In this document: one piece after another, positions 1 to 64,000 of the stretch
Layout of the letters: each line of letters begins with the position of its first letter
How positions within the stretch are numbered: the first letter of the stretch is position 1
From: a virus
Virus record (IMG/VR): IMGVR_UViG_3300046804_003780
Direction: 5' to 3' (one strand)
Length of the DNA stretch: 64,000 nt
The notes under the pieces: model-generated
Told to the model about the DNA's origin: nothing
Seen by the model: only the letters and a program-made list of their open reading frames with translations
The model's database searches: none
Program-made: the position numbers and the translations under genes

Positions 1-3000
1 TCCTTGATTTCCTAAAGGATTTGGTAAAGTTATGTTATAATTGCTGCCAGTAATATTTACTAATGCGCCTGACCTTGATAAGGGCAGTGTTGTTGCTGAA
101 CTTACACTAAGATATGAACCAATTAGTCCACTTGTGTTTATAATACCCGAAGCATTTATATTAGTTACATTGCCTAAATTACCTGTATAATTTGGTAAGA
201 AATTAGCTACATTTCCATCATTGTAAACATTTGTGTTTACACCTGTGAGGAAAGCGCCATTACCAAATAAGAAGGCACCCGTAATATTGCCTGCTGCACT
301 TAATACATTTGCTGTTACACGATTTCCAGCAGTTATATTTTCAAATACACTAATATTGCCACCAAATCCAGAATCAATTGCTACGCTAAAGTTACCAGGT
401 GAGATTGTAGCTACACTTGCACCACCAACCGTAACACTTATATTACCATTTGCTACAGGAATATTAATATTACTAACACCATTTGCAATACGTGCAACGT
501 TAGCTGTTACGTTTGTAAGTAGTGCTCCATTACCTACAAATTGATTGCCTGTAATAGTACCTACAGCAGATATACTACCACTTGCTAAAATATTGTTACC
601 TGACGCTATATTTCCAGCAGCACTTACAAGATTGGTAGCATATAAATTACCTACGTTGGCATTTGCAGATGCAGTTATGTTAGCACCATTTATGTTACCT
701 GTTGTGCTAAGAGCGTTGCCAATAATATTATTTCCGTTAATATTTCCAGTAACTGATATATTACCAGATCCACTTAAAAGATTACCTAAATTAGCAGAGC
801 CAATATTAAGTTGTCCTGTTATTGTTGTAGTACCAGTTACTGATAAATTTGCACTTGTTGAAATGTTTCCTGTTGCACTAATTGTACCAGCTGTCGTAAT
901 ATTTTGTCCAGTTACGGTACCTGCTGCGCTTAATGCACCTGCTAAATTAAGGTTTGAATTTGAAGAAATATTTCCTGTTACACTCAAATTACCATTTAAA
1001 TTAGCTAATTGAGGCGATATAACTAACACATTAGGTGTGCCACTTACACCAAAGTTAATATTACCTGCATTAATAGGAATTCTTACATTACTTGATCCAT
1101 TTGCAATTGCTGTCCCTATTGACGGTGTAGTAAAACTTAAATTACCTGCTCCATCAGTAGTTATTACATCTCCTGCATTCCCTCCAAGTATGTTAAGACT
1201 ATCTATATTTGCTAGGTTTGCATTACCTGTAAGCGATAATTCACCTCCAACTCTAACACCTGTCGCTGTTACAGTAAAGACATTTGCAACACTTTGTACA
1301 CTGATTGTTACATTAGCATTAGGATTAACAACAACATTACTATTGCCACCTACTATTTGATTTGATGCTGGTAATGAACCAAATGTTAAGTTACCATTTG
1401 CGTCAACAACAGTTAGTACTTGATTTGCAATACCACCTGTTACTTTTAATCTAGCTATGTCAGTTAAAATATTACCGTTCGCAGTTAAACTACCACTTAC
1501 ACTCACTCCAGTGTTACTAAATATAGCAGATGTAACACCGGTAGCTACTATGTTAACAGGACCATTAATATTTTGAATGTTTACATTACTTGTACCGTTA
1601 CTGATTTGTGATGTGGGTGGACTTGCTACCCATGTAAGATTACCTTGTCCATCAGTAGAAAGCAATTGATTAGCCGCGCCACCTGTAATAGTTACATTGC
1701 CTATAGGACCTAAGTTTGATCTACCTGAAACAGTGATTCCCGTATTTGCAACTACAAATACGTTCGCATTACCTGCCACACTTGTACGCACATTGCCACT
1801 TAGATCAATAGTTATATTACTTTGTCCATTTGATATTGATGGTGCGATTGGTGCGGGTGCGAATGATATATTTCCAGAACCATCAGTTATAATAATGTTG
1901 TTAGCATTTCCACCTTGAATTTTAACGTTACTAATATTTCCTAAATTAGCAAGGCCAGTATTTACTATACCCGTTGCACTTACTGTGCTTGTAATAATAC
2001 CAGTGTTAGTAAACTGGGTAACATTAGGGGTACCAGCAACACTTACTCTTATATTTGTATTAGCACCAACTACTATATTACTACTACCATTGACGATACT
2101 TTGTGTTGCTGGTGCTGAAGCCCAACCAATTAAACCAGCGTTACCTGTTGTAGTTAATACCTGACCTGTTTGTCCACCTAAAATCCTTAAGTTAGCGATA
2201 GTGCCTAAGTTTACAGGAGCGAAAAAGTTTACTGCTTCATTAAATACTGCGTTTACATTACTAGCAAATGTCGATTGTTCTACTCTAATTCTATTAGCGA
2301 AGCCAGCAACTGTAAATTCTATATTAGCATTTTCTTCAATATTAATAGCACTAAGTCCATTAGCAACTCTATTTGCTGTAGGAGAAAGCCAAGATAAATT
2401 ACCTACCCCGTCTGTTGATAAAATTTGACCTTTAAGGCCTCCTAATATTCTAAGATTTGAAACCTGCCCTAATGCTACATTTGAAGTAAATTCAAAATTA
2501 ACGTTACCAGTAATATTACTTACAGTAAGATTGTTTAAGTTTCCTAAATCAGTGATATTATTTTGACTAGGTGACGTAAGAATTCCAGAAATAAAGTTTG
2601 CAGTTGCTAGATTCCCTAAGTTTGCATTACCTGTTCTAAGATTACCAACCACGCTTAATGACGTTAAATTACCCACTGCAGTAATATTTGCCTGTGATGC
2701 AAATGTAACAGTTGTTGCTACTAATGCATTAGGTACTTGTCCAGTTACATTAGCGCCAGGAATACCAAATAATCTTGAGGCATTTCCAGAAAACGTACCG
2801 CTTGTTACTCCATTACTCTTGTTAAAAGTAAGTGCTGATGAAGCTCCAAACACTCCATTGTCATTAAATTGAATACTTGTATTTGATCCAGCTGCTGGAA
2901 TAACTGCTGTTATGTTCGAGAATGACAAATTACCACTTCCATTTGTCACAAGAACCTCATTGTTGTTACCACCAAAAATTCTTAAGTTTGCTATGCTTCC

Positions 3001-6000
3001 TAAATTGGCTAAGTTACCTACTGTTAAATCATTTACAATCCCAGAAGAAATTATAGTATTTGCTGCATTAATAGTTAACTGATTTACGTTAGAGGTAAGT
3101 GATGTTTGACCTATTGCCACACCGACGTTACTTACTGCTAAACTGCGATAACTATTAGCAGGAGTACCTAAATCGTAAGTATTTCCAATATTTGGAATAA
3201 GATTAGATTGAACAAAATTTGCAACTGCTAAGTTATTAACAGTTGCATTAGAATTTATTGTCAGTGTATTAGCATTTAACGCATTGGATTGAATTGTACC
3301 AAATGCGCTAATATTTGAAGTAGATATTAAATTTGCTACATTCGCTAAATTACTAACAGTCAATCTATTAGCAATTGTTATATTATTACTTGAAATGTTT
3401 GCATTTACAGATAGATTGCCGGTTGAATTTAAATTTGCACCTGTAATGTTTCCGTTGGCAGTTACTAATCCGCCAGTTATAAGATTACCAACTGTAGCGT
3501 TTGCAACTATATTAGTAGTATTTGCATTAAGTATGTTAGACTGAATATTTGCGCTAGCAACAATTGAACCATTGGCACTGATATTGCTTAAAAAGGATGC
3601 ACCGTTTACAGTAAGCGTATTTGATATTGTTGTTAAAGGTAAGTTTGCATTTCCTGTAACACTTAGATTACCTGTTTGTATATTAGTGGTTAAAATATTA
3701 CCTGTAACATTAAAAGCTGAAGTAGTTAAAGAAGTTGCATTTAATGATGTTATATTTGCATTATTTGCATTTAAATTACTTACATTTGATGTATCAGCAG
3801 TCAGCAATCCAGTGATTGCAAAAGAGTTTTGACTTATTACTACTACATTTTGTGTATTGTTAACAGTAAAATTAATTGCATTTGTTGAAGGAATAATGAA
3901 AGTGTTTGTACCACTTGCCAAATTACCTCTTAAATTACCTAAAAAGAAATTAGCTACAACAGCATTTCCTAAACTTGCATTTGAACCTGATACTGTACCT
4001 GTTGTACTAATGGCTCCTGTTGCTGATAAACTTGCTACCTGTAAACTACCGCCTATCGTAGCATTACCTGATGCACTTAATCCTGTTGTATTTACATTTG
4101 CTGTTACACTTATATTTCCAGTGGAATTTACATTTGCTCCAACAACATTACCATTAGCAACAATTCCAGTAATACTCAACACACCGGATATATTTGCATT
4201 ACCCAAATTAGCATTATTCGCAACAAAGTTTCCTGCTGCTGTAATATTAGATGTTGATGATATGTTTCCAGTTACACTTAAATTGCCTGCAGCGGTTATA
4301 TTTAAACCTAGGATGTTACCTGATGCGCTTACAAAGCCTGTTGTCGAAACATTTGCTCCTGTCAAATTACCTGAGGCACTTACTACACCTGTAGTAAATA
4401 AATTAGCTCCTGTTATATTACCGGTTACACTGTGTGTTCCAGTAACTTGAACTCCCTGAGGAGTAATTAACTCTACGTTAGATACGCCACCTACGCTTAC
4501 ACCAACATTCCCGTTAGCCGCAACAGTAACATTACTATTACCATTTATAATTTGAGTGCCAGCACCAATAGTCAAATTAGTCAATAAACTTCCATCGCCT
4601 TGGAAGAAGTTTGCTCTTACTAAATTTCCTAAGTTAGCATTTTGACTAAGGATATTGCCATTTGCTGTTAATTGGCCTGCTATTGAAACACTCGCTGCAG
4701 AAACAGCACCCCCTACGCTTAGTGCTCCTGCTACCCCTAAAGGTCCAACATTAGCATTTCCTGTGACACTTAAATTTCCTGATGTTGCTAGATTAGTTCC
4801 TAAAACATTTCCATTTGCACTAAGTGCCCCAGAAGATAAACTACCTACACTTAGTGTGCCATTAGCAGTTATATTGCCAATTACAGTCAATCCTGTATTA
4901 TTAACTCTTACAACATTGGCAGTTCCTCCAGATCCAATTCGAATCTCTCCGTTAATGCTTGGTATAGAAACATTGCTTGTGCCGTTCGTTAGTTGATTAA
5001 GTGAACTTTGATTTCCTAAATTAATTCCTGTTAAAAATGCACCGTTACCTAAAATATAATTGTCTGATCTTATATTCCCTGTCGTACTAATTTCATTTGT
5101 GACGATTAAATTATTTGTTGTCACATTGCCCGAAACAGAAATATTTCCTGAATTTACCTGTTGTCCAATTAAAGTGCCTACCGCACTCACATTTCCTGAT
5201 GTGAGTAAATTTGCACCTATTACATTACCATTGGCACTAACTCGTCCCGCTGTAGTTATGTTTGCTCCTGATAAAGTACCATTTGCATTGATTGCGCTTG
5301 CTGCATTTAAGTTATTTGCTAAAACATTTCCTAATACACTTACGTTATTTGAATTTACGTTATTAGCAGAAATATTACCTGCTGTACTAATTTGAGTAGT
5401 GGCAATTAAATTTGCACCCTGTATATTTCCATTTGCAGTTACACTACCTGTACTTGATATAGTAGCTCCTCTAATATTAGAGTTAGAAACGATATTATTT
5501 GAAACATTTAAGTTTGCACTATTTAAATTTCCTGTTGCACTAATTGTTGTACTTTGAAGTATGTTAGTTAAAGGATTAAATGTTAAATTTGGACTTGCTG
5601 CCAAACCATCATTAATGTTATATTGAATTTGATTGGTTAATCCTGCAACAATGTCAGGTAACACAACTGGGCTCCAACTTAAATTACCAGTTCCATCTGT
5701 AACCAAAGTATAATCAGGATACCCTCCGGTGATTCTGACGTTTGAAACATCACCTAAATTTGTAATACCGTTTACATCCAGTCCCGTCAATGTGCCAACC
5801 GTAGTTATATTAGGTTGTGATGAAGAATTTGCTATTAATTTTCCAGATAAAAAATTCGCATAAACAGCATTAGCAATATTTGCGTTTTCAGCAGTAATTG
5901 TGTTACTTGCGATGCCGTTTGCATCTGAAGAAATTGACGTATTACCTAAATAAATCGTATTGCCTGATAACCATAGTTCTTTCCAACGTTGTGTTGGGCT

Positions 6001-7140
6001 TCCTAAATTTTGTTGTAAATCATCTTGGGGTATAAGATTACCTTTTACTACACCAGTTAATGAAAGATTTCCTATATTTGCATTACCTAGTGTGTTTAAT
6101 CCAGCTGATGTGACAACACCCCCTGCACTTATTTGTCCTGTAGTTCTTAAATTACCACCAGTAACATTACCTGTTGCACTAATACTTGAATTTGCATTTA
6201 CAGTTGTAAAATTAGCAGGCGCTGCGTTACCTGTTCCTAAACCAAGAGATCCTGTCAAGTTCGCTGAAGTAAGAAGCGTGGTTGTTATTCTTGTTATGTT
6301 TGCATTACCAGTTAATGATAAATTACTTGTATCTTTATTAAAGGTAAGATTTGCACTACCACCAAATAATCCAGCTGTATCTTGGAACTGAATTTGTGTG
6401 TTGGCACCACCTGGAGTCCCTGTGCCTGCTTGATAGAATGAACAAATAATATTACCTGTATTGGCAACTGCAGGGGTAAAACCTGTACTGTTGACTGCGT
6501 TAGCTAATCCTGGATCGCTATATATCGAAAAAGTTTTATTTGTTAATTTGACGCCATAATATTTGTTTGTATTGTTTTCACCAGACACCGCAATTTCAGG
6601 CATACCTGCTACACCAATAATAGTTAGTGGAATACCAGTGACAATAGTATTATCATTAATTGTAGTTACAACTGCTGGATTGGCTTTTGTAATGCCTTGT
6701 ATTCTAAATGTGCCAACACCAGTACCTTCCCAGCTCAAGTTACCAGTACCATCTGTGGTTAACACATAACCGTTTAATCCACCTCTTAGTACAACATTGT
6801 TAGCAGTTCCTAAATCTATTTTAATATTGCTTGTGCCACCAGCGTTAACCCATGTATTTGCATTAGCTACTAACACTTGACCTGTGTTGACAGGACTGTT
6901 TAGAGATATTTGTGTGTTAGCAGTACCGCCTATTTTAGACCAGTTGAGTACAGAAACTTCTGTTAAAATCTCTGTTTGAGTGGTTAGTGCATTGCCTGAA
7001 GGGGGAAATAGATTAGGATCATTCCCAATGTATAATCTGCGTTCGTCAGTTGCAAACCCTAATTCGCCCTCAGCTAGTTGGGGCAAGTCAACGTTAGCCC
7101 CTGTGCGGTGTTGAATCTTAGAAATCTGTATAATAGCCAT
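1..7140 (-). CDS. Giant tail-fibre/adhesin-like virion protein, >2380 aa, 3'-truncated at the window edge
   Basis: ATG at 7140 reads MAIIQISKIQHRTGANVDLPQLAEGELGFATDERRLYIGND (Mtd_N-like fibre N-terminus). The same frame is still open at position 1 (...NITLPNPLGNQG), and the track lists no closed minus-strand ORF here. Asn/Gly/Thr/Ala-rich repeats such as GGxxxxVLxTDGxGNLSW and ANLGN..ANFFxG. Confidence 0.85.
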   Translation of the reverse strand, partial: MAIIQISKIQHRTGANVDLPQLAEGELGFATDERRLYIGNDPNLFPPSGNALTTQTEILTEVSVLNWSKIGGTANTQISLNSPVNTGQVLVANANTWVNAGGTSNIKIDLGTANNVVLRGGLNGYVLTTDGTGNLSWEGTGVGTFRIQGITKANPAVVTTINDNTIVTGIPLTIIGVAGMPEIAVSGENNTNKYYGVKLTNKTFSIYSDPGLANAVNSTGFTPAVANTGNIICSFYQAGTGTPGGANTQIQFQDTAGLFGGSANLTFNKDTSNLSLTGNANITRITTTLLTSANLTGSLGLGTGNAAPANFTTVNANSSISATGNVTGGNLRTTGQISAGGVVTSAGLNTLGNANIGNLSLTGVVKGNLIPQDDLQQNLGSPTQRWKELWLSGNTIYLGNTSISSDANGIASNTITAENANIANAVYANFLSGKLIANSSSQPNITTVGTLTGLDVNGITNLGDVSNVRITGGYPDYTLVTDGTGNLSWSPVVLPDIVAGLTNQIQYNINDGLAASPNLTFNPLTNILQSTTISATGNLNSANLNVSNNIVSNSNIRGATISSTGSVTANGNIQGANLIATTQISTAGNISANNVNSNNVSVLGNVLANNLNAASAINANGTLSGANITTAGRVSANGNVIGANLLTSGNVSAVGTLIGQQVNSGNISVSGNVTTNNLIVTNEISTTGNIRSDNYILGNGAFLTGINLGNQSSLNQLTNGTSNVSIPSINGEIRIGSGGTANVVRVNNTGLTVIGNITANGTLSVGSLSSGALSANGNVLGTNLATSGNLSVTGNANVGPLGVAGALSVGGAVSAASVSIAGQLTANGNILSQNANLGNLVRANFFQGDGSLLTNLTIGAGTQIINGNSNVTVAANGNVGVSVGGVSNVELITPQGVQVTGTHSVTGNITGANLFTTGVVSASGNLTGANVSTTGFVSASGNILGLNITAAGNLSVTGNISSTSNITAAGNFVANNANLGNANISGVLSITGIVANGNVVGANVNSTGNISVTANVNTTGLSASGNATIGGSLQVASLSATGAISTTGTVSGSNASLGNAVVANFFLGNLRGNLASGTNTFIIPSTNAINFTVNNTQNVVVISQNSFAITGLLTADTSNVSNLNANNANITSLNATSLTTSAFNVTGNILTTNIQTGNLSVTGNANLPLTTISNTLTVNGASFLSNISANGSIVASANIQSNILNANTTNIVANATVGNLITGGLVTANGNITGANLNSTGNLSVNANISSNNITIANRLTVSNLANVANLISTSNISAFGTIQSNALNANTLTINSNATVNNLAVANFVQSNLIPNIGNTYDLGTPANSYRSLAVSNVGVAIGQTSLTSNVNQLTINAANTIISSGIVNDLTVGNLANLGSIANLRIFGGNNNEVLVTNGSGNLSFSNITAVIPAAGSNTSIQFNDNGVFGASSALTFNKSNGVTSGTFSGNASRLFGIPGANVTGQVPNALVATTVTFASQANITAVGNLTSLSVVGNLRTGNANLGNLATANFISGILTSPSQNNITDLGNLNNLTVSNITGNVNFEFTSNVALGQVSNLRILGGLKGQILSTDGVGNLSWLSPTANRVANGLSAINIEENANIEFTVAGFANRIRVEQSTFASNVNAVFNEAVNFFAPVNLGTIANLRILGGQTGQVLTTTGNAGLIGWASAPATQSIVNGSSNIVVGANTNIRVSVAGTPNVTQFTNTGIITSTVSATGIVNTGLANLGNISNVKIQGGNANNIIITDGSGNISFAPAPIAPSISNGQSNITIDLSGNVRTSVAGNANVFVVANTGITVSGRSNLGPIGNVTITGGAANQLLSTDGQGNLTWVASPPTSQISNGTSNVNIQNINGPVNIVATGVTSAIFSNTGVSVSGSLTANGNILTDIARLKVTGGIANQVLTVVDANGNLTFGSLPASNQIVGGNSNVVVNPNANVTISVQSVANVFTVTATGVRVGGELSLTGNANLANIDSLNILGGNAGDVITTDGAGNLSFTTPSIGTAIANGSSNVRIPINAGNINFGVSGTPNVLVISPQLANLNGNLSVTGNISSNSNLNLAGALSAAGTVTGQNITTAGTISATGNISTSANLSVTGTTTITGQLNIGSANLGNLLSGSGNISVTGNINGNNIIGNALSTTGNINGANITASANANVGNLYATNLVSAAGNIASGNNILASGSISAVGTITGNQFVGNGALLTNVTANVARIANGVSNINIPVANGNISVTVGGASVATISPGNFSVAIDSGFGGNISVFENITAGNRVTANVLSAAGNITGAFLFGNGAFLTGVNTNVYNDGNVANFLPNYTGNLGNVTNINASGIINTSGLIGSYLSVSSATTLPLSRSGALVNITGSNYNITLPNPLGNQG

Positions 7141-7170
7141 AGTATAATTCTTAAGAAAAGATGATTATAC

Positions 7171-7177
7171 TATTTAT
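7171..7177 (-). promoter_or_regulatory. T4-late-like promoter motif (A)TAAATA upstream of the giant fibre gene
   Basis: The same motif precedes many structural genes (9325, 10267, 27494, 29260, 30819, 32931, 33548, 35474, 36658; on + at 35489, 45606, and 54745 TATAAATA). Confidence 0.6.
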
Positions 7178-7198
7178 CAATCTATTTTAGATTGGAAA

Positions 7199-7888
7199 CT
7201 ATAGGAATTTACTGTAATATTCGTCTAGTTTGCGAAACCAAAGGTCAGAATATTTGTCAAATTCTAATCCTTCAACTACAAATTCTAAGTATTCATTATC
7301 GGCGGTACACATAAAAATAACTCCTTTTCTTATGTTTGTACCATGAACTTCATTATGTGCATTTGCATAGGCTGCTGATTGAATAAAATAATCTTCAATC
7401 CATTCACGCTTTTTAACTTTATTACTTTGTTTGTGATCCATGATTGCCTCAGCACCGTCATGTATGCCACATAAATCGGTAGTACCAGCGTAAATTTTAG
7501 GAAAATAAAGAGGAACTTCAACTCCCCATGCTTCATTTACTTTTGAAAGGCCTTTTGTAATAATACTCTGTGCCATTTTATGACTTTGAATGCTATATGG
7601 ATTGCTTCCTGGCTCTTTAAGAATTCCTTCTTTTATATAATCCTCTATGAACTTATGCATTCTTGTACCACGACCTGCTGCTTCTGTTGTGATTTCTTGC
7701 GCACGTTTGTGACCTACACGATTGCGCCACTCCATTAATGCTTTTTTGCTTTCTTCTGATTTGGTCGCATCTAATATTGTAGTAACACTTGGAAGTTTTT
7801 CTCCATCCGGCGTAGCATACTTTCTTGAACCGTCAATTGTTTCTTTGCTAAACTTAACGTAATTAAATTTGTTTGGATTATACATCAA
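7199..7888 (-). CDS. PD-(D/E)XK exonuclease (phage exonuclease / MGME1-like)
   Basis: LPSVTTIL, RGTRMH, E-V-P-L, YAGTTD, DHKQS, QSAAYA motifs. Confidence 0.85.
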   Translation of the reverse strand: MMYNPNKFNYVKFSKETIDGSRKYATPDGEKLPSVTTILDATKSEESKKALMEWRNRVGHKRAQEITTEAAGRGTRMHKFIEDYIKEGILKEPGSNPYSIQSHKMAQSIITKGLSKVNEAWGVEVPLYFPKIYAGTTDLCGIHDGAEAIMDHKQSNKVKKREWIEDYFIQSAAYANAHNEVHGTNIRKGVIFMCTADNEYLEFVVEGLEFDKYSDLWFRKLDEYYSKFL

Positions 7889-7921
7889 GTCATTGTATTA
7901 CAGATTTACTAATAATACAAC

Positions 7922-8248
7922 TTAAATGGTGAAGCTTTCCCCACAACCACAGCGCGCCTTTTCTTTCGGATTTATAAAGTTAAAGCCTTCATTTAATCCC
8001 TCACGCTTCCATTCCATTGTAAGCCCATCTACATAAGGTAAATCTTTATTGTTAACAACTACAATTAAATCAGCTATGTTGTAACTCATGTAACTGCCTT
8101 GTGTAGGAAGGTTATCAACATATTCAAGTTTATATGCTAAACCACTGCATCCAGTAGTTTGGACTCCTATCATTATGCCTAATCCTTTACCACGCTTTTG
8201 AATTTGTTGTTTGACTTTGTTTGCTGCTTTTTCTGTAAGAGTAATCAT
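7922..8248 (-). CDS. iscA: Fe-S cluster assembly A-type carrier (IscA/HesB)
   Basis: MITLTEKAA, TGCSGLAY, C-terminal CGCGESF. Confidence 0.95.
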   Translation of the reverse strand: MITLTEKAANKVKQQIQKRGKGLGIMIGVQTTGCSGLAYKLEYVDNLPTQGSYMSYNIADLIVVVNNKDLPYVDGLTMEWKREGLNEGFNFINPKEKARCGCGESFTI

Positions 8249-8574
8249 CGTTTATCGCTTGCACGTTGAGCCATTTTTGCTACAGTTTTTTCTGCATCAT
8301 CTACGCTCATTGGTTTTTTACCGTCAACCTTTTGACCCTTAAAAATTATTTCATCACCCTTTATATCGTCAATGATGTTGACTAAAGGTTCTTTAGTAAT
8401 CATGTCACGCAAATCGCTTATATCGACACTTATATCATTTGAATTCATAAGTTGAATAAATGCATCTACTGACATCGGTTTATTTGCATGTAGGTATTTG
8501 CCTTTAAGTTGGTCGGCAATAGCGACCAACTTAACACGTAAAGGATCATCACCTACAAATTCAAATAAACGCAT
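8245..8574 (-). CDS. Hypothetical protein, probably virion/head (MRLFEF N-terminus)
   Basis: ORF track; shares an N-terminal motif with other late genes. Confidence 0.6.
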   Translation of the reverse strand: MRLFEFVGDDPLRVKLVAIADQLKGKYLHANKPMSVDAFIQLMNSNDISVDISDLRDMITKEPLVNIIDDIKGDEIIFKGQKVDGKKPMSVDDAEKTVAKMAQRASDKR

Positions 8575-8576
8575 TA

Positions 8577-9302
8577 TTATCTTTTACCGCGACCTAATTT
8601 TGGAGAAGGAATTTCTTCACTATCCATTTCATCTTCAGGTTGTGTTGATAATTCTTCTGCATCTTGAGCCATTGCGTCTACTTCTTCACCAGGCATTCCA
8701 CCTGCCATATCTGCACCAGGCATTCCCATACCAGGCATGCCAGCTGCAAATCCAGAACCTTGGCCAGTTACGACATTTAACGCACTCTGTAATCCTGACT
8801 TTGCTTGCGTTAAAGCAGCTTGCAATCCGGTCAATGCTTCAGTAGCCATTGAGTTAAACTGCTCACCTTGATCGCCGCCCATTTCACCGCTTACGCTATC
8901 TACTACGGCTGGAAGTTCTTTAACTAGCATGTCAGAAACATCTTCTATCATTTTCTGAACACTATCCATCATATCTTTGGCTGCAAGAACAACTTGCGCT
9001 TGTTCAATTTCTTCATTTTCTACAACAATTCGACTATTATATTTTGGTTGTGCTTTTAATTCAGAATAGTAGTCTGAAAGGGCTTGCTCCATAAATACAA
9101 GTTTTAGGTATTGAGGATTGTTTTCGCTTGAGTAAACCTTGTCAGTTTCTTTTACTTCGCTAAGTAGATTTTTTACTTTCCCAAGCATATCCCTAGTTTG
9201 CGTAAGACTCAGCTTTTCAACTGGAAGATCCGTGTTAAAGTTCTCTCTTAGAGCCTTTTTGGCCATTGCGTAAGGTTTTTGATTAAATTCTGTAAGTTTC
9301 AT
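8577..9302 (-). CDS. Acidic helical protein, probable prohead core/scaffold-type
   Basis: Start MKLTEF at 9302; acidic low-complexity tail ending LGRGKR; TAAATA upstream. Confidence 0.5.
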   Translation of the reverse strand: MKLTEFNQKPYAMAKKALRENFNTDLPVEKLSLTQTRDMLGKVKNLLSEVKETDKVYSSENNPQYLKLVFMEQALSDYYSELKAQPKYNSRIVVENEEIEQAQVVLAAKDMMDSVQKMIEDVSDMLVKELPAVVDSVSGEMGGDQGEQFNSMATEALTGLQAALTQAKSGLQSALNVVTGQGSGFAAGMPGMGMPGADMAGGMPGEEVDAMAQDAEELSTQPEDEMDSEEIPSPKLGRGKR

Positions 9303-9342
9303 AGTAATTCCCAAAGATGTATAGTATTTATCAAGATTCCAA

Positions 9343-9834
9343 TTATTTATAGGAACTTTGATTCAACCAATTTAGTTGATAATTTTTAGCTTTTTGTCCT
9401 AAAACTGATAGTTCTGATATCACTGAGGTTTGTTTCAATTTATTCTCAATTATTTTATTTAGATATATAAACTTTTTGTCTTTTTCTTTAGACTTTTTCA
9501 GATATCTTTCACATAAATTTATAGAAATGTCTAATCCGTTCAATTGATTATCTAGGAACTTAACACGGTCTGCTTCAACAATTTTATTTTTGTTGTCTAA
9601 CGTACACCAAGTCAAAGCGTACTTTAGGGTACAAAAAGCATTTATTTGGTCATTGTACAATTGTATTACTTGATACCCTTTTACCGTTTTCTTAATAATA
9701 TATTTCTCAAAAACTCTATATCCGTCTTTTTCTTGGATTATAACAAATTTTTTGATATTATTTACTGTAGCAGGATCTATTATTTTTTGAATAGATTTTA
9801 AAAATTCTTTATCAGTCATAGGATAAAATTTCAA
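9343..9834 (-). CDS. Hypothetical protein
   Basis: ORF track, co-directional with neighbours. Confidence 0.6.
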   Translation of the reverse strand: MKFYPMTDKEFLKSIQKIIDPATVNNIKKFVIIQEKDGYRVFEKYIIKKTVKGYQVIQLYNDQINAFCTLKYALTWCTLDNKNKIVEADRVKFLDNQLNGLDISINLCERYLKKSKEKDKKFIYLNKIIENKLKQTSVISELSVLGQKAKNYQLNWLNQSSYK

Positions 9835-10261
9835 AATATATATTACGTAGTTCGGGACTAATATCTAAACTTGTAGGTATATTATGGGGACTTTTCCCAG
9901 TTTTGATCATAGGTACGTCCTCACAGTCATTGTATAGAGCACCTAAATCATCTTTTCCGTCTGAGAATACGCTAGCATAATTGACTATAAAATCAAAATA
10001 CCAATAATTTTGAGTTTCAGTAAAATCATATAAAAATCCAAATTTATCAATATTCTTGTCATCACTGTTTAGAAAAGGTTCTGTGACGTTTTCAGGCTGA
10101 GCCCTTAATGAAATAACTTGTATTATTGTGTCTAAATTACACTGTGTGCTTCTTTTATTTTGCCACTCTAAAGCTTCCTCAACTGAAGCGTCTAGTAACT
10201 TTTTCTTATTTGTTACATTAGTTTTTGTAATATCAAACAAGCTATAACATCTTATTCTCAT
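9812..10261 (-). CDS. Hypothetical protein
   Basis: ORF track; ATG 5 nt after TAAATA. Confidence 0.65.
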   Translation of the reverse strand: MRIRCYSLFDITKTNVTNKKKLLDASVEEALEWQNKRSTQCNLDTIIQVISLRAQPENVTEPFLNSDDKNIDKFGFLYDFTETQNYWYFDFIVNYASVFSDGKDDLGALYNDCEDVPMIKTGKSPHNIPTSLDISPELRNIYFEILSYD

Positions 10262-10281
10262 AAAGTTATTTATAGAGGTAA

Positions 10282-10308
10282 AAAAACCCGAGAAATTCTC
10301 GGGTTTTT
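10282..10308. terminator. Rho-independent terminator (bidirectional)
   Basis: AAAAACCCGAGA-AAT-TCTCGGGTTTTT. Confidence 0.85.
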
Positions 10309-10323
10309 AAAACTAAAATTTAT

Positions 10324-10695
10324 TTAGTTTGTGAATGTTGCTGATGAAGCTACAGACACGTTTGCGCTTGACCAAGCATTTGACAATTCATTGTCAAGTG
10401 TTGTGGTTGTCCATGCGCTAACTGGATAAACAGCGATTGCTAATGTATCGTCGGTTGCGTTTGTATATTCATACATATGAATAGTTGCCAATTGCTGTAC
10501 TGTTTGAAAAACAGTTGCAATGTTGTCTAGAACTTGTGATCCGTTACCTGTGATGGTAAAGAACTCAAGCTTTGGACCTTGTGGTTGTACTGTTACTGCT
10601 GAAGTGATTGCGTTCAATGAACCTACAGCATAGTTAGCTGCATCATAATTCATTACTGGTTGAAAATCACCGTGTACTTTTGTAAATTGTGCCAT
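10324..10695 (-). CDS. Small probable virion structural protein
   Basis: Strong SD (TAAGGA), own terminator, Ala/Thr/Ser-rich composition. Confidence 0.55.
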   Translation of the reverse strand: MAQFTKVHGDFQPVMNYDAANYAVGSLNAITSAVTVQPQGPKLEFFTITGNGSQVLDNIATVFQTVQQLATIHMYEYTNATDDTLAIAVYPVSAWTTTTLDNELSNAWSSANVSVASSATFTN

Positions 10696-10769
10696 GATAT
10701 CTATTCCTTATAAAATGTGAGCGCAAAGGCTCTACTTTTATTTATTCCATATATTAGAAAATGGATACC

Positions 10770-11534
10770 TTATACTTGTTTTGGTGAGAGTTTTTGAAGA
10801 TAAGCTAATGCTTCCTTCTTTTCTTCTTGGTCCAATTGTTGAAATTTAGCAATTATATTGTTAACTTCGTCACTGATTGGTTCGGGTTCTGCAGCAGGTG
10901 GTTGAGATTTTGCTTTTTGTGCTGCTGCTAGATCGTACAGCATATCTCCTAACTTTCTAAGGGCAGGTACTCCAGCATTTTGCTTGTATGTCATTTCGAC
11001 CATTTTAGCAAGATCCGTGATTTGTTTCATATTACTGGATATATCAACTCCTTGCATATATTGTTGTACTACTTTCACAATATAATCTGCCATAGTAAGT
11101 TTTTTGACTTGGGGAGGCTGTGGAGGAGGGGCAGGAGCTTCACTTAAAATTTCAGCTAGCATTCTATCAAAGTGCCTAGACTCGCTTTGGATAGCTCCTG
11201 GTAAGGGCGTTTGGGCTGCTACTCTTTCAGCTTCTTTAGCTGCAGGATTCGCACCAAATTGAAAATTCTTATTTTTAGCTTGCATTTGTTGTTGAATATA
11301 TTCCGCGTCACGTTGTAGTTCGTTTTGACGTTGTTCAACTTCTGGCCACAATCCCTGTAAAACTCCGATCATTTTTCGAACAAAGATATTTCTAAAATTT
11401 GTTTTTGCTAACACATTTTGCGAATATCTTCTACTACTTTGACTTCCCATATTAGACATGGAGGGTTGGACTTCGCCCTTAACCAAATCTGTGACTGCTT
11501 CACTTAGTGTGTTGTCTACTTCGAGTAATTTCAT
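10770..11534 (-). CDS. Hypothetical protein, probably head-internal
   Basis: MKLLEV start; Pro/Gln-rich linkers. Confidence 0.55.
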   Translation of the reverse strand: MKLLEVDNTLSEAVTDLVKGEVQPSMSNMGSQSSRRYSQNVLAKTNFRNIFVRKMIGVLQGLWPEVEQRQNELQRDAEYIQQQMQAKNKNFQFGANPAAKEAERVAAQTPLPGAIQSESRHFDRMLAEILSEAPAPPPQPPQVKKLTMADYIVKVVQQYMQGVDISSNMKQITDLAKMVEMTYKQNAGVPALRKLGDMLYDLAAAQKAKSQPPAAEPEPISDEVNNIIAKFQQLDQEEKKEALAYLQKLSPKQV

Positions 11535-11764
11535 TTTCTAATAGATTTTGTGAACCGTTCAGAATCTTTGTTCTTAATCGCTGTAAGCAATTTTTTCTCT
11601 AAAATCGCTGCTTTTTCAGAATCGTAATGTTTATTAATTAGTTCAACTAGATTAATGGCACTAGTAATGATATTATGGGCACGACTCTCAATAATGTGTT
11701 TAGTATCACGATTATTTCCCAATGCTTCTAATTCTTCTAATAAACTGCGGGTTTTGCGTTCCAT
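11531..11764 (-). CDS. Hypothetical protein
   Basis: ORF track; stop overlaps the next gene's start. Confidence 0.6.
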   Translation of the reverse strand: MERKTRSLLEELEALGNNRDTKHIIESRAHNIITSAINLVELINKHYDSEKAAILEKKLLTAIKNKDSERFTKSIRK

Positions 11765-11789
11765 AATAGTAAGTTCCTAAATATATTTA

Positions 11790-13214
11790 TCACTTTTTGA
11801 GGCTGTTAAGCATAGCTTTTAATTTAGCACTCTGTATATCTGCGTTTATTTTAGGAATATCTTGCACAGAATCCTGTAATTCGCTGTTATGCGTTGGGGA
11901 CACATTGCTTGAGGGTTTTAGTCTGGACATGATGTCATTAGGACTAGGTTGTGGATTGTTAAACTTTGTACCAGCAGACTGTCCATCTTCTCCCGAATCT
12001 GTGATTCTTAATGTTTCCACATTGAACTCTAAATCTATCTTAGTGCCTACCCCTGAACTGCTACGTGTTTTCATAAGTTGAATTTGATACTGCCCGCGTT
12101 CACGCATACTGCGGCTTGTAAAAATACCAAACACATTATCTGCTGTATTAATCTTACTGATGCCGCCTGAAATGTGACTATGATCAAACTCAATTTCTTC
12201 TACCGCACTGCGATTTAATTGACTAGCTGTAACTAGCAGCACATTCAATTCTTTAGACAAATTACGCAATTCTTCCGACACATACTTGTCCTTAATGAAC
12301 AAGTCTGATGGGCTGACCTTTGCGCTGACAGGCATAAGAAGATCAAGATAGTCGATGCAAAGAAAATCAATCTTTGCTCCAGTCTTAATCTCATATTCCT
12401 TACAATATGCCCGTAAGTCATTTACTGTACTCTGTGCTGGCAAATACTTAATTTGTAATTTACCAGCTTTCTTTGCCAACATCTTGACTTTCATTTCAAT
12501 GTCATCAATGCTTTTAAAAATATCACGGCTGCTAGTTTCTGTCATCATACTGTCTATACGCATTGAACATAAGCCTTCGCTAAGTTCCAATGATACATAG
12601 ATACCAGTTAATCCTGCTTGACTCCAGTTCACTGCAAGATTTTGCATAAACAAACTCTTACCTGAACCTGAACCCCCTGCAAAGATTTGTAATTCACCTC
12701 GATTAAACCCACCATATAGTTTGCTATCGACTGTAGCCCAACCTGTACTAATTTGTCCGTTATTGTTTTTTAATGCCATTAATCTTGAACGTGGATCAGC
12801 GAAATAATCAGTACCCATATCTTTTGTTATGCTGATTTGAACCGCATCCTTTATTAATTTTTCTACAGGATCATATTGACCTTTTTCTAATAAATCTGCT
12901 GATTTAAGTATTGCTCTTTCTAATTCTTGTCTACGTGTGAATTTTTCAAACTCGTCCAGAAACCATTCAAAGTGGCCTTGACTCAATTCGGGTATTGCTT
13001 GAATTTCAATTCCGCAAATAGCTAATACTTGGTCTTGTTCAGGTAATACATTATATTTTTCAGAATGCTCTTGAAAAAATTTAGCGACTGGTCTCAATGA
13101 TTTATCAAAGTTTTCTGCATTCATGATGTTAGATACTCTAGTATATAATTCACCATTCGTAATCATCATGCGCAAAAAAAGTTTTTGTACATCTATATTA
13201 TAATCAGTTACCAA
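11790..13214 (-). CDS. Replicative DNA helicase (T4 gp41/DnaB-like)
   Basis: Walker A GGSGSGKS, SLELSE, IDYLDL, TASQLNR, KTR. Confidence 0.95.
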   Translation of the reverse strand: MVTDYNIDVQKLFLRMMITNGELYTRVSNIMNAENFDKSLRPVAKFFQEHSEKYNVLPEQDQVLAICGIEIQAIPELSQGHFEWFLDEFEKFTRRQELERAILKSADLLEKGQYDPVEKLIKDAVQISITKDMGTDYFADPRSRLMALKNNNGQISTGWATVDSKLYGGFNRGELQIFAGGSGSGKSLFMQNLAVNWSQAGLTGIYVSLELSEGLCSMRIDSMMTETSSRDIFKSIDDIEMKVKMLAKKAGKLQIKYLPAQSTVNDLRAYCKEYEIKTGAKIDFLCIDYLDLLMPVSAKVSPSDLFIKDKYVSEELRNLSKELNVLLVTASQLNRSAVEEIEFDHSHISGGISKINTADNVFGIFTSRSMRERGQYQIQLMKTRSSSGVGTKIDLEFNVETLRITDSGEDGQSAGTKFNNPQPSPNDIMSRLKPSSNVSPTHNSELQDSVQDIPKINADIQSAKLKAMLNSLKK

Positions 13215-14169
13215 TTCTCTTCCTCATCATTTCTATTTTTATTTTACTTGTTGTTGCACTTTGTATTATACTTAACAGTGTAGCTAATTTGCCATATTTT
13301 ATTACTGCGTCATTAACATCTTTTACGTCCGGGTCCCAATCGGGCAGACTCACTTTAAAGCCTACTTCCAATGCTCTGTCACATGTTTCAAGTCCGGTTT
13401 TATCTCTATCTGGAACAAATATTATTTCTCTGTTTAGTTGTTTTAAAAAACGAACTTGGTCATCATTAATTGTATTATGTGTCAGTGCTAGCCCATTTAT
13501 ACTTAATGCGTCAAAAATGCCTTCCATTAATAATGCTACTTGCCAGTTTGGTTTTTGTTCGTCGTATCCAAAAACATAACCTGGCTGTTGATCATTAATA
13601 TACTTAGGGGCTCTGTCATCTAAAAATCTACTTGTATGTCCCACTATTTCATTATTGTACAGATATGGAATTATAATCCTGTTAGCGTTTCTTCCTTCAT
13701 CATTTGGCGCTACATAAAAGTTATAATGCTTATGATTCACTTTTCTTGTTTGTAAATAATCAATATATTTTTTATGAATTGGATCCGTGTCATCTAAAAG
13801 TACGCAGTCAGGAAGTTTTTTTTGTTTGAAAATTAATGGTTTTTCTTTAACAAACTTTTTACTAAAATCTAAAATATCCTTATTCTGCAGACTTTCAATA
13901 TTCCAACGTTGTATTTGAGTTTCATCAATTCCGCACCAACTTAATAATTCTCTAGTTCGTTTTGTGATACTTCTGCCTAACTCATAATGGCAACTGAATG
14001 AACAATTAAAACAATTATATGTCCAATTATTACCGTCAAATTTGATTCCGCCTCTATGTCGCTTATCGGGCTTATGCCCACGTTTGTCGCAGCATACCGC
14101 ATTAAAACTATACCAGCCGCTTTGGGTTAATTTTTTTTTGTTTGGAATAACAGTTAGGATATCAAACAT
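13204..14169 (-). CDS. DNA primase (gp61-like, Zn ribbon + Toprim)
   Basis: CC..YNCFNC Zn motif, RIIIP, EGIFDA, PDRD, KDVND. Confidence 0.9.
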   Translation of the reverse strand: MFDILTVIPNKKKLTQSGWYSFNAVCCDKRGHKPDKRHRGGIKFDGNNWTYNCFNCSFSCHYELGRSITKRTRELLSWCGIDETQIQRWNIESLQNKDILDFSKKFVKEKPLIFKQKKLPDCVLLDDTDPIHKKYIDYLQTRKVNHKHYNFYVAPNDEGRNANRIIIPYLYNNEIVGHTSRFLDDRAPKYINDQQPGYVFGYDEQKPNWQVALLMEGIFDALSINGLALTHNTINDDQVRFLKQLNREIIFVPDRDKTGLETCDRALEVGFKVSLPDWDPDVKDVNDAVIKYGKLATLLSIIQSATTSKIKIEMMRKRIGN

Positions 14170-14217
14170 ACTAAGATTATAGTATATTATGCATCAAAAA
14201 TATATATAATTGGTATA

Positions 14218-14964
14218 TTATCTTGCCAAAATATGTGCAACAGTTCCGCCAGTTGATGTGAATTGAAGTTGGATATATGGATGAAATCCTGTTACTGTCG
14301 TTCCTAACGTGTTAGTTTCAGCCACAAAATTTCCCAATGATTCAATTGTGTACCAATCTGCATCAACTGTAGTTGATCCTAGTATATTGATATTACCAGA
14401 ATAATTACTTAAAGATGTTTGTAGAGTAATTTTACTCGCACCATTTAATCCTAATACGCTGCTGTAGTATGTAGTTCCTGAATTAGATATTTCCCCATGG
14501 CTTGGTATAGTAACACGTGTGCTAGGCACATGTTTAGGAAGAATGCCGTCCATTATTTGACACACACCCCTTGCATCTGCTTCGCTATTAGTAAAGATGG
14601 GTAAAGTTAAATTACCATCTACTATATCTAAACTGAAGCTTCCTATTTGGGCATCAATTTCCATTAACTCAGCCTGCGTCACTGTTAAGTTTGCAAGACC
14701 CTTAAGGGGTAACGTTGGATTAACTGTTTTTTGTATATCAACACTAGTTCCATCTGAGTTTATAAATCTAAATGTAATTTGTTTTCCTGTCAAATCGATT
14801 GATTTTTGCTCCTGATTTAGGAATTGAAATTGTATTTTATTATCTACCCCTTTATTTAGGGTCAAGTTTTTTGAGTACACGATTTGATATCTCCTAGGTG
14901 AATCACCCTCAAATAGGACGACTTGATATTTTGGTGTATATTGATAAACGTTTGTTGAGTACAC
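14218..14964 (-). CDS. Probable virion structural protein (Ig-like/baseplate-type)
   Basis: Beta-rich; KGVDNKIQFQFLNQEQKSIDL pattern; GTG start. Confidence 0.45.
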   Translation of the reverse strand: MYSTNVYQYTPKYQVVLFEGDSPRRYQIVYSKNLTLNKGVDNKIQFQFLNQEQKSIDLTGKQITFRFINSDGTSVDIQKTVNPTLPLKGLANLTVTQAELMEIDAQIGSFSLDIVDGNLTLPIFTNSEADARGVCQIMDGILPKHVPSTRVTIPSHGEISNSGTTYYSSVLGLNGASKITLQTSLSNYSGNINILGSTTVDADWYTIESLGNFVAETNTLGTTVTGFHPYIQLQFTSTGGTVAHILAR

Positions 14965-15062
14965 TTTTCAGTCCTTTTGTTTATTTATTCAACTAAATAT
15001 GCTATACGTTTAATAAATATTTTGGTCATAATAAACGATAAATAATCCAAGATTGTAAGAAA

Positions 15063-15440
15063 ATGCACAACGACTTTTTTAAAAAATTATCAGAAAATCA
15101 TCCTTTTATAACAGTTTGTTCCTATTCAGGTCAAGACTACGTAGGTATAATACAAAACCGTGATGATATTGTTACAACTATATATGATTACGGTTCCATA
15201 GTACAAAATGAAATGCGTGAGCGTTTTTTAGAACTTGGGGAAATTTGGTGGTGGGAAAGTAACCGACTTATACCAATCAATATGTTTCTTAGAGAAGAAT
15301 GGGCACCATTTAAAGCTTTTTTAAGGACATTTAATAATAAAAGTTTAGATATTATTCATGGCCCAGTTTGTAGTATGAGTGATTTACATAAGAAAAAAAG
15401 CAAACGTAGGAGCATCACTTTAGTCCAACGTATGCCTTAA
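15063..15440 (+). CDS. Hypothetical protein
   Basis: ORF track; TAAATA upstream on +; natural composition. Confidence 0.65.
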   Translation: MHNDFFKKLSENHPFITVCSYSGQDYVGIIQNRDDIVTTIYDYGSIVQNEMRERFLELGEIWWWESNRLIPINMFLREEWAPFKAFLRTFNNKSLDIIHGPVCSMSDLHKKKSKRRSITLVQRMP

Positions 15441-15998
15441 ACGTTCAAGATAGTTCATATGTACAACCACTAAATGTGCATATGCAACACTATGACTTTT
15501 CTTAAAGCTATATCCATCTTCAGTTTTATCCCATACCGTCTTTGATACTTCACTCCAAGGTTTTCCTAATAAATGTTTTTTTGCTGGACGTATACATGCT
15601 AAAAACATCGCTAGTCTAGGAATACTATCTACAGGTTCTGGCATTTTTTGTAAATTATTATAATGGTTTCCTAAATGAACTAACTGTTCGACAAATTCCT
15701 TATCTTTTAATAAATCCCAATTAGGAATGTTCATTAAGTTTAATAACTCTTGTTCGGTTTTGATTTCATTATATACGTGAACATTTAGTAAATCTAGTTT
15801 TAGATATCCTCTTTCCTCAGCCTCAACGTAGTCAATATTAGCCATATCATGAAGTGCATCATATGGTATTTCTGTCACGTATACTCCCGTATTGTGTTTA
15901 CGCATTGGACTTACATTTCTCATAGCTGCAGGAATGTGTTTAATATGTTGAAGTATCAAATCACGATTACCAAAGTCTATGTCAATATCAAAGTTCAT
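15420..15998 (-). CDS. Miniature DNA polymerase III alpha (DnaE) catalytic-core-like protein
   Basis: DIDIDF, HNTGVY, GYLKLDLL, IRP and GYSFKKSHSVAYA correspond to DnaE palm/finger motifs. Confidence 0.85.
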   Translation of the reverse strand: MNFDIDIDFGNRDLILQHIKHIPAAMRNVSPMRKHNTGVYVTEIPYDALHDMANIDYVEAEERGYLKLDLLNVHVYNEIKTEQELLNLMNIPNWDLLKDKEFVEQLVHLGNHYNNLQKMPEPVDSIPRLAMFLACIRPAKKHLLGKPWSEVSKTVWDKTEDGYSFKKSHSVAYAHLVVVHMNYLERLRHTLD

Positions 15999-16561
15999 TT
16001 AAGTGCAAAACCCTTGTCCATTAATTTTTTATATGCATCTTGTACAACCATTGCTTGGTGTGCTGCATCTTCTACCGCTTTGTGTGTAGTCTTTGTACTA
16101 TATTTTTTATCTTTCAAACTAACACCAGCAATTTCAAATAATGTTCTTGTGTCACGCACTGTATAAAAAGGCCAAGGAATGGGATTAGGTCTTTCAGTCA
16201 ATGTTTGACGCATAGCCGTTTCCATTACTACTACATCAAATGGTGCACCATGACTCCATACTGCTTGTCGATTCCAACAAAATTTATAAAGTTTCTCCAT
16301 ACAATCTTTCAATGGCTCTCTATCATTGTCACCCATAGCCTCTTCTAGTGCTGCAGGATTTTGTGTACTCCACCAACGGATGGTATCATCATTGATAACA
16401 CGATTGTAAATTTCTGTTTGATCTTCAAGAGTAGGTCTTAGTTCTAATTTTTCAACAATACCATCGCCTCTTGGATCAAATCTTACTGCACCAATTGTAA
16501 GTATAACACAGTAAGGGCTTGTGTCAAGGCTTTCAATATCAATCATGATATGATTAGCCAT
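15995..16561 (-). CDS. DEDDh 3'-5' exonuclease
   Basis: MIDIESL, WSHGAPFD, RDTRT, HKAVEDA. Confidence 0.9.
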   Translation of the reverse strand: MANHIMIDIESLDTSPYCVILTIGAVRFDPRGDGIVEKLELRPTLEDQTEIYNRVINDDTIRWWSTQNPAALEEAMGDNDREPLKDCMEKLYKFCWNRQAVWSHGAPFDVVVMETAMRQTLTERPNPIPWPFYTVRDTRTLFEIAGVSLKDKKYSTKTTHKAVEDAAHQAMVVQDAYKKLMDKGFALK

Positions 16562-16838
16562 AAAAATCTTTCTTCAATATATTAACAACATCTGCATATT
16601 CTGAATCTTTCTTTTGTTTTTGCCAACGATGCAACCAAGGCGTGTTATCACATTCAATGATATGTTTAATTACTTCAGTGCGGCTACTAGATTCAATTGC
16701 TTCATGCAATGAAAAACACATTACAGGATTACCCCAATGATATACTACAATAGCCATTGGGTCGGTTGGATGCATGTTCCAAAGAAATTCTTGATTATGA
16801 TGATCGTCTAATTTCGATAAATCTTTTAAATAACTCAT
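16554..16838 (-). CDS. Hypothetical protein
   Basis: ORF track; overlapping start/stop. Confidence 0.55.
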   Translation of the reverse strand: MSYLKDLSKLDDHHNQEFLWNMHPTDPMAIVVYHWGNPVMCFSLHEAIESSSRTEVIKHIIECDNTPWLHRWQKQKKDSEYADVVNILKKDFYG

Positions 16839-17023
16839 TTATTTGCAGGTTTCGTTTTGATAAGACAAAGTACAGTATGATCTTTTTGCTTTAACCATTC
16901 TTCTCTTGCTTTCATACATTCTTCAAGTGTTGGATATTCTTTATTGTAAACAAATTGAATTTTGGGTGGCGGGTCTGCCCATAATTGAACACTTAAAATC
17001 CAAGTTACGATAATTTCATTCAT
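16835..17023 (-). CDS. Small two-Cys protein (paralog family A)
   Basis: Hydrophobic N-terminus, YPTLEEC...C. Confidence 0.6.
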   Translation of the reverse strand: MNEIIVTWILSVQLWADPPPKIQFVYNKEYPTLEECMKAREEWLKQKDHTVLCLIKTKPANK

Positions 17024-17181
17024 TGCATCACCTTATATCTAGTGCATTTTGGGGCGAAAGGATATTCTCTATAAAAATCTGCCCAACGTTGACACTCACT
17101 CATTGTATCGTATTCTTGTTTATGATACAACTTGGGAGGGTCACTAGAAAGAAGCATTACTGTTAAAACATATATATACAT
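17020..17181 (-). CDS. Small two-Cys protein (paralog family A)
   Basis: Likely start MYIYVL at 17181; YDTMSEC...C. Confidence 0.6.
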   Translation of the reverse strand: MYIYVLTVMLLSSDPPKLYHKQEYDTMSECQRWADFYREYPFAPKCTRYKVMQ

Positions 17182-17182
17182 A

Positions 17183-17461
17183 TCATCCCCATACCAAAAG
17201 AAAAGCAGTAATTTCTTTTCTATCTTTAAATTTAAACATATCAAATGATATTCTTTTTCCGCATTTAGCCATTTCACACCATTCCTGCACAGGAAGTAAA
17301 TCTTCTTCTCTTAATCCAGTTGGTGTAATAGCTCCATGTGCATATACGAGGTTGGCTCGTAACACTAGACCCTTAACTTTATCCTCTTCCCAAACTAATT
17401 TTTTAGTACGCAGCATCTCTGTCAACTTTTCAATTAATTCATTAGTATCGTCTTGTTTCAT
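17183..17461 (-). CDS. Small protein with C-terminal F..E...F.L.W motif (family B)
   Basis: Ends FKFKDRKEITAFLLVWG. Confidence 0.6.
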   Translation of the reverse strand: MKQDDTNELIEKLTEMLRTKKLVWEEDKVKGLVLRANLVYAHGAITPTGLREEDLLPVQEWCEMAKCGKRISFDMFKFKDRKEITAFLLVWG

Positions 17462-17682
17462 GCCCACTTTAATGTAAACCAAGTTGCATGTGCTTCCTCA
17501 TAAAATATAAACACAGTATGTTCAGGTGCGACATAATCACCACTCCAATCTTGATATTTGGCTTGGTTATATTGAAAATCAAAATCCTTATGTTGAATCA
17601 TTCCAGCCTCACGCATTTCTTTGACTATATCAATAATCTCAGAGGGTTTTTTAAATTTGAGAACAATCTCTATCAACTCCAC
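17458..17682 (-). CDS. Small protein (family B)
   Basis: Ends FIFYEEAHATWFTLKWA. Confidence 0.6.
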   Translation of the reverse strand: MELIEIVLKFKKPSEIIDIVKEMREAGMIQHKDFDFQYNQAKYQDWSGDYVAPEHTVFIFYEEAHATWFTLKWA

Positions 17683-17882
17683 CTCAGCGTAAACAAAATC
17701 AATTCTTCTTCACTTGTAAACTCAATCACTGCTCCTTTAAAAGCAAATTCACCTTTAGATAAATGTTTTGTGCACCAATCTTTTAAGTCATTTTCGTAAT
17801 GCATCCAGTACAAAAAATCTGTTAGGATAATATAGCCGCTTCCATCTTTAAGTGCACCTTTACTTACAATATATGTTTCCAT
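17673..17882 (-). CDS. Small protein (family B)
   Basis: Ends IEFTSEEELILFTLRWS. Confidence 0.6.
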   Translation of the reverse strand: METYIVSKGALKDGSGYIILTDFLYWMHYENDLKDWCTKHLSKGEFAFKGAVIEFTSEEELILFTLRWS

Positions 17883-18575
17883 TTACCATTTTAATTCTTG
17901 TAACAAGGTTTTTACCTCTGTTACTTCGTTTTCTAGTTTTGAAAATTTAATCGCCCACTGTACAGGATTGATATAGTCGTATATCATTTTAATTAAATCT
18001 TCGGATAACTCATCTAAGAACTTTTTTCCACTTTCACTTTGATACAGCACCCATGGACTAATTTTCCCGCTAGTTATTGCATAACATATTTTACTTTTGC
18101 TGCCATAGCGCAAATAATCGTTTGGTTGTATATTTTCAACTTGTGCCAAATCTAAGCACGTTTCAATACTACGATGAACTGCGTCTAGTGGATTTTCTGT
18201 TTTGCAATAGTCAATTAGGTATTCTGTGTATTGTCTATCACTTGTCCAGTTGTCAATTTTTACGTTTTCTCTAAGGTAGTAATCCACTAATCTTGATACG
18301 TTAAGTGCATTTATGTCTACGCAATAGTTTCCAAACTTTACAAATGCTGTATAGTATGCTGATTTTATAAATTCTTCATATTTTTTTTCTTTTTTTGCCG
18401 TGCTGTGTTTTTTATAAAACTGCACGAAACTTTGATATCCAATTTGATTACCTCTTCTGTCACGTTCTAACCAACGATGTTTGTATTCGCAGATGTGTTT
18501 TAACATCGTACTTTCTCTTACAAAAGTACGTTTACAAAATTCACATCCATAATTAATATCCAAGATTTTTTTCAT
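17883..18575 (-). CDS. Zn-finger-containing hypothetical protein
   Basis: CEFCKRTFVRESTMLKHIC. Confidence 0.6.
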   Translation of the reverse strand: MKKILDINYGCEFCKRTFVRESTMLKHICEYKHRWLERDRRGNQIGYQSFVQFYKKHSTAKKEKKYEEFIKSAYYTAFVKFGNYCVDINALNVSRLVDYYLRENVKIDNWTSDRQYTEYLIDYCKTENPLDAVHRSIETCLDLAQVENIQPNDYLRYGSKSKICYAITSGKISPWVLYQSESGKKFLDELSEDLIKMIYDYINPVQWAIKFSKLENEVTEVKTLLQELKW

Positions 18576-19140
18576 ATTCGCTTATTTGTGCATCGGATAT
18601 AATTTCATTCAATGTTTCAATGTCAGAAATTTTCAAATCAGGAAAAAGTTTTGCCAATTTATATTTTCTGTTTTGTATTCTAACAAACTCGCTGCTTATT
18701 TCAGTCAACAAATCGGATTCTGTTTTAGGATATATTTTAGTAAAGTAATCCTGAATTTCTTTTTGTTTTGCCTGTTCAAGTAGCAAAGTATAGTTTCGTT
18801 TAATGTGAGGTATCCATTTATGATATTGCTTACCCATATTTGGACTTACAGTGCATAACATTAACCATTGTAATTTGTTATGTTTAATTATATTCTCGTT
18901 AAACATATGTCTATTGGCAGAGTAATCTGTGTTTTGCAAATAGTATCTTTGTAAATCTGCAACACCTGATACAGTGCTTAACCAATTTAATAACATGAAG
19001 GGGCTAAATCCTTTTTGTTGTTCTACAGTAAGTCTATCAAAAAACCCATAGTCTTTTTTGTCTAATGCAGCTAATGCATCAAACAAAGGAAAGTCTATAT
19101 TTGTAAACTTTTCGTCGGTTGCTAGTTTTTGTTTGGTCAT
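18553..19140 (-). CDS. Clamp-loader small subunit-like (T4 gp62-like)
   Basis: FSPFMLLNWLS and QYHKWI resemble gp62 motifs; replication context. Confidence 0.55.
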   Translation of the reverse strand: MTKQKLATDEKFTNIDFPLFDALAALDKKDYGFFDRLTVEQQKGFSPFMLLNWLSTVSGVADLQRYYLQNTDYSANRHMFNENIIKHNKLQWLMLCTVSPNMGKQYHKWIPHIKRNYTLLLEQAKQKEIQDYFTKIYPKTESDLLTEISSEFVRIQNRKYKLAKLFPDLKISDIETLNEIISDAQISEYEKNLGY

Positions 19141-19640
19141 TAAAATGCTTGTTTGTAGTCAACAATTTCACAATTTCTGCTTACTTCTTTTACAAAATAT
19201 ACACATCTAGGTTTTTCATTATCCTCAATAGGCACACATAAGAATTGACCATTTTTTAATCTAGGTGCATACCAAACTACATCATGATATATATCCATTA
19301 CTTCTATGTCACAGAATGTGGGTTTAAAACTACTCAATGGATTAAATTCAAATGCCTTAAATCCTCTATCATTTATACTTGTAAGAGGTAACGTTTCTAA
19401 ATCACCAAGTTCAGGTTCTCCTATTAGGATTTGCCATTCTACAGGCATCTTTATAATTTTATTGTCAATTCGTAAAACAAGTGCTGGACTATTAAAGCTT
19501 TCTAAAAAAATTAAAGGTATATAGTGATAATCAACATTTGCAGGATTACTGTTGTCCAATATTGCAAAACGTAAATCATCAATTTCATCTGGTAATGTTT
19601 CTAAATTATATACTAAATTGTCTAAGGTTAATATTTTCAT
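19140..19640 (-). CDS. Hypothetical beta-rich protein
   Basis: ORF track; directly downstream of uvsW. Confidence 0.65.
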   Translation of the reverse strand: MKILTLDNLVYNLETLPDEIDDLRFAILDNSNPANVDYHYIPLIFLESFNSPALVLRIDNKIIKMPVEWQILIGEPELGDLETLPLTSINDRGFKAFEFNPLSSFKPTFCDIEVMDIYHDVVWYAPRLKNGQFLCVPIEDNEKPRCVYFVKEVSRNCEIVDYKQAF

Positions 19641-19652
19641 GTTGTTATTATA

Positions 19653-21110
19653 TCACTTATAGTCTAACTTTTCTATACTAAACGGATAGTTAGCCTCACG
19701 ATAAAATTCTTTACGTTTAGTTAGATGCCTTTTCGCAAATTTACAGGAACTTGTTATGTCCCATATTTGGACGAAATCTTTATCTTCAGCCTTTCTGATA
19801 CCTCTACCAATCGATTGTATAACCCGAACGAAGCTTTTTCCAGGTTCAACAAGAACAAGGTTAAAGATACGGGGTATATTAATACCCACAGCAGCAACAC
19901 CGTAAGTCGCAACAGCGACCTTATCATCACTCGTTGCAAAGTCATCATATTCTTCCTTCCTTTCTGTAAGTTTTGTTTCACCTGAGACAAATACACTACC
20001 GGGTAGTCTTTCGACTAATTCTTTTCCTGCATTCACTCTATCAACAAGTACAAGTGTATTACCAGTTTCTTTTACATTTAGTACTAGTTGAGCAATAGTA
20101 TCTAGTCTTTTTTTATCCTCAAGTAAATGCTTTAACTCACTTTGATAATTACTAAATTCTACATGATCCTGTAGTTGAACAATGTTAACGTGACAATTAG
20201 CAAGTACTCCACGATCTTGTAACTCGCTAGCAGCAAGTTTATTAATAACAGGACCAATGCTTACAAACAATGATTGACTGCTAAACAATTCTTTTGGTAT
20301 AGTACCTGTAAGTCCCCAACGTATTGGAACATTGGCAAACAAACCTGTAAGCATTGTTTTGAGTACATCTGCTTTAGCTTGATGCACTTCATCAATGATT
20401 ACACAAATTAAATCTTCCATAAATGTTTGTAATTTTTCTACATTGTTTATGTCATCTTTGTTTTTAATTAGGTAGTTTAGGCTTTGCCAAGTACAGATTG
20501 TATGTGTACGTCCTAATTCTTTTCTATCTCCAAAGTATACGCCCACATCTAACCCAAGATTAATATAATCTGTTTCTGTTTGTACAACAAGACTTTTATT
20601 TGGTACAATAACTATGCTTCTACCATACTGTTCTACACTGTGGCTAAGTGCGGCGGTCATTATTGTTTTACCTGCACCAGTTGCTACTTCTTGTAAGCAT
20701 TGCGGGTTCGATAGGAAACTGTTAATTATTTCAATTTGATAGTCACGCAACAATATTGGTTGACCCTCCATTATATGACCTTTAGGCCATACTTTATTAG
20801 AAAAGGTATCTTCGGACACTTGCGCAAAGTTAAATGAATATGATATTGTACGCAAATCATTTAATTCAATGTCATATCCCATTTTATCAACATAGGGTAT
20901 GATTTGATCAAGTAAATTTATAAAAGTGCTACCACCTAAACTAAAGTAACTTACTTTCCCGTTCCAACGGCCTAATCTAACCGCTGGAAGATATCTAGCT
21001 CCAGGTACCTCATACTCAAACATCTTCATTAGTGACTTACGTTCTACCAACTCAAGTCCTTCTAATTTGCAGTTTACCTCATCTTTTATAATTATTTTAC
21101 ATGGTTTCAT
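19653..21110 (-). CDS. uvsW: SF2 DNA helicase (UvsW-like)
   Basis: LRDYQ, ATGAGKT, DEVH, GLTGT, QSIGRGIR. Confidence 0.9.
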   Translation of the reverse strand: MKPCKIIIKDEVNCKLEGLELVERKSLMKMFEYEVPGARYLPAVRLGRWNGKVSYFSLGGSTFINLLDQIIPYVDKMGYDIELNDLRTISYSFNFAQVSEDTFSNKVWPKGHIMEGQPILLRDYQIEIINSFLSNPQCLQEVATGAGKTIMTAALSHSVEQYGRSIVIVPNKSLVVQTETDYINLGLDVGVYFGDRKELGRTHTICTWQSLNYLIKNKDDINNVEKLQTFMEDLICVIIDEVHQAKADVLKTMLTGLFANVPIRWGLTGTIPKELFSSQSLFVSIGPVINKLAASELQDRGVLANCHVNIVQLQDHVEFSNYQSELKHLLEDKKRLDTIAQLVLNVKETGNTLVLVDRVNAGKELVERLPGSVFVSGETKLTERKEEYDDFATSDDKVAVATYGVAAVGINIPRIFNLVLVEPGKSFVRVIQSIGRGIRKAEDKDFVQIWDITSSCKFAKRHLTKRKEFYREANYPFSIEKLDYK

Positions 21111-22144
21111 TTTAATTCTATAGGGTTAGAGTTTACTAAATTTATAATTTTAGCAGCATGATAACTTGCTGGGCCTGCAAAAGTATATGATGACATTGAC
21201 TTTATAAGCACAGGCATTTTATATTTTTTATTTGTCATAGAAATTCTGTGTTTATTCGTTGTTTCAATGGGAAAATTTACAAATTCAGAAAGAATTTTAT
21301 CGTATTGGTAATTATCTTTTGTTGCGTACATAGTAGATGAATGAAGTGCGTAGTCACAATTTATTCGATTCAATTTTGATGCTAGTCCCTCTACATCAGT
21401 AACCTCATGTAACGAATCCCGATAGATAGCAAAGTTTAAATCTTCCAAGGAATACACTTTTAATAATTCGTGTTTTAAACTTTCACTTACACTAATACCA
21501 AATGAACATATCAAAGCCAGTGTACTTAATTCTGTATTTAATTCTATGTCTTGAATTGCTTTTTCTAATTGTTCATTTAAATTAAAAATGTAAAGCCTGC
21601 CATTGCAACTTGTTAAAGTTGGTTCCCAGCATTTGTTTTCATCAAATGAATAAATTTGCGTAATTATGTCATGCACGGCAGGACAAAATTGAATATCATT
21701 GTAGTGTTTTATAACACATTGAAATGCTATTTTAAGTTTATATAAACCAAATTCTGTATTGTAGTACCTTTCATCTCTATTCCAAACCATTATAGAATGA
21801 TCTCTAAATTCTTGAACAAATGCTTGTTTAAACGGACACCGTAGTATTAATTGATCGCCCTCTATACTAAAGTGTGCGTGAGTAAATTCAGGACTTGTAG
21901 GTATAACTTTAAGTGTCCAAGGCAATTCGGCAAGTTGATTTGCGTCAAGTTTATGCAGTGCTAATTGTTTGTTATATTTCTTAACTACTTTTGTGAATAG
22001 TGCAGCCTGATTACTTGTAATTGGCTTTCTTGTTAAAACATTAAGCAGTTGTAAATTGTAAAAAAACTTTTGGTCATAGCGAGATAGACTACAATGATTT
22101 AACATTAAGTCCAAAACTTCTTCCGCATTCAATAGTTTATACAT
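21107..22144 (-). CDS. Hypothetical protein
   Basis: Likely start MYKLL at 22144; the track's longer start runs through a hairpin. Confidence 0.65.
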   Translation of the reverse strand: MYKLLNAEEVLDLMLNHCSLSRYDQKFFYNLQLLNVLTRKPITSNQAALFTKVVKKYNKQLALHKLDANQLAELPWTLKVIPTSPEFTHAHFSIEGDQLILRCPFKQAFVQEFRDHSIMVWNRDERYYNTEFGLYKLKIAFQCVIKHYNDIQFCPAVHDIITQIYSFDENKCWEPTLTSCNGRLYIFNLNEQLEKAIQDIELNTELSTLALICSFGISVSESLKHELLKVYSLEDLNFAIYRDSLHEVTDVEGLASKLNRINCDYALHSSTMYATKDNYQYDKILSEFVNFPIETTNKHRISMTNKKYKMPVLIKSMSSYTFAGPASYHAAKIINLVNSNPIELK

Positions 22145-22190
22145 ACCAATATTATAACTTAAAGCAAAACTTAATACAATTAAAATGGCT

Positions 22191-22213
22191 AATGGGAGCA
22201 AAATGCTCCCATT
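22191..22213 (-). terminator. Hairpin/putative terminator
   Basis: AATGGGAGCA-AAA-TGCTCCCATT. Confidence 0.55.
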
Positions 22214-22229
22214 GCCTAGTTGAAAAATC

Positions 22230-23261
22230 TTAACTACGTTTCATACATGTAGTGCTTGCAAGTGTTTTCCAGTTCGGGCTGATCTTTACCAAATCAGCAA
22301 TTTTCAAGCACATACGCAGACTAAGTTCATGTAACTTGTTTTTGTTGTCTTGCATAAAACTAAAAATTTCTTCTGCAATACCCTCTTCAAAATTGTAATC
22401 ACGAAACAGACCACCATCACTATCACGGTGCACCTGCTTGATACGCAACATCTTATCACGCTCAGTGTCAATAGTCAAATCAAGAAAGTGACAGCGACTT
22501 TGCAATGCCTCGAGGTGATCTTGCAATTTTTTAGACTTCACATTCTCAAATTTCAAGTTTGTGATGAAGATAGCAGAACCCTCAAAGTTAAACTGATCAG
22601 GGATGCCCTCACGGCGCAGCATAGAACTATCACTGTTCCAACAGATACGGCGACGTTTGCCCGAATCAAGTGCTGCCTTAAGAATGTTTAGTGAGAGTTC
22701 ATCTTGAAATACACTATCGCAGTCATCGAACACCAATACATTTTTCTTGTCAGAGTATTTGTACAATTGTGCGTACAAGCCCAGTGCAGTCATTGCACCT
22801 TTTACAACTTCATAACGAACACGCTTGCCAGCAAGTTTGTCAAACATACTAGCCTTTTCCAGTTGAGTTTCAACTCCGAAACTCTTACCTACACCTGGAG
22901 GACCTGATACAATCATAGCCCGAATATCACTATTAATTGCAGCCTTTGTCATTTCATCAAGAACTGCAAAACGGGTAGCAATGCGATCCATTGCTTCTTC
23001 ATCAGTTTCAGTTTGTTTAACTTCTTTTGCTTTAAATGCTACAGAATTTGTCACGTTAGGTTCTCCATCAATAAATGTAATATCGTTAATAGAATTAATT
23101 TTTACTTTGACAACATCAATTGCAATGTCAAATTGACCATCATTTTTTACAGTAATATAGTTACCTTTTTTACCTGTCTGAAAATCTTTGACAAGTGTAA
23201 ATTCTTGATTGATCACAGGCTTGTTGCGATATTCGCCGAATTTGACAAGTACTGTAGTCAT
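22230..23261 (-). CDS. AAA+ ATPase
   Basis: GPPGVGKS, VLVFDDCD, FITN, ALQSRC. Confidence 0.85.
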   Translation of the reverse strand: MTTVLVKFGEYRNKPVINQEFTLVKDFQTGKKGNYITVKNDGQFDIAIDVVKVKINSINDITFIDGEPNVTNSVAFKAKEVKQTETDEEAMDRIATRFAVLDEMTKAAINSDIRAMIVSGPPGVGKSFGVETQLEKASMFDKLAGKRVRYEVVKGAMTALGLYAQLYKYSDKKNVLVFDDCDSVFQDELSLNILKAALDSGKRRRICWNSDSSMLRREGIPDQFNFEGSAIFITNLKFENVKSKKLQDHLEALQSRCHFLDLTIDTERDKMLRIKQVHRDSDGGLFRDYNFEEGIAEEIFSFMQDNKNKLHELSLRMCLKIADLVKISPNWKTLASTTCMKRS

Positions 23262-23291
23262 ATAAGCTCCTAATTATCAATTTATGTGATG

Positions 23292-23320
23292 ATTATACAG
23301 AATAACAGATTATTTGTCAA
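23292..23320 (-). promoter_or_regulatory. Sigma70-type early promoter
   Basis: TTGACA-17 nt-TATAAT. Confidence 0.85.
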
Positions 23321-23606
23321 GTGTTGCAATTGCTCTAATGTAAGTATTTCCACCTGAACGGTGATAAAAATTTGTTTCGCTTGTTGTCAATTTAACAGGA
23401 CTATCATATCCTAAATCTTGATAGATTTGTTTAAGTGTTGCTAAAATTGCAACAGCTTTTAAATCGGATATCATAAATGAAACACTACGACGATTCTTGT
23501 CAAATTTAGAAGTCTTGTCAGTCCAGCAACCTGAATATCTTGCATTATTGACATCTAGTGCAATTTTGATAAGTTTTCTTGCTGTTTTTGTATTGGGGGT
23601 ATTCAT
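23310..23606 (-). CDS. Hypothetical early protein
   Basis: AAGGAG SD before MNTPNT at 23606. Confidence 0.65.
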   Translation of the reverse strand: MNTPNTKTARKLIKIALDVNNARYSGCWTDKTSKFDKNRRSVSFMISDLKAVAILATLKQIYQDLGYDSPVKLTTSETNFYHRSGGNTYIRAIATLDK

Positions 23607-23636
23607 ATGTAGCTCCTTGTTATTCACTATAACCAT

Positions 23637-23665
23637 AGTATATACCCAAAAACATTTATTGTCAA
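23637..23665 (-). promoter_or_regulatory. Sigma70-type early promoter
   Basis: TTGACAATAAAT...TATACT, 17-nt spacer. Confidence 0.8.
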
Positions 23666-24324
23666 TGTTTCAAAAATAGCAATCTAGGGTTGCAAATTTT
23701 ACAATAATTTAAATCATCTTTTGTTACACTGAGAAATTTACCACTTAGTGTAACAGTACCAAATTCACAAATAGAATTGAACAACTCCAATAAATCGTTT
23801 TCTTTATAAATTTGGATGTTGTATAAGTTTCTGTTTTCATCATGAAACCAAAAAGTATATGAGGCTGTTGACTTTGCACTTCTATACAGTTTAGTTAAGA
23901 AGTTTAATTTTTTAACTCCAATACTTGTTTCGACTTTTTCATTATTGGAATCTAGCCGCAGTTTGTCTATTTCCAAATCATAGAAATAAAACTCAGGCAA
24001 TTTATAAATCATACCCATATAATTTTCTGGATAGGTGTCTGTGTAGCCTTTGCTTATATAATCTGACAAATCCTGCCTAAACTTACTTAATGGTTTTCCC
24101 TTTAATGATCTTACCATTAATTTTTTACTGTAATACTCACGAATAAGATTAGCCAAATCATAGTCTGCTTGGATAACAGCAGATCCAGTACCGAACTCTC
24201 TAGCTTTATAGTTGGAACAACTGATAGCAAGGCTATCTACAGGATCCCTACGCATGGTATTTTTTTCATTAAACTCAATTTCTTTAAAAATATCGTCTAA
24301 AGATGATATAGTGTATCCACTCAT
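23662..24324 (-). CDS. Hypothetical protein
   Basis: ORF track. Confidence 0.6.
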   Translation of the reverse strand: MSGYTISSLDDIFKEIEFNEKNTMRRDPVDSLAISCSNYKAREFGTGSAVIQADYDLANLIREYYSKKLMVRSLKGKPLSKFRQDLSDYISKGYTDTYPENYMGMIYKLPEFYFYDLEIDKLRLDSNNEKVETSIGVKKLNFLTKLYRSAKSTASYTFWFHDENRNLYNIQIYKENDLLELFNSICEFGTVTLSGKFLSVTKDDLNYCKICNPRLLFLKH

Positions 24325-24776
24325 AATGATATATCTTCCATTCCAGCAGTGCGTAGTTTAACAACATGTCCCATTTGCCATTGTTTAGCATCAAGACCCT
24401 TTAATATTCCTAACCAGCGGTTGCGCAGTAATGCAACTTCATTTATGATTGTTTCAAAATCAATTACTTCTTCTTCTCCATCAACATACTTTTCAGCATC
24501 GCGGCTTGTTAGTACTCTATTGTATGATTCTAAATATTTTTGAAAATGTTTACGACGAATTTTGCGTAATTGGATATTTAAATAATTTAACACAGCCTCA
24601 ATCTCTTGAAGCTGGTTAAATCGTTGCTCAGTAATACCAGGCAATGCTGCAATGTTTTTTTCTAAGTTACCAAAAATTCTAACATCATTTTTAGCCTTAA
24701 GTAATTCATCTTCATAATGCAATATAAAGTCTGGTATTACAGATAAATCAGTTGAAATTTTGGTATACCAAGTCAT
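24321..24776 (-). CDS. uvsY: Recombination mediator (UvsY-like)
   Basis: Helical; DAEKYVDGE, KGLDAKQWQ, KLRTAG; next to uvsX. Confidence 0.7.
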   Translation of the reverse strand: MTWYTKISTDLSVIPDFILHYEDELLKAKNDVRIFGNLEKNIAALPGITEQRFNQLQEIEAVLNYLNIQLRKIRRKHFQKYLESYNRVLTSRDAEKYVDGEEEVIDFETIINEVALLRNRWLGILKGLDAKQWQMGHVVKLRTAGMEDISL

Positions 24777-24787
24777 AATGTTCCTAT

Positions 24788-25045
24788 TTAATAACGTTCG
24801 TAATCGTCATCGTAATCATCATACTCATCCTCATCATCGTCATGCAGTGTTTGATCATCGTAAAATAAAAGTGCTTTAGCAATATCTTTATCGCCTCTAA
24901 ACTCTGTTTTAATATCTGTTGCCTCGTAATTATTTTCCATTAAATAGTTTACAAGTGTTTCGGCTGCTTCTTTACGTTCGTTTAAATCTATATGCAATCG
25001 TAATGCTTCCCAAACTTCTGCAATGGTATCTAATTGACTTGTCAT
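24788..25045 (-). CDS. Small protein with acidic tail
   Basis: ORF track; DDDEDEYDDYDDD tail. Confidence 0.65.
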   Translation of the reverse strand: MTSQLDTIAEVWEALRLHIDLNERKEAAETLVNYLMENNYEATDIKTEFRGDKDIAKALLFYDDQTLHDDDEDEYDDYDDDYERY

Positions 25046-26109
25046 GTTGCTTCCTCCTCAATATCAGCAACAGTACTTAGCTTATTTGTTTGTTTTTTGC
25101 TAAACTCTACCATTACTTTATCGAGGCATCCGTTTTCATTCGTTTCCCAACCTTTACGGAAAAACTTTAATACTTCGCCATCATTTGTTGTATAAGCAAG
25201 ACGATTACCTTCTTTATTAAGTAATCCTACCTTTTCAAACAAATCAAGTAATCCACTGTATGGATTCATACCTGTTGAATATGGAATCTTTACTTGTACG
25301 CTTTCAAATGGTTTTGCATAGCGAGTTTTCATTACCTTACATGCGCTGCGGATACCTAATACATCAGTGACCTTATTACCATCTTCATCTTCTTTTAATT
25401 TCAATTTACGCATTGCAACAACAATCGAGCTTGCATAGATAAAGCCTTGACCACCTGAAATTTTATCATCTGGATCGAACATATCCTGACTTGCATATGT
25501 ATGATTAGTTGCAACTAAACCAACATTATGACTACCGAACATGTTTACACAATTTCTTACTAAAGCAGTCAGTGCTTTAGGCTTACGTCCCATATCGCCT
25601 TTCATGTCGCCTGCATCAAACTGATTTACATCAGTAGGGGTTAACAACATACCAAGACTGTCTATAACAAACATCACCTTTGGTCTATCTTCCATTGGTT
25701 GTGTTTTATAATCAGCCATAAATTTACTGATAGTTTTTGCCACATCATCAATCATGGCCATATTTAATTTTAACAATTTATCTTCGCTTGTGTCAACACC
25801 TAAGGCTCTTAACCAATCTTCGTCGAGAGCATTTTCCGAATCAACAAGTACCACAAAGATACCTTGTTGCTGAGCATGGCGTACCAAGTTGCCAGAACAG
25901 ATGTAACTCTTTCCGGAACCAGATTCGCCAGCAAATACAGTGACTTTGCCAAGAGGAACGCCTTTGCTAAAATCACCGCTAATAAGATAATTGAGTGCAT
26001 AATTTCCTGTACTAACCCAGTCAGTTGGGTCATTAAATCCTATACTAAGCCCATCAATAGACTTAGTAATTTCTTTTCTAAATTTACTTACATCAAATGG
26101 TTTAACCAA
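25042..26109 (-). CDS. uvsX: RecA-like recombinase (UvsX)
   Basis: AGESGSGKS, DSENA, VIDSLG, TNHTY, SGGQG; TTG start with AGGAG SD. Confidence 0.95.
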   Translation of the reverse strand: MVKPFDVSKFRKEITKSIDGLSIGFNDPTDWVSTGNYALNYLISGDFSKGVPLGKVTVFAGESGSGKSYICSGNLVRHAQQQGIFVVLVDSENALDEDWLRALGVDTSEDKLLKLNMAMIDDVAKTISKFMADYKTQPMEDRPKVMFVIDSLGMLLTPTDVNQFDAGDMKGDMGRKPKALTALVRNCVNMFGSHNVGLVATNHTYASQDMFDPDDKISGGQGFIYASSIVVAMRKLKLKEDEDGNKVTDVLGIRSACKVMKTRYAKPFESVQVKIPYSTGMNPYSGLLDLFEKVGLLNKEGNRLAYTTNDGEVLKFFRKGWETNENGCLDKVMVEFSKKQTNKLSTVADIEEEAT

Positions 26110-26121
26110 AATAGTCTCCTA

Positions 26122-26346
26122 TCATTTTGTCATACGATACACGCCATTAGTCTTTTTGTCAATAATTTCAGGGCAACGTTCAGCCATTAAATCAATATCC
26201 CAATCATTAGGAAAATGTCTTAATGCTGCTCTTGCTCTATCTCTAACAATGCTAGGAACTCTGGGCGTTTTACCAGGATCACAAAGTTCCTCAAGCAATT
26301 TTTTTCCTTGCTTCATGGCTAGGTATCTTTCATCAGGTAGTGTCAT
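26122..26346 (-). CDS. Hypothetical protein
   Basis: SD TAAGGAG before MTLPDER; TPRVP..VR..A...LRHFP motif. Confidence 0.7.
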   Translation of the reverse strand: MTLPDERYLAMKQGKKLLEELCDPGKTPRVPSIVRDRARAALRHFPNDWDIDLMAERCPEIIDKKTNGVYRMTK

Positions 26347-26360
26347 AATTATTCTCCTTA

Positions 26361-26386
26361 GGTAGGGAACGGTAGTGTTCCCTACC
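26361..26386 (-). terminator. Hairpin downstream of the SSB gene
   Basis: GGTAGGGAAC-GGTAGT-GTTCCCTACC. Confidence 0.6.
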
Positions 26387-26397
26387 AATACCTTTAT

Positions 26398-27390
26398 TTA
26401 GGCAGTTTTACTTTGCCTTGCACGAATCATTGCTAGAATGTCCTGTGCTTTGTCGCTTGTTGGTGCTGTTGGAACTTTGACAGGTTGTGAAGCTGTTTCT
26501 GGCTCGTCATCCCAAGGTGCTGATTCTGCTATGGGTGCGGTTGTGGCAGCAGTAGCTTGAACTGCTGTTCCCTGTTCTTCCACCTTTGCACCTGCTGGTA
26601 TATCAACTCCGTAAGGGCGATAATATGCACCCCAACGATCTGGATCATATGGACGACCATCTACACTTGCTTCAAACATTTCTTTAATGATGCGTAATTC
26701 TGCTTCGCTAGGTTTCTTAGGAAGAAAATCTGCAAGATTAAAAAGACCATGTGCTTCAATGGCTGCTTGTTCTTGTTCGGTTAGTGCTGATTCTCTGCGA
26801 CTCCATGTGCTTGTGCTATAATCAGCATACCCACCTTTACTTGTTTTAGTAACACGGAAATCTAAACCACGTACATAGTCTGTAGGTAGTTCTAAAATTT
26901 CTGGATCCATCAAACTTGATTTGATAATCGTAAAAATTTGTGGGCTGATAATAAATCTGCGAATTGGGTTAGCAGGAGTTTTATCGTCACCTATTGGATT
27001 TTGACGTACAAAACCTTGAAAGATGTAACTGCGTTTCTTCCAATATTTGTTAGCCATTTCTTTTAAACTTTCATCTTTGTACCAAGGACGAACCTCTGCT
27101 AGTACAGGACAACTGTCTCCATACATTTCTACACATGGAACTTGTACTTGTACTTGTTTAACAGCACTGTCACCCTTAACACCATTAAATGGAAGTTTAA
27201 TAATTTGACGTTCTACCCAAAAAAATGTATTAGATGAATTACCGTCTGGTAAAAAGCGCAATGTTGCACTCGTACCTTCATCCATATTCCAGTGGGGATA
27301 GATTGCGTTATCTGATTGAGTATTTGAAGTACTACTTGATTTGTTTTCTTGCGCAGCGATACGTGCGCGGATTTCTGCTAGACTTGCCAT
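26398..27390 (-). CDS. Single-stranded DNA-binding protein (T4 gp32-like)
   Basis: LRFLPDG, CVEMYGDSCPV, YWKKRSY, GYADYSTS. Confidence 0.85.
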   Translation of the reverse strand: MASLAEIRARIAAQENKSSSTSNTQSDNAIYPHWNMDEGTSATLRFLPDGNSSNTFFWVERQIIKLPFNGVKGDSAVKQVQVQVPCVEMYGDSCPVLAEVRPWYKDESLKEMANKYWKKRSYIFQGFVRQNPIGDDKTPANPIRRFIISPQIFTIIKSSLMDPEILELPTDYVRGLDFRVTKTSKGGYADYSTSTWSRRESALTEQEQAAIEAHGLFNLADFLPKKPSEAELRIIKEMFEASVDGRPYDPDRWGAYYRPYGVDIPAGAKVEEQGTAVQATAATTAPIAESAPWDDEPETASQPVKVPTAPTSDKAQDILAMIRARQSKTA

Positions 27391-27523
27391 AATGTTTTCC
27401 TTTGCCTTAAGATGGTCTTTATTTGAGTATTCGCCACTCCCTATGAGTGACTGATAACATGATTATACATTAATATAATCATGTTAACAATAGTATTTAT
27501 CCCAGTTACGGGAAAATAATTTT

Positions 27524-29236
27524 TTAATTTATTCCAGAAAGTTTCTTAATTCTAGCTAGCAATGGATCTACACTTTCAAATCCAACTGCGTAACCCTTAA
27601 AGGGATGTTGTTTTGGTTCTTTACCAAGTACTGGGCTGATGCCTTTTGCCTTTTTCGTTGGTCCTAATTGTTTTGCTTTTGTTTGTTGTTTGTTTAATGA
27701 TTCATCAACATTTTGGTCTATACCAGCTTCGATTTCCTCTAAGTAGGCGTCAAGTATTTGTTGAACATCTTGCAAATCTATATTAACCGCTTTTGCAATT
27801 TCAGGATCACGATATCCTTTAATTGCAAGTTCAACTATTTTACCAATTAATTCTTCATCTAATTCTCTATCATTTTCCATTACAGGGGCTGCAGGTTGTT
27901 GAGGCATTTGTGGCGCAGGTTGAGGAGCAGGCGCTGGCGGGACTTGGGCTGCCGGTGATGGTACCTGTATATCACCTTTCATAATACTTTTAATTTCATT
28001 GGCTAAATCATGCAAGTCATGGTCGTCTGTGCGTTGCGCCCAACTTAAAATAACCTCACGTGCATCTGCATCCACATCAGTTGATGCTAATTCATCTAGT
28101 TCACCAAATAAATCTTCATTTTCTAGGTTATATTTTGATAAAATATTTTTTGCATTTATTGCATCGTCACCAACTGGTATTTCTTCCGTAAACTGTGCTG
28201 CTAAATCTTTTATTTGTAAATTATTATGTGGCTTAAGTTTTTCATTAATTATATTGTTCGTCCATTCTTCTAATTCGGTAACCTCATCAATTTTACCTGA
28301 CACTTTATGAATGCGTACTAATACCGGCATCGCTCTTTCAATACGTGGATCTATACTAGAACTCATAAACATTTCTGCAAGATCAGGTTGACCGATTCCC
28401 ATATCTTCATTAAGTGTAGGAGTCCAATTTTCAAAGTAGGTATTATACCCACGTTTACCTGCTAATTTTTGTAATGACTCACGCAACTTAAGATAATGTT
28501 CTACCCCTTCATTTACTAATACTTGCGTACTTTCGTTAAACTGTCCGTTACGTGTGGCGCGTACAAATCCTGCCATACTAGTATATTCTTCAACTAAATT
28601 GTGAATATGATTCCAACGGTCATCATTTACTTTTCCACCTTCTGCAATATGTCTTGCATAGATTCTTGCTATTCCTGGTTTTTTAGTATCTAACAGAAAT
28701 CTTTCTCCGTTAACGTTTTCTAAATAAATTTTTTCAACGTTTCTAAAACGCTGCATTCCCTCTTCCATATTCTTACTGTGTTGAATTTTTATCTTTACGT
28801 TTGGTACACTATCATTTAAACTTATTCGTCTTCCTAATGGATGATATCCTTCACTGATATTTTTACTATCTTCTCTCTTAGCCATTTCATCCTCTAAATT
28901 TCCAATATCATCACGCTCATATCCAAGTTGGTGATCATGTGCCCAATTTTTAATATAATTTGAAACTTCATTGAAAGACATTCCATCTTTATCTTTGCTA
29001 TGATTAGGGCTATTCAATACCTCATCCTCAGGCCAAACCACTACGTTTTTGCCTATAACTGCGGTATACACTTGTCCATAGTCTACGTCATCCATTTTGA
29101 AATCAAACTTAAAAACATCAGTCATCTTACTTAAAGGAACTGGTTTACCTGCGGAGTTTAATCTAATTGGCCTAAATCCTTGGGTTTTTAAAAAGTTATA
29201 AAGTTGATCTTGTAATGATTCTTCTTTAATTGGCAT
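27524..29236 (-). CDS. Large acidic late protein (probable head core/internal)
   Basis: TAAATA upstream; Pro/Gln linker; ends LARIKKLSGIN. Confidence 0.5.
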   Translation of the reverse strand: MPIKEESLQDQLYNFLKTQGFRPIRLNSAGKPVPLSKMTDVFKFDFKMDDVDYGQVYTAVIGKNVVVWPEDEVLNSPNHSKDKDGMSFNEVSNYIKNWAHDHQLGYERDDIGNLEDEMAKREDSKNISEGYHPLGRRISLNDSVPNVKIKIQHSKNMEEGMQRFRNVEKIYLENVNGERFLLDTKKPGIARIYARHIAEGGKVNDDRWNHIHNLVEEYTSMAGFVRATRNGQFNESTQVLVNEGVEHYLKLRESLQKLAGKRGYNTYFENWTPTLNEDMGIGQPDLAEMFMSSSIDPRIERAMPVLVRIHKVSGKIDEVTELEEWTNNIINEKLKPHNNLQIKDLAAQFTEEIPVGDDAINAKNILSKYNLENEDLFGELDELASTDVDADAREVILSWAQRTDDHDLHDLANEIKSIMKGDIQVPSPAAQVPPAPAPQPAPQMPQQPAAPVMENDRELDEELIGKIVELAIKGYRDPEIAKAVNIDLQDVQQILDAYLEEIEAGIDQNVDESLNKQQTKAKQLGPTKKAKGISPVLGKEPKQHPFKGYAVGFESVDPLLARIKKLSGIN

Positions 29237-29265
29237 GTTGGAATTCTCTCAATAAACAGTATTTA

Positions 29266-30813
29266 TCAGCCAAGCACCGCATAGAAGGGCAATGGGGCCA
29301 AAAATTCATCATAATCACGAATTTGAGACTCAAGTTCACTAACATAATTACCAAGGTCCTGTAACATTCTGGTTACTAATAATGTAGCCATAACTAAATC
29401 ATCGGTTTCTCCTACTTTTGCTTTGTACGACCCTGAGTTTGCAACAAAATTCTTCATCTCTGTCACCAAAGATTTACTATGTATTTTCATGCGTTTTGAT
29501 TCTACAAGATGCTTAAATTTTGCACATGCCGCCAATTTAGATTTTTGTGTTGTATTGTAACCCTTACGTTTTTTTACTCCTGACTCAGTTAAAAAAGTAC
29601 CAGGAATATTATGTTCTCCGTATTCTTGTAAAGACATTAGTGCAGCTTCACCAATAGAATTATTTTCAATACTATAGTAAATATTATTTGGTTCTTTGGT
29701 TAGATCAACTATATAATCTGTTATCTGTTTCATTAAACGTATTTGTTCAGGTATTACAGTTTGATTATGTTTCCATTCACCAACTTGAGTTGTTGTGTTT
29801 GCCTCAAATATTTGTATTGCTGCTGGGTCGCTACCTGTACCTAAACTAGGATCAAGAGCTAGGACGTAAATATTACCGGAAGTTGGTTTTTTATACCAAC
29901 GTACCTGACCTTGTTTATATATAGGTTCTATACCTTCTAGTTCAAATAAAGCACTTGGACTAATTAATGTTTCATCAGCAATAATAAATTCACAATCCAT
30001 CTCACGACGGAATCTATCAGAACCTAATTGAGCTTTCATTTCTATTGCCCATCGTTCATCTCGTTCAGGATGCTCATGCCAATAAGCACGATAGGCTTTA
30101 AACCCATTTACTCCCACTTCAGTTTGATTTCCGAACTCATCTTCAGTTTTGTTAGCCATCTTCCAAATAAGTGCGAACTGATCTTCGTCACTGTTTGGTG
30201 TACTTGTGATAATTGCTTTACCACCAGTTGATAGTGTTGGTGTAATAGAAGTCCAAAACTCTTGTGCTATGGTAGGTCTTACGAAAGCAAATTCGTCAAG
30301 ATATAATAATGAAATAGAAAGACCACGACCTGTATTTTCAGTGGTTGTTGCACTAATTATACGACTACCGTTATCAAAGTCTAATGATCCTTTGTTGTAT
30401 GTTACAACACCTGCTTTAATATGTAATGGACAATTTTCATATGCATATCGAATACGTTGCATAATCTCTTGTGCACCTGCATACTTGTGTGCGGCAATTA
30501 ATATTGTACTGTCAGGTACAAACATAGCATACCAAAGTAAATAACCAGCTGCACTTGTTGATTTACCAGTTTGTCGTGGCATTAGTGAAATTGAAAAACG
30601 ATACTTATGATATGTTTCGATTAATCGTTCTTGATAGTCCCACGGATGATACTGCATTGCTCCCTTAGTTGGATGCTGAATCATAAAGAAGTTATCCATA
30701 AAGTAAAGATAACCAGTTGCAGGATCACTACATTTGATAAAATCTTCTAGTTGTTTATCATCCGCAAATACTGTTTTTGCGTAAGGGGTTTTAATTAAGG
30801 TAGGAATACTCAT
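29266..30813 (-). CDS. Terminase large subunit (gp17-like)
   Basis: PRQTGKST, LYLDEFAF, ITSTPN, DPSLGTGSD, IENN, DDLVMA. Confidence 0.95.
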   Translation of the reverse strand: MSIPTLIKTPYAKTVFADDKQLEDFIKCSDPATGYLYFMDNFFMIQHPTKGAMQYHPWDYQERLIETYHKYRFSISLMPRQTGKSTSAAGYLLWYAMFVPDSTILIAAHKYAGAQEIMQRIRYAYENCPLHIKAGVVTYNKGSLDFDNGSRIISATTTENTGRGLSISLLYLDEFAFVRPTIAQEFWTSITPTLSTGGKAIITSTPNSDEDQFALIWKMANKTEDEFGNQTEVGVNGFKAYRAYWHEHPERDERWAIEMKAQLGSDRFRREMDCEFIIADETLISPSALFELEGIEPIYKQGQVRWYKKPTSGNIYVLALDPSLGTGSDPAAIQIFEANTTTQVGEWKHNQTVIPEQIRLMKQITDYIVDLTKEPNNIYYSIENNSIGEAALMSLQEYGEHNIPGTFLTESGVKKRKGYNTTQKSKLAACAKFKHLVESKRMKIHSKSLVTEMKNFVANSGSYKAKVGETDDLVMATLLVTRMLQDLGNYVSELESQIRDYDEFLAPLPFYAVLG

Positions 30814-30831
30814 GCCAGTATTTAGTAACTA

Positions 30832-32187
30832 TTATGTTACTTCTTCCCAATTTACTGCACCGTATACGTTAACGTTGTTACCATTAGTTGTCAAACATAT
30901 TGTTAGCTCCATGGGAGTACTAGTAAATGTGTTTCTTTCTAATTGATATGCGAAAGGATCAGCAACGTCAGCAACACCTGCAAATTGATTACTACCAATA
31001 ATTTGTTTCCATTCGGCTATTCTACCACCAGTAATACTAGTTGCAGTTAAATTATATTCTACTGAACTACTTGTACCTGCGTCTACCCAAGTGCCACCTG
31101 CTGTTGTTCCACCTATTATAATCATAAATCTAAAATTATTATTACCGGTTAGCCCAACACTATAATTTTTAGGTAATACAATAGCACCCATTCTAGTAGA
31201 TTTTAATCTCATACTAAAGATTGGGTATACAGTATTTGGATTTGACAGTACATAAGGGGCATTTAATCCATGACCAATACTCAACGGTCTGCCTGTTAAT
31301 GCGTATCCACCTTCAGAAATAACTGTGCTACAAATTTGTTTATATGTGCTACTGCTTGTAGTTATTCCGGTGTTTTCTATTTCCATTCGCACTGGTAAAC
31401 ATGCGGTAGTCATATATGTTGATGAAATAATATTTGCATGTTGGAACACATGTGCCAATATAAATTGACCGTTGATTACAAATCCACATCTAACACTACC
31501 TACTCCTAACCACTCTATATCAAAAAATAAAATTTGTGCTTTAGTCATATCAAGCACGACACCTGATTCACCTGTTCCGTCTAATGGATCTACATTCCAA
31601 TCAGCTTGATTTGCAGTTTCATATACTATTGATCCGGTAACATACGAACGAATTCTAAATTTTAACGCAGTTCCATCTTGCTCTAAAAATACCCCATTGT
31701 TGGTATCAAAATATCCTATTCGTTGGCGAAGATTTGTCTTTGCGGGCGACATAACAAATGTAGTTAATATTTGTAAACTTTTTCCAGGCTGATATGCAAA
31801 TACACGATTACTTTCTCTATACACTGCATCACCGCTTGCAGTGCCAACCGTGCAATTAATTAATCCTGCGTTATCATCGAACGTTGCGGTAGCATCTCCA
31901 TTGGTGTAAGTGCTAATTTTACCGTTATCATTATAACGATGAAAACTATCAAATAAAGTTAATGGATTGCTTACACGTAATCTACCGAATGCATCGTTCG
32001 ATGCAGGGCTTGCACCACTTGTTGTACGAATAACAGGCTGGCCCTGTGTATTATATTCCATCGCCTTAGCGAGATTTAATAAATTCGTTTCCTGTGGATG
32101 AATGTAATTTGTAGAATTTAATCTTTTGTCTAGAACACCGTCATGGTGAGCCGGGGTGTATAGTTGACCTGTATCTTCTCCTGCCAT
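30832..32187 (-). CDS. Beta-rich probable virion protein
   Basis: DAFGRLRVS, YQPGKS, EWLGVGSVRCG; late-gene context. Confidence 0.55.
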   Translation of the reverse strand: MAGEDTGQLYTPAHHDGVLDKRLNSTNYIHPQETNLLNLAKAMEYNTQGQPVIRTTSGASPASNDAFGRLRVSNPLTLFDSFHRYNDNGKISTYTNGDATATFDDNAGLINCTVGTASGDAVYRESNRVFAYQPGKSLQILTTFVMSPAKTNLRQRIGYFDTNNGVFLEQDGTALKFRIRSYVTGSIVYETANQADWNVDPLDGTGESGVVLDMTKAQILFFDIEWLGVGSVRCGFVINGQFILAHVFQHANIISSTYMTTACLPVRMEIENTGITTSSSTYKQICSTVISEGGYALTGRPLSIGHGLNAPYVLSNPNTVYPIFSMRLKSTRMGAIVLPKNYSVGLTGNNNFRFMIIIGGTTAGGTWVDAGTSSSVEYNLTATSITGGRIAEWKQIIGSNQFAGVADVADPFAYQLERNTFTSTPMELTICLTTNGNNVNVYGAVNWEEVT

Positions 32188-32197
32188 TTTTTATCCT

Positions 32198-32635
32198 TTA
32201 TGGCCCTGGTGGTGTGTCTACCCATGGTCGGCCTTCAATAAGTCCGTCTGGATTGGGATTATCAACTACTGTATTTCCGCTATAATATGTAGGTAATTCA
32301 GAAATGTCATAGTATGGTCTAGTATTACCCAATTCTAATCTTTCTAAATTTGATAAATCTAATTTGGCGACTTGCCTATCTTCAAGTGTCGTAAGCCTAG
32401 CTATCTTATTTGCTGTTCTCAAAACAGACCCTTCTGTTATAGAATAAAATGCTAACGTTTTTGTTACATCTAATTCTGTGCTGTTAAACACAAGGCTGAA
32501 CCAGTTAACATTGCAACTTGTTGCAGTTTCTATTGTTGTTTTGAACGTACCTACCGTAGTTAAATCCGCAACAGTATATGGATCAAATTGTGCTGCGTTG
32601 AGTAAACTTTGTACAGTTATATTGATTGTCGCCAT
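32198..32635 (-). CDS. Ubiquitin-like domain protein with C-terminal extension
   Basis: Residues ~3-75 align by eye with ubiquitin (TVGTFKTTI; LVFNSTELDVTKTLAFYSITEGSVL). Confidence 0.65.
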   Translation of the reverse strand: MATINITVQSLLNAAQFDPYTVADLTTVGTFKTTIETATSCNVNWFSLVFNSTELDVTKTLAFYSITEGSVLRTANKIARLTTLEDRQVAKLDLSNLERLELGNTRPYYDISELPTYYSGNTVVDNPNPDGLIEGRPWVDTPPGP

Positions 32636-32637
32636 TA

Positions 32638-32925
32638 TTATTCCTTAAACTGTAGTCCAGGATATAACGGAAATGTGGCTGTTTTTAAATCTGCTGGATG
32701 CTTTGGTCCGTTCACTCCGCCGGCGATATCTTTAATAAGATAATCTACAGACGTAACCACTGTATCAGGACTGTTTGCTAAGTTATTTTGGCAGTTAGGG
32801 CAATCACAACCATCTCCGCACCCACAGTCATCAGATTCATTTTCAAAATCTAATTGACCATCTTCTTTACCGTCTAGATTATCAATTAAATCTAACAGGT
32901 CTCTAATAAATTCAGTAGCTCTCAT
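32638..32925 (-). CDS. Small acidic late protein with Cys cluster
   Basis: MRATEFI start; CGCGDGCDCPNC. Confidence 0.6.
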   Translation of the reverse strand: MRATEFIRDLLDLIDNLDGKEDGQLDFENESDDCGCGDGCDCPNCQNNLANSPDTVVTSVDYLIKDIAGGVNGPKHPADLKTATFPLYPGLQFKE

Positions 32926-32937
32926 GATAATATTTAT

Positions 32938-33273
32938 CTACCCAATTGTGCCTAAGTCGGGTTCAGTATCCCAAGGGTCTGTTTGTCCAGGAACAAATTT
33001 GGGCTTTTGTAGCTTCTCAGGGTCTAACGGCACTGCGTTCGGATCATCTTTTGATGGATCATATGACTTTGGTTTATTTGGTAGTTTACCAAATGTTTTT
33101 ATATATCTTTTATAATCATCCCATGTGTCTCCAATTTCTTCTGGATCACCTTGAAGTTCTTCTGGCGTTCTGCCGTAGAAGTTTTGTCTTTGTTGATGTT
33201 TTTCCCATGCCTTTTGTATTTGTTGAAATCTAGGATCACTTTCGCTTTCAGTTAATATTTCATGTATTCTCAT
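32938..33273 (-). CDS. Small late protein
   Basis: MRIHEILTE start. Confidence 0.6.
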   Translation of the reverse strand: MRIHEILTESESDPRFQQIQKAWEKHQQRQNFYGRTPEELQGDPEEIGDTWDDYKRYIKTFGKLPNKPKSYDPSKDDPNAVPLDPEKLQKPKFVPGQTDPWDTEPDLGTIG

Positions 33274-33542
33274 AATGGTTTCTCTCCTGTCATATATGGG
33301 AGACTAAACCATAATTTAAACCACTCAGGTGTTCCGGGCTGTATATTATGTTTCTTCATTAGTTCACCCTTTTCTGTTCCTGTCACACTCATATTAATAC
33401 CAGACAGTGGACTCATGTTAGGCAACCCTGCAAGTTTTTTTAGTTCTTGCAGGGTCATATCTTTAGTTTCAGGAATGTTTACTTGTTGTAACTTAGAATA
33501 ACCATTCATTAACTTTGCTTGTTTCCATACATCAAAAGTCAT
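33270..33542 (-). CDS. Small late protein
   Basis: LQELKKLAGL, IQPGTPEWFKLWF. Confidence 0.65.
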   Translation of the reverse strand: MTFDVWKQAKLMNGYSKLQQVNIPETKDMTLQELKKLAGLPNMSPLSGINMSVTGTEKGELMKKHNIQPGTPEWFKLWFSLPYMTGEKPL

Positions 33543-33558
33543 GTATGTATTTAGCGTG

Positions 33559-34251
33559 TTACTTAACGTCTAATGGTCTACGTTTGTGTGCTAAAATAGC
33601 GTAGTATTTTTCTCTAGCTTTAATTGGCTCGCCGTCCTCGTCTGTTCCCACTGTTAAGTCAAATTCTATATTATTGAATTTTTCAATATCAAATCCAGTA
33701 CGTACTAATAACGCTGCCAGTTGGCTTGAACCTAATATACTATAGTGATTAGGATTAGTTTCATGTTTTCGATCACAGTCAGGGGCAGGCACTTCAATGT
33801 AAATGCTTGCATTTTGTTTTAGTAGACGATTATATTCCATTAAACTAAAAATAGGATATGGGCTATGCTCTAATGCATGGCGTAAAAATATAAAATCAAC
33901 ACTTTCATCAATATATCCATCTTTTTGTGGTATAAAGCTAAGATCATATCCTTTAATTGTATGTCCTTTGCTTTGACAAAGTTTAATATCTTCGGGGCTT
34001 AGTGTTACCCCAACGACATTTGTGAAACCACGTGTTTTCATTTCATCAAGAAAATATCCAGGACCACAGCCCAAATCTAAAATAACTGCATCCTTTGCTA
34101 GTTCCAATGGATCGACATATGCTTCTACTACCTGAGTGGTTAAAGATTTATGAAATCCGCTTTCACCCTCCGCATAGATATGCGAGGCATATAGCCATTC
34201 ATTATAAAATTTGAGTTTAATTAAGTCGAGGGTATTGTTAATATCAATCAT
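33559..34251 (-). CDS. Class I SAM-dependent methyltransferase
   Basis: ILDLGCGPG, RHALEHS, IYIEVP. Confidence 0.9.
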   Translation of the reverse strand: MIDINNTLDLIKLKFYNEWLYASHIYAEGESGFHKSLTTQVVEAYVDPLELAKDAVILDLGCGPGYFLDEMKTRGFTNVVGVTLSPEDIKLCQSKGHTIKGYDLSFIPQKDGYIDESVDFIFLRHALEHSPYPIFSLMEYNRLLKQNASIYIEVPAPDCDRKHETNPNHYSILGSSQLAALLVRTGFDIEKFNNIEFDLTVGTDEDGEPIKAREKYYAILAHKRRPLDVK

Positions 34252-34301
34252 AAAAATCCTAAAAAGTATAAACTTACTTATTCAAGATTTAGTTTGTTAC
34301 A

Positions 34302-34679
34302 TTATTTTCCGAATCCTTTAAAAGATTGGATAGGACTACTTTTATAAATATCCGGTAATTCTTGACTTCTGAGATCGCCTTTTGTTACATCATGCAACTT
34401 AGAACCTATTGCTTTTGCAGCCTGCTTCATCATATCCTGTTCTAGCTTTGTATATGGTTGAGCAGAATTATCTTTACCAATCCAACTTTCAGAATTAATA
34501 TTTATTGGAATGCCTGTGCCATCTGCACATGCTACTGCCATCATCATTCTATTTAATTCATAAGTTCTATCATAGCCCTCAGGGTCACGAAATACATCAA
34601 TCCCGACACTTGCATAGCCTTGTCTTTTCGTAATTTTACCTCGTTTTTTAGATTCAAAAATAAATTCTTTAGCTCTCAT
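34302..34679 (-). CDS. Hypothetical late protein
   Basis: MRAKEFIFE start. Confidence 0.6.
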   Translation of the reverse strand: MRAKEFIFESKKRGKITKRQGYASVGIDVFRDPEGYDRTYELNRMMMAVACADGTGIPININSESWIGKDNSAQPYTKLEQDMMKQAAKAIGSKLHDVTKGDLRSQELPDIYKSSPIQSFKGFGK

Positions 34680-35452
34680 TATATATCAATCTTAAAAGAA
34701 ATATTATGAGTAATTGTAGAACTTACAAAAGGAGTTACAATAACTCTTACATTACTAGCAGATACATCCATATCATATGTAGTTACTGCATTACCTGTTA
34801 TTAAGGTATTAAAAGCAGTAAAAGATACATTAGACCCATCATTGCTCAAAGAAGCTACTAACGTCACTGTTTGGCTATTATTACTATTTGCTTCTCTGCT
34901 AGTAACGTCAAATTTACCAGCACTAAATTGGCTTGTAGGGACTGCATAAATTGCTATAGGCGACGTTGTATTTGTAATAAATGTATGGGTATCTATAGTT
35001 GTATTGGGACTTGCACCATAATTAATACCACCTACAACAATATCTGCTTTAAGTGAAGGAAATACTGCGACATTAAAATTCATTATATTTGCATCTTCAG
35101 TAATATTAATATTACCTATGTTCAATGCGTTAGGACTGAGATACAAATTTCCAACTTGTCTTACTGGATCTCCAATTGTCATAGCATCATCTACAAGTGG
35201 CATAATATTAGCCCCTATGTAGAAATTACCTTCATCAGGATTAAAATTAAGATTTGTACTTGAGGAAAATGAATTTGTGATTATGTTCCCATTTACAGAA
35301 ACCAATTTAAACTGCACTGCACCGTTGGATCCTGAGGGCGTAAGATTACTAGCCTCTGCAAAATTATTGTTAATTTTAATGTATGCAACACGTAGGGGGT
35401 CGCCTGAACCGTCGTTGGGAAGAGAACCTACATTAATTACTTCATATGCCAT
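34679..35452 (-). CDS. Baseplate/fibre protein with gp9/gp10-like N-terminus
   Basis: INVGSLPNDGSGDPLRVAYIKINNNF. Confidence 0.8.
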   Translation of the reverse strand: MAYEVINVGSLPNDGSGDPLRVAYIKINNNFAEASNLTPSGSNGAVQFKLVSVNGNIITNSFSSSTNLNFNPDEGNFYIGANIMPLVDDAMTIGDPVRQVGNLYLSPNALNIGNINITEDANIMNFNVAVFPSLKADIVVGGINYGASPNTTIDTHTFITNTTSPIAIYAVPTSQFSAGKFDVTSREANSNNSQTVTLVASLSNDGSNVSFTAFNTLITGNAVTTYDMDVSASNVRVIVTPFVSSTITHNISFKIDI

Positions 35453-35501
35453 TTGTTAGTCCTGTTTATATAGTATTTATCGCTAAGATAAATATTAAAC
35501 T

Positions 35502-35939
35502 ATGAAAAAATTACTAACTATTTTACTTTTAGCTTATTCTGTTAATTTATCAGCAGCTAAAGCTCCTCAAGGTGTCACATATGATGCTCAAATACTACGT
35601 ATCAGTGACGGAGATACTATCGTTATTTCTGCCCCTTTCCTTCCTGCACCCTTAAAACCAGAGTTAGCGGTCAGAATTTATGGAGTTGATACTCCTGAAA
35701 AAGGTTTCCGTGCGAAATGCCCGCAGGAGGATGAGCGAGGAAAGCTTGCTACGAAATTTACAACAAATGCAGTTGCCAAATCATCTAAACGTCAGGTGGT
35801 TCTATATGACTGGGACAAGTTCGGTGGTCGTGTACTGGGAGATATCGTTTTAGATGGACAAAGCCTACGTGCTATGTTGATTCAGAACGGATTTGCACGT
35901 GAATATTACGGAGAAGCAAAACAATCTTGGTGTGATTAA
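35502..35939 (+). CDS. Thermonuclease (SNase-like) with signal peptide
   Basis: DGDT, VRIYGVDTPE, DKFGGRVLG, GFAREY. Confidence 0.9.
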   Translation: MKKLLTILLLAYSVNLSAAKAPQGVTYDAQILRISDGDTIVISAPFLPAPLKPELAVRIYGVDTPEKGFRAKCPQEDERGKLATKFTTNAVAKSSKRQVVLYDWDKFGGRVLGDIVLDGQSLRAMLIQNGFAREYYGEAKQSWCD

Positions 35940-36206
35940 CTACTTACCATTCTTTTCGTAAATGTGCTTTTGAATTTGATACCAGTCTTTCCAACTATCA
36001 ACTAAAACTGCACATTCATAATAGGATGTGTAGTTGTCACTTATTGTTGTAGCAATTTCACTTAATTTTGCATCATCCTTAACCTGTTTAAGAGGTGCGC
36101 ATTTGCCCATCAACATTTCGGGAGCGTCTGGAAATTTAGCTTTTACGGGCACTACAGTAGAACAACCTGTCAATAACAAAATAGCTATAATACTTAATTT
36201 CTTCAT
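35940..36206 (-). CDS. o-spanin-like lipoprotein
   Basis: Lipobox LLTGC, Pro-rich, adjacent to the i-spanin-like gene. Confidence 0.7.
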   Translation of the reverse strand: MKKLSIIAILLLTGCSTVVPVKAKFPDAPEMLMGKCAPLKQVKDDAKLSEIATTISDNYTSYYECAVLVDSWKDWYQIQKHIYEKNGK

Positions 36207-36652
36207 TTTTTAGGTTCCTCTGCAGCACTATTGATTGCTTTTATGAATTCTTTTGGAATTTCACATTGTCCCCCCGGAGCAAATTTAGTATCGTATTTTA
36301 CGATTTCACGGTCAATGTATTTTACTACATCACGACCACGTGTCTTAATATATTCACGTTTGGTGACAGTTTTTTCTACAATCTTAACATTTTCTTTTTG
36401 AGATTTGGCTTCAGCTTCGGCAAGCTGCTTTTCAACTTCTGCTACCTTTAATTTCCAACTTTGTTCGTTAAGAATAGCACCTTCCATAAATATCCCAAAT
36501 GTCAATAAGACAATTGAAATTATCTGTATGACAAGCTTGTATCTGCTAATTAAAGGAATGAAGGCGAATAGAAATCCAGCTATAATTCCTACTATTCCTG
36601 CCAATGAAATTGCATGAAAAACCCAATCGGGTGTAAATGATAGTATCCACAT
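36203..36652 (-). CDS. i-spanin-like membrane protein
   Basis: Start MWIL at 36652; N-terminal TM helices, coiled coil, C-terminal Cys. Confidence 0.65.
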   Translation of the reverse strand: MWILSFTPDWVFHAISLAGIVGIIAGFLFAFIPLISRYKLVIQIISIVLLTFGIFMEGAILNEQSWKLKVAEVEKQLAEAEAKSQKENVKIVEKTVTKREYIKTRGRDVVKYIDREIVKYDTKFAPGGQCEIPKEFIKAINSAAEEPKK

Positions 36653-36666
36653 GCATTTATTTATAC

Positions 36667-36903
36667 CTATAAACCCGAAAGATATAAGACGCACATAATT
36701 ATGTTCAGGATCCACATGCTTGGTTGTTTCCAAAGAAAACCCAACCAACCCCATAGAACAGCAGTTATTAAACCAAAATATTTGTTAATTGGCACAAAAT
36801 CATGGCTTGTCAAATAAACAGTTATCAAAGCCAAAAACGTAGCAGACCATTTTACATAAAAATCTAATGGTTTATTAAAAAGTATTGGTTTACCATTATA
36901 CAT
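36667..36903 (-). CDS. Small multi-pass membrane protein
   Basis: Three hydrophobic segments. Confidence 0.6.
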   Translation of the reverse strand: MYNGKPILFNKPLDFYVKWSATFLALITVYLTSHDFVPINKYFGLITAVLWGWLGFLWKQPSMWILNIIMCVLYLSGL

Positions 36904-37858
36904 TAAAAATAGTGGAATTGTTTAACCAATTGTAATATTTTAAAAAACCATCCTCTACATTTACTTTTGGTTCGTATCCAAAGTCTCTGACTGCTTTTTC
37001 AATACTTAATCTACCACGTTTTGGAAAGCTTAAATCTCTAGGCCCTACAATTAATTCACCCTTGCCTGCAATTTTTATTGCTAACTCTGCTGCTTGTTTT
37101 AATGTCCACAACTGATCTGCACTACGGGTGATATTATAAATTTCATTTATTGTATTAGGACTTAAACTCGCTTGTACGATACCTTCTGCTGCATCGTCTA
37201 CATATGTAAAATCTAGAATCTCGTCAGGTCCGTTTACTTTTAGTGTTTGTCCACGTATAGCTCCTAAAACAAATTTGCTAACCACCCTATCTTCCACATC
37301 AAGTTCACCGTATACAGCACTAGGGCGAATAATGACATGTTCAATACTAGTCCTGCGAGTATAATCTTGTACAAGTTTTTCTCCCATAAGTTTAAAGATA
37401 CCATACTGACCTATAGGATTGCATGTACTATCTTCTGTTACATCATGTTCAAAGTCTCCATAAACCATACTCGAACTGATATACACAAATCGTTTTACAT
37501 TATTCTTTATTGAGGCTTCTAATAGATTAGTAAGTCCTTCACACATTACTTTTGCACCCATTGCAGGGTCAGCTTCAACTGCTTTTTGTCGAGGATAACT
37601 AGCACAGTGAATAACTAAATCAGGTTTAATATTTTTAAAAATTATTTGTAAATTATGAAAATCAACTATGTCGATAATATAATTTTTGTAGTTGTTAATT
37701 TTTTTTCTGCGTTGATTGATTAAGGAATCAATTTGCTGCTGAGGTATAAAACCATAATTAGTATGATTATCAACAATAACAATTTCGTGATCATGTTCTA
37801 GTTTACTTACAATGTTATGTCCTATTAGACCCATCCCACCTGTGACTAATATTTTCAT
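36896..37858 (-). CDS. NAD-dependent nucleotide-sugar epimerase/dehydratase
   Basis: TGGMGLIG, SSSMVYG, YGIFK, DFTYVDD. Confidence 0.92.
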   Translation of the reverse strand: MKILVTGGMGLIGHNIVSKLEHDHEIVIVDNHTNYGFIPQQQIDSLINQRRKKINNYKNYIIDIVDFHNLQIIFKNIKPDLVIHCASYPRQKAVEADPAMGAKVMCEGLTNLLEASIKNNVKRFVYISSSMVYGDFEHDVTEDSTCNPIGQYGIFKLMGEKLVQDYTRRTSIEHVIIRPSAVYGELDVEDRVVSKFVLGAIRGQTLKVNGPDEILDFTYVDDAAEGIVQASLSPNTINEIYNITRSADQLWTLKQAAELAIKIAGKGELIVGPRDLSFPKRGRLSIEKAVRDFGYEPKVNVEDGFLKYYNWLNNSTIFNV

Positions 37859-38118
37859 TCGTATTTTAGATTATAATAGATAAGTTGTTGTTCGGTCATT
37901 TTGGTTGTAATAGTATATTGCCAACCATATTCATAAAAATTTCTATTCCATGTAGGTTCTATGGTATTATTCATTACCCATTGACCCTTTTCAGTTCGTT
38001 CAAATTCTACTAAACTTTGTGCAGCCCATAAATCAGGATCTTCAACATCACTCATATTAAATTTATGAACAACTACAGTTTTCATACTGCCATTGGGGCT
38101 TTCAATGGTCCGTGACAT
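37855..38118 (-). CDS. Hypothetical protein (family B-like C-terminus)
   Basis: DVEDPDLWAA; ends YYNLKYE; true start may be MKTVVV at 38085. Confidence 0.6.
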   Translation of the reverse strand: MSRTIESPNGSMKTVVVHKFNMSDVEDPDLWAAQSLVEFERTEKGQWVMNNTIEPTWNRNFYEYGWQYTITTKMTEQQLIYYNLKYE

Positions 38119-38939
38119 TGATAATCTTCAAGATGAATATCTTCCATGGTAAATTTATCAATATCTTTAATATCAAAATTTAAGAACAATCTAGGTAGTG
38201 GAAATTCTTCTCTACTTAATTGTTCTTTGACTTGTTCTACATGGTCTTTGTAAATGTGTGTGTCTCCCATGCTGATAACAAGTTCACCTACTTTATTCCC
38301 AGTAACCTGTGCAATCATATGTGTTAGCAATGCATAACTTGCTATATTAAAAGGTAATCCTAAAAATACATCAACACTACGTTGATACATGTGGCATGAC
38401 AATTCTTTATTTTTGTTTACATAAAATTGACACATAATATGGCAAGGTGGCAATGCCATATCTTCTAATTCAGCAGGATTCCATGCAGTTAAAATATGAC
38501 GCCTGCTGTGTGGATCGTTTTTAATTTGTGTGATCAATGTTTGTAATTGATCAATAGAAACTCTAACAGGAGGTTTGTCTGTTTTTACCCAATCACGCCA
38601 TTGTACTCCGTATATCCTACCTAAGTCACCTTCAAACTTTGCTTTGTGTTTCCAATAAGGAGCTAATGCATTTGGTGTCCATATAGTAGTAACACCTTCA
38701 CGTGTGCCATGTGTTAATTCTGCAAGCCTACGTTCATCACTTGATCCTTCTATGAACCAAAGAAGTTCTGCTACGCAACTTTTCCAAGCCAGCTTTTTAG
38801 TTGTGATGGCTGGAAAGCCCCTACGCAAATCAAAGCGAATATTACGTCCAAACACACTATAAGTGCCAACGCCAGTTCTATCATCTATAATTTCTCCGTT
38901 GCTAAGAATATCTTCTAAAAGATCATGATATTGTTTCAT
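38082..38939 (-). CDS. thyA: Thymidylate synthase
   Basis: DRTGVGT, ELLWF, YGVQWR, LPPCH, YQRSVD, PFNIASY. Confidence 0.97.
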   Translation of the reverse strand: MKQYHDLLEDILSNGEIIDDRTGVGTYSVFGRNIRFDLRRGFPAITTKKLAWKSCVAELLWFIEGSSDERRLAELTHGTREGVTTIWTPNALAPYWKHKAKFEGDLGRIYGVQWRDWVKTDKPPVRVSIDQLQTLITQIKNDPHSRRHILTAWNPAELEDMALPPCHIMCQFYVNKNKELSCHMYQRSVDVFLGLPFNIASYALLTHMIAQVTGNKVGELVISMGDTHIYKDHVEQVKEQLSREEFPLPRLFLNFDIKDIDKFTMEDIHLEDYQCHGPLKAPMAV

Positions 38940-39232
38940 AGTTTGCTTAAAAGTTTATCAGTAAATGGTTGTACCGTGTCTGCAATATTTTCTACGTTAA
39001 GTATAAATTCAAGGTTGTTAATTTCTTCATCCAGCTCGTACAATTTTTTATTTACAATTTCTTCAATTTGATCGGAATCCAATCCTTGCTTCATCAAAGT
39101 TGATATGTTAATTGTATGCTGACGTTTACCTTTTAATTTTATAACTATTTTTTTTAAAAATTCTATTGGAATTTTACTTTTCTCAACATCTTCGAGTATA
39201 TGTTCCCATTTATCAAAAAAGTTAGGCGACAT
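38936..39232 (-). CDS. Hypothetical protein
   Basis: ORF track. Confidence 0.6.
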   Translation of the reverse strand: MSPNFFDKWEHILEDVEKSKIPIEFLKKIVIKLKGKRQHTINISTLMKQGLDSDQIEEIVNKKLYELDEEINNLEFILNVENIADTVQPFTDKLLSKL

Positions 39233-39863
39233 TCTTCTCTTTTTTATTTTTAACAGGTTTAGATTTTACTGCAGGAGTAAGTGATGCTGCTTCATCTTTA
39301 AGCCTTTTGGCTTCTGCTAATAAGCCTTTAGCTTCACGTTCCATTTTTTCAGCTTGTTCTAATCGTTGTTGAGCGAGGGTAGAATCATCCAATGCCCCTT
39401 GTGTTGCAGCGTTTGTTGTGTTATTTTTGCGCATTCTTCTGGCAACGTCTGCTGGATCTTGTAGTCCAGAACTAGCATCTAGTTCTGCAAGGCGTTTTAC
39501 TGCTGCCTCTCCCATAGCCATTTCATCAAGAATTTTGTTTAATTCTTCAAGTTTGATTTTTGTATTTGGCTGAGGTGTCATTACAACTTGGGAAGTTTGC
39601 ATTTTTTTAAGCAAGCCTTCACTATGTAATACTTGAAGAATTACCTTACCATCGACAGTGTAACTTCTGTTAAGCGCATCTGCTAAATTTTCACTATTTT
39701 GTCCAATATCACTTTCTACGCAACGCATCAATGAATCATGTAAATGTGCATTTAATATTTCAGTGTAAACTAACAAACACATATGAGGTTCACCTGGAAC
39801 CTCTCTAAAAATTACTGCGACTTTTCTATCCCCAACTTTCCCAACGTGTCTCATGAAACTCAT
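39222..39863 (-). CDS. Hypothetical protein with C-terminal coiled coil
   Basis: AGGAG SD; TAAATA upstream. Confidence 0.7.
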   Translation of the reverse strand: MSFMRHVGKVGDRKVAVIFREVPGEPHMCLLVYTEILNAHLHDSLMRCVESDIGQNSENLADALNRSYTVDGKVILQVLHSEGLLKKMQTSQVVMTPQPNTKIKLEELNKILDEMAMGEAAVKRLAELDASSGLQDPADVARRMRKNNTTNAATQGALDDSTLAQQRLEQAEKMEREAKGLLAEAKRLKDEAASLTPAVKSKPVKNKKEKNVA

Positions 39864-39926
39864 AATTTTTCTCCTGTAGGCTTATAAGCACAATTATTTA
39901 ATTGTAAATGTCTACTCAGAGATTTT

Positions 39927-40172
39927 TTAATTGGGTGCGCTTGCCCAAATTAATTCATAAAGCATGGCATCTTTTTCATCTTCAAAAAAAACTGCCATGT
40001 CACTAGATGTAGATAATTTATCATCTGCAGGAGCAAAAGCAAAACGTCCAGTTATTTTATTTTGAATCCATGTTCTAGCTGCCCAACTACAAGTAGTTGG
40101 ACACTTGATGAAATGGCGCGGAATGAATTTTAATTCTCGCTCCGCGTACCAAATTAAGGGATTTATATTCAT
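39927..40172 (-). CDS. Small protein (family B)
   Basis: VFFEDEKDAMLYELIW. Confidence 0.6.
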   Translation of the reverse strand: MNINPLIWYAERELKFIPRHFIKCPTTCSWAARTWIQNKITGRFAFAPADDKLSTSSDMAVFFEDEKDAMLYELIWASAPN

Positions 40173-40507
40173 ACTATAACACGTTTATCTTCTGTAGCAC
40201 GGTCACTGTAAATTACATGTCCGTTTTTTCGCACAAAATCTACCATGGCCTGAGGAGTAGTTTTAAAACCTTCACGTATCATATCTTCACTTAAGTCAGC
40301 CTCACAATCAAAAAGATATATTTCATAATTTCTTTGTGAATTGTTTCTTGCTCTTAACAATAAATGATTTAATGGAATACTTTCTGGTAAAGGCAATTCC
40401 ATTAACGTATTATAAGTACATTCACGCATGTACTTTGTTACATCAAATAGGCTTTCTAAACCATAACAATCCCATACAGCCAAATATTGATTAGTCTTGT
40501 TCATCAT
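40169..40507 (-). CDS. Hypothetical protein
   Basis: WDCYGLE, RARNNSQRNYEIY. Confidence 0.65.
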   Translation of the reverse strand: MMNKTNQYLAVWDCYGLESLFDVTKYMRECTYNTLMELPLPESIPLNHLLLRARNNSQRNYEIYLFDCEADLSEDMIREGFKTTPQAMVDFVRKNGHVIYSDRATEDKRVIV

Positions 40508-40598
40508 CGTTGCCTACTTTACTAATAAAGTAGGAAATTCCATAAATAAAAATACCAATCATACTAAGTGTTACGATTATAGATATAATTTGTTCCAT
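40491..40598 (-). CDS. 35-aa membrane peptide (not in track)
   Basis: SD TAGGAG; MEQIISIIVTLSMIGIFIYGISYFISKVGNDDEQD. Confidence 0.55.
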   Translation of the reverse strand: MEQIISIIVTLSMIGIFIYGISYFISKVGNDDEQD

Positions 40599-40611
40599 AT
40601 AAGTCTCCTAA

Positions 40612-41895
40612 TTATTTTTCATCATAAATTGCATATGTACCAAACGGGGGATTAGGATCCTTATCACCATGAATGATCCATGTAGTGTCACAATAGTCAG
40701 GATCACCCCAAGTACCGCAAGGGTAACCATCTGTGAACACAATCAATCGTTTTGGCACATTGCCGATTTCTTTGAGATAATCAAAGATTACACCAAAGTC
40801 AGTACCACCGCCACCAGCTGGTTCATACTCATCAATAGTGTCTAAATTTTCACTAGTAAAATCTTTTGGGTTATAAGTTTCAGTGTCAAAACAGAATACA
40901 TGAACCTTATACCCATCAAATGCATCCATCATGCCTGCAATCTCAGCAAGAAATTCTTTAGCCTGACGGTCGCTAATTGATCCACTCATATCAAGTGCTA
41001 CGACAACATCAATTTCTTCACCAGGAGTCATACCAGGCATAACTGCATCCATATGCCAACCACGGCGACTAGGGCGCATCCAACTATAGTCAGTACGAAT
41101 TGCACTAGTCAAGTTTGTTTGAATTAATTCACGCCAAGGCATGACAGGGCTAGTAACATCTTTAATAAGACGTTCAACACCTTTAGGTAGTGTGCCTGCC
41201 TCAGCACTTTGTGCTGCCTGCAGAATTGCTTGTTTCATTTCTTGACGGGCTTGTTCACGTTCCTCATCGGACATTTTCGGACGCTTAGATTTGCCTTCGC
41301 CATCCTCACCCTCTCCGTCGCTGTTACAATCACCATCGCTATCCATATGATCATCAAGCATTTTATCCAGTAGGTCATCAATGCTAATCTTTTGAATATT
41401 TTTCATTAGATCATCATAGATAGCCTCAGCATTCATGCCATCATACTTGCTTTCATACAAGCAAGGAACAGTAGTAATGAATTCACCAACTTTGTGACGT
41501 TTTAGATCGGCGTTCACTGCATAGTCATCAGCAATGTTCCAAATCTGTGGATCACGTGTGCCTCTACGACCCATATGATCGTACACTACGTGCAATACTT
41601 CATGACCAACTAAGAATTCTACTTCCTTAGTTTTAAGCATGTTGATGAAACGGGAATTGTAATAAAATCGTTTGCCGTCAGTCGCAGCAGTGCTGCACCA
41701 TTCATCGGCATTAATCAATTGCAAACGTGTTGCAAGATTACCAAAGAAACTGTGACGCAATAGCAAACCTACACGTGCAGTAACAAGGCGCTCACGTGCA
41801 ATAGCATCAATTTTAGGGTCAGTGGGACCTACAAGATTTTCAAAATCTTTACTGCGTTTTTTCTTCTTTTTAGTTGGGGCAATAACATCACTCAT
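40612..41895 (-). CDS. Putative metallopeptidase + VWA domain protein (DUF2201-type)
   Basis: TAATDG, HEVLH, DMSGS, GGGGTDF, FTDGY. Confidence 0.9.
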   Translation of the reverse strand: MSDVIAPTKKKKKRSKDFENLVGPTDPKIDAIARERLVTARVGLLLRHSFFGNLATRLQLINADEWCSTAATDGKRFYYNSRFINMLKTKEVEFLVGHEVLHVVYDHMGRRGTRDPQIWNIADDYAVNADLKRHKVGEFITTVPCLYESKYDGMNAEAIYDDLMKNIQKISIDDLLDKMLDDHMDSDGDCNSDGEGEDGEGKSKRPKMSDEEREQARQEMKQAILQAAQSAEAGTLPKGVERLIKDVTSPVMPWRELIQTNLTSAIRTDYSWMRPSRRGWHMDAVMPGMTPGEEIDVVVALDMSGSISDRQAKEFLAEIAGMMDAFDGYKVHVFCFDTETYNPKDFTSENLDTIDEYEPAGGGGTDFGVIFDYLKEIGNVPKRLIVFTDGYPCGTWGDPDYCDTTWIIHGDKDPNPPFGTYAIYDEK

Positions 41896-41923
41896 AACAC
41901 GCTCCTATCATTTCAGTTTTATT

Positions 41924-41952
41924 ATTATAGTACACAATAGATTTATTGTCAA
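41924..41952 (-). promoter_or_regulatory. Sigma70-type early promoter
   Basis: TTGACAATAAAT...TATAAT, 17-nt spacer. Confidence 0.85.
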
Positions 41953-41964
41953 ATCAAGACCTTT

Positions 41965-41999
41965 AAAAAAAGGGTGAGAATAGTTCGCTACTCTCACCC
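41965..41999 (-). terminator. Rho-independent terminator
   Basis: GGGTGAGAGTAG-CGAA-CTATTCTCACCC-TTTTTTT. Confidence 0.85.
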
Positions 42000-42030
42000 A
42001 AATGGTATATTTTCATATACCGGGAGCTAC

Positions 42031-43128
42031 TTAAGATCCTGCTTCAACAATGTACTTACCATATTTCTTGTGGAAGTCATCAAAGTTTTTCAATTGACTA
42101 GGTTCAATCGGAAGCTTATATGTTTTAAGTGCAATTTTAGCACTTACAACTACAAGTTCAGTTTCAAAATTATTCATTGCATATGCAAAGAAATTATCAG
42201 CCATTTCATGAAACTTTTTCATGTCCACTTTTTTATTATCAACGGCATCTTTTAATTCATAGCACATTGAAATTGCAAGTGAATACATTGCCGAAACTTC
42301 TTTTACTGCTAGGTCTTTTACCTTACCATTTAGAATATCGCTAGGCTCGGGCATCTTGCCTGCAAGCTTACGGTGTGCTGCAAATTTAACTGCAAGACCT
42401 TCACCAATAGCACCACTGACCAAATTAAACTGTGTGTCAGTGTCCATTGTTTCATCTTGCAATAGATCACTTACAAAGCACCAGCTACGTGGAGTAGCGA
42501 ATGCACGACTACTACCTTTGCTATCAAAATCGTATAGATCCTGTTTTGCAAAACTCAAATAACCAACAACATCCTTATGAATTTTCTTGTCAACAGCCCA
42601 CAACTGCCATGCATTGAAGTCGGCTCGCATTTCAAGGTGAATAAAACGATTCGCAAGCGGCATCGGCATACGATAAGTAACACCTTTGTCACTATCACGA
42701 TTACCTGCTGCTACTATAACAACATTGTCAGGCAGTTTGTATTTACCTACTTGACGATTAAGTACCAGCTGATAGCCTGCTGCTTGCACTGCGGGAGGGG
42801 CACTATTCATTTCATCTAAGAATAGCACAATGAGTGGATATTTACTTGCAAATTCTTCATCAGGCAAATCGACTGGGGGTGCCCAATCCATTTTGCCTAG
42901 TTCTTTGTTGAAATATGGGATACCACGAATGTCAGTAGGTTCCATTTGTGCCATACGCAAATCAATCATAAAGCCGCCAAGTTCTTGTGCGACCTCAGCG
43001 ACAACCTCAGATTTACCAATACCGGGCGGCCCCCACAAGAAGATAGGTCGTTTTGCCTTAAATGCACTTAGCATTGCCTTACGGGTTTGAATACTAGTAA
43101 TAGTATGATTATCAGATACTTTTGCCAT
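42031..43128 (-). CDS. MoxR-like AAA+ ATPase
   Basis: GPPGIGKS, LFLDEMN, AAGNR, LANRF, TPRSW; paired with the VWA gene. Confidence 0.9.
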   Translation of the reverse strand: MAKVSDNHTITSIQTRKAMLSAFKAKRPIFLWGPPGIGKSEVVAEVAQELGGFMIDLRMAQMEPTDIRGIPYFNKELGKMDWAPPVDLPDEEFASKYPLIVLFLDEMNSAPPAVQAAGYQLVLNRQVGKYKLPDNVVIVAAGNRDSDKGVTYRMPMPLANRFIHLEMRADFNAWQLWAVDKKIHKDVVGYLSFAKQDLYDFDSKGSSRAFATPRSWCFVSDLLQDETMDTDTQFNLVSGAIGEGLAVKFAAHRKLAGKMPEPSDILNGKVKDLAVKEVSAMYSLAISMCYELKDAVDNKKVDMKKFHEMADNFFAYAMNNFETELVVVSAKIALKTYKLPIEPSQLKNFDDFHKKYGKYIVEAGS

Positions 43129-43166
43129 TTATATTAGCTCCTAAAAATTATTTACATAGAACCTGT

Positions 43167-43195
43167 ATTATAAGACAAACATGATTTACTGTCAA
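43167..43195 (-). promoter_or_regulatory. Sigma70-type early promoter
   Basis: TTGACAGTAAAT...TATAAT, 17-nt spacer. Confidence 0.85.
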
Positions 43196-43211
43196 AAACA
43201 TGTTTGCCCAA

Positions 43212-43364
43212 TTATTGTGTTGCTTCCAACTCTTGAATTTGTTTGTAAAGCGCCCAACGCTGGAGATCAATTGCTAGATTGGTTTCTTCATCAAAACAAC
43301 CAGACTGCTCATCTAAATGAACAAGTTCATTATACAATACATCAAGTAGATTTTGGTCACCCAT
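43212..43364 (-). CDS. 50-aa hypothetical protein (not in track)
   Basis: GAGGAG SD; MGDQNLLDVLYNELVHLDEQSGCFDEETNLAIDLQRWALYKQIQELEATQ. Confidence 0.6.
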   Translation of the reverse strand: MGDQNLLDVLYNELVHLDEQSGCFDEETNLAIDLQRWALYKQIQELEATQ

Positions 43365-43369
43365 AATTT

Positions 43370-43594
43370 TTACTCCTCAAACATTTTAGCAGATTGTGCT
43401 GCCAATTTTTTAATTGCACGACCAGCTGCTTCACGGCTGTTAGTAAATGCATAATCATCACTGAGACTATTAAAACCGTGATACAATTCCCACTTACCGT
43501 CAACTAACCATTCAACCTTAACATCATATGCAGTATCGAAAGGTGAACCGTCATGTACGATACGAACCTTACCAAAATCATGTGCTATATACAT
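43370..43594 (-). CDS. Hypothetical early protein
   Basis: TAAGGAG SD before MYIAH. Confidence 0.65.
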   Translation of the reverse strand: MYIAHDFGKVRIVHDGSPFDTAYDVKVEWLVDGKWELYHGFNSLSDDYAFTNSREAAGRAIKKLAAQSAKMFEE

Positions 43595-43605
43595 TTTATT
43601 TCTCC

Positions 43606-43923
43606 TTATGCCCAAACAATTTCTTTTACAGGAAATTCAATCTTACCTTCAAACTCAAGTTGGTCACGCTCAAACTGTGTGAGGAAATCGTCACTAACCA
43701 ACTGGTAATCAATAATAGTTTCTACTATGTAATCATTTGCCTTTTCAATTTCATTACGCAAAGCCATCACAATTTTAGTTGCCTCTGGTGCATTTTTAAT
43801 ATTACGCACAACATACTCATCACCACCCTTGGCTTTCCAATATGCATCTTCACCTTTGCCGATGGAACCATCTTCTTTCCATGCATAGTTTTCAAAAACT
43901 TGGGTAGTGATTAGCAGTTTCAT
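43606..43923 (-). CDS. Hypothetical early protein
   Basis: MKLLITTQVFENY..YWKAKGG; AGGAG SD. Confidence 0.7.
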   Translation of the reverse strand: MKLLITTQVFENYAWKEDGSIGKGEDAYWKAKGGDEYVVRNIKNAPEATKIVMALRNEIEKANDYIVETIIDYQLVSDDFLTQFERDQLEFEGKIEFPVKEIVWA

Positions 43924-43952
43924 ATTAGCTCCTGTTGTTTGACTATACCGTT

Positions 43953-43981
43953 ATTATATAACCTTTTGGATTTATTGTCAA
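43953..43981 (-). promoter_or_regulatory. Sigma70-type early promoter
   Basis: TTGACAATAAAT...TATAAT, 17-nt spacer. Confidence 0.85.
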
Positions 43982-43994
43982 CCAAAAAGTGTTA

Positions 43995-44225
43995 TCAATC
44001 TAGCAATGTCATGTAAGCTTCGGCGTTGTTGTCGATGAACCAGTTAATGCCCTTGCGAACACCATTGTAGTCACCCATCAACTCACAACCCTTCAAGTAG
44101 TCATAAACAGCAACTTCCTCAGGGGTAAGCATACAAGTTTCACCTGAGAACGGGTTACGAACTTCAACAGGCTCAGAGTCCATAATTTGAATACCGGGGA
44201 AAATCTGAAAAATTGTCTTTGACAT
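43995..44225 (-). CDS. Hypothetical early protein
   Basis: NPFSGE, AYMTLLD; TAAGGAG SD. Confidence 0.7.
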   Translation of the reverse strand: MSKTIFQIFPGIQIMDSEPVEVRNPFSGETCMLTPEEVAVYDYLKGCELMGDYNGVRKGINWFIDNNAEAYMTLLD

Positions 44226-44255
44226 TTACTTCTCCTTATTAATCACTGTAAAGAC

Positions 44256-44284
44256 ATTATATACCCAAACGGATTTATCGTCAA
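44256..44284 (-). promoter_or_regulatory. Sigma70-type early promoter
   Basis: TTGACGATAAAT...TATAAT, 17-nt spacer. Confidence 0.8.
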
Positions 44285-44285
44285 C

Positions 44286-44314
44286 CAAAAAAAATGTTGC
44301 TAAAAAGCAACATT
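44286..44314 (-). terminator. Terminator (or operator palindrome) after the aminotransferase gene
   Basis: AATGTTGCT-N4-AGCAACATT followed by a T run on minus. Confidence 0.55.
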
Positions 44315-44340
44315 GTTAATTTGTAAACATTTCTATTTTA

Positions 44341-45507
44341 TTAATTGTTTCGCCAGTATTCACTTGCTGCTGCGACTCCACTGCCTGGAGTTATTTGTAT
44401 GCCACAATCTAGCATTGCCATTTCTGCACCAGCTATAGCAGCCATTAAGTGTACTTCATTCATATCACCTAAGTGACCTATACGGAATAGTTTCCCAGAC
44501 ATTTTACTTAATCCCGCACCCAATGATAGGTTATATCGTTTGTACGCTCTACTAATAACATCTGCACCATTGAAGCCTTCTGGTACCATAATTGCTGATA
44601 CTGTGTCACTATACCATTTGCTATCTTTCGCACACAATTGTAAGCCCCAACCATCTATCACAGCACGGCGTACACCCTCAGCAAGATAGTGATGGCGTTT
44701 AACAATGTTATCTAAACCTTCTTCTTCTATCATGTTAAGTGCTTCGGCAAGCCCATATAGTAATGAAAGTGCAGGCGTGTATGGGAAATATCCTGTACTG
44801 TTAGAGTTCAACATGTCATCTAAATCAAAATAACTGCGTGACAATTTTGCAGTTTTTGTTTTATCTAATGCTTTTTTACTTGCACATAATATGCCTAACC
44901 CTGCAGGTAACATGAATCCTTTTTGTGATCCTGTTACAGCCATATCAACACCCCATTCATCAAATCTAAAGTCTAATGATCCTAATGAACTTACACAGTC
45001 AACAAATAACAATGCAGGGTGATCAACTTCTTTGAGTGCCCAACGGACTTCACTGATACTTGATGTAACTCCTGTAGCAGTTTCATTGTGACAGGCTAAA
45101 ACTGCTTTGATTTCTTGATTTTTGTCTGCTGCAAGAATTTCAGCAAACTTAGCTACAGGTATTCCTGTACCCCAGTCACAATCAACTATAATTACTTCTA
45201 GTTTATGTTTAAGACACATCTCTATCCAAAGATGACTAAACTGACCAAATCTAGCAGTCAATACTTTATCACCTGGACTTAATGTATTTGTTATTGCGGC
45301 TTCCCAACATCCTGTGCCAGATGAGGGAAATATAAAAGGCGTACCTGTATGGGTACGGAATACCTTCTTAAGCTTCGGGAACAATTGATTATACAGTTCA
45401 GGAAACTTAGGTGAGCGATGGTCTTCCATAGATACCATCATTGCTCTTAAAATACGATCAGGAATGTTTGTAGGCCCAGGTACAAACAAAAAATTGCGTC
45501 CAGCCAT
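44341..45507 (-). CDS. Class V PLP aminotransferase, serine-glyoxylate (SgaA/AGT1/BhcA-type)
   Basis: FVPGPTN, EDHRS, SSGTGCWE, HNETATG, DCVSSL, GSQKG, FRIGHLG. Confidence 0.92.
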   Translation of the reverse strand: MAGRNFLFVPGPTNIPDRILRAMMVSMEDHRSPKFPELYNQLFPKLKKVFRTHTGTPFIFPSSGTGCWEAAITNTLSPGDKVLTARFGQFSHLWIEMCLKHKLEVIIVDCDWGTGIPVAKFAEILAADKNQEIKAVLACHNETATGVTSSISEVRWALKEVDHPALLFVDCVSSLGSLDFRFDEWGVDMAVTGSQKGFMLPAGLGILCASKKALDKTKTAKLSRSYFDLDDMLNSNSTGYFPYTPALSLLYGLAEALNMIEEEGLDNIVKRHHYLAEGVRRAVIDGWGLQLCAKDSKWYSDTVSAIMVPEGFNGADVISRAYKRYNLSLGAGLSKMSGKLFRIGHLGDMNEVHLMAAIAGAEMAMLDCGIQITPGSGVAAASEYWRNN

Positions 45508-45630
45508 TGTTTTCTCCAACGCTCATTTACTAGCAGCAAAGTATTACTTAGCTTATTTCGTAGGGTATAGTCAAATAAGTTGGGTGATCCAAATCTAGTT
45601 TACACTAAATACTTAAATGAGGACTAATAA

Positions 45631-48510
45631 ATGAGTTGGCCAGTATCCCCTACCAATGGGCAGCAAGTAGAAATCAATGGTATTCTATATGAGTATAGTT
45701 CAACTGACGGTGTTTGGAACCGCATAGGATTTGTTCCTACTGGAATATCTTTACCGTTTTTACAAACTCCAAATTTAACCGTAACCAACCTTGCTGATTT
45801 AGGTAACGTAGGTAACGTTAGAATTACCGGGGGAACAGCAAATTACATCTTAAGAACTGACGGAGCAGGTAATTTAACCTGGATACCTCAGGCTGCACAA
45901 TCTGCTGCAGGTAATGCAACTGAAATACAATTTAATACAGGTGGAGTTTTTACTGCCGATCAAAATCTAAGATTTTTTACTGGTAACAGCACATTAAGCA
46001 CAACAAACGTTGCTGCTGTAATTACTACTGCAAGCCAGCCCTATATAACAAGCTTAGGTACACTTAATGGCGTTACAGTATCAGGTAACACAAATACCGG
46101 TAATATTAGTGTATCAGGAAATATTACGTCTGCTAATGCTAATTTAGGTAATGCAGCAGTCGCTAATTTCTTTACAGGAACATTAACTACTGCAGCACAA
46201 CCAAATATTACCAGCTTAGGTATTCTGAATGGGCTATCAATATTAGGAAATATTAATGGTAATATTTTACCGAATGCGAATAACACGTTCACTTTAGGTT
46301 CTAGCACTCAAAGATACAACTATGTGTATACCTCAGCAAATGGTTTGTTAATTGATAATGTATCATTGTTTTCAAATAGTGGAAATTTAACAAGTAATGG
46401 AAACATTTTTACAACTGGAAGATTTATATCTAATTTGGTAACAGGTAATGCACCATTGATCGTAAGCAGTAACACAATGGTTGCTAATTTAAATGCTAAT
46501 CTGTTGCAAGGTTTTTCAGTAAGTTCTGCAAATGTAGCCAACACGATTGTGGCGCGTGATGCCAATAATAATTTTTCAGCAAATATAATTACTGCCAATA
46601 TTACAGGTAATTCAACCACAGCAGGTACAGTAGTAACTAATGCACAGCCTAATATAACAAGTGTAGGTGTATTAACAACTCTTAGCATATCAGGAAATGT
46701 GGTATCGAGTAACGCTAATTTAGGAAATACTGTTACTGCTAACTTTTTTGTTGGAAGCGGTAACAGACTTAGTAATATTGTAGCAGGCAACATTAATGGG
46801 ATAGTAGCTAATGCATTTTATTCAGACAACGCAGGTAATGCACAAACTGCAACAGCAGCCACTCATGCTGCAACATCCAACACTGTTGTTGATGCTAATC
46901 AATCCAATATAACAAGTGTTGGTACATTAACCAGCTTAAGTGTAGCAGGAAATATAAATTCAGGTAATGCTACATTAGGAAATACTGTAACTGCAAATTA
47001 TTTTGTAGGTAATATAACAGGAAACGTTACAGGTAATATAAATTTGCCAGGTAGCAATACACATATACTTTTTAATAATGATGGTGTGTTAGGTGCAACA
47101 AATGGTTTCACATTTAGTTCAGTAAGCAATGCAGTAACTATTGCAGGAAACGTAACCGCAGGTAATGCAAGCTTAGGAAATTTAGTTGTTGCTAACTTCT
47201 TTCAAGGAAGCGGTAACAGATTATCAAACATCAATGGTGCAAATGTAAGTCAAGTTGCCAATGCGAATTTTGCATCATTTGCGAATATTGTTAATTTAGC
47301 TAACACAGCTAATATTTCAAACTTTGCTGGTCGAGTAACGATAAATGCGCAACCAAATATAACTAGTGTAGGCAATTTAAGCAATTTAATAGTAAGTACA
47401 GGTGCTTTAAATTCTTCAAGTCCAGTTCAATTTAATCAAATTTGGAATAATGTAAATCAGTTATTTACAGGTATCAGGCAAAATATTACTGATAATAATA
47501 GTAATATTGACAGTTTACTAGTGGACTTACGTGTAGGTAATACTACAATGTTTAGTGTTACAAAAAATGGTACAGCAAATGCATCAAATATAAACACAAC
47601 GTTCATAGCAGGAACACTTACAACTACAAGTCAACCTAATATAACTAGCGTTGGTAATTTACTATCGCTGACGGTGAACGGTAATATAAATGCTCCTAAT
47701 GTGTATGCGAATTTCTTTGGTGCTTTAAATGGGAATATAGGAGCAAACGTTCCGAACAGTGCAATTTTTACAAATGTAACAGTTACGTCAACTGCTAATG
47801 TTACCGGCAATATTAGAGTTGGAAATGCTAACTTAGGTAATTTAGCTGTAGCTAACTTCTTTAGCGGCGACGGTGGATTTTTAAGTAATGTAAGTGTACC
47901 GGCTAATACACAAATTATAAACGGTAATAGTAATGTAATAGTACAAGCCAATGCGAACGTGCGCATATCTGCAAATGGTATAACTCAACTTATAGTTACA
48001 TCAACAGGTGGGAATGTTACCGGTACACTTAGCGTTGGTGGCAATTTAACCGCTGCTAATGTTTCAACTGGGAATATAACTACAACAAGTGCATTATCTG
48101 TAGTAGGAACAACCAATTTAAATGTAACAAATTTTTCAAATATTGCAACTTTTCAACAAACAACAGATGTATTAAATCAAAAAGTAAATGCTTCAGGTAC
48201 TGTAACTCATAATTTTCAAACTGGTGCAATATTTTATCATGCAAACGTTGCAAATAATTTTACTGTCAACTTAACAAACGTACCAACTACAGCAAATAGG
48301 ACAATTGTTGTGCCAATAATTATTCAACAAGGCGTGAGTGCTTATATTGCAAATCAATTTCAAATTGATGGATTGTTTCAATCTATCAATTGGTTAGGCA
48401 ATGTAATACCTGTAGGGACGGCTAATGCAGTTGATGTTGTTGGTTTTACTTTAATACGAACAACATCTAATTGGACAGTGTTAGGACAATTAACAACTTA
48501 CGGCGGTTAA
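45631..48510 (+). CDS. Tail fibre protein (Asn-rich repeats)
   Basis: WPVSPTNGQ N-terminus; AQPNITSVG repeats; shares repeats with the 1..7140 protein. Confidence 0.8.
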   Translation: MSWPVSPTNGQQVEINGILYEYSSTDGVWNRIGFVPTGISLPFLQTPNLTVTNLADLGNVGNVRITGGTANYILRTDGAGNLTWIPQAAQSAAGNATEIQFNTGGVFTADQNLRFFTGNSTLSTTNVAAVITTASQPYITSLGTLNGVTVSGNTNTGNISVSGNITSANANLGNAAVANFFTGTLTTAAQPNITSLGILNGLSILGNINGNILPNANNTFTLGSSTQRYNYVYTSANGLLIDNVSLFSNSGNLTSNGNIFTTGRFISNLVTGNAPLIVSSNTMVANLNANLLQGFSVSSANVANTIVARDANNNFSANIITANITGNSTTAGTVVTNAQPNITSVGVLTTLSISGNVVSSNANLGNTVTANFFVGSGNRLSNIVAGNINGIVANAFYSDNAGNAQTATAATHAATSNTVVDANQSNITSVGTLTSLSVAGNINSGNATLGNTVTANYFVGNITGNVTGNINLPGSNTHILFNNDGVLGATNGFTFSSVSNAVTIAGNVTAGNASLGNLVVANFFQGSGNRLSNINGANVSQVANANFASFANIVNLANTANISNFAGRVTINAQPNITSVGNLSNLIVSTGALNSSSPVQFNQIWNNVNQLFTGIRQNITDNNSNIDSLLVDLRVGNTTMFSVTKNGTANASNINTTFIAGTLTTTSQPNITSVGNLLSLTVNGNINAPNVYANFFGALNGNIGANVPNSAIFTNVTVTSTANVTGNIRVGNANLGNLAVANFFSGDGGFLSNVSVPANTQIINGNSNVIVQANANVRISANGITQLIVTSTGGNVTGTLSVGGNLTAANVSTGNITTTSALSVVGTTNLNVTNFSNIATFQQTTDVLNQKVNASGTVTHNFQTGAIFYHANVANNFTVNLTNVPTTANRTIVVPIIIQQGVSAYIANQFQIDGLFQSINWLGNVIPVGTANAVDVVGFTLIRTTSNWTVLGQLTTYGG

Positions 48511-48512
48511 AT

Positions 48513-49661
48513 ATGCCAAGAATGTCGACGGCTTCACCATTCACAACATTTGCTTTTCAGCCCCCTAGTCCTGTACCTCCACCTGATATTCCAGTTGGTG
48601 CTTTAGTATTTTATAATCAAGCTTTTACAGGAATACCAGGATGGCAAAGATATAACATTGCAGATGGATTATTTTTACGTGGTACTGCAACTCAAGGGCA
48701 AATCGCAACAACTACATCTCCCAGTATGTCAGGGACACTAAATGTTACTTTAGGCACAAGTGGCTCTCACTTTCCGACCCAAGTGTCATTTGGACCTGCT
48801 TTTAATCCTTCTGGCACTGCTTTTCCAGGCGGTTGGTTTAATTTAGGCACTGCAGGATCACACATTCATACAGTTACAAGTTTAAATTTATCGACAATAG
48901 AGGTTCCTACTCCTGCTGCATATTCTACATACATCATTATTGAATGCCTAGCACCTACTAAAAGATTGCCCCCTAATAGTATTGTTTTTTCACAGAATTC
49001 TCCGGGAAGTTTATTTTCTTTATTAGGAGCAGAAAATCAACCTATCAGAGGTGGTGTGAGTAATAATACAACTGGCACAGGGACTACAATAACTAATATC
49101 CGTACTACAGCAGTAAGTGGTACACATAGTCACATCGATACAAATTTTCCATTTAATCCTGCTACAGTAGTAGGTACTAATTTTCCTTATGTTACTTCAC
49201 TTACGCACAATCACAATATAACATTAAACATTGTAGCAAACTCAATTTTAACTAAATTGCTAAGTGCTTGGGGTAATAGTTTTGAATCTTACTTAGGCTT
49301 AGATTCTATTTTAATGTACAATGGTTCTCTAGCAAGTTTACCGGCTGGTTGGTATGTGTGTGATGGTAGCAACGGAACAATAAATATGGTAGATTTTTTT
49401 GTGGGATTTGGCAGTCAAGCAGCTTGGAATACATCTACCGGTACTAATAATGACATTGGGGTTAATGGAAGCACAACAACAAATATATGGAATCACAGCC
49501 ATATAGGTTCTGGCATCATAGGGGCAACTCCAGCTACCTTAGCCAGTGTCCCTCACGGCACAAATACAGTTAGCCATAGTCATACAGTTACTCCAAATTT
49601 ATCGAGTGTGAATTATGACCCTGGCACTATAAAAATTGCATTTATACAATACAAAGGATAA
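48513..49661 (+). CDS. Tail-collar/short fibre tip protein
   Basis: LPAGWYVCDGSNGT; multiple HxH metal-binding motifs; start MPRM at 48513. Confidence 0.8.
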   Translation: MPRMSTASPFTTFAFQPPSPVPPPDIPVGALVFYNQAFTGIPGWQRYNIADGLFLRGTATQGQIATTTSPSMSGTLNVTLGTSGSHFPTQVSFGPAFNPSGTAFPGGWFNLGTAGSHIHTVTSLNLSTIEVPTPAAYSTYIIIECLAPTKRLPPNSIVFSQNSPGSLFSLLGAENQPIRGGVSNNTTGTGTTITNIRTTAVSGTHSHIDTNFPFNPATVVGTNFPYVTSLTHNHNITLNIVANSILTKLLSAWGNSFESYLGLDSILMYNGSLASLPAGWYVCDGSNGTINMVDFFVGFGSQAAWNTSTGTNNDIGVNGSTTTNIWNHSHIGSGIIGATPATLASVPHGTNTVSHSHTVTPNLSSVNYDPGTIKIAFIQYKG

Positions 49662-49665
49662 AAAA

Positions 49666-50172
49666 ATGGCACATGATTTTATATCATTAGATTATGATAA
49701 TCAAAGTTTTTCTGCAAGAATTGAAGATGTTGAACATGCGTTTTCATCGGTTGAGGCTTTTTTTAATTTAACAAAATTTCCCTATAAAACAGGAATATCT
49801 GCAATAAGTTTAGAGCCAAGCAGAAATATTTACACAGTAGTTTATACAGACGGGAAACAAACTCATACAGAACACAGTGATGAGATACAATGGCTTCTAA
49901 ATAATTGGAGTAAAGTAAAAGATGCCATCAATGAAGATGCAGCTAACACAGTTTATGATGTGTGGACATTGACAGATGAACGTAATATGCGTTTGAATTC
50001 TACTGATTGGTTAGTATCAAGACATACCGAAGAAAAATTATTAGGCATGAGTCCTACTTTAAGTGAAAGCCAATTCACAAATTTATTAACTTATAGACAA
50101 CAACTAAGAGATATTACTAACCAATATACAACATTAGATAATGTAATTTGGCCTGTTAATCCATTACCTTAG
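49666..50172 (+). CDS. Tail fibre assembly chaperone-like protein
   Basis: RNMRLNSTDW...YRQQLRDIT...VIWP. Confidence 0.8.
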   Translation: MAHDFISLDYDNQSFSARIEDVEHAFSSVEAFFNLTKFPYKTGISAISLEPSRNIYTVVYTDGKQTHTEHSDEIQWLLNNWSKVKDAINEDAANTVYDVWTLTDERNMRLNSTDWLVSRHTEEKLLGMSPTLSESQFTNLLTYRQQLRDITNQYTTLDNVIWPVNPLP

Positions 50173-50410
50173 CTATAAGAATTAATTTTTCTAAATGGTT
50201 AATTGCTTTATTAATCTTTTCAATCTGGCTTGTTAAATGATAAGTGCGTTTAGTTTGCCTGGCTACAACTTCGCTTTTGCTTAATTCAGTGACCATACTC
50301 TCAATGTTGTTAAGCATTTGTTTGAGATCAGGGTTATAATTCATGCTTGCAAGTTGTTTCCGTAGGCTAGCACTTATGGTTTGCCAGTCCAATGCTACTT
50401 TAAGTTCCAT
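50156..50410 (-). CDS. Hypothetical helical protein
   Basis: ORF track. Confidence 0.6.
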   Translation of the reverse strand: MELKVALDWQTISASLRKQLASMNYNPDLKQMLNNIESMVTELSKSEVVARQTKRTYHLTSQIEKINKAINHLEKLILIAKVMD

Positions 50411-50436
50411 AAAATATTTTTTGTAAAATTGCGGTT

Positions 50437-50471
50437 TTGTAACAGAATTGTCATACTACGGCCATTAAATA
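50437..50471 (+). promoter_or_regulatory. Pho box + TAAATA promoter of pstS
   Basis: TTGTAAC-AGAA-TTGTCAT (11-bp direct repeat), 11 nt, then TAAATA. Confidence 0.75.
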
Positions 50472-50514
50472 TTTATTGCAAAATATAAATTTTCTTAAAA
50501 AGGAGACACACACT

Positions 50515-51540
50515 ATGAAAAAACTATTTGCAGTTTTATCTTTTGCAGTAGCAGGTATAGCAACAGCAGCAGAATTTACTGGCGCTGGAGCTACATTCCC
50601 ATTTCCAATCTACGCTAAATGGGCGGAAGCCTATAAAGCACAAACTGGAATCGGCTTAAACTATCAAAGTATCGGTAGTGGCGGCGGCATTCGTCAAATC
50701 AAAGCAAAGACAGTTGACTTTGGTGCAAGCGACATGCCATTAAAGAAAGAAGAATTAGATAAAGAAGGTCTTGTTCAATTTCCAGCAATTATTGGCGGTG
50801 TAGTACCAGTTGTTAATTTAGATGGCATACAACCTGGTCAATTAAAGTTGACACCAGAAATAATTGCAAATATACATTTAGGTAAAATTACTAAATGGAA
50901 TGATAAAGCTATTGCCGAAATTAATTCAGGTGTAAATTTACCTGCATTAAATATCACAGTTATTCATCGTGCAGATGGTTCAGGCACTACATTCATTTGG
51001 ACAAACTTTCTAAGCAAAGCTAATGCAGACTTTCAAAAGATAGTAGGCGAAGGTACTGCTGTTAAATGGCCAGTTGGTGTAGGTGGTAAAGGTAATGAAG
51101 GTGTTGCAGCACAAGTACAACGCATTAAGGGTAGTTTTGGTTATGTAGAATATGCATTTGCTAAAAGAAATAAAATTGCACATACACAATTAAAGAATCG
51201 TGACGGTAATTTTGTACAACCAGATGATAGTACATTTAAGGCAGCAACAGCAAATGCAGATTGGGTTAATGCTCCAGGAATGTATTTGTTACTAACATGG
51301 CAAAATGGAAAAGATACTTGGCCAGCAACAGGTGCTAGTTTCATCTTAATGCATAAGCAACAAGCAGATGCATTAACAGGTCGTGCAGTTCTCAAATTCT
51401 TTGATTGGAGTTACAAGAACGGCAGTCAAATGGCATCTGAATTAGAATATGTACATATGCCACAAGATGTAATTAAGCTTGTTCAGGAAAATTGGAAGAA
51501 AGACTTCCGTGGTCCCGATGGTAACGCAATTTGGAAATAA
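50515..51540 (+). CDS. pstS: Phosphate ABC transporter periplasmic binding protein
   Basis: GAGATFP, YQSIGSGGG, DFGASD, RADGSGTT, GKGNEG; signal peptide; AGGAG SD. Confidence 0.97.
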   Translation: MKKLFAVLSFAVAGIATAAEFTGAGATFPFPIYAKWAEAYKAQTGIGLNYQSIGSGGGIRQIKAKTVDFGASDMPLKKEELDKEGLVQFPAIIGGVVPVVNLDGIQPGQLKLTPEIIANIHLGKITKWNDKAIAEINSGVNLPALNITVIHRADGSGTTFIWTNFLSKANADFQKIVGEGTAVKWPVGVGGKGNEGVAAQVQRIKGSFGYVEYAFAKRNKIAHTQLKNRDGNFVQPDDSTFKAATANADWVNAPGMYLLLTWQNGKDTWPATGASFILMHKQQADALTGRAVLKFFDWSYKNGSQMASELEYVHMPQDVIKLVQENWKKDFRGPDGNAIWK

Positions 51541-51550
51541 GGAAAATTAA

Positions 51551-52957
51551 ATGAAAACTTTTACAAAAATAGCATTAAGCCTTGCATTAGCTTTTAGTAT
51601 TCCCGCATATGCTGATGAATATCTAGACACTTTAAAAATTTTAAAGGATAAAGGCATTTTGACACAGACAGAGTATGATGTTAAAGTCAAAGAATATGAA
51701 GATAAAGCAGAAAACAAAAAATTTTCTGATCAAAGGATAGATAAAGATGTCAGCGACAACAACAAATACAGAATCGCAAGAATCAACGACGGATCTGTAT
51801 CAGAAAACGGAATCGGACTTAAATCTAAGGATGGGAACAACACTCTCAACCTTACGGGTAGACTACATATGGACTATCGTCAGTACGACCCCACTTATGG
51901 TGCAGGTCAAACCACAGATTCGTATCAAAATGTAGCTGAAGTTCGTCGTGCTAGATTTGGTGTTCGTGGTCAGTTTGCTAAAGACTTCAAGTATCAATTA
52001 CTCGCCAACTTTGGTAATGATGCTGGTTCTAGTGCAACTACGACAACTGCTGATGAAATGTGGGTAAACTATGCTGCCAATCCTGAAATGCAATTTCAGT
52101 TTGGGTTATTTAAAATGCCATTTAGTTTAGAACAGTTAACAAGTTCAAATAATATAGATTTTATGGAGCGTAGTCTTATTGGACAAACCGAAGGAGAATT
52201 TATTCCTGCAAAAGAAACAGGCTTTATGATTCATGGAATACCTAAGCCTGGTTTACTCTATCAAGTAGCAATAAGTCGTGGTCGTGGTAACAAAGATGCA
52301 GCTAACGACGGCTTTGACTATATCGGTCGTGTTGTAACTAACATTGCTGAATTACAAGGTAGTAAAGCTTATGTGTTACACTTAGGTGCAGCATATAGTA
52401 CAGGTGAGATTAAAGGCGGTGTTACACCAGCAAGTGGTAGAACAGAATCACGCAGTCAATCAGCCTGGTTCACAGGTCCAGCGTTAAGTGGTGCTACTAC
52501 AAGAACACGCCAAGGTCTTGAAGCGGCTTTTGCATATAATGGATTGAAGTTACAGGGTGAACAGTTCCAATTTAATTATGATCCTACTACAGGTAAAGAT
52601 CAGAAAATAAATGGATACTATGTACAAGCTTTGTATAACTTGACAGGTGAAAGTCACAACTATAAAGACGGTATCTTCAATTGGATCAAACCTAATAATC
52701 CAACTGATAAGGGTGGCCGCGGTGCATGGCAAGTTGGTGTCCGTATGAGTGAGTTTGATGCTAGTGATATTGCTGTAGTTGCTGGCAAATCTAATCGTGC
52801 CACTGCTATGACCTATGGAGTCACTTGGTTCTGTACAGACAATTTACGCTTCATGTTAAACTATGTAGACACAAAGTTTGACAGTTTAGTAGGAAGTTCC
52901 GGAAGTCGTGTGACTGGCGATAAAGCAGTTATGTTTAGAAGTCAATTAAGTTTTTAA
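51551..52957 (+). CDS. Phosphate-selective outer-membrane porin (OprO/OprP family)
   Basis: Signal peptide, VRRARFGVRG, FKMPFSLEQLTSS, FMERS, C-terminal Phe. Confidence 0.9.
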   Translation: MKTFTKIALSLALAFSIPAYADEYLDTLKILKDKGILTQTEYDVKVKEYEDKAENKKFSDQRIDKDVSDNNKYRIARINDGSVSENGIGLKSKDGNNTLNLTGRLHMDYRQYDPTYGAGQTTDSYQNVAEVRRARFGVRGQFAKDFKYQLLANFGNDAGSSATTTTADEMWVNYAANPEMQFQFGLFKMPFSLEQLTSSNNIDFMERSLIGQTEGEFIPAKETGFMIHGIPKPGLLYQVAISRGRGNKDAANDGFDYIGRVVTNIAELQGSKAYVLHLGAAYSTGEIKGGVTPASGRTESRSQSAWFTGPALSGATTRTRQGLEAAFAYNGLKLQGEQFQFNYDPTTGKDQKINGYYVQALYNLTGESHNYKDGIFNWIKPNNPTDKGGRGAWQVGVRMSEFDASDIAVVAGKSNRATAMTYGVTWFCTDNLRFMLNYVDTKFDSLVGSSGSRVTGDKAVMFRSQLSF

Positions 52958-52971
52958 ATAAAAAACTTTCA

Positions 52972-52999
52972 AAAAAAAGGCACTTAAGTGCCTTTTTTT
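52972..52999. terminator. Bidirectional Rho-independent terminator
   Basis: AAAAAAAGGCACTTAAGTGCCTTTTTTT. Confidence 0.85.
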
Positions 53000-53004
53000 G
53001 TGGT

Positions 53005-53039
53005 TTGTAATGGTATTGTCATACAATATATTCTAAATA
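53005..53039 (+). promoter_or_regulatory. Second Pho box + TAAATA promoter
   Basis: TTGTAAT-GGTA-TTGTCAT, 11 nt, then TAAATA; same geometry as at pstS. Confidence 0.75.
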
Positions 53040-53044
53040 TTAAT

Positions 53045-53854
53045 ATGAAAACACATTATCGCACTATTTTTATATCTGATGTACATTTAGGAACTAAAGA
53101 TTGTAAGGCTGAAGCTCTAAACAATTTTTTAAAAAATCAAACATGTGACACTTTATATCTTGTAGGCGACATAATTGATGCGTGGAAAATAAAACAAAAT
53201 AAATGGCGTTGGAAACAAAGTCACACAAATGTGGTACGCAGAATTTTAGGTCATGCTAAAAGAAACACAAGAGTAGTTTATGTAATAGGCAATCATGATG
53301 AGTTTTTAAGACCTTTTCTACAATACAATTTAAATTTTGGTATGGTAGAAATGCATAATCAAATTGAACATATAGGTATTGATGGTAAGCATTATCTAGT
53401 TGTTCATGGAGATTTATTCGATGGTATAACAAGACTAGCACCTTGGCTAGCAATTTTGGGAGACAAAGCATATGACGCCGTTTTATCTTGCAATACTAGA
53501 ATCAATAGCATCTTACATAGAATGGGCTTTGGTTATTTTAGTCTCAGTCACTATCTTAAACGCCGGGTAAAAAAAGCAGTGGATTTTATATTTCAATTTG
53601 AAAAGAATCTTGCTGCCTATTGTAAGAAAAAAGGTTATGATGGTGTGATATGTGGGCATATTCATCATGCTGAAATAAAAAATGTAGATGGAATAATTTA
53701 CATGAATGACGGCGACTGGGTAGAAAGTAATACTGCTTTAGTAGAACACACGAACGGTCGTTGGGAAATAATTACATGGAGACAAGAATCTGATAATGTA
53801 TTTGATGATATTGATAGCAGTACATCTGAGCGATCCAAAAGACATACCAGGTAG
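53045..53854 (+). CDS. plcP: PlcP-like metallophosphoesterase (phospholipase C; LpxH2-type family)
   Basis: YRTIFISDVHLG, LVGDIID, GNHDEFLR, HGDLFD, WLAILGD, CGHIHHAE, NDGDWVES. Confidence 0.75.
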   Translation: MKTHYRTIFISDVHLGTKDCKAEALNNFLKNQTCDTLYLVGDIIDAWKIKQNKWRWKQSHTNVVRRILGHAKRNTRVVYVIGNHDEFLRPFLQYNLNFGMVEMHNQIEHIGIDGKHYLVVHGDLFDGITRLAPWLAILGDKAYDAVLSCNTRINSILHRMGFGYFSLSHYLKRRVKKAVDFIFQFEKNLAAYCKKKGYDGVICGHIHHAEIKNVDGIIYMNDGDWVESNTALVEHTNGRWEIITWRQESDNVFDDIDSSTSERSKRHTR

Positions 53855-53969
53855 AATAACTCTTGAATTTACTGATCAAATAACTTGTGAACAAAGTTTG
53901 CAAAGTATGACATATTGGTTAAAATTTAATAATTTTAAAATTGAAGGAAAGTGTGTTAAAAAAATATGA
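53796..53969 (+). CDS. 57-aa two-Cys protein (family A; not in track)
   Basis: MYLMILIAVHLSDPKDIPGRITLEFTDQITCEQSLQSMTYWLKFNNFKIEGKCVKKI; ATGA overlap with the next gene. Confidence 0.6.
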   Translation: MYLMILIAVHLSDPKDIPGRITLEFTDQITCEQSLQSMTYWLKFNNFKIEGKCVKKI

Positions 53970-54676
53970 AATTAAGCGAAAAACTTACTATAATAATTCC
54001 ATGTAAGAATGAAGAAAATTATATAAGTAATTTACTTCATTCCTTAAGATTACAAAAAATAGGCGACACTAAAGTTATTATTGCAGACTGTTCAACAGAT
54101 AATACTAGAGAAGTAATAAAAAATAATCGTGCTTTTTTGAATATCGAAATTATTGAAGGCGGTCCTGTTGCGATTGCGAGAAATAATGGAGCAAAATTAG
54201 CTACAACACCTTACCTGCTTTTTTTAGATGCAGATGTTATATTCTTTGATAACTACGTTATTCGTGACTCAATTTTTATTATGGAGTTAGAAAAGCTTGA
54301 TTTACTTGGTGCGAAAATAAGATGCTATGAAGATAATTGGAAAGCAGAATTAAGCTTTATGATTTTTAATTGTATCAATGACATGCTAAAATATTTTTCT
54401 CCATTTGCTGTAGGTGCTTTCTTTTTAACTCGTAAAGACAAATTTGACGAATACGGTGGATTTGATGCGCGGTATACGACCTCAGAGGATTTCTTTTTAT
54501 CAAGAAAATATGAACCTGAAAAATTTGAAATCATAAATCATTATTTTGGCCAAGACTCACGCAGATTTAAAAAGATGGGATATTTTGGTATGGGTTGGTA
54601 TCTTATTAGAAATTTTATGAATCGAAACAACAAAAAATATTGGGATAAACTTGATCATACAAAATATTGGAGTTAA
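53966..54676 (+). CDS. Glycosyltransferase family 2
   Basis: IIIPCKNEE, STDNT, ARNNGA, FLDAD, GGFD, SED. Confidence 0.9.
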   Translation: MKLSEKLTIIIPCKNEENYISNLLHSLRLQKIGDTKVIIADCSTDNTREVIKNNRAFLNIEIIEGGPVAIARNNGAKLATTPYLLFLDADVIFFDNYVIRDSIFIMELEKLDLLGAKIRCYEDNWKAELSFMIFNCINDMLKYFSPFAVGAFFLTRKDKFDEYGGFDARYTTSEDFFLSRKYEPEKFEIINHYFGQDSRRFKKMGYFGMGWYLIRNFMNRNNKKYWDKLDHTKYWS

Positions 54677-54720
54677 AATCGGACACAAACATAGAGTGTC
54701 TCTGGAACTCGTAACCAGAT

Positions 54721-54738
54721 GCCCAATTGGGCTTTTTT
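54721..54738 (+). terminator. Putative terminator
   Basis: GCCC-AATT-GGGC followed by TTTTTT. Confidence 0.55.
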
Positions 54739-54759
54739 CATGGCTATAAATACTCTATC

Positions 54760-55404
54760 ATGTCCCCAACAATAGCATTATTTCTACATCAACCAAAATG
54801 TTCGGTCCAAAGCGGGAACGGAATTATTAAAGCCCTAAGCCCATACTACCGTTTCAAAATATTTACCAAACATGAGCTTGAGGATGATTTTTTTGATGAT
54901 GTGGATATAGTAGCAATTCCGGGAGGTATAGGGGATAGCGATACATTTAGATACTTAATGCGAACTAACGGACAAAGAATTCGTAACTTTGTAGCATCAG
55001 GTGGTAAGTATTTGGGAATATGCATGGGTGCATATTGGGCAGATACGGATTATTTAGGTTTACTTAATAGCGTAAGAGTAGTACAATATATAAAACGGCC
55101 AAATACAGACACTAAACGACCACATGCTAAGAACATCTATGTAAACTGGTTAGGTCAAGAAATGGGTATGTATTTTTATGATGGTTGTTCTTACGAAGGT
55201 GATAGTAGCAAATTTGAAACTATTGCCGTATATAAAAACAACGACCCAATGGCGATTATACAGGATAATGTAGGATTAATTGGTTGTCATCCAGAAAGTG
55301 AGAAGCACTGGTATGATAGTTACACTTGGATGCGCAAACATTATCATGGTGATACACATGGGCAACTATTGTTAAATTTTGTAAACTACTTATATAGGAA
55401 ATAA
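54760..55404 (+). CDS. Class I glutamine amidotransferase-like (BPL-N-type) protein
   Basis: IPGG, YLGICMGAY, CHPE; TATAAATA upstream. Confidence 0.8.
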   Translation: MSPTIALFLHQPKCSVQSGNGIIKALSPYYRFKIFTKHELEDDFFDDVDIVAIPGGIGDSDTFRYLMRTNGQRIRNFVASGGKYLGICMGAYWADTDYLGLLNSVRVVQYIKRPNTDTKRPHAKNIYVNWLGQEMGMYFYDGCSYEGDSSKFETIAVYKNNDPMAIIQDNVGLIGCHPESEKHWYDSYTWMRKHYHGDTHGQLLLNFVNYLYRK

Positions 55405-55405
55405 T

Positions 55406-55591
55406 ATGTGGGCATTATTAGTTGTAAGCATTTTTGTAAACAGTCCAATAGATACAAAAACTACAGGATCAATGGAATTAAGATTTCAAACAAGAGAAGA
55501 ATGCATGGAGGCTAAGGGCAGATTTGATAATTTGCAAAGTTTTAAAAACAATAGAATTAAGACCTCATGCAGTTACAGATCATACTTATAG
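55406..55591 (+). CDS. Small two-Cys protein (family A)
   Basis: MWALLVV...FQTREEC...C. Confidence 0.6.
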   Translation: MWALLVVSIFVNSPIDTKTTGSMELRFQTREECMEAKGRFDNLQSFKNNRIKTSCSYRSYL

Positions 55592-55600
55592 GATATCAAA

Positions 55601-55852
55601 ATGGAAGATATTATCATTGATATGAACTCAACTTTAGATTATAAAACTGTAAAAACTATAATAACGAAATATATTGAAGAACAAACTGGTAAAACTATTT
55701 GTGAAATTGTTCCGATAATAGACAAAGAAAATTTATCAGGATTTAAAATAATTTATCAAAGCGAACATTCTAGTTATTATGTCGGTAGTAATGACAAAGT
55801 TAACAGACCTCATTTAGTAGATAAAACTTTTAAACCAATGGCTTTTTATTAG
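55601..55852 (+). CDS. Hypothetical protein
   Basis: ORF track; AGGA SD. Confidence 0.55.
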   Translation: MEDIIIDMNSTLDYKTVKTIITKYIEEQTGKTICEIVPIIDKENLSGFKIIYQSEHSSYYVGSNDKVNRPHLVDKTFKPMAFY

Positions 55853-55861
55853 GAGATAATT

Positions 55862-56080
55862 ATGAAAGACATAGCTTTCCGTGTTTTTACTTATAGTTTG
55901 TTTTTTGGTTATTTACTGTTACTTGGTACAGTACTGTCTGGATGTAGTAACCAATATGATAATTGCATTGAAAAAGAAAAAGAAGCCTATAGGCAAAAAA
56001 ATCCAAAAGCAAGCTATGGACAGGTCGCTGCTAAACAACAAGAATTTGAAATGATGTGTTCAAGCTTTAAAGGGAAATAA
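55862..56080 (+). CDS. Small lipoprotein
   Basis: Lipobox VLSGC; AGGAG SD. Confidence 0.7.
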   Translation: MKDIAFRVFTYSLFFGYLLLLGTVLSGCSNQYDNCIEKEKEAYRQKNPKASYGQVAAKQQEFEMMCSSFKGK

Positions 56081-56081
56081 T

Positions 56082-56939
56082 TTAACCTAACAAATTTTCT
56101 AGCAATTGTTTGTTATTTTGTAATTCAATGGCAAGGTTAATAAAACCACTTTTAATTTTCACATTTGCGAATTGATTGTCTCCCATATATCCAAGTAAAT
56201 AAGTTGGATATATGTGATCAGATAGTGCAGCCAAAAATAAATCCATCAAAACTTGTATATTAATTTCGTGCTGTGAAACCTTAGGATCCGTTCTTGGCAT
56301 ATACATTATTGGTAAATTAAAGTCATAAAACTTATTTAAGGATTCATTAGTAATCAAGTGTTTAAAATTAAGTGTTTTTGCATATTCTTGCACTACGTGA
56401 TTATCTGTAAATAAAAATAAAGGTATAGATAAATTTAAAGAAGCAACATCATTCAATGCTTTTTTATAATCTGTGTTGTAATCTCTATGCCTTATCATAA
56501 TTGCATGATAGTTTCCCAATTGTTGTTTTTTAAATTTTATTTTTTCTGAAATTTCTTTATTCAAAACAAAATAGTGTAAAGCGTGTAAAGAGCAATAGCC
56601 TCCACCAAAAGACCTGTGTAGTAAAAACTTATGCGGTACATTTGATTGAAATGGAGCACAAACAGGATCTAAACAATCATTTGAACGTAACAGAAAATCC
56701 TGTGGAAATTCAGGATCAGAATAAAATTGTTCAATTTGTTGATTTGTTAAATCTAATTTAATATTTTTATACAAATTATTCACAGTAAAATACTTGGATA
56801 AATCTGTGTGTAAGTCGGAAAGTGTAGAATCGATTATTAAAGTTCTATCATATTTTTCAGCATAAAATATACATTTGCCTATTTGACAAAACATATCATT
56901 AATGCCGCCTTTTGGTTGACAAATTAAAAATTTTTCCAT
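56082..56939 (-). CDS. Fucosyltransferase-like (NodZ/GT-B-type) protein
   Basis: GGINDMFCQ, AIMIRHRD, LFTDN, DLFLAA. Confidence 0.6.
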   Translation of the reverse strand: MEKFLICQPKGGINDMFCQIGKCIFYAEKYDRTLIIDSTLSDLHTDLSKYFTVNNLYKNIKLDLTNQQIEQFYSDPEFPQDFLLRSNDCLDPVCAPFQSNVPHKFLLHRSFGGGYCSLHALHYFVLNKEISEKIKFKKQQLGNYHAIMIRHRDYNTDYKKALNDVASLNLSIPLFLFTDNHVVQEYAKTLNFKHLITNESLNKFYDFNLPIMYMPRTDPKVSQHEINIQVLMDLFLAALSDHIYPTYLLGYMGDNQFANVKIKSGFINLAIELQNNKQLLENLLG

Positions 56940-57000
56940 TAATTTAAATTTTCATATTTTTTAATTTGATTAAACAAATACATTACTGATAAATGTAAAT

Positions 57001-57022
57001 TAAAAGTGGCCCTAAGGCCACT
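57001..57022 (-). terminator. Terminator of the tmRNA locus
   Basis: AGTGGCC-TTAG-GGCCACT-TTTA. Confidence 0.8.
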
Positions 57023-57024
57023 AA

Positions 57025-57341
57025 ACTATTTTTGGTTACAAGGCATAGTTGCCCCGAAGATCATGCTGCTAGAGCAAAAACCTCATCGTTAGCTGCGTTT
57101 GCAGTTATAGTTTTGCTTGATTGACAGTCATCGCCTACTGTGTTGTCCATATCCTTACTAATTGCCCTGTCGAAACCAAATTCAGGCCCATCATAAGAGG
57201 ATTATAGCAAATGCAATCACTATGGCTGCTAAACTATAAACAATTGTTTCGCCTACTTGATACATTCTAATCTCCTTATGGTGGACCTGCCCGGGGTCGA
57301 ACCGGGGTCCAGAACACCTTTCATTCAACTTCATACAACAA
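57025..57341 (-). ncRNA. ssrA: Circularly permuted two-piece tmRNA; tag ANAANDEVFALAA; outer ends approximate
   Basis: Acceptor piece first (T-arm CCCGGTTCGACCCCGGG, then CAGGTCC-A-CCA ending at 57279). Coding piece starts GGGCCTG at 57189, giving G3:U70. Tag ORF at 57102..57061. Confidence 0.93.
57191..57265 (-). CDS. 24-aa hydrophobic peptide inside the tmRNA intervening segment
   Basis: TAAGGAG-6 nt-ATG; MYQVGETIVYSLAAIVIAFAIILL. Confidence 0.6.
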   Translation of the reverse strand: MYQVGETIVYSLAAIVIAFAIILL

Positions 57342-57470
57342 TTCTTTAAGCTGTTGACAATATACTTGACATTGCCCACACCTATGATCCAGCTCAAAAA
57401 TACGCTGAATTAATTCCTCTTTTGTCTTAAAATCTGATTCTTTAATATTTCTACAAACACAAATAATCAT
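57321..57470 (-). CDS. Bfd-like [2Fe-2S] ferredoxin (not in track)
   Basis: MIICVCRNIKE...CGQC, 49 aa. Confidence 0.65.
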   Translation of the reverse strand: MIICVCRNIKESDFKTKEELIQRIFELDHRCGQCQVYCQQLKELLYEVE

Positions 57471-57471
57471 A

Positions 57472-57609
57472 TTAGTCAAAAAGATTTTCATTAGTATCTT
57501 TAGGCTTTATCCACTCATGATACACAAGTAGCATTGCTATTGAGATGCAACCCATAAGCATAACGCCCAAAAGAAACCCGATGATAAAATATAATTGCTC
57601 AGTTCCCAT
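57472..57609 (-). CDS. 45-aa membrane peptide (not in track)
   Basis: MGTEQLYFIIGFLLGVMLMGCISIAMLLVYHEWIKPKDTNENLFD. Confidence 0.45.
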   Translation of the reverse strand: MGTEQLYFIIGFLLGVMLMGCISIAMLLVYHEWIKPKDTNENLFD

Positions 57610-57651
57610 TTTTTTATTATTCTAATCTAATATTTAGACTAAAACAATCAT

Positions 57652-59850
57652 TTAGGGTCTTATACTATTAAATTTTGTCTGTAACCATTCCCAATCATAA
57701 GTAAATTTAAGTTTATCAAAGTCACCATTTACAGATTCATAATATTCGACTGCATGTTTGGCTCCTTTAATAGCATACTCTGCAAAGTCACCATAAGCAG
57801 TATTTAGCCAAATAGTTAATCTATCTTTGCTTATTTTGTCGTTTAGTGTTTCCACATTGTATTTTAACTTAATAACTTCTCTAAAAGCAGTTCTCCAAGT
57901 ATCCCACTCACTAGTATTAAATACCCCAATACCTGAATTTATGTCGATCACAGCATGGGGACTATCTAATGTAAAGTCCAGTCCTTTACCTGTAGTGTTT
58001 AAAGTTAATCTTTTATTATTTGCAACTATTGCCATATGTCCGTATTCCAATCCATTTACAGGATTAGTGGCCCGAAATATGTAATGTCGTGCTGTACACA
58101 TACGATCAGGTTGCCAGCTAAAATCAAAATTAGGATTTACTCTGCATTTTCCGTTTATTAGAAAATACCACGGTGTTGATGCCATTTTTGCTGCTTCATG
58201 TTGACTAGCAACACGACCTTTAATATCTTTAAGTCCAATTATATTATTAGGTAAACCTTTAGCTAATGTTAAGAGATGTTCATAATTTTCTTCTGCCCCC
58301 TTTTCACCGTTACTCAAAAAAATTATGTCTAGCGGTTTGTTTTTATATCCTGCTGTGTGATATTTTATGTAAGGATAATCTTGTAATTTGTCATAAAGAT
58401 AAGGTATAGCTTCTTTGGGCACAATTGCATGAGTATTATCAATAATATGAATATTCGAATTAGAGTCTAGCTTAGGCATAAATTCTACATGATTTAATTC
58501 TCCTAATCCTAATTGAATGTAATCTGTTTCTGTTTTTGAATTTACAAGGGCATCAAATAAGCTATCCTCAACAGGAACTTCATCAAGCATCAATTTAACA
58601 ATATCTACATCCATAAATTTATAATTGGTTGCACCTTTTACTTTATAGTGTACTGTAGGCATATCTTTGCTAGAAGACCATTGATTTCCAAATACGTAAA
58701 TGTATGGTGGGTCGAAAGGATTAGGAACCCAACTATAATCAATAATTAATTTTGGTTTTAAAAGTCGCCATGCTCTGTTTTCTTTATCAGGTAATAATTT
58801 TGCCTTAATGTTATTAATATATTTTTTTTCTGTTGCTCCTTTTACTTTGTAAATTAGAGTGGGCATTACCTCAGCATCATACCACTGATTACCAAATACA
58901 TAGATATAGGGAGGTTCTGTTTCATCAGGATGCCAGCTATAGTCAAACTCAATATTATTTTTTAAAGGTCTAAAACATCTATTTTGCGGGTCCTGTAGTC
59001 TAGTAACTTTTTGAAAATTAACAAACTTTGTTCCTAACGGATTACCTTTTACAAACTTCGGTCCTCCTGTCTTTTGCCATTGAGTACCAAATTCATACTC
59101 CATTGGTGGTTCATGTGGATTAGGGCACCAACTATAATCAAAATTACTATCATCAATATTTTTTGGAATAATCCAGTTTTCTTTGGATGGTAGTAATGTT
59201 GCTTTTATAATATTCACATATTTTTTTTCTGTTGCCCCTTTTACTCTATATTGAAATGTAGGCATTACCTCAGCATCATACCACTGATTACCAAACACGT
59301 GAATATACGGAGGGTCATATGGATTAGGTCTCCAACTTTTATCAATATTATCAATAGAAGCATTGAATATTAATTGTTTCCAACATTTATCATCTAGATT
59401 AGGTAACAGTGTTGCTTTATAATTATTTACATATTTTTTTTCTGTGGCTCCTTTGACCCTATATTGAAATGTAGGCATTTCTTCAGCACCATACCATTGA
59501 TTACCAAATATGTAAATGTAGGGAGGTTCTGTTTCATCCGGATGCCAACTGAAATCTATAGATGCGTCGGGCACTAAAGGTCTCCAACCTCTATCATTTT
59601 CATTTGATAATTTTATTGCGTTTTGAAAACTATGATATTTTATTCCTTCATTTTCAGGTACTATAAAACGAGGTCCTCCCGTTTTTTGCCATTGTGTACC
59701 AAACTGATGAATATATGGTCTTTCGTAAACGAATGGACGCCACGTAAAATCGAACGTACTTGTATCTAAATTATCAGGTATTTCCCAATAACCTAATTCA
59801 TTAAGCTGTTTTCTTCTTTCTAAATCATTTAAGTCAGTAATTTGTAACAT
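57652..59850 (-). CDS. Repeat-containing protein with C-terminal glycosyltransferase-like domain
   Basis: About six W-x-P...P-Y-I-x-x-FG-x-QW repeats; C-terminal DIIFLS..WRTAFRE domain is paralogous to 61268..62209. Confidence 0.65.
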   Translation of the reverse strand: MLQITDLNDLERRKQLNELGYWEIPDNLDTSTFDFTWRPFVYERPYIHQFGTQWQKTGGPRFIVPENEGIKYHSFQNAIKLSNENDRGWRPLVPDASIDFSWHPDETEPPYIYIFGNQWYGAEEMPTFQYRVKGATEKKYVNNYKATLLPNLDDKCWKQLIFNASIDNIDKSWRPNPYDPPYIHVFGNQWYDAEVMPTFQYRVKGATEKKYVNIIKATLLPSKENWIIPKNIDDSNFDYSWCPNPHEPPMEYEFGTQWQKTGGPKFVKGNPLGTKFVNFQKVTRLQDPQNRCFRPLKNNIEFDYSWHPDETEPPYIYVFGNQWYDAEVMPTLIYKVKGATEKKYINNIKAKLLPDKENRAWRLLKPKLIIDYSWVPNPFDPPYIYVFGNQWSSSKDMPTVHYKVKGATNYKFMDVDIVKLMLDEVPVEDSLFDALVNSKTETDYIQLGLGELNHVEFMPKLDSNSNIHIIDNTHAIVPKEAIPYLYDKLQDYPYIKYHTAGYKNKPLDIIFLSNGEKGAEENYEHLLTLAKGLPNNIIGLKDIKGRVASQHEAAKMASTPWYFLINGKCRVNPNFDFSWQPDRMCTARHYIFRATNPVNGLEYGHMAIVANNKRLTLNTTGKGLDFTLDSPHAVIDINSGIGVFNTSEWDTWRTAFREVIKLKYNVETLNDKISKDRLTIWLNTAYGDFAEYAIKGAKHAVEYYESVNGDFDKLKFTYDWEWLQTKFNSIRP
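58862..59295. repeat. 35-bp perfect direct repeat (58862-58896 and 59261-59295) within the repeat protein
   Basis: GGCATTACCTCAGCATCATACCACTGATTACCAAA occurs twice. Confidence 0.9.
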
Positions 59851-61266
59851 TTACTTTATATTTTTCCAGTCATTATATAATTCAATAAATTCGGGAAATA
59901 TTTGTAAAAAATTAGTTCCGCGTCTTTTATCATGCTCATCTACAAACTTTATAAAGTCCTGTCTATTGATGCTTAAATTAGGATTTGGATTGTCAAGCTC
60001 GTGATTTACGATTGTTAAGACTCTTTTTAATTTATCAATTTCATGGTCATAGAATCCCATATAGGCCTGAGAAGGAATTCGTAAACCTATCTCTTTGTGG
60101 TCTTCCATAAACTTTACCTGTTCTTCAATAAAATGTACATAATTTTTTGGTATTATAAATGCTGGTTGATGAGCAGGGAATCTTAAATAGGGTATATCAA
60201 TAGAAAGTACCATTTTACGATTAGCAACTGATATTTCTCTATACTTTTGTCTTATATCTAACACATCTTGTAAAAATGTTTTGAATGATGGTACACTTAA
60301 AATATTGTAGGTGCTAGTTACTGATAAAACTACATTGGGTACTTCAGTAATAAGCCTTTCAATATTTTTAATCCAATCATTGTAATTTAAACCAAAGCGT
60401 GTATATTCTGCTTGTTTACCATGTGCCTCTGCACTTGTAAAAATACGCAGTTTCGATACACATTTATTTTCATCTATTATCTTTAATTTTTCAATAAGTT
60501 TATCAAACAATTCTTTTGGAGGATTTAAATTAGAGTTAATACTGAAACATAATTTAGGATTAGGATTTTCAATGATATAATCTAAAACTTTAAATGTATC
60601 TTTACTTAATATAGGTTCTCCGCCTGTTATTCTAAACTCTAAAAGTTCTTTATACATCTTAGGCCACCAGTCCCAAAACGCATCCATGTATGGATTATGC
60701 TGATTGTTTGGTATTGGTATTTGATTCTTTGTTTTAATCCATTCTAAACTGTTAAAATTTGAAGTAGTTGGATAAGGACCATGTCTTTCAATTTCTTCCA
60801 TCCATTGACTACTTATGTGAGGCATACAATAACTACACTTAAAATTACATACACTACTAAAACTCACCTCAACATAACTTGGATTAACATCATCGTCCCA
60901 AGGTTTGTCACTAATATCTTTAATAAAAGGATAACCCCACATAGGATCTGCGCTTTTATAAATTCTGTCACTATATTGGTTTCCTGCATCCTCTGCTCTC
61001 CAACAATAATCACATTCAGTTGGTCTTATTCCAACTAACATTTGTTTTCTTAATTCTTTTTTGAATTTAGTATTGTGTAGGGCTGAAGGATTTACTGCAA
61101 TTTCTTCTAATGGAACTAGGTGAGTTCCTGGGTGATGACAACTATGAGTGTGTCCATTATGTAAATGCATCGTAACTTGTTTCCACTTAGCAACACAAAA
61201 ACTAGGACTCACTGCGTTAATTTCCTCAGCAGCCTTTGCTAAATGTTTTTGATAATTATCATTCAT
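59851..61266 (-). CDS. Radical SAM protein with N-terminal twitch/SPASM-like Cys motifs
   Basis: CNFKCSYC, TGGEP; FCVAKW, SCHH, CDYCW. Confidence 0.9.
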   Translation of the reverse strand: MNDNYQKHLAKAAEEINAVSPSFCVAKWKQVTMHLHNGHTHSCHHPGTHLVPLEEIAVNPSALHNTKFKKELRKQMLVGIRPTECDYCWRAEDAGNQYSDRIYKSADPMWGYPFIKDISDKPWDDDVNPSYVEVSFSSVCNFKCSYCMPHISSQWMEEIERHGPYPTTSNFNSLEWIKTKNQIPIPNNQHNPYMDAFWDWWPKMYKELLEFRITGGEPILSKDTFKVLDYIIENPNPKLCFSINSNLNPPKELFDKLIEKLKIIDENKCVSKLRIFTSAEAHGKQAEYTRFGLNYNDWIKNIERLITEVPNVVLSVTSTYNILSVPSFKTFLQDVLDIRQKYREISVANRKMVLSIDIPYLRFPAHQPAFIIPKNYVHFIEEQVKFMEDHKEIGLRIPSQAYMGFYDHEIDKLKRVLTIVNHELDNPNPNLSINRQDFIKFVDEHDKRRGTNFLQIFPEFIELYNDWKNIK

Positions 61267-61267
61267 T

Positions 61268-62209
61268 CTACCAACCTTCTAATTTTCTTATTACGTCCAT
61301 TTCTTTAACCAATGGCCCTAAATTATGTCTACTTGTGTTGTAGTGTCGTTTAAAAAATTTACTTTGTTCAGGTATGAACACAGATATTGGCAAACCAAGT
61401 TTACGTGTTAAACTTTCTGACATTTCATTTAAGAATTTATCATTATATTTGTTGGCCATAAAATCCTCGTATATTTCAGGATAATTGTCAAACCAATGCA
61501 CATTATTATGATCCCAATTAGTGAGCATAGTCATGTAAGTGCCATACCGCGACCCGTATATAGCATATTCACCATTTTCAACATCTGTGCCTATATTATG
61601 CCATATTGTAAGATTGTCTAAATTTCTTGTGGCTACACTTTGTTTAAATTTGTCTATACTAGGTTTAATCCCGTTTACCAAACACATTTTTACACCTTCT
61701 CGAAATCCAGCACGCCAAGCTTGAAAAGGTGTATAGTTAGGATATGTTGTACTATAACAGTCATGCATACTCCAATAAGAGCCATTTAAATAATCTAAGC
61801 AAAAATCTACTGTTGATATTGCATTTCCATCACTTGCTTCATGAGTACGCATGTTAAAAACATAATCTTTTGTCCAACAACTTATACCACCATTACCGTA
61901 TGTTAATCCATTGATTATATTTTTTGCTTTCCATCTATATTGTGCTTTTTGGTAACTCTCATCTTTATCAGTAAAATTAAGTGTAAGATTAAAAAAATTA
62001 AAGTCAGGTAGATTGTCACCATCTATCAATATAAAACGTTCAGTAAAACTTTCTTCTGCTGCAGCTTTATGAGCAGCATCACTTCCTTTAACTCCGTCAA
62101 CTCTACGTGCCCAAGGCACCATATTTTTAATTTTAACCCAAAATTCTTCTTTTTGCGGTTCATCATAACTAAGATAAATGCAGTCTAAATCTGCAATTTC
62201 AACGTTCAT
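61268..62209 (-). CDS. Glycosyltransferase-like (GT-A) protein
   Basis: LSYDEP, GVKGSDAAH, IDGDN, YGNGG, WRAGFREG. Confidence 0.65.
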   Translation of the reverse strand: MNVEIADLDCIYLSYDEPQKEEFWVKIKNMVPWARRVDGVKGSDAAHKAAAEESFTERFILIDGDNLPDFNFFNLTLNFTDKDESYQKAQYRWKAKNIINGLTYGNGGISCWTKDYVFNMRTHEASDGNAISTVDFCLDYLNGSYWSMHDCYSTTYPNYTPFQAWRAGFREGVKMCLVNGIKPSIDKFKQSVATRNLDNLTIWHNIGTDVENGEYAIYGSRYGTYMTMLTNWDHNNVHWFDNYPEIYEDFMANKYNDKFLNEMSESLTRKLGLPISVFIPEQSKFFKRHYNTSRHNLGPLVKEMDVIRKLEGW

Positions 62210-62486
62210 GTATTTTTAAACTCCATTTTTTTGATTTGCTTCCATCATATACTATACTAATATCACTATTATAGCAACTAATTCCTGTAACAGAAGGCAT
62301 TAACTTTGCAATTAATTTTTTGTCATATAAGGGTACTATTTTTTTATCTACAATTTTAATGTCAAATCTTGATTCAAAATAAGTTTGTGAATCAATGACA
62401 ATAAAATTACCCTCAGGTTTATCGCAGGTATAAAATAATACGCTACCAGTTTCACTATAATAAAGTCTAAATTCAGGTAAGTTCAT
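62199..62486 (-). CDS. Hypothetical protein
   Basis: ORF track. Confidence 0.6.
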   Translation of the reverse strand: MNLPEFRLYYSETGSVLFYTCDKPEGNFIVIDSQTYFESRFDIKIVDKKIVPLYDKKLIAKLMPSVTGISCYNSDISIVYDGSKSKKWSLKIHER

Positions 62487-63273
62487 TCGATATTTTACAC
62501 GAAAAGTTTTTAATATGATAATGAAATGGATATAATTGTGGGTATGTGTTTACTCGTAAACACTTTGGATTTATTTCATAAATTAATTCATTTGTCCAAT
62601 CGTCGGACATTAACTCGTTTATATATTGTTTCATATGAATCATACTAAAGGATCTAAAGTTTGGTAATGTCGTGTTTTCTATCCCGTGAATTAAACATGC
62701 TATTGCATAAACCCAATCCGTAGTTGCTTCTTGATTTGGATCGCACTTTAACAAAGGTTTATAAAGTTCCCAATTTTCAAAGCAATGCCTAACCGTTTTA
62801 AAAAACTTTTCAGAAAAATTTGATTTGTTAAAATATGTTATTGCATTGTAGACATTAGGCAAATTATTATTGACTATAAAATTTCTATAAAATAAATTTT
62901 CTGATACATTATTTCTAAAATCTCTTATAGTTGAACAAACAACCACATCTTTTTGTGTTAGTATTTCCCACCAAAACTCAATATTAGTAGGCATGTACAT
63001 ATCTGCCTCTAGTTTAATAGTGTGATCATATGGGCTTGCTTCATATACTTGCCAGTCGTTTATTAGCTTCCAATCTGATTCTTTTGCTAAATCACCGTGT
63101 GGCAAAGCAACCGTATAATCAAAATATTTGCTGTTGTCTACGTCATCAGTAACTAAAGTTACACTAGCATTAGGCATTACATTTTTAATGCTATTAGCTA
63201 AGATTTCTGCACAATATATATAATCAACATTTTTAGTATTCTGTGCTATTACTACAAAACCTTTATTCATCAA
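62473..63273 (-). CDS. Glycosyltransferase-like (GT8-like/GT-A) protein
   Basis: SPYDHTIKLEAD, FHYHIK. Confidence 0.65.
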   Translation of the reverse strand: MMNKGFVVIAQNTKNVDYIYCAEILANSIKNVMPNASVTLVTDDVDNSKYFDYTVALPHGDLAKESDWKLINDWQVYEASPYDHTIKLEADMYMPTNIEFWWEILTQKDVVVCSTIRDFRNNVSENLFYRNFIVNNNLPNVYNAITYFNKSNFSEKFFKTVRHCFENWELYKPLLKCDPNQEATTDWVYAIACLIHGIENTTLPNFRSFSMIHMKQYINELMSDDWTNELIYEINPKCLRVNTYPQLYPFHYHIKNFSCKISNELT

Positions 63274-64000
63274 AAATCTCTAAAAAATTGTCTTTATTAA
63301 GCATGTGAAAATCTGTATCTTTTACAATAATATATTTGGACTTTTCTTGTTTTAAAACTATTTTATATTCAGTGTTAGAAATTTTTTGAACATAAGTATT
63401 CTCACCAATATGTAATAAATTCCAAGGTATAAAATTATTTTTATTTTCTAAATGTCCGTTTAGTATACGATTAGCAATAGCAAACGCATGATCATTTCTA
63501 AATGTTTCAGACCACATGCCATGTAAATCAATATAATGTTGATAATTATCTTGAACCATTTTTACACAATCAAATAACAATTTGATTCTGTCACTTTTTT
63601 TAAAAAATAGAACCGTTGCCCATAATGTATTAAAACTAGCCTGACCTAATTTTTCCTGTGAGACATCAGGATACATTAGGTACTTACAGGAGTTATGTAT
63701 ACAGTAATCTTCATAAAAATCAAAAACTTTTAATAATTTGTTAGAATTAATTACATAGTCAACATCTAAGATTATGGTTTCATCATACGGAGTGAGCGAA
63801 TAAGCATTATACCTACCTTTGTTGTACCATACCTTTTCTTTTTTTGTATTTGATTTGTCACGCTCCAAATAAATTATATTATCAAAATTATAATTTGTTT
63901 GAGAATCAGTTATTAGTGTACAAGGCAAGTTTAAAAAGTGATTCACTTTTTTAGCCGTAAAATGAGCCATTTTAATATAATCGACTTCATCAGTATTAAA
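63263..64000 (-). CDS. Glycosyltransferase-like (GT8-like) protein, 5'-truncated by the window
   Basis: Frame open to 64000 (FNTDEVDYIKMAH...); TPYDETIILDVD, RNDHAF, DFHMLNK. Confidence 0.65.
   Translation of the reverse strand, partial: FNTDEVDYIKMAHFTAKKVNHFLNLPCTLITDSQTNYNFDNIIYLERDKSNTKKEKVWYNKGRYNAYSLTPYDETIILDVDYVINSNKLLKVFDFYEDYCIHNSCKYLMYPDVSQEKLGQASFNTLWATVLFFKKSDRIKLLFDCVKMVQDNYQHYIDLHGMWSETFRNDHAFAIANRILNGHLENKNNFIPWNLLHIGENTYVQKISNTEYKIVLKQEKSKYIIVKDTDFHMLNKDNFLEIFDE

Follow-up and report, generated by a model that had tools for sequence, protein, structure and literature searches.

A predicted C-terminal unit of the split minimal DNA polymerase III alpha of jumbo phages, and its co-translated DEDDh exonuclease neighbour in a freshwater clade

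We analysed a 64-kb stretch of DNA from an uncultured virus (the window), part of a contig of 141.7 kb, which encodes a 192-aa protein that corresponds to the C-terminal unit (C-unit) of a split minimal DNA polymerase III (Pol III) alpha. The genes and features at and around this locus are as follows.

11790-13214, minus strand: DnaB-type helicase, downstream of the C-unit, forming the block 11790..14169 with the primase
13204-14169, minus strand: DnaG-type primase, downstream of the C-unit in a conserved block (phrog_47/phrog_19 and PF03796 for primase and helicase)
15063..15440, plus strand: convergent 125-aa gene (phrog_11637, E 4.2e-32)
15420..15998, minus strand: split minimal Pol III alpha C-unit, 192 aa (phrog_11778)
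15995..15998, minus strand: ATGA stop/start overlap between exonuclease and C-unit, from the junction sequence and the ORF coordinates
15995..16561, minus strand: Rv2179c-like DEDDh 3'-5' exonuclease, 188 aa (PF16473, phrog_255)
17883..18575, minus strand: C2H2-type zinc-finger protein, 230 aa (phrog_11058, E 3.8e-62)

On the minus strand the junction between the exonuclease and the C-unit reads AAATGAAC, in which the TGA stop codon of the exonuclease and the ATG start codon of the C-unit overlap as ATGA. This type of overlap had been proposed in an earlier sequence-only reading of the locus and was confirmed here. The exonuclease gene appears translationally coupled to the C-unit, and the two proteins would thus be made together. 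The same reading placed the pair in a T4-like replisome block, and indeed the window contains a T4-type replication and recombination block with a DnaB-like helicase, a DnaG-like primase, UvsW, UvsX and a gp32-like SSB, after which the terminase and virion protein genes follow. Synteny of the C-unit with the primase and helicase was kept in all relatives compared. At the nucleotide level, 10 kb of the window gave no match to 50,697 phage records with megablast, and a scan of positions 14900-17100 for promoters and terminators found none above shuffled sequences.

Among the neighbours of the C-unit, the convergent 125-aa gene is the one most tightly linked to it in the different lineages; its 3' end overlaps that of the C-unit by 21 nt. 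It was found by tblastn at every locus that reaches this position, including those of Phosso and PAC2, and a small convergent gene is annotated at the equivalent spot in Atu_ph07, Vibrio phage 2.275.O and PBECO4. The 125-aa protein had no Pfam hit, and a search of the ESM Atlas gave weak glycosyltransferase-like leads that we do not trust. The C2H2 gene directly abuts the C-unit on its upstream side in PAC2 and in three IMG/VR loci (L038-L040) with C-units 57-59% identical to that of the window, which are lineages that have no exonuclease at this place. It is located slightly farther upstream of the C-unit in Phosso, Atu_ph07, Vibrio phage 2.275.O, XacN1 and PBECO4.

Over its full length the C-unit matches the family phrog_11778, which is annotated as 'DNA polymerase' (E 1.4e-53). 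There was no Pfam hit at E values up to 0.1, including PF02811, PF07733, PF17657 and PF14579, and a single-sequence phmmer search against the PDB returned only noise. The link to DnaE was reached only by way of a profile of 77 sequences and the predicted structure. A search of 1.84 billion cluster representatives yielded 374 relatives of the C-unit, and 77 full-length homologues with 29-59% identity were aligned. The profile of this alignment retrieved the Pol III alpha subunits of E. coli, Thermus and Mycobacterium from the PDB, with E. coli as the best match (E 8.7e-6); profile positions 53-139 correspond to residues 538-641 of the E. coli protein and positions 150-178 to residues 739-768. 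Together with the phrog_11778 match, this bears out, well beyond chance, the initial observation that the C-family motifs occur in the expected order within 192 aa.

[quoted passage not shown] Residues of the C-unit were mapped on the actual E. coli dnaE sequence. The motif D4-I-D6-I-D8-F corresponds to D401-F-D403-V-D405-F, K67 and D69 to K553 and D555, R137-P138 to R639-P640, and K167-S168-H169 to K758-S759-H760 (FKKSH compared to FNKSH at 756-760). All 77 aligned representatives carry D4, D6, K67, D69, R137 and P138 without exception, so that the retention of the three catalytic aspartates (D4, D6 and D69), as previously read from the window, is now seen in the whole alignment; D8 and H169 each occur in 76 of the 77. 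Homologues were also uniform in size, with lengths of 187-201 aa in nearly all of the best 120 hits and of 179-219 aa in the alignment. A pseudogene or decaying gene, for which variable lengths or loss of the aspartates would have spoken, was ruled out by these tight lengths and invariant residues. The conservation at the level of single residues indicates that the active site of the C-unit is under selection.

A homologue of the C-unit is present in 96 phage records, and those listed are jumbo phages with 36-47% protein identity, including Phosso, PA5oct-like phages, Atu_ph07, XacN1, RsoM2USA and the PBECO4/121Q group. Some of the GenBank records label the protein as 'DnaE-like DNA polymerase III alpha'.

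Additionally, we predicted the structure of the C-unit with AlphaFold2 (pLDDT 96.1, pTM 0.88). With Foldseek the top ranks were taken only by Pol III alpha chains, at weak E-values of ~2e-3. Alignment of model residues 1-191 with VIA-align gave a Z of 9.8 with Thermus (Taq) alpha 460-841 (rmsd 4.0 Å over 188 residues), 9.5 with M. tuberculosis DnaE1, 8.5 with E. coli alpha 399-781 and 7.4 with a PolC-type enzyme, and the next unrelated fold followed at Z 3.7. All 14 of the 14 top structural matches were C-family polymerases. Comparison of a predicted structure with Pol III alpha, which had been put forward as a check of the sequence-only reading, hence favoured it, as C-family enzymes were the only strong matches (Z 8.5-9.8 for Taq and E. 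coli alpha).

The alignment also showed which parts are absent. The C-unit starts at the catalytic DxD strand, with model residue 1 at E. coli 398/399, and packs the span of E. coli alpha 399-781 into 191 residues. In place of the thumb (E. coli ~433-510) there is a short linker, and the fingers have lost about 100 residues (E. coli 641-739), in agreement with the internal compaction that had been suspected. The protein has no PHP domain, and as the alignment ends at approximately E. coli 781 it has no clamp-binding, tau-binding or OB region either. Also missing is the initial half of the palm with the GRGS loop, where the triphosphate is bound. Judged from the profile and the model, the C-unit is the second half of the palm plus the shortened fingers of a C-family polymerase. 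A Pol-beta-like nucleotidyltransferase without the GS loop should not bind its nucleotide substrate. Given that the GRGS half of the palm is missing and substrate binding is expected to fail, the C-unit is unlikely to be self-sufficient.

We searched the complete genomes of Phosso and PAC2 with PF07733 for this missing half (N-unit). Each genome gave a single short match above the curated cut-off, at profile positions ~21-97; overall, the N-units cover only positions ~16-98 of the 260 in the profile. The corresponding ORFs of Phosso and PAC2 encode 177 and 169 aa, respectively, and end with ...VWGVGRGSSVASYVLFLIG...EFLN/K-stop. The GVGRGSS...EFLK end of the N-unit aligns with E. coli 337-392 (GPGRGSGAGS...FERFL), a segment that stops a few positions short of D401. 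As the N-unit ends just before D401 and the C-unit starts there, the two proteins meet within a single palm loop, the one that matches E. coli 393-398, and this loop is the split point.

The N-unit occurs exactly once in all seven cultured jumbo phages with a C-unit (Phosso, PAC2, Atu_ph07, Vibrio phage 2.275.O, XacN1, PBECO4 and RsoM2USA), at a distance of 4-224 kb from it. In two IMG/VR fragments, the C-units of which share 73-74% identity with that of the window, the N-unit lies ~42 kb downstream of the C-unit in the same orientation. It was not found in the 64-kb window, neither with GRGS-like regular expressions nor by tblastn with the N-units of Phosso and PAC2 and their neighbours. By analogy with the geometry of the two fragments, the N-unit of the window phage would be expected ~27 kb beyond the left end of the window, which fits its absence from the window. 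The C-unit had earlier been suggested to be one subunit of a split polymerase, and the co-occurrence in the cultured phages, along with the natural fusions described below, agrees with this; the accompanying suggestion that the other parts may be nearby hypothetical genes did not hold. The two families are of similar size, with 7249 C-units and at least 7991 N-units, and the enzyme is abundant in metagenomes, where each half forms more than 7000 clusters at 90% identity.

Natural fusions of the N-unit and the C-unit were also detected. They are rare and comprise three independent clusters from different sources, with lengths of 375-376 aa. Homology to the N-unit (34% identity, E 6e-19) ends in these fusions with EFIK at residue 180, and the DFDID strand begins 11 residues later. 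An AlphaFold model of one fusion had a pLDDT of 83, with values above 90 across most of residues 80-375. It matched Thermus (Taq) alpha 291-830 with Z 22.4 (rmsd 2.9 Å over 287 residues), PolC with Z 21 and E. coli alpha 271-773 with Z 15.6, and other Pol-beta-like transferases with Z ~3 only. The evidence from modelling for an assembly of the two units consists of this one natural fusion folded as a single chain, and in the combined alignment of both units the last ~9 residues of the N-unit are misplaced. In the model the two units form a contiguous Pol III palm with trimmed fingers, and the fusions support a split enzyme that consists of two halves.

The exonuclease encoded upstream matches PF16473 with 121.6 bits (cut-off 27, E 3.8e-35) and phrog_255 with E 1.5e-39. 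In a Pfam scan to E 0.1 only PF16473 was found, and no match of the DnaQ/PF00929 type. All 32 relatives compared share its D8, E10, D109, H160 and D165. The gene is located directly upstream of the C-unit in all of the 34 IMG/VR loci in which the C-unit is at least 69% identical to that of the window, one of them with a 1-kb insert between the two genes. This adjacency holds where the identity of the exonuclease drops to ~59-62%, and it also holds in loci that lack the neighbouring array of small ORFs. However, the exonuclease did not adjoin the C-unit in any of ten more distant loci checked, namely L038-L040, Phosso, PAC2, Atu_ph07, Vibrio phage 2.275.O, XacN1, PBECO4 and RsoM2USA. Of five whole cultured genomes, three had no PF16473 and two had it a long way from the C-unit, and relatives of the window exonuclease are common in small phages without any DnaE pieces. 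In XacN1, a gene annotated as Pol III epsilon-like is located 2.3 kb from the C-unit. Since the exonuclease is not adjacent in the distant loci and is missing from three of the five genomes, it is not an obligate partner. The coupling noted from the sequence of the window is real, yet confined to one clade: the exonuclease is a stable co-translated neighbour of the C-unit in one freshwater clade, and no defining partner of the enzyme.

We consider it highly probable (about 0.88) that the C-unit and the distant N-unit of ~170 aa together make up an active, two-protein minimal Pol III alpha of the group 2.2 jumbo phages. For its assembly, catalysis and biological role we infer the following. The N-unit would supply the GRGS loop and the first strands of the palm and would bind the triphosphate of the dNTP via the GS loop, while the C-unit would contribute the DxD and K-x-D strands, of which D4, D6 and D69 would coordinate two metals. 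The fingers helices of the C-unit, with the RP and K-S-H motifs, would contact the incoming dNTP, and H169 would exclude rNTPs. The units are proposed to assemble non-covalently into a compact DNA-templated DNA polymerase of ~360 residues. We identified no element for a thumb, for clamp binding or for an OB fold, and a polymerase that lacks these three would probably be distributive. It may serve beside the family B replicase in tasks such as gap filling, repair or the extension of primers. We speculate, by analogy with B. subtilis DnaE, that the position of the C-unit two genes from the primase and helicase may fit short-patch or primer-extension synthesis.

We also weighed other explanations of the locus. 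The C-unit might be a minimal C-family nucleotidyltransferase that needs no partner, as was offered in the sequence-only reading, given that one chain holds the three aspartates for metal binding as well as the fingers residues that contact the dNTP, and that this chain alone gives a compact, confident model. We regard this as very improbable, as the chain sets in at the DxD strand and has neither the GS loop nor the initial Pol-beta-like palm strands, which in DnaE and in the fused homologue belong to the N-unit region (E. coli 271-392), an N-unit co-occurs in every complete genome tested, and fusions of the two units exist. Somewhat less remote, but still quite improbable, is that the split enzyme is a non-templated or otherwise specialised nucleotidyltransferase, acting for example in tailing, in the synthesis of signalling nucleotides or in DNA modification, or that it is a silent mimic within the replisome. 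The missing thumb, clamp-binding and OB elements are in line with such a role, as is the full family B replicase that these phages already own, and many transferases with no part in replication have a Pol-beta-like fold; the matches to these were weak (Z ~3). However, the dNTP-reading residues are retained, among them the steric-gate His in 76 of 77 sequences, as are the fingers helices that contact the primer-template, and the gene is part of a conserved primase/helicase block. The invariant catalytic residues argue against a silent mimic.

The exonuclease might further be a dedicated proofreading subunit, which would result in a three-protein core resembling alpha-epsilon that has no PHP domain. 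Its ATGA coupling to the C-unit, the adjacency kept throughout the clade despite divergence of the exonuclease, the intact DEDDh residues and the epsilon-like gene annotated in XacN1 are in favour of this idea. The PHP domain, to which epsilon binds in the Pol III core, is missing here. Moreover, the adjacency is not seen in the distant loci, the PF16473 domain is missing from or distant in the cultured genomes, and its relatives are common where DnaE pieces are not; as the whole block is syntenic, the conserved adjacency may simply be inherited. On balance we find a dedicated proofreading subunit unlikely. That the freshwater clade recruited the exonuclease as a proofreader, giving a PHP-less polymerase-editing core of three polypeptides and ~550 residues, seems to us, if anything, slightly more doubtful; if true, it would be the smallest known C-family polymerase with proofreading. 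The two-protein polymerase remains the reading that we prefer, with the exonuclease neighbour of this clade as a modest addition to the published enzyme.

A look for a family B polymerase or further DnaE pieces elsewhere in the genome had also been suggested from the sequence. A family B polymerase is present in all five cultured relatives tested. In the window, the N-unit was not found, nor was a family B polymerase among the ORFs scanned. The fragments of close relatives, with a completeness of only 9-36%, showed no family B polymerase either. A literature search returned no biochemical report on the split minimal Pol III alpha. The window and the fusions provide concrete constructs for biochemistry on this predicted split polymerase.

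The bacterial enzymes DnaE and PolC, for which we used E. coli alpha (2HNH), Taq alpha (3E0D), M. tuberculosis DnaE1 (5LEW) and PolC (3F2B) as references, have a palm and fingers core that is homologous to that of the phage enzyme, and they share with the C-unit the catalytic triad, the Lys, the RP motif and the steric-gate His. They carry the PHP domain, the thumb, the beta-clamp/tau-binding region and the OB fold in one chain of ~1100 aa, whereas the C-unit has none of these. Their palm is made of one chain, whereas the phage palm is divided between two polypeptides. The phage enzyme thus resembles a bacterial-type polymerase core cut to ~360 residues and divided inside the palm. The window exonuclease belongs to the same DEDDh superfamily as Pol III epsilon (DnaQ), but it is not of the DnaQ type and is not universal among the phages with a split polymerase, and the PHP docking site of epsilon is absent from the split polymerase.

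A DnaE that is encoded by two distant genes is also found in cyanobacteria. The halves of the cyanobacterial split DnaE carry intein pieces and are spliced to one full-length chain. The phage units differ from these in their split point and have no intein halves. Splicing of the phage units by an intein was ruled out, as the C-unit aligns with DnaE from residue 1 and the N-unit ends with EFLK; there is no space for intein halves, so that any assembly of the two units must be non-covalent.

Previously, the split minimal Pol III alpha of the group 2.2 jumbo phages has been described by Iyer, Anantharaman, Krishnan, Burroughs and Aravind (2021, Viruses 13:63; PMC7824862). According to that paper, the enzyme accompanies a family B polymerase, is proposed to act in one-strand synthesis or repair, and was put forward as a model of the ancestral C-family polymerase (PMC7824862). 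The C-unit of the window is a further example of this enzyme and no new kind. Like the C-terminal unit described there, it is a standalone protein of ~190 aa with the C-terminal half of the palm and trimmed fingers. The order of genes in the block (UvsW ... C2H2, C-unit, convergent small gene, structural protein, primase, DnaB) is as in PA5oct-like phages, Phosso, Atu_ph07 and PBECO4, the C-units of which are 36-47% identical to that of the window. Carried beside a eukaryote-like family B replicase, the split enzyme is among the more curious enzymes predicted in jumbo phages. To this the window adds a well-supported uncultured member, evidence for selection at the residue level and a clade with a co-translated DEDDh exonuclease. 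Unlike the enzyme in the accessible part of the 2021 description (PMC7824862), that of the window clade has a coupled Rv2179c-like exonuclease directly upstream.

The catalytic half of the split minimal Pol III alpha (the C-unit, 192 aa) is followed by a small gene that runs towards it and overlaps it tail to tail by 21 nt:

15063-15440, + strand, convergent 125-aa gene (phrog_11637)

No match to this protein was found in Pfam. With tblastn we located the gene at the same position in all loci that reach it, including those of the cultured jumbo phages Phosso and PAC2, and by annotation a small convergent gene occupies the equivalent position in Atu_ph07, Vibrio 2.275.O and PBECO4. Its linkage to the C-unit is tighter than that of the DEDDh exonuclease gene directly upstream. 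The 125-aa protein could be an accessory subunit, or its position could reflect conserved synteny alone.

On the other side of the exonuclease gene, the interval up to the C2H2 zinc-finger gene is filled by a run of small ORFs:

16554-17882, - strand, six overlapping ORFs of 62-99 aa

This run was variable across the relatives and missing from some of them (e.g. L026-L032), whereas the pair of exonuclease and C-unit was constant.

The other half of the polymerase, the N-unit with the GRGS half of the palm, has in distant lineages a conserved neighbourhood of its own (L045:1210-2804, L044:386-2037, L003:1195-2576 and L004:1216-2407). It is followed there by a protein of 113-153 aa with the conserved start MGK..DM..L...NE.V.AVGNMNVNARGD, after which comes a GroES/Cpn10-like gene (PF00166, E 3.4e-5). 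Both halves were rarely found in one chain, in the metagenome proteins P0157, P0391 and P0392 (375-376 aa), which make up only three clusters, compared with over 7000 for each half in split form. These natural fusions would suit a first assay as single-chain constructs.

Elsewhere in the window, several large ORFs, marked below, matched no PHROG family with an E-value of 1e-5 or better:

45631-48510, + strand, 959-aa ORF, no PHROG match
50476-51540, phosphate-transporter subunit homologue
51551-52957, + strand, 468-aa ORF, no PHROG match
57652-59850, - strand, 732-aa ORF, no PHROG match
59851-61266, radical-SAM-like protein

Helicase matches in two parts were observed in two relatives. In one (L037:8876-10893) the DnaB-like helicase match was split into two pieces about 620 bp apart, suggesting an intein, intron or homing-endonuclease insertion within the gene. 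In the other (L011:1296-2700) the UvsW helicase match was spread over two frames that overlap, 1296-1787 and 1765-2700; a frameshift or an assembly error may account for this.

Xanthomonas phage XacN1 has, 2.3 kb downstream of its C-unit, ORF223 (L049:6868-7461), which is annotated as 'DNA polymerase III epsilon subunit'. This is a second, independent instance in which a DEDD-type exonuclease lies close to the mini-polymerase.

Follow-up and report, generated by a model that had tools for sequence, protein, structure and literature searches.

Background

The idea of a ubiquitin-like (Ubl) domain on a phage structural protein is not new, nor is that of a modular N-terminal anchor. In the P22/Sf6-type tailspikes and in T7 gp17, a conserved N-terminal domain binds the particle and is combined with exchangeable receptor-binding parts. 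In T4 Soc display, both termini of Soc can carry added domains. Ubiquitin-domain proteins (type-2 Ubls), such as the Dsk2/Rad23 Ubl, the OASL Ubl and viral ubiquitin fusions, contain the Ubl as a built-in domain and not as a free modifier. The tail-tip protein gpI of phage lambda (TAPI family) is reported to have an N-terminal Ubl that is cleaved by gpK in tail-tip assembly (conference report PMC12908700). Finally, bacterial Bil systems are reported to conjugate a Ubl to the central tail fiber of phages (bioRxiv 10.1101/2023.09.04.556158).

The gene described here lies in the IMG/VR virus record IMGVR_UViG_3300046804_003780, of which a stretch of 64,000 nucleotides, hereafter the window, was analyzed. 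The original prediction, made from the letters alone, had proposed a ubiquitin fold followed by a tail of about 70 residues, acting either as a decoy or inhibitor of bacterial Ubl-conjugation defense or as a virion decoration domain. The protein shares with the type-2 Ubls the beta-grasp topology and a Ubl that is built in, but it comes from a tailed phage of bacteria, lacks a Gly-Gly end, and no ubiquitin-system enzymes were found with it. Like lambda gpI, it has a ubiquitin-like domain at the N-terminus of a putative phage structural module. It differs from gpI in having no PF06805 match (E up to 0.1) and no JAB partner, in its myovirus context, and in a rigid junction without a cleavable tail; membership in the gpI/TAPI family was ruled out on the missing PF06805 match and JAB. 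What it shares with the tailspikes and T7 gp17 is that a constant module at the N-terminus is combined, at one slot of a conserved backbone, with C-terminal carbohydrate-binding domains that are exchanged horizontally. However, the phage module has only about 65 residues, is unrelated in sequence to those anchors, also occurs free and also takes N-terminal cargo. As with Soc, this is a small accessory protein of a T4-type phage which, by analogy, may hold cargo at both termini; unlike Soc, to which the module has no sequence relationship, its capsid binding is only putative. Soc homology was rejected (hhalign probability 0.2%; PF16855 was matched neither in five carriers nor in the controls). 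A literature search found no paper describing the family; the searchable literature likewise has no account of the combination of Ubl and anchor, of the eukaryote-type signature in its sequence or of the 65-residue module.

Results and Discussion

Gene and phage setting

The gene is an ORF of 145 aa, present in the ORF list and in the sequence, at 32198..32635 (-), stop codon included. It has an ATG start, a ribosome-binding site (AAGGA, 8 nt upstream) and a TAA stop, and both the peptides first quoted for it and the C-terminal end GLIEGRPWVDTPPGP are present in this frame. Three parts can be distinguished: a ubiquitin-like beta-grasp domain (residues 1-75, 32411..32635 (-)), a conserved module named here the anchor (residues 76-138, 32222..32410 (-)), and a variable C-terminal extension, VDTPPGP (32201..32221 (-)), which is aligned in close relatives only. 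The name anchor is an interpretation.

The gene belongs to a single tightly packed block on one strand, together with its flanking ORFs and the large terminase gene. The upstream ORF encodes p95, a small acidic Cys-rich protein of 95 aa (32638..32925 (-)), and ends 2 nt before the Ubl gene; in 54 of 160 loci the anchor gene is directly preceded by a p95-like ORF. The downstream ORF begins 10 nt after the Ubl gene and encodes VSP451, a 451-residue lectin-fold virion structural protein (30832..32187 (-); phrog_1645, E 3.8e-117). The large terminase subunit, TerL, is of the T4 type (29266..30813 (-); PF03237, PF17289, phrog_36964 and synteny) and lies 1.4 kb downstream of the Ubl gene, in agreement with the proposal that the gene is near terminase. 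This context suggests a late gene. The T4 late-promoter motif TATAAATA is not enriched in the window (5 found, 13 expected), and none stands in front of the Ubl gene.

The window encodes a DnaB-like helicase, a primase, UvsX and a gp32-type SSB which, together with the T4-type terminase, assign it to a T4-like phage. ORFs in the 36896-63970 region match Pfam families that include phosphate-selective porin O/P, a PstS-like periplasmic binding protein, thymidylate synthase, Fe-S cluster biosynthesis, class-V aminotransferase, NAD-dependent epimerase, family-2 glycosyltransferases and radical SAM, apparently auxiliary metabolic and sugar-modification genes of an aquatic phage. There is an ORF of more than 2380 aa at 1-7140 (-) that runs off the window end, and parts of it resemble ORFs of phages that are otherwise not syntenic, where they stand 1.5-3.8 kb upstream of the Ubl gene. 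Directly after TerL is p570 (27524-29236 (-), 570 aa), which has a weak virion-structural PHROG match, a Pro/Ala/Gln-rich linker and a C-terminal helix-turn-helix-like stretch, and is kept in all syntenic relatives.

Ubiquitin domain

Residues 1-75 are a member of the ubiquitin family, both as a fold and as a Pfam domain, as judged from profile matches and a predicted structure. PF00240 (ubiquitin) matches residues 19-72 with 27.8 bits, above its curated cut-off of 25.4 (E 2.1e-6). This family and PF11976 are the only Pfam matches of the protein at E up to 0.1, which rules out membership in YukD, the JGI name given to two homologues. Relatives in three of five contigs score 26-44 bits against PF00240 and those in the other two 17.7-24.2 bits, while the cut-off was passed in none of 14 control prokaryote genomes. 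A profile restricted to the Ubl (residues 1-76, 26 homologues) retrieved single ubiquitin chains from the PDB (E ~1e-5 to 3e-6). Its alignment is gap-free and in the same register (family 22-73 against ubiquitin 17-68), which bears out the near gap-free alignment first made by eye. A phmmer search of PDB sequences with the whole protein gave no match, and none was obtained against PHROGs, PADLOC or NCBIfam.

An AlphaFold2 model was built on a 57-sequence alignment (mean pLDDT 93.6, pTM 0.84; pLDDT 93-98 in the Ubl). The predicted secondary structure comprises strands 3-9 and 17-23, helix 28-39, strands 46-50 and 71-76, helix 84-102 and a hairpin at 116-125, and within the Ubl the modeled strands and helix follow the textbook ubiquitin order. 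The first matches of the model in a Foldseek search of the PDB were ubiquitin, ISG15, NEDD8 and the Dsk2 Ubl (target TM 0.85-0.93, rmsd 1.1-1.5 A over ~75 residues, identity 21-25%). VIA-align also placed ubiquitin/ISG15 on top (Z 14.7, rmsd 1.2 A over 74 residues). Thus the structure prediction and Foldseek comparison called for originally returned a beta-grasp, with profile similarity to the ubiquitin family, and the proposed fold is upheld by the Pfam cut-off, the confident model and the superposition at about 1.2 A.

Several differences from ubiquitin were found. Val49 occupies the position of ubiquitin Ile44 and Lys32 that of Lys27, Lys48 and Lys63 are not conserved, and an invariant Trp45 stands where ubiquitin has Gln40. 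The loop between strands 1 and 2 is 5 residues longer in the phage Ubl and carries a conserved VQSLLN. The Gly-Gly pair is absent from the end of the Ubl in 57 of 57 aligned homologues, as had been noted for this protein. The junction instead reads LRTANKIARL and is ordered in the model (pLDDT ~96-97). Asn76 closes strand 5, and the predicted chain continues well ordered into the module, with no flexible linker.

The enzymes of ubiquitin-like conjugation were searched for in five related contigs. Neither E1 (ThiF), nor Prok-JAB, nor JAB was found there; OTU had no match in these contigs, nor in the controls. E1, JAB and OTU are likewise missing from the 25 families listed, out of 26 Pfam families matched by 44 other ORFs of the window. 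Since neither a Gly-Gly end nor these enzymes were found, the protein is not a conjugatable modifier of the kind represented by Ub, NEDD8, ISG15 or the bacterial Bil/Bub Ubls.

C-terminal module

Residues 76-140 are a domain of their own, of about 65 residues. A tail of roughly the predicted length and without Gly-Gly is indeed present; it is, however, an autonomous conserved domain and not a mere tail. Its motif is N-K-I-x-R-L, followed by an RQxAKLxL helix, an LPTxYxGN hairpin and GLxxGRPW. In the alignment of homologues, conservation is higher in residues 76-138 than in the Ubl. In comparisons with close relatives, where dS is saturated, the anchor has dN/dS values of 0.03-0.06 and the Ubl 0.11-0.16. 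The whole gene is under purifying selection, with dN/dS well below 1.

The question of whether homologues have the tail without the Ubl received a clear answer: more than 450 viral-contig loci encode the module alone at the extreme N-terminus. The search of 1.84 billion proteins gave dozens whose residues 2-70 align with query residues 74-142 and with nothing else of the query, and which continue with 100-730 unrelated residues. The Ubl-less members begin 2-3 residues before the invariant Asn76. Additions at the C-terminus of the module include LamG_3, GLEYA/PA14, ILEI and fiber-like stretches that match tail-protein PHROGs. These homologues change the picture: what stays constant, under the strongest constraint, is the tail, and the Ubl belongs to a set of several additions that can be exchanged. 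The module is very highly conserved in phages whose backbones are otherwise unrelated.

The module has no sequence match in Pfam, PHROG, NCBIfam or the PDB. The best PDB match of the anchor profile was a portal protein, not significant (E 0.61), and the anchor part retrieved nothing usable from the ESM Atlas. In four proteins (P0243, P0253, P0259 and P0268) only the last third of the module matches (LPTxYxGN ... GRPW, query 108-142), at internal positions of unrelated sequences. This sub-motif may move on its own.

Family and distribution

An exhaustive search over 1.84 billion protein representatives gave 290 proteins. Many of these carry the Ubl and module at the N-terminus of proteins of 200-536 aa, and one carries the pair at the C-terminus. 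At least 156 homologues have about 140 aa. An apparent relative with 17 repeats (P0195) was rejected as a SprB-repeat protein with a summed chance match. The IMG/VR loci number at least 179 for the Ubl form and at least 451 for the Ubl-less form. Among 160 loci fetched from IMG/VR, the architectures are Ubl and anchor (58), Ubl, anchor and C-terminal domain (23), anchor and C-terminal domain (64) and anchor alone (15); the free 68-aa anchor proteins are real ORFs. None of these loci has more than one copy, and the five related contigs likewise carry one each; one of these contigs, of 360 kb, is rated 100% complete. The four carriers rated at least 85% complete measure 318-383 kb, and all four have a T4-type gp23.

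Cultured phages gave no match when 50,697 records were searched with the 6.5-kb region (megablast) and with the protein (tblastn). Two scans of 185,579 prokaryote species genomes found no relative of the Ubl form, and the one anchor match that they gave comes from a Fischerella MAG, on a 24-kb contig with low coverage. From this the family appears to be confined to viruses. Every member is named "hypothetical protein" in the databases; two homologues carry the JGI name mentioned above.

In the anchor tree, all Ubl-less forms except one fall in a single supported clade (54 rows, 99/88), and the exception (L034) is a contig-end truncation. This indicates that the Ubl was gained or lost essentially once; which of the two depends on the root of the tree.

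Genomic slot and neighboring genes

The orthologous slot has the order p257-p125-methyltransferase-p90-X-TerL, then p570, SSB and UvsX. Position X before TerL is filled by the Ubl-anchor with VSP451, by the Ubl-anchor alone, by an anchor-LamG fusion, or by a free anchor followed by a fiber-like 482-aa protein; in the window phage it holds the Ubl-module protein and the lectin-fold virion protein. One relative (L005) shares 93% identity with the window in TerL, 94% in the methyltransferase and 95% in p570. At the slot the values are 70% for p111, 80% for p95, 83% for the Ubl protein and 41% for VSP451, the last over its first 177 residues only. In this comparison divergence peaks at the slot, between conserved flanks, which suggests that the gene sits in a recombination-prone position between a cluster of small proteins and the large terminase.

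The commonest gene right after the anchor gene encodes a VSP451 homologue (38 loci, median gap 7 nt). Other neighbors across the loci encode a tail-fiber-like protein, a virion structural protein, endolysins, a spanin-like protein and a glycosyltransferase, and one free anchor adjoins genes for a membrane coiled-coil protein and a ClpX-like ATPase. One locus (L107) has a free 68-aa anchor at 8001-8207, followed by a 111-aa acidic protein and the 482-aa fiber-like protein (8555-10003), in the same slot before TerL. Another (L124) has a free 68-aa anchor at 8001-8207 among non-structural genes.

Homologues of VSP451 are annotated as virion structural proteins in cyanomyophages and in podophage HMO-2011; that of S-RIM12 is encoded between the genes for the small and the large terminase. 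The VSP451 model is all-beta, with ConA-like lectin sandwiches (AlphaFold2, pLDDT 72.8). In fold comparisons, the receptor-binding domain of mycobacteriophage TM4 gp23 came first, and ConA-like lectins were also matched; phmmer against PDB sequences gave no match. The N-terminal 86 residues are conserved and modeled with low confidence or as disordered, as would be expected of a segment that needs a partner. Cyanophages and HMO-2011 have homologues of VSP451 but no anchor gene, so that the pairing with the anchor is not obligatory. In HMO-2011 and S-RIM12, the VSP homologue is preceded by small ORFs, which are related neither to the Ubl protein nor to the anchor. No homologue of the S-RIM12 small terminase was detected in the window.

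Four small ORFs of the window have similar starts: MRATEFIRD (p95, 32638-32925 (-)), MRIHEILTE (32938-33273 (-)), MRAKEFIFE (34302-34679 (-)) and MRLFEFVGD (8245-8574 (-)). They resemble the capsid-targeting sequence MKTYQEFIAE of T4 ipII and ipIII (T4 record), and these ORFs may encode capsid-packaged internal proteins cleaved after an acidic residue. In S-RIM12, gp134 adjoins the VSP homologue and starts MKSYNEFISE.

Possible roles

The Ubl gene behaves like a structural or adhesin cassette. The short constant module, its exchangeable carbohydrate-binding domains, the single copy per locus or contig, the hot spot within a conserved backbone and the lectin-fold virion neighbor together lead us to read the Ubl-anchor as a cassette variant. 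Such a pattern is that of phage attachment or decoration proteins with a particle-docking N-terminus. Most likely, the Ubl protein is a variant of a swappable virion-surface protein and not a part of ubiquitin signaling. The fuller reading, which we prefer tentatively, is that a constant module docks on the virion and displays exchangeable domains there, the Ubl being one permanent cargo. Residues 76-140 would bind a conserved T4-type virion component or an assembly partner, and both ends of the anchor tolerate cargo. The N-terminal cargo is here a permanently attached, non-conjugatable ubiquitin-fold domain, which would serve as an exposed protein-interaction or spacer domain and not as a modifier. 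Related phages carry a C-terminal LamG, PA14/GLEYA, ILEI or fiber-like domain, both kinds of cargo, or none. Most likely, the anchor protein and its lectin-fold neighbor together make up an exchangeable cassette for surface adhesion or decoration. The virion decoration domain of the original prediction thus fits the evidence better than the decoy offered beside it, with a virion location, a docking partner and Ubl contacts that are putative. Two observations fit the display reading poorly: the VSP451 homologues without an anchor gene in cyanophages and HMO-2011, and some free 68-aa modules, which lie among non-structural genes (membrane coiled-coil protein, ClpX-like ATPase) or near glycosyltransferase or endolysin genes.

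These same free forms may point to a function outside the virion. The module could bind a conserved partner inside the cell or in its envelope, of phage or host origin, and the lectin and Ubl fusions could adapt it for lysis, superinfection exclusion or host takeover. Endolysin, spanin-like and glycosyltransferase neighbors in several loci are consistent with such a role, as is the very high conservation across unrelated backbones. However, the most frequent immediate neighbors are the virion structural protein and terminase, and the C-terminal cargo domains are typical of extracellular adhesins and fibers; we regard this function as unlikely.

Less likely still is an assembly checkpoint of the lambda gpI type, in which the Ubl masks or guides a structural module and is removed by a protease once the module is placed, exposing an N-terminus like that of the Ubl-less proteins. 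The precedent is gpI itself, with its N-terminal Ubl on a structural domain and its reported cleavage by gpK (PMC12908700). The cleaved product would moreover resemble the Ubl-less family members, because those start just before Asn76. However, no JAB, Prok-JAB or OTU was found in the five related contigs, of which one is rated complete (for OTU the controls were also without a match), nor among the Pfam families listed for other ORFs of the window. The junction is rigid, with neither Gly-Gly nor flexible linker, PF06805 has no match, and the carriers are T4-like myoviruses and not siphoviruses.

The decoy received no support. It would require that a non-conjugatable Ubl traps the E1/E2 of Bil-type systems or shields a targeted structural protein. 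The central tail fiber is the reported target of Bil systems (bioRxiv 10.1101/2023.09.04.556158), the Ubl gene stands beside structural genes, and the Ubl evolves faster than its flanks, all of which would suit such a trap. On the other side, PADLOC gave no defense-system match for the protein at E up to 0.1 and no sequence similarity to defense-system proteins, no E1, JAB or OTU was found in the five related contigs or among the Pfam families listed for other ORFs of the window, and sister phages have Ubl-less forms in the same slot. The nearest fold and sequence relatives among the matches listed are eukaryote-type ubiquitin and ISG15, with no bacterial defense Ubl. The decoy is very unlikely. 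We give as little credence to a combined version, in which the module would serve jumbo T4-like phages as a new scaffold for docking on the capsid or neck, display cargo from either end and present the Ubl as a non-conjugatable trap or shield against host Ubl-conjugation defenses aimed at structural proteins. Finally, a small terminase subunit or other packaging factor, suggested by loci where the Ubl gene is the last before TerL (L014-L018 and L020), is scarcely credible, as there is no match to a terminase-small family, lectin and PA14 fusions make no sense for a DNA-recognition subunit, and in many genomes the Ubl/anchor gene is far from TerL.

Conclusions

At present the structural annotation is solid, and the role as a virion display cassette is one that we infer. 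In this large uncultured family, a domain that belongs to the ubiquitin family by Pfam's own threshold is built into a phage protein, and the ubiquitin enzymes that were searched for were not found alongside. A new and very conserved module of 65 residues marks a swappable cassette in T4-like phages of 318-383 kb from natural waters. If the Ubl meets host Ubl-conjugation defenses, it would be a first phage-encoded Ubl countermeasure. If the module docks on the particle, it would be a natural two-ended display scaffold, and a marker by which host-range and adhesion genes may be recognized in metagenomes.

Follow-up and report, generated by a model that had tools for sequence, protein, structure and literature searches.

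A probable phage-borne phosphate-starvation cassette with phosphate uptake genes, a PlcP relative, and a glycosyltransferase

Why would a phage carry phosphate uptake genes together with a phosphoesterase and a glycosyltransferase? We asked this of the window, a stretch of 64,000 nucleotides from an uncultured virus (IMG/VR record IMGVR_UViG_3300046804_003780), in which a profile search also identifies terminase, virion proteins, helicases, and tail fibre/chaperone genes. Close relatives are found on 374 IMG/VR contigs, and a 163-kb relative is 98% complete by CheckV. An earlier note on this DNA had proposed the order pstS, OprO/P porin, terminator, metallophosphoesterase, and family 2 glycosyltransferase (GT2); all of the genes that it listed are present where it placed them, all on the + strand, and the domains and the hairpin hold as well. 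A large uncultured phage carries phosphate uptake genes, a true PlcP relative, and a glycosyltransferase behind two putative phosphate-starvation control sites, and the best explanation of the cassette is a phage-borne phosphate-starvation module of two transcription units. As a whole, we consider it likely to be a Pho-type cassette in which phosphate capture and PlcP/GT2 lipid renovation would together feed phage DNA synthesis.

Phosphate uptake genes and two putative control sites

The first gene of the first unit is pstS (50515..51540, + strand), whose product binds phosphate in the periplasm and carries a signal peptide; the gene starts with the ATG at 50515, served by an AAGGAG ribosome-binding site, and the listed open reading frame begins at TTG 50476. 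The product scores 421.7 bits against the NCBIfam equivalog NF008171 (cut-off, 339) and 367.2 bits against TIGR00975 (cut-off, 205), matches phrog_5385 (phosphate transporter subunit), and is 56-58% identical to PstS from Limnohabitans and Acidovorax genomes. The porin that follows (51551..52957, + strand) has a signal-like N terminus and matches PF07396 with 184.8 bits over profile positions 2-345 of 370, and is assigned on this match to the phosphate-selective OprO/P outer-membrane type; no homologue was found among 50,697 GenBank phage records. An intrinsic terminator-like hairpin, a 12-pair stem followed by a T-run (52972..52999, + strand), closes the unit.

Phage pstS is well known, and work by Zeng and Chisholm in 2012 reportedly places cyanophage pstS and phoA under host PhoR/PhoB. 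Pelagimyophages carry pstS as well (PMC12379486). The window phage resembles both in having pstS and in its apparent use of the host phosphate-starvation regulator via Pho boxes, and it differs in adding an outer-membrane porin and a candidate intracellular lipid-mining pathway and in having a PstS of betaproteobacterial/gammaproteobacterial type, 56-58% identical to that of Burkholderiales. Phage oprP has already been reported in one 2026 preprint on freshwater amoC-phages (bioRxiv 10.64898/2026.06.18.733297), the likeness being a phosphate-selective porin encoded by large freshwater phages; pstS, lipids, LpxH, and glycosyltransferases do not come up in it, and a look at five relatives of the window phage found no amoC.

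A Pho-box-like direct repeat stands ahead of each unit, as the earlier note had seen. Box 1, 5' of pstS (50437..50454, + strand; TTGTAAC-AGAA-TTGTCAT), has two 7-nt half-sites with an 11-nt period, and a -10-like TAAATA lies exactly 11 nt past it (50466..50471, + strand). Box 2, 5' of plcP (53005..53022, + strand; TTGTAAT-GGTA-TTGTCAT), is likewise followed after 11 nt by TAAATA (53034..53039, + strand), here 5 nt 5' of the plcP ATG, and both spacings are kept in relatives. With both strands searched, the degenerate pattern YTGTMAY-N4-YTGTMAY has exactly two matches in the window, which are these boxes; the expectation in shuffled sequence is 0.08, and two matches were reached in 0 of 100 shuffles. 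The pattern was written after both sites had been seen, and the independent test is therefore conservation of the boxes in related phages. There, a box precedes plcP in 28 of 63 and pstS in 21 of 30 unique upstream regions (at -39 to -43 from the ATG in plcP loci), and none of the top-scoring matches to the box consensus lies 5' of the glycosyltransferase, porin, or BPL_N-like genes. The conserved geometry is that of a Pho box, with 7-nt direct repeats, an 11-nt period, and then a -10-like element: across divergent phages, all 21 pstS boxes and 26 of 28 plcP boxes are followed by 11 nt and TAAAT.

TAAATA is enriched 5' of open reading frame starts in the window (24 observed, 3.4 expected by area) and stands about 5-8 nt 5' of the ATG in boxed plcP loci; its position 5 nt before the window plcP suggests a leaderless or near-leaderless mRNA. 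From this layout we infer that PhoB may control both units. Two observations weigh against the proposed lipid swap: the boxes match CTGTCAT-N4-CTGTCAT at 11 of 14 positions, a consensus that is that of E. coli and may not be the host's, and in about half of the related loci another conserved element replaces the box 5' of plcP.

A phosphoesterase of the PlcP family

The first gene of the second unit (53045..53854, + strand), named LpxH in databases, encodes a predicted PlcP-family phospholipase C of the Mn type. The metallophosphoesterase motifs DVH, GDIID, GNHD, HGD, and GHIH are intact, and D12, H14, D42, N83, H84, H121, H205, and H207, which are all of the metal-binding residues, are invariant in two alignments. 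The protein is 54% identical to the Pseudomonas aeruginosa PA3219 orthologue (E 4e-89) and 48% identical to the Sinorhizobium meliloti SMc00171 orthologue (E 6e-81), in a comparison that covered these two characterised PlcPs. We recognised the orthologues by gene context, the former by cyaB/PA3217 and the adjoining glycosyltransferase and the latter by the adjoining sinR/sinI. Both E values lie beyond the literature threshold for PlcP (BLASTP E < 1e-40; PMC4796936), and the identities are as high as the 46-47% found among characterised PlcPs (PMC8528852), which supports the PlcP identity. The gene context agrees, with a Pho-box-like site 5' of plcP and a glycosyltransferase always next, of Agt type in about 31 sister loci. 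In a quick-method tree of 74 rows, supported by SH-aLRT values only, the phage clade falls inside the PlcP clade, where its sister is the gammaproteobacterial group that contains PA3219 (support, 96), and a branch with support of 100 parts the PlcP clade from the LpxH of the same bacteria.

Annotation points elsewhere: JGI and GenBank name relatives of this gene for LpxH (UDP-2,3-diacylglucosamine diphosphatase), and viral AMG lists place lpxH under LPS synthesis, as though the phage boosted the synthesis of lipid A. The two enzymes do share a calcineurin-like fold and a similar size, and the window protein aligns weakly with solved structures of LpxH (E 6e-5). However, it scores only 46.1 and 34.6 bits against NCBIfam equivalog models of LpxH with cut-offs of 134 and 190, it reads GNHD where aligned LpxH reads GNRD, and it sits in the separate clade described above. 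A tblastn search with it misses the true LpxH of four bacteria and reaches a separate PlcP-like paralogue in both genomes that return a second locus; bacteria with a relative of the phage plcP also hold a real LpxH. We regard an LpxH role as extremely improbable. Judged from sequence, the phosphoesterase is a PlcP and not LpxH, as the earlier note had called it from its motifs, and the lpxH label that virus surveys give to phage plcP is wrong. The enzyme would be expected to act as a phospholipase in the infected cell.

A glycosyltransferase slot downstream of plcP

The link between plcP and a glycosyltransferase, which had been seen in the window alone, is very strong in related phages. Wherever a related viral locus has room 3' of plcP, a glycosyltransferase gene follows. 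In about 52 loci it is a GT2 of the window type and in about 31 a GT4, never both; seen from the other side, plcP lies directly upstream in 66 of 67 GT2 loci. About seven switches between the two types map onto the PlcP tree, at least two of them forced. The sister-phage GT4 has the GT-B fold and the GT4/Glycos_transf_1 domains of an Agt and is 39% identical over its full length (E 1e-80) to Agt1/PA3218, a demonstrated monoglucosyl-diacylglycerol synthase (PMC8528852). Among bacterial relatives, plcP is followed by the same GT4 in 53 of 80 loci, and a GT2 of the window type in 0 of 80, which counts against the lipid swap, as does the distant Pelagibacter phage Mosig, where plcP adjoins pstS with no glycosyltransferase.

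The window GT2 (53966..54676, + strand) is a GT-A-fold enzyme of 236 residues (PF00535, 72.7 bits; AF2 model pLDDT, 87) with invariant DxD and ED motifs, a C terminus rich in basic and aromatic residues, and no transmembrane segment of the GtrB/ArnC kind. It just reaches the threshold of the GT21 profile PF13506 (22.1 bits; cut-off, 21.7), which is found in 73-89% of the members of its nearest bacterial Atlas clusters. Among annotated clusters, those that resemble it most are of lipid-acceptor type (GT21 and a carotenoid glycosyltransferase). Against TIGR04283 it scores 67.5 bits (cut-off, 182), and its bacterial relatives, at about 100 bits, are also below the cut-off. Homology to Agt was not detectable, and by sequence the enzyme, a GT2 of GT-A fold, is not a homologue of the known GT4 partner of PlcP. 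This too argues against the lipid swap, as do a fold search in which all matches are generic GT-A enzymes (TarP and TarS, for instance) and the closest bacterial relatives, about 30% identical, which adjoin a VTT/DedA-LssY_C membrane protein and not plcP. Diacylglycerol is its putative acceptor solely because it fills the slot of the Agt homologue in sister phages and bacteria. GT2-type diacylglycerol glycosyltransferases do exist, among them cyanobacterial MgdA and Mycoplasma MG517. Pgt (GT21; Mesorhizobium/Agrobacterium) is likewise a GT-A enzyme that glycosylates diacylglycerol, and its genes adjoin plcP in some marine bacteria (PMC4796936). Compared with the descriptions of these three enzymes, the window GT2 is much shorter and lacks a transmembrane segment.

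A genuine PlcP could also be paired with a GT2 that acts on another acceptor, such as polyprenyl phosphate, LPS, or an envelope glycan, so that the pair would remodel the cell surface, for example to block superinfection. Flipping of polyprenyl phosphate and lipids is associated with the DedA/VTT-type family that adjoins the distant bacterial GT2s, the fold matches are wall teichoic acid glycosyltransferases, bacterial plcP loci lack this GT2, and weak PHROG matches lead to GtrB-like O-antigen conversion enzymes. Those last matches, however, are confined to the nucleotide-binding N terminus of a protein without the GtrB/ArnC-type segment, and the near-invariable position directly 3' of plcP, in a slot that excludes and repeatedly exchanges with an Agt-type GT4, speaks against this reading. 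We therefore think another acceptor unlikely and favor glycosylation of diacylglycerol, by analogy with Agt.

Between plcP and the GT2 lies a gene that the earlier note had overlooked. This conserved 56/57-residue gene (53796..53969, + strand) reads across the 3' end of plcP in the +1 frame and has a stop that shares ATGA with the GT2 start. It is present in 87 phage loci with either glycosyltransferase type; all 56 unique sequences keep its frame open, the other two frames are always closed, and its codon-position entropy is 0.82/0.68/1.27. It has no Pfam or PHROG match and is new.

Predicted phosphorus flow and neighboring genes

Bacterial PlcP-Agt operons (S. meliloti SMc00171; P. aeruginosa PA3219-PA3218; Burkholderia cenocepacia BCAL2364-2365; SAR11 HTCC7211 PB7211_983/960) offer the closest parallel to the second unit, in the PlcP family itself, the Pho-box-type site 5', the glycosyltransferase directly 3', and the true Agt homologue of sister phages. 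The unit differs from them in being phage encoded and in having a GT2 where they have the GT4 Agt. In it, plcP is apparently leaderless, a 56-residue gene confined to phages stands between plcP and the glycosyltransferase, and dagK is missing. Our literature search found no paper on phage plcP or on a phage lipid-remodelling module, in keeping with the earlier note, which knew of no such module.

In the mechanism that we favor, each unit would begin with a PhoB-type box 11 nt ahead of its TAAATA -10-like element. The first unit would let the infected cell capture more phosphate across the outer membrane and periplasm, and the second, comprising plcP, the 56-residue gene, and GT2, would be a viral version of the bacterial lipid-renovation pathway. 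Cytoplasmic Mn-type PlcP would remove phospho-head groups from host phospholipids, and GT2 would convert the remaining diacylglycerol to a phosphorus-free glycolipid, so that the membrane would stay intact until lysis. The phage thus probably mines host membrane lipids for phosphorus. The earlier note had the phage both importing phosphate and releasing it from phospholipids; PlcP yields phospho-head groups and not free phosphate. In S. meliloti it is said to release phosphocholine. A phosphatase, presumably the host's, would therefore still be needed, a point against the lipid swap; host phosphatases could dephosphorylate the freed phospho-alcohols, and we infer that this phosphorus would end in phage DNA.

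The swap might instead operate for a benefit other than phosphorus, through membrane charge or physiology, susceptibility to phages or grazers, or lysis timing. The bacterial swap alters antimicrobial-peptide resistance, grazing, and phage attachment (PMC8528852; PMC9457565, PMC9938194, PMC9804370), and many loci hold plcP and a glycosyltransferase without pstS or porin within 6 kb. Against this, Pho-box-type sites precede only plcP and pstS, and plcP is often linked to pstS and the phosphate porin in related loci, the pstS linkage extending to Mosig. A benefit unrelated to phosphorus seems to us improbable, and phosphorus supply remains the preferred reading. In a bolder, tentative version of it, these phages would run a three-part lipid-renovation system of their own. 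The 236-residue GT2 would then represent a new class of enzyme that glycosylates diacylglycerol and has repeatedly displaced Agt, the phage-only 56-residue protein would be a needed subunit or regulator, and host PhoB would be the gate of a phage-type TAAATA promoter that gives a leaderless plcP message.

Downstream of the GT2, the window encodes a BPL_N/class-I glutamine-amidotransferase-like protein (54727..55404, + strand; PF09825, 44.2 bits). A BPL_N-like gene lies no more than 6 kb from plcP in about 45 of 88 related loci, in varying position and strand.

Identity of the phosphoesterase in the phosphate cassette

The window is phage DNA. Its genes include those for a large terminase, virion proteins, a tail assembly chaperone, and helicases of the DnaB type and others, as well as a tail-fibre-like gene. 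Among its close relatives is an IMG/VR genome of 163 kb for which CheckV estimates 98% completeness. In the cassette (within 50437-55404, plus strand), a Pho-box-like repeat (50437) lies upstream of pstS (NF008171, 421.7 bits; cut-off, 339), which is followed by the gene for an OprO/P porin (PF07396, 184.8 bits) and a strong terminator hairpin. Another Pho-box-like repeat (53005) then precedes the genes for a calcineurin-like phosphoesterase (53045-53854, recognized by motifs and homology) and a GT2 glycosyltransferase of 236 residues (53966-54676). We found all of these elements in the order that an earlier note had reported and within its coordinates.

The earlier note had also called the phosphoesterase PlcP, and this call holds up against LpxH, the name that databases give it. 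The protein carries the motifs DVH, GDIID, GNHD, HGD, and GHIH, whereas LpxH has GNRD at the position aligned with GNHD. The two LpxH equivalog models give it 46.1 and 34.6 bits (cut-offs, 134 and 190), and its match to solved LpxH structures (E = 6e-5) is confined to the N-terminal half. PlcP reference proteins were taken from PLSDB records that are chromosome pieces filed as plasmids. In the Pseudomonas aeruginosa record, the PlcP gene adjoins a family-1 glycosyltransferase and cyaB (PA3217), which identifies it as PA3219 and its glycosyltransferase neighbour as Agt1/PA3218; in the 3.7-Mb Sinorhizobium meliloti record it adjoins sinR/sinI, which marks it as the SMc00171 orthologue. Identity to the window protein is 54% for PA3219 (E = 4e-89) and 48% for the SMc00171 orthologue (E = 6e-81), against 46 to 47% among characterised PlcPs (PMC8528852). 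A phylogeny against both families was built by a quick method with SH-aLRT as its sole support measure. Its 74 rows comprise phage copies, the two reference PlcPs, 30 bacterial relatives (names as in their records), and the LpxH proteins of four of these bacteria. A branch with support of 100 splits LpxH from all other sequences. The tree nests the phage clade within the PlcP clade, adjoining the gammaproteobacterial group that contains PA3219 (support, 96). Metal-binding residues are invariant in phage and bacterial copies alike. Scores far below the LpxH cut-offs, GNHD instead of GNRD, and the fully supported branch rule out LpxH, and, judged by its sequence, the enzyme is PlcP.

Linkage of plcP to two types of glycosyltransferase

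The pairing of plcP with a glycosyltransferase gene extends well beyond the window. Close PlcP relatives were found by pattern scan on at least 374 IMG/VR contigs, with 76 to 93% identity among the 80 kept, and we mapped six query proteins onto these kept loci and eight metagenome contigs. Wherever there is room downstream, plcP is followed by either this GT2 (∼52 loci) or a 332-residue GT4 (∼31 loci), and none of the mapped viral loci has both. GT2 relatives occur on at least 587 viral contigs in IMG/VR, and plcP lies immediately 5′ of GT2 in 66 of the 67 loci with enough upstream sequence. By contrast, pstS and porin have no fixed place relative to plcP and lie on either side of it or out of range. 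The GT4 of sister phages is 39% identical to P. aeruginosa Agt1 over its full length (E = 1e-80), and Agt1 produces monoglucosyl-diacylglycerol in Escherichia coli and in vitro (PMC8528852). We also examined 80 bacterial loci, those of the nearest PlcP relatives (47 to 56% identity; Burkholderiales, Pseudomonas, Rhodospirillales, and others): GT4 directly follows plcP in 53, and GT2 is absent from all. Mapped onto the PlcP tree, glycosyltransferase type changes about seven times, and at least two of these changes are forced by supported branches. Our main argument that GT2 would do the job of Agt is one of position and not of homology: it occupies the same slot after plcP and alternates there with an Agt-type GT4. 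Diacylglycerol as the GT2 acceptor would follow from the same locus position.

The only isolated phages in the phage collection with a PlcP relative are Mosig and S-SRM01, both annotated as LpxH-type; three more matches there are unannotated metagenomic records. Set against these two isolates, the hundreds of IMG/VR contigs with plcP or GT2 indicate how widely the module is spread. In Pelagibacter phage Mosig (L001, 4894-6729), pstS is divergent from the gene for a PlcP relative (47% identity), which carries the annotation UDP-2,3-diacylglucosamine hydrolase, and no glycosyltransferase accompanies the pair; therefore, the pstS-plcP link extends to distant myophages, while the glycosyltransferase is not universal. 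The relative in Synechococcus phage S-SRM01 is 40% identical and lies beside psbA and hli genes. Three cassette-bearing viral records that are near complete according to CheckV (L017, L026, and L078) differ widely in size (161 kb, 163 kb, and 525 kb); because of this difference, the cassette may move between phage lineages, or some of these records may be chimeric.

GT2 lacks a transmembrane segment and is predicted to adopt a GT-A fold (AF2 model, pLDDT 87), with an invariant DxD motif (D88, D90) and an invariant E174-D175 pair. Lys, Arg, Trp, Tyr, and Phe abound in its last 40 residues, and we infer that such a basic and aromatic C terminus would lend itself to binding at membrane surfaces. 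The protein barely reaches the threshold of Pfam GT21 (22.1 bits versus 21.7) and falls short of TIGR04283 (67.5 bits versus 182), which rules out membership in that family. By features and shape, the annotated Atlas clusters closest to it are small bacterial GT2s with GT21 domains and proteins resembling carotenoid glycosyltransferases; these are leads only. Foldseek against the PDB returned generic GT-A matches (TarP, TarS, and others) that do not indicate the acceptor. As for a donor of the gene, five bacterial genomes with PlcP relatives gave no match and 401 Pseudomonadota genomes no close one, the best relatives there having 32 to 33% identity. A VTT(DedA)-LssY_C membrane protein follows the bacterial GT2 relative in five of six cases examined. 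These relatives (L196-L201, in genomes G352, G361, G109, G161, and G149; about 30% identity) have 242 to 256 residues and form a two-gene unit with the VTT-LssY_C protein of ∼425 residues, a pairing that is undescribed.

Putative control sites and an overlapping small gene

The pattern YTGTMAY-N4-YTGTMAY has two sites in the window with both strands searched (50437 and 53005), against 0.08 expected from shuffles; it was composed after these sites had been seen, so that related loci are the better test. There, 38 of 89 plcP loci and 22 of 42 pstS loci have an upstream box that scores at least 10/14 against CTGTCAT-N4-CTGTCAT, and no box of that score lies upstream of GT2, GT4, porin, or BPL_N-like genes. 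The distance from box to TAAAT is exactly 11 nt for 21/21 pstS boxes and 26/28 plcP boxes, with varying spacer letters. A composite site and an ordinary PhoB-dependent sigma-70 promoter would fit this layout equally well. The plcP ATG lies ∼5 to 8 nt past TAAATA and has no ribosome-binding site; a leaderless message is probable. The leader of pstS, with its GGAG, is normal. TAAATA closely precedes window ORF starts 24 times versus 3.4 expected (by area alone, uncorrected for AT-rich spacers), which suggests a phage promoter element giving very short leaders or none. It lies 5 to 8 nt before many ORF starts, the terminase gene included (e.g., ∼33554, 30825, 26401, 24791 [−], and 5946 [+]). A T4-type late promoter was rejected, as TATAAATA is not enriched but depleted in the window (5 sites against 13.3 expected).

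About half of the related loci have, instead of the Pho box, a conserved element of another kind (∼45 nt) 20 to 70 nt upstream of plcP. This is an inverted repeat, GTCAC-N9-GTGAC, followed by CTGG-N7-CCAG (L012, L013, L016, L018, L021, L022, and ∼20 more), and could be an operator or a pair of RNA hairpins; the pstS box in these loci is TTGTGAC-N4-CCGTTAC. The pstS leader of many related phages also has a conserved palindrome, TGTGCA-N1-3-TGCACA, just past TAAATA (L003, L009, L037, L048, L053, L060-L065, and L072), unlike that of the window.

The earlier gene list was correct for pstS, porin, phosphoesterase, and GT2 and missed a small conserved ORF at 53796-53969 (plus strand, 57 codons). It runs in the +1 frame over the last 59 nt of plcP, and its stop shares ATGA with the GT2 start. 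By tblastn, this 56-residue gene is present in 87 phage loci, preceding GT2 and GT4 alike, and in none of the bacterial plcP loci. Its frame is open in 56/56 unique sequences, with stops always in both other frames, and variation is highest at the third codon position both outside the overlap (0.82/0.68/1.27) and inside it (0.46/0.26/0.83). Residues M1, D16, P18, C31, K43, F44, F47, and C53 are invariant. Past about residue 247, the PlcP tail is low-complexity and variable in length (262 to 294 residues in total), which would be expected if the constraint came from the small gene. The protein has no Pfam or PHROG match and models poorly in AF2 (pLDDT 72, pTM 0.46), and a predicted complex with PlcP (1-250) scored 0.17 versus a mark of 0.32, which speaks neither way. 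The small ORF that follows plcP in Mosig has no relation to this gene. The 56-residue gene is a gene without a known family that is tied to lipid renovation.

Host, proposed role, and novelty

A permuted (two-piece) beta-type tmRNA at 57001-57391 on the minus strand (RF01850, 122.7 bits; RF04321, 129 bits; tag peptide ANAANDEVFALAA) and the 56 to 58% identity of the window PstS to those of Limnohabitans and Acidovorax point to a host in the Burkholderiales. The best tmRNA matches among 301 Burkholderiales genomes have just 76 to 77% identity over ∼100 nt and come from two small genomes, neither with a PlcP match. A June 2026 preprint describes oprP in freshwater amoC-phages and does not mention lipids; amoC-phage identity was rejected, as five relatives (three at least 96% complete) have no AmoC. 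The porin has no homologue in 50,697 phage records.

We propose, as the likely course of events, that in a phosphate-starved host active PhoB would switch on both units: PstS and the porin would raise phosphate capture, PlcP would strip phospho-head groups off host phospholipids, GT2 would turn diacylglycerol into glycolipid, and host phosphatases would free the phosphate. To our knowledge, phage phosphate genes have so far been for uptake only (pstS, phoA). If true, the module adds an internal phosphorus source, the host membrane; as a rough estimate, the phospholipid phosphorus of a small cell equals that of several 160-kb phage genomes. Neither the lipid-renovation pathway nor the concept of phosphate genes in phages is new; new are a lipid-renovation unit carried by a phage, the GT2 partner of that unit, and the small gene, and we found no report of phage plcP in open-access papers or bioRxiv. 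GT2 may be a new glycolipid synthase, which can be tested. Viral AMG lists file "lpxH" under LPS synthesis, a label that in virus surveys conceals a phosphorus-cycle function.

Further genes lie near the cassette. A BPL_N or class-I amidotransferase-like gene (54727-55404, plus strand; PF09825, 44 bits; no match in NCBIfam or PHROG) accompanies it in about half of related loci, in varying position and strand. Radical SAM/SPASM genes lie just past it, at 59851-61266 (minus strand) in the window and at 13903-16225 in relative L005.

Follow-up and report, generated by a model that had tools for sequence, protein, structure and literature searches.

The window analysed here is a viral stretch of 64,000 nt (IMG/VR record IMGVR_UViG_3300046804_003780). 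Its gene content is that of a large phage, including a T4-type large terminase, virion proteins, helicases and a PstS-like gene, and the nearest terminase from a cultured phage is that of the Pseudomonas jumbo phage PA5oct (50% identical). A permuted tmRNA with a tag of 13 residues ending in ALAA was called by ARAGORN on the minus strand at 56970–57371. The gene scored 129 bits against the Rfam family tmRNA_permuted (RF04321; gathering score 47) and 122.7 bits against beta_tmRNA (RF01850; gathering score 84), both covariance-model scores thus exceeding the curated gathering scores and placing it among the two-piece tmRNAs. These were the only two families to reach threshold in an Rfam scan of the window, and no intron family did so. 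The order is permuted, with the 3′ tRNA-like half and its CCA preceding the 5′ half and the tag reading frame (57102–57061), and the predicted acceptor stem contains the G3–U70 pair (G at 57187 with U at 57285). From the known biology of two-piece tmRNAs, the precursor would be cleaved into two pieces with removal of the spacer. The features of the locus are as follows (related loci are given as L numbers).

57001–57342 (−): circularly permuted two-piece tmRNA gene, in the order acceptor piece, CCA, spacer, coding piece (ARAGORN, RF04321 and RF01850)
57279–57340 (−): acceptor piece, comprising T-arm, acceptor 3′ strand and the CCA end at 57279, which form the 3′ half of the tRNA-like domain (Rfam alignment; predicted pairs 57289–57283 with 57183–57189)
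57190–57278 (−): intervening segment (IVS, here also the spacer), 89 nt, between the encoded CCA and G1; presumed to be removed at maturation, as in two-piece tmRNA biology
57268–57278 (−): 5′ arm of the IVS closing helix, containing the SD TAAGGAG at 57278–57272 (predicted pairing with 57194–57204; covariation in 95 related IVS)
57191–57265 (−): ORF of 24 codons plus TGA for a hydrophobic single-helix peptide (sequence; identical peptide in L202; same-slot peptide family)
57194–57204 (−): 3′ arm of the IVS closing helix, also coding for the last peptide codons (fold prediction and covariation)
57190–57193 (−): TGAT leader motif beside the RNase P site, source of the stop codon and potential pairing partner of ACCA (conservation; predicted pairs 57193/57279, 57192/57280 and 57190/57282)
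57001–57189 (−): coding piece, with the acceptor 5′ strand from G1, the tag frame at 57102–57061 and a terminal hairpin and T-run at 57022–57005 (ARAGORN, Rfam alignment, terminator-like site)
57321–57491 (−): 56-codon ORF with a CxC...CxxC pattern, ending inside the 5′ part of the tmRNA gene (stop 57323–57321 within an Rfam-modelled helix strand)
57472–57609 (−): ORF of 45 codons with a single hydrophobic span, located upstream in the same orientation and overlapping the start of the next ORF (no match in Pfam)
50476–51540 (+): gene for a PstS-like phosphate-binding protein (PHROG 5385, E = 2e-61)

The 45-codon ORF, the CxC ORF and the tmRNA look like one compact transcription unit ending at the hairpin at 57022–57005. 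The CxC...CxxC ORF had earlier been labelled Bfd-like; it gave no match in Pfam. A promoter scan found none on the plus strand at the position of the spacer, a result to be read with the reservation that the promoter types of this phage may differ from those scanned.

Read on the minus strand, the encoded CCA ends at 57279 and is followed directly by TAAGGAG (57278–57272), a gap of 6 nt (57271–57266) and an ATG (57265–57263); the 24 sense codons end at 57194, and TGA (57193–57191) is separated from G1 at 57189 by a single T at 57190. An earlier note on this DNA had described this 89 nt layout, from the CCA through SD, ORF and stop to one base before G1, and it proved exact when the positions were re-read from the sequence. 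The predicted peptide has 24 residues, with one hydrophobic helix and no basic residue, and the mean Kyte–Doolittle hydropathy of its C-terminal 16 residues is 2.86. It gave no match in PHROGs, Pfam (E up to 1) or NCBIfam and most likely inserts into the host inner membrane. When the 89-mer was shuffled 200,000 times, 1.0% of the products contained a closed ORF that began with ATG and had 24 codons or more, and 0.15% had an SD core upstream of it as well; an ORF of this kind is therefore unlikely to have arisen by chance.

Spacer ORFs among related tmRNA genes

Related tmRNA genes were collected in two ways. A 732-aa neighbour gene retrieved 18 IMG/VR loci, in nine of which (L001, L003, L005, L006, L007, L011, L012, L014 and L015) a permuted tmRNA lay downstream of that gene. 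A probe placed within the tmRNA body, which is blind to the spacer and hence unbiased with respect to IVS content, matched at least 120 viral stretches; from these matches 115 spacers were taken, of which 100 were unique, with lengths of 29 to 382 nt (median 81.5 nt). In ∼185 000 species genomes the same probe matched only two MAG contigs, so that this tmRNA clade is essentially phage-borne. The window tmRNA had no blastn match among 50 697 records of cultured phages.

Approximately 70% of the related spacers are non-coding but structured, and approximately 30% carry SD-led ORFs of 22 to 122 codons. An Rfam scan of 16 non-coding spacers found no known RNA family. A T-arm-like GGTTCGAnnCC lies inside the closing helix in the non-coding spacers of L063, L090, L033, L130, L092 and L024, which suggests small tRNA-like or other structured RNA cargo. 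In L092, L137, L063 and L130 the tmRNA gene adjoins large tRNA arrays of up to ∼20 tRNAs, that of L137 including a tRNA-Sec-like match.

Among the 100 unique IVS, an ORF filling at least 70% of the spacer was present in 19 of the 23 with an SD-like start and in ten of the 77 without one (Fisher p = 8e-10), the ten being short chance ORFs. The four SD-led exceptions hold two ORFs, or ORFs that run beyond the end of the spacer. The distance from SD to start peaks at 5–6 nt among the related spacers. Two scans showed that the same slot holds 22 distinct peptides of 21–29 residues, each with a hydrophobic span of ∼17 residues after a short head that is mostly acidic; K and R are absent from almost all of them.

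Selection on these peptides could be followed in pairs of related spacers. L057 and L177 differ by 12 synonymous changes and one non-synonymous change (binomial p = 1.4e-6), L057 and L208 by 14 and three, and L216 and L150 by 12 and three. Pairwise pN/pS in the best-sampled peptide subfamily is 0.03–0.2, its variable columns are distributed over the three codon positions as 13/5/20, and the third-position and synonymous bias extends across the unpaired middle of the ORF. The window and L202 encode an identical peptide, with two synonymous changes, no non-synonymous change and one change in the SD–start gap. Comparison of the window with the other subfamily is saturated (pN/pS 0.6–0.9); the window peptide and that subfamily have in common their length, frame, SD context and last seven codons. 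The window peptide is a diverged member of the slot family, with direct support thinner than that for the subfamily.

Longer ORFs also occupy the slot and encode genuine proteins. The 86-aa spacer ORF of L034 matches the Pfam family CxxCxxCC (PF03692) with 29.4 bits (cut-off 23), and the 122-aa spacer ORF of L012 is preserved at 12 other loci, where it shows numerous synonymous changes.

The 24-codon spacer ORF is thus very probably a real membrane-peptide gene on this comparative evidence, and we infer that it is translated. The proposal of the earlier note that the spacer is a genuine small gene is borne out by the association of SD and ORF (19/23 versus 10/77), by the 22 peptides of one type and by the subfamily pN/pS of 0.03–0.2. 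The comparison of homologous spacers that it had recommended, for conserved or swapped ORFs and for selection, turned up both conserved SD-led ORFs and swapped cargo, and purifying selection in the peptide family. A chance ORF was considered as a candidate and rejected, the SD–ORF association and the selection on the family both standing against it.

The closing helix and the TGAT leader

IVS positions 1–11 are paired to the 11 bases immediately before the final four. Across 95 related IVS, helix positions 2–8 are paired in 95–100% of the spacers with three to seven pair types each (five to seven at positions 4–8); shifted-register controls gave mostly 0.2–0.7, and single higher values at the outer positions, which are rich in A/T. 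The median length of the closing helix is 12 bp, compared with 4 bp in shuffles. The last four bases of the IVS are TGAT in 80 of the 95, TAAT in eight and TGAC in four, ORF-less spacers included. The helix is retained equally in coding IVS (10.3 of 11 positions paired) and in non-coding IVS (10.0 of 11), and G–U pairs are more frequent in the closing helix of ORF-bearing spacers than in that of ORF-less ones.

The fold predicted for the window is a nearly continuous helix that runs from the acceptor stem (57289–57283 with 57183–57189) through pairs between ACCA and TGAT into the closing helix. The joining pairs are predicted to be A73/U-1, C75/G-3 and A76/U-4, and the closing helix itself (57278–57268 with 57194–57204) has one predicted A/C mismatch, at 57273. 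The closing helix of ∼11 bp covaries and extends the acceptor stem, and TAAGGAG lies in its 5′ arm. Since the helix constrains the SD and the last three to four codons, some of the conservation reflects constraint on the RNA. The SD and the TGAT, which the earlier note had read as features of the ORF, are both present as such; they are not, however, special to the ORF, as the same helix and leader parts are kept in ORF-less spacers. As a speculation from the predicted fold, the quasi-continuous helix of ∼22 positions might serve as an RNase III substrate.

Folding of the complete precursor with ViennaRNA gave a probability of being unpaired of ∼0.01 for the SD and the AUG, apart from one bulged A. 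Without the 3′ arm, as in a nascent transcript, the corresponding value rose to 0.6–0.9 for the SD and was still 0.02–0.04 for the AUG. The excised spacer folded alone had paired ends (−17.2 kcal mol−1). With both SD and AUG predicted to be occluded, the folded RNA would be a poor messenger.

Distribution of spacer cargo over the tmRNA genes

Coding and non-coding IVS are interspersed in a tree of the tmRNAs. No SD-led closed ORF is present in the spacer of L014, whose tmRNA body is the closest to that of the window (93% over 212 nt) and lies in a matching gene neighbourhood, and in the comparison made with the tmRNA tree the bearers of the peptide family have tmRNA bodies at most 73% identical to that of the window. 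L202 and the window have 86 of the 89 IVS bases in common, with tmRNA bodies only ∼83% identical; T-arm, acceptor stem and a helix further downstream all show compensatory changes between the two, and their flanking genes are arranged differently. The PstS-like protein of L202 is 86% identical to that of the window; it is encoded ∼3 kb from the L202 tmRNA, in a different arrangement.

Copies of the 122-aa cargo of L012 that are at least 91% identical are flanked by tmRNA halves with T-arms of three kinds, and a 67% homologue of this cargo is located outside any tmRNA. The spacer of L005 (9546–9921) holds two tandem ORF cassettes, each with its own SD-arm and U-rich arm, and the stop of the first ORF overlaps the start of the second. 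The tmRNA of L097 has a non-coding spacer; a family member of 23 codons, led by an SD, precedes its acceptor piece at a distance of ∼80 nt. The association between peptide and tmRNA is hence not strictly tied to the spacer. These comparisons show that cargo is exchanged in the slot. The varied cargo of the relatives agrees with the alternative put forward in the earlier note, according to which small cargo genes insert at the CCA end.

Two side observations concern the ends and the make-up of such genes. The spacer ORFs of L053 and L070 pass the TGAT leader without a stop and extend over the first 12 nt of the tmRNA coding piece. The tmRNA of L001 (8334–8733), the closest phage by neighbour protein (75%), was missed by ARAGORN and found by Rfam at 120 bits; it has the same tag region as the window together with another type of T-arm and 5′ tRNA-like strand, a combination suggestive of a mosaic tmRNA.

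Proposed expression of the spacer ORF and comparison with known systems

The reading that we consider probable is that of a small-protein gene nested in an exchangeable, helix-bounded slot of the tmRNA gene, with the peptide translated from the precursor. The interior of the helix would be dispensable for the tmRNA, so that the position could act as a permissive slot, and recombination would fill it with differing cargo, either structured non-coding RNA or SD-led ORFs. The peptide would be made from the precursor, which probably includes the two small upstream ORFs as well. The fold predictions point to a co-transcriptional interval for translation, which would open when the SD has been transcribed and last until the 3′ arm is made 75 nt later, or until the helix closes; the AUG is predicted to be paired even in the nascent fold. 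Once formed, the helix would occlude the SD and the AUG and commit the RNA to tmRNA maturation. RNase P would then cut before 57189 and 3′ trimming would remove the trailer after 57279, leaving two pieces; with both cuts made, the spacer could not survive in the mature RNA and would be destroyed.

In a more elaborate version of translation from the precursor, which we regard as rather unlikely, the closing helix and acceptor stem could not fold while a ribosome was loaded on the SD, nor could a ribosome load once they had folded, so that a brief co-transcriptional burst of peptide would precede maturation. The message after RNase P cleavage would end one base beyond the stop codon; 3′ trimming would first take away the stop and at the same time free the SD, and late non-stop translation would be tagged by the same tmRNA. 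If this were true, a self-limiting expression circuit would be built into a stable-RNA precursor.

The earlier note had read the spacer as a complete mini-mRNA; in the rival explanation built on this, maturation would release the 89 nt as a message of its own and the peptide would be made mainly from the excised fragment. The make-up of the spacer, which consists of SD, start, ORF and stop and nothing else, with the stop one base from the RNase P site, speaks for such a message. The folds do not favour it: the SD and the start are predicted to be paired in the precursor and again in the end-paired excised spacer (−17.2 kcal mol−1), and the stop is the leader motif that ORF-less spacers have too. 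In the 3′ maturation of bacterial tRNAs the trailer after the CCA is removed largely by 3′ exonucleases, and such enzymes would erase the stop codon of the spacer first. The family member of L097, upstream of its tmRNA, does not require excision for its expression, and the excised RNA of the analogous 23S rRNA IVS of Coxiella is rapidly degraded (PMC4990558). Release of a functional mini-mRNA is accordingly given a low probability. The fold-back of the message, with the SD at its 5′ end pairing with its 3′ end, together with the small hydrophobic single-helix peptide, also recalls a type I toxin-like module, in which a membrane-damaging peptide would be encoded by a message held inactive as in hok mRNA and activated by 3′ trimming. 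Here 3′ trimming would instead remove the stop and the last codons, the slot peptides are without basic residues and no Pfam, NCBIfam or PHROG family was matched, which makes a toxin of this type a very improbable reading. The known type I toxins usually carry basic residues.

Two further explanations would assign the peptide no function or no existence. A leader-like ORF might gate tmRNA maturation, the ribosome melting the closing helix and the acceptor stem and the peptide being functionless. The geometry suits this, a ribosome terminating at 57193–57191 being expected to cover G1 and the acceptor 5′ strand, and the SD and the last codons lying within the helix; yet the sequence and hydrophobic character of the peptide are under purifying selection (pN/pS 0.03–0.2), ∼70% of the related tmRNA genes do without any ORF and other cargo consists of ordinary domains, such as PF03692. 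Regulation by a functionless peptide is thus highly doubtful. Control of tmRNA processing by translation, also raised in the earlier note, is possible and is not needed to explain the data. The ORF could alternatively be an untranslated by-product of RNA constraints, namely a purine-rich, SD-like arm and a U-rich opposite arm. The helix arms and the TGAT are indeed conserved without ORFs, chance ORFs occur in ten of the 77 non-SD spacers and shuffles yield a closed ORF of at least 24 codons in 1% of cases. Such constraints leave out of account the association of SD with ORF (p = 8e-10), the third-position and synonymous bias in the unpaired ORF middle, the steady SD-to-start spacing of 5–6 nt and the filling of the same slot by ORFs of up to 122 codons, and we hold an untranslated ORF to be very unlikely. 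The preferred reading remains that of a nested gene translated from the precursor.

Spacers of stable-RNA precursors are normally taken as non-coding and are passed over by gene callers. The present comparison points to a family of peptide genes of 22 to 29 codons, and to larger genes, hidden in the tmRNA genes of abundant uncultured large phages, and to a recurrent association of phage tmRNA genes with small membrane peptides. Conserved RNA genes can on this reading act as portable homology arms for the swapping of small phage genes. The locus also offers an easily testable case in which one precursor would be both messenger and source of a stable RNA, with the ribosome-binding site within the processing helix.

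Phage-borne two-piece tmRNAs are established, aquatic phages such as the Methylophilales phage Melnitz and pelagimyophages being known carriers; their precursors are cleaved by tRNA-processing enzymes and the intervening sequence is treated as discarded (PMC9004378; PMC11915505). The window gene resembles the known genes in its acceptor–CCA–IVS–coding order, its G3–U70 pair, its ALAA tag and its Rfam scores. It differs in that its IVS bears an SD-led protein gene and those of its relatives bear many alternative genes, whereas the IVS contents recorded in the tmRNA database paper are a tRNA-Ala gene and a repetitive element, with no protein gene (PMC11915505). Full-text searches, with limited coverage of the literature, found no published description of coding tmRNA spacers.

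The group I introns of tmRNA that carry homing-endonuclease ORFs likewise represent a protein gene nested in a removed part of the tmRNA. These introns are self-splicing, lie in the T-loop and are followed by re-ligation, and their ORF serves intron mobility (PMC11915505); in the window the ORF lies between the CCA and G1, the cargo of the slot is not endonucleases and the Rfam scan gave no intron family. With hok-type systems the window has in common a small hydrophobic peptide ORF and an SD that is predicted to be sequestered by fold-back of the 5′ end on the 3′ end. It differs in the lack of basic residues in its peptide, and its pairing is foremost a feature of the tmRNA precursor, common to ORF-less spacers.

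The closest analogue, although not of the same class, is the 23S rRNA IVS with the S23p ORF in Coxiella burnetii (PMC4990558). Both are stem-closed segments in a stable-RNA gene with an ORF inside, the stem in the present case being the covarying closing helix; both are horizontally acquired, and excision of the Coxiella segment without re-ligation leaves the mature RNA in pieces (PMC4990558), as would that of the window spacer. The host RNA differs, being helix 45 of the 23S rRNA in Coxiella, where excision by RNase III has been demonstrated experimentally (PMC4990558), and a tmRNA in the window, and the window peptide has no Pfam match and is not S23p. S23p is reported to be probably not made in vivo and its ORF to be decaying (PMC4990558), whereas the window ORF has a strong, well spaced SD and encodes an unrelated peptide whose family is under purifying selection.
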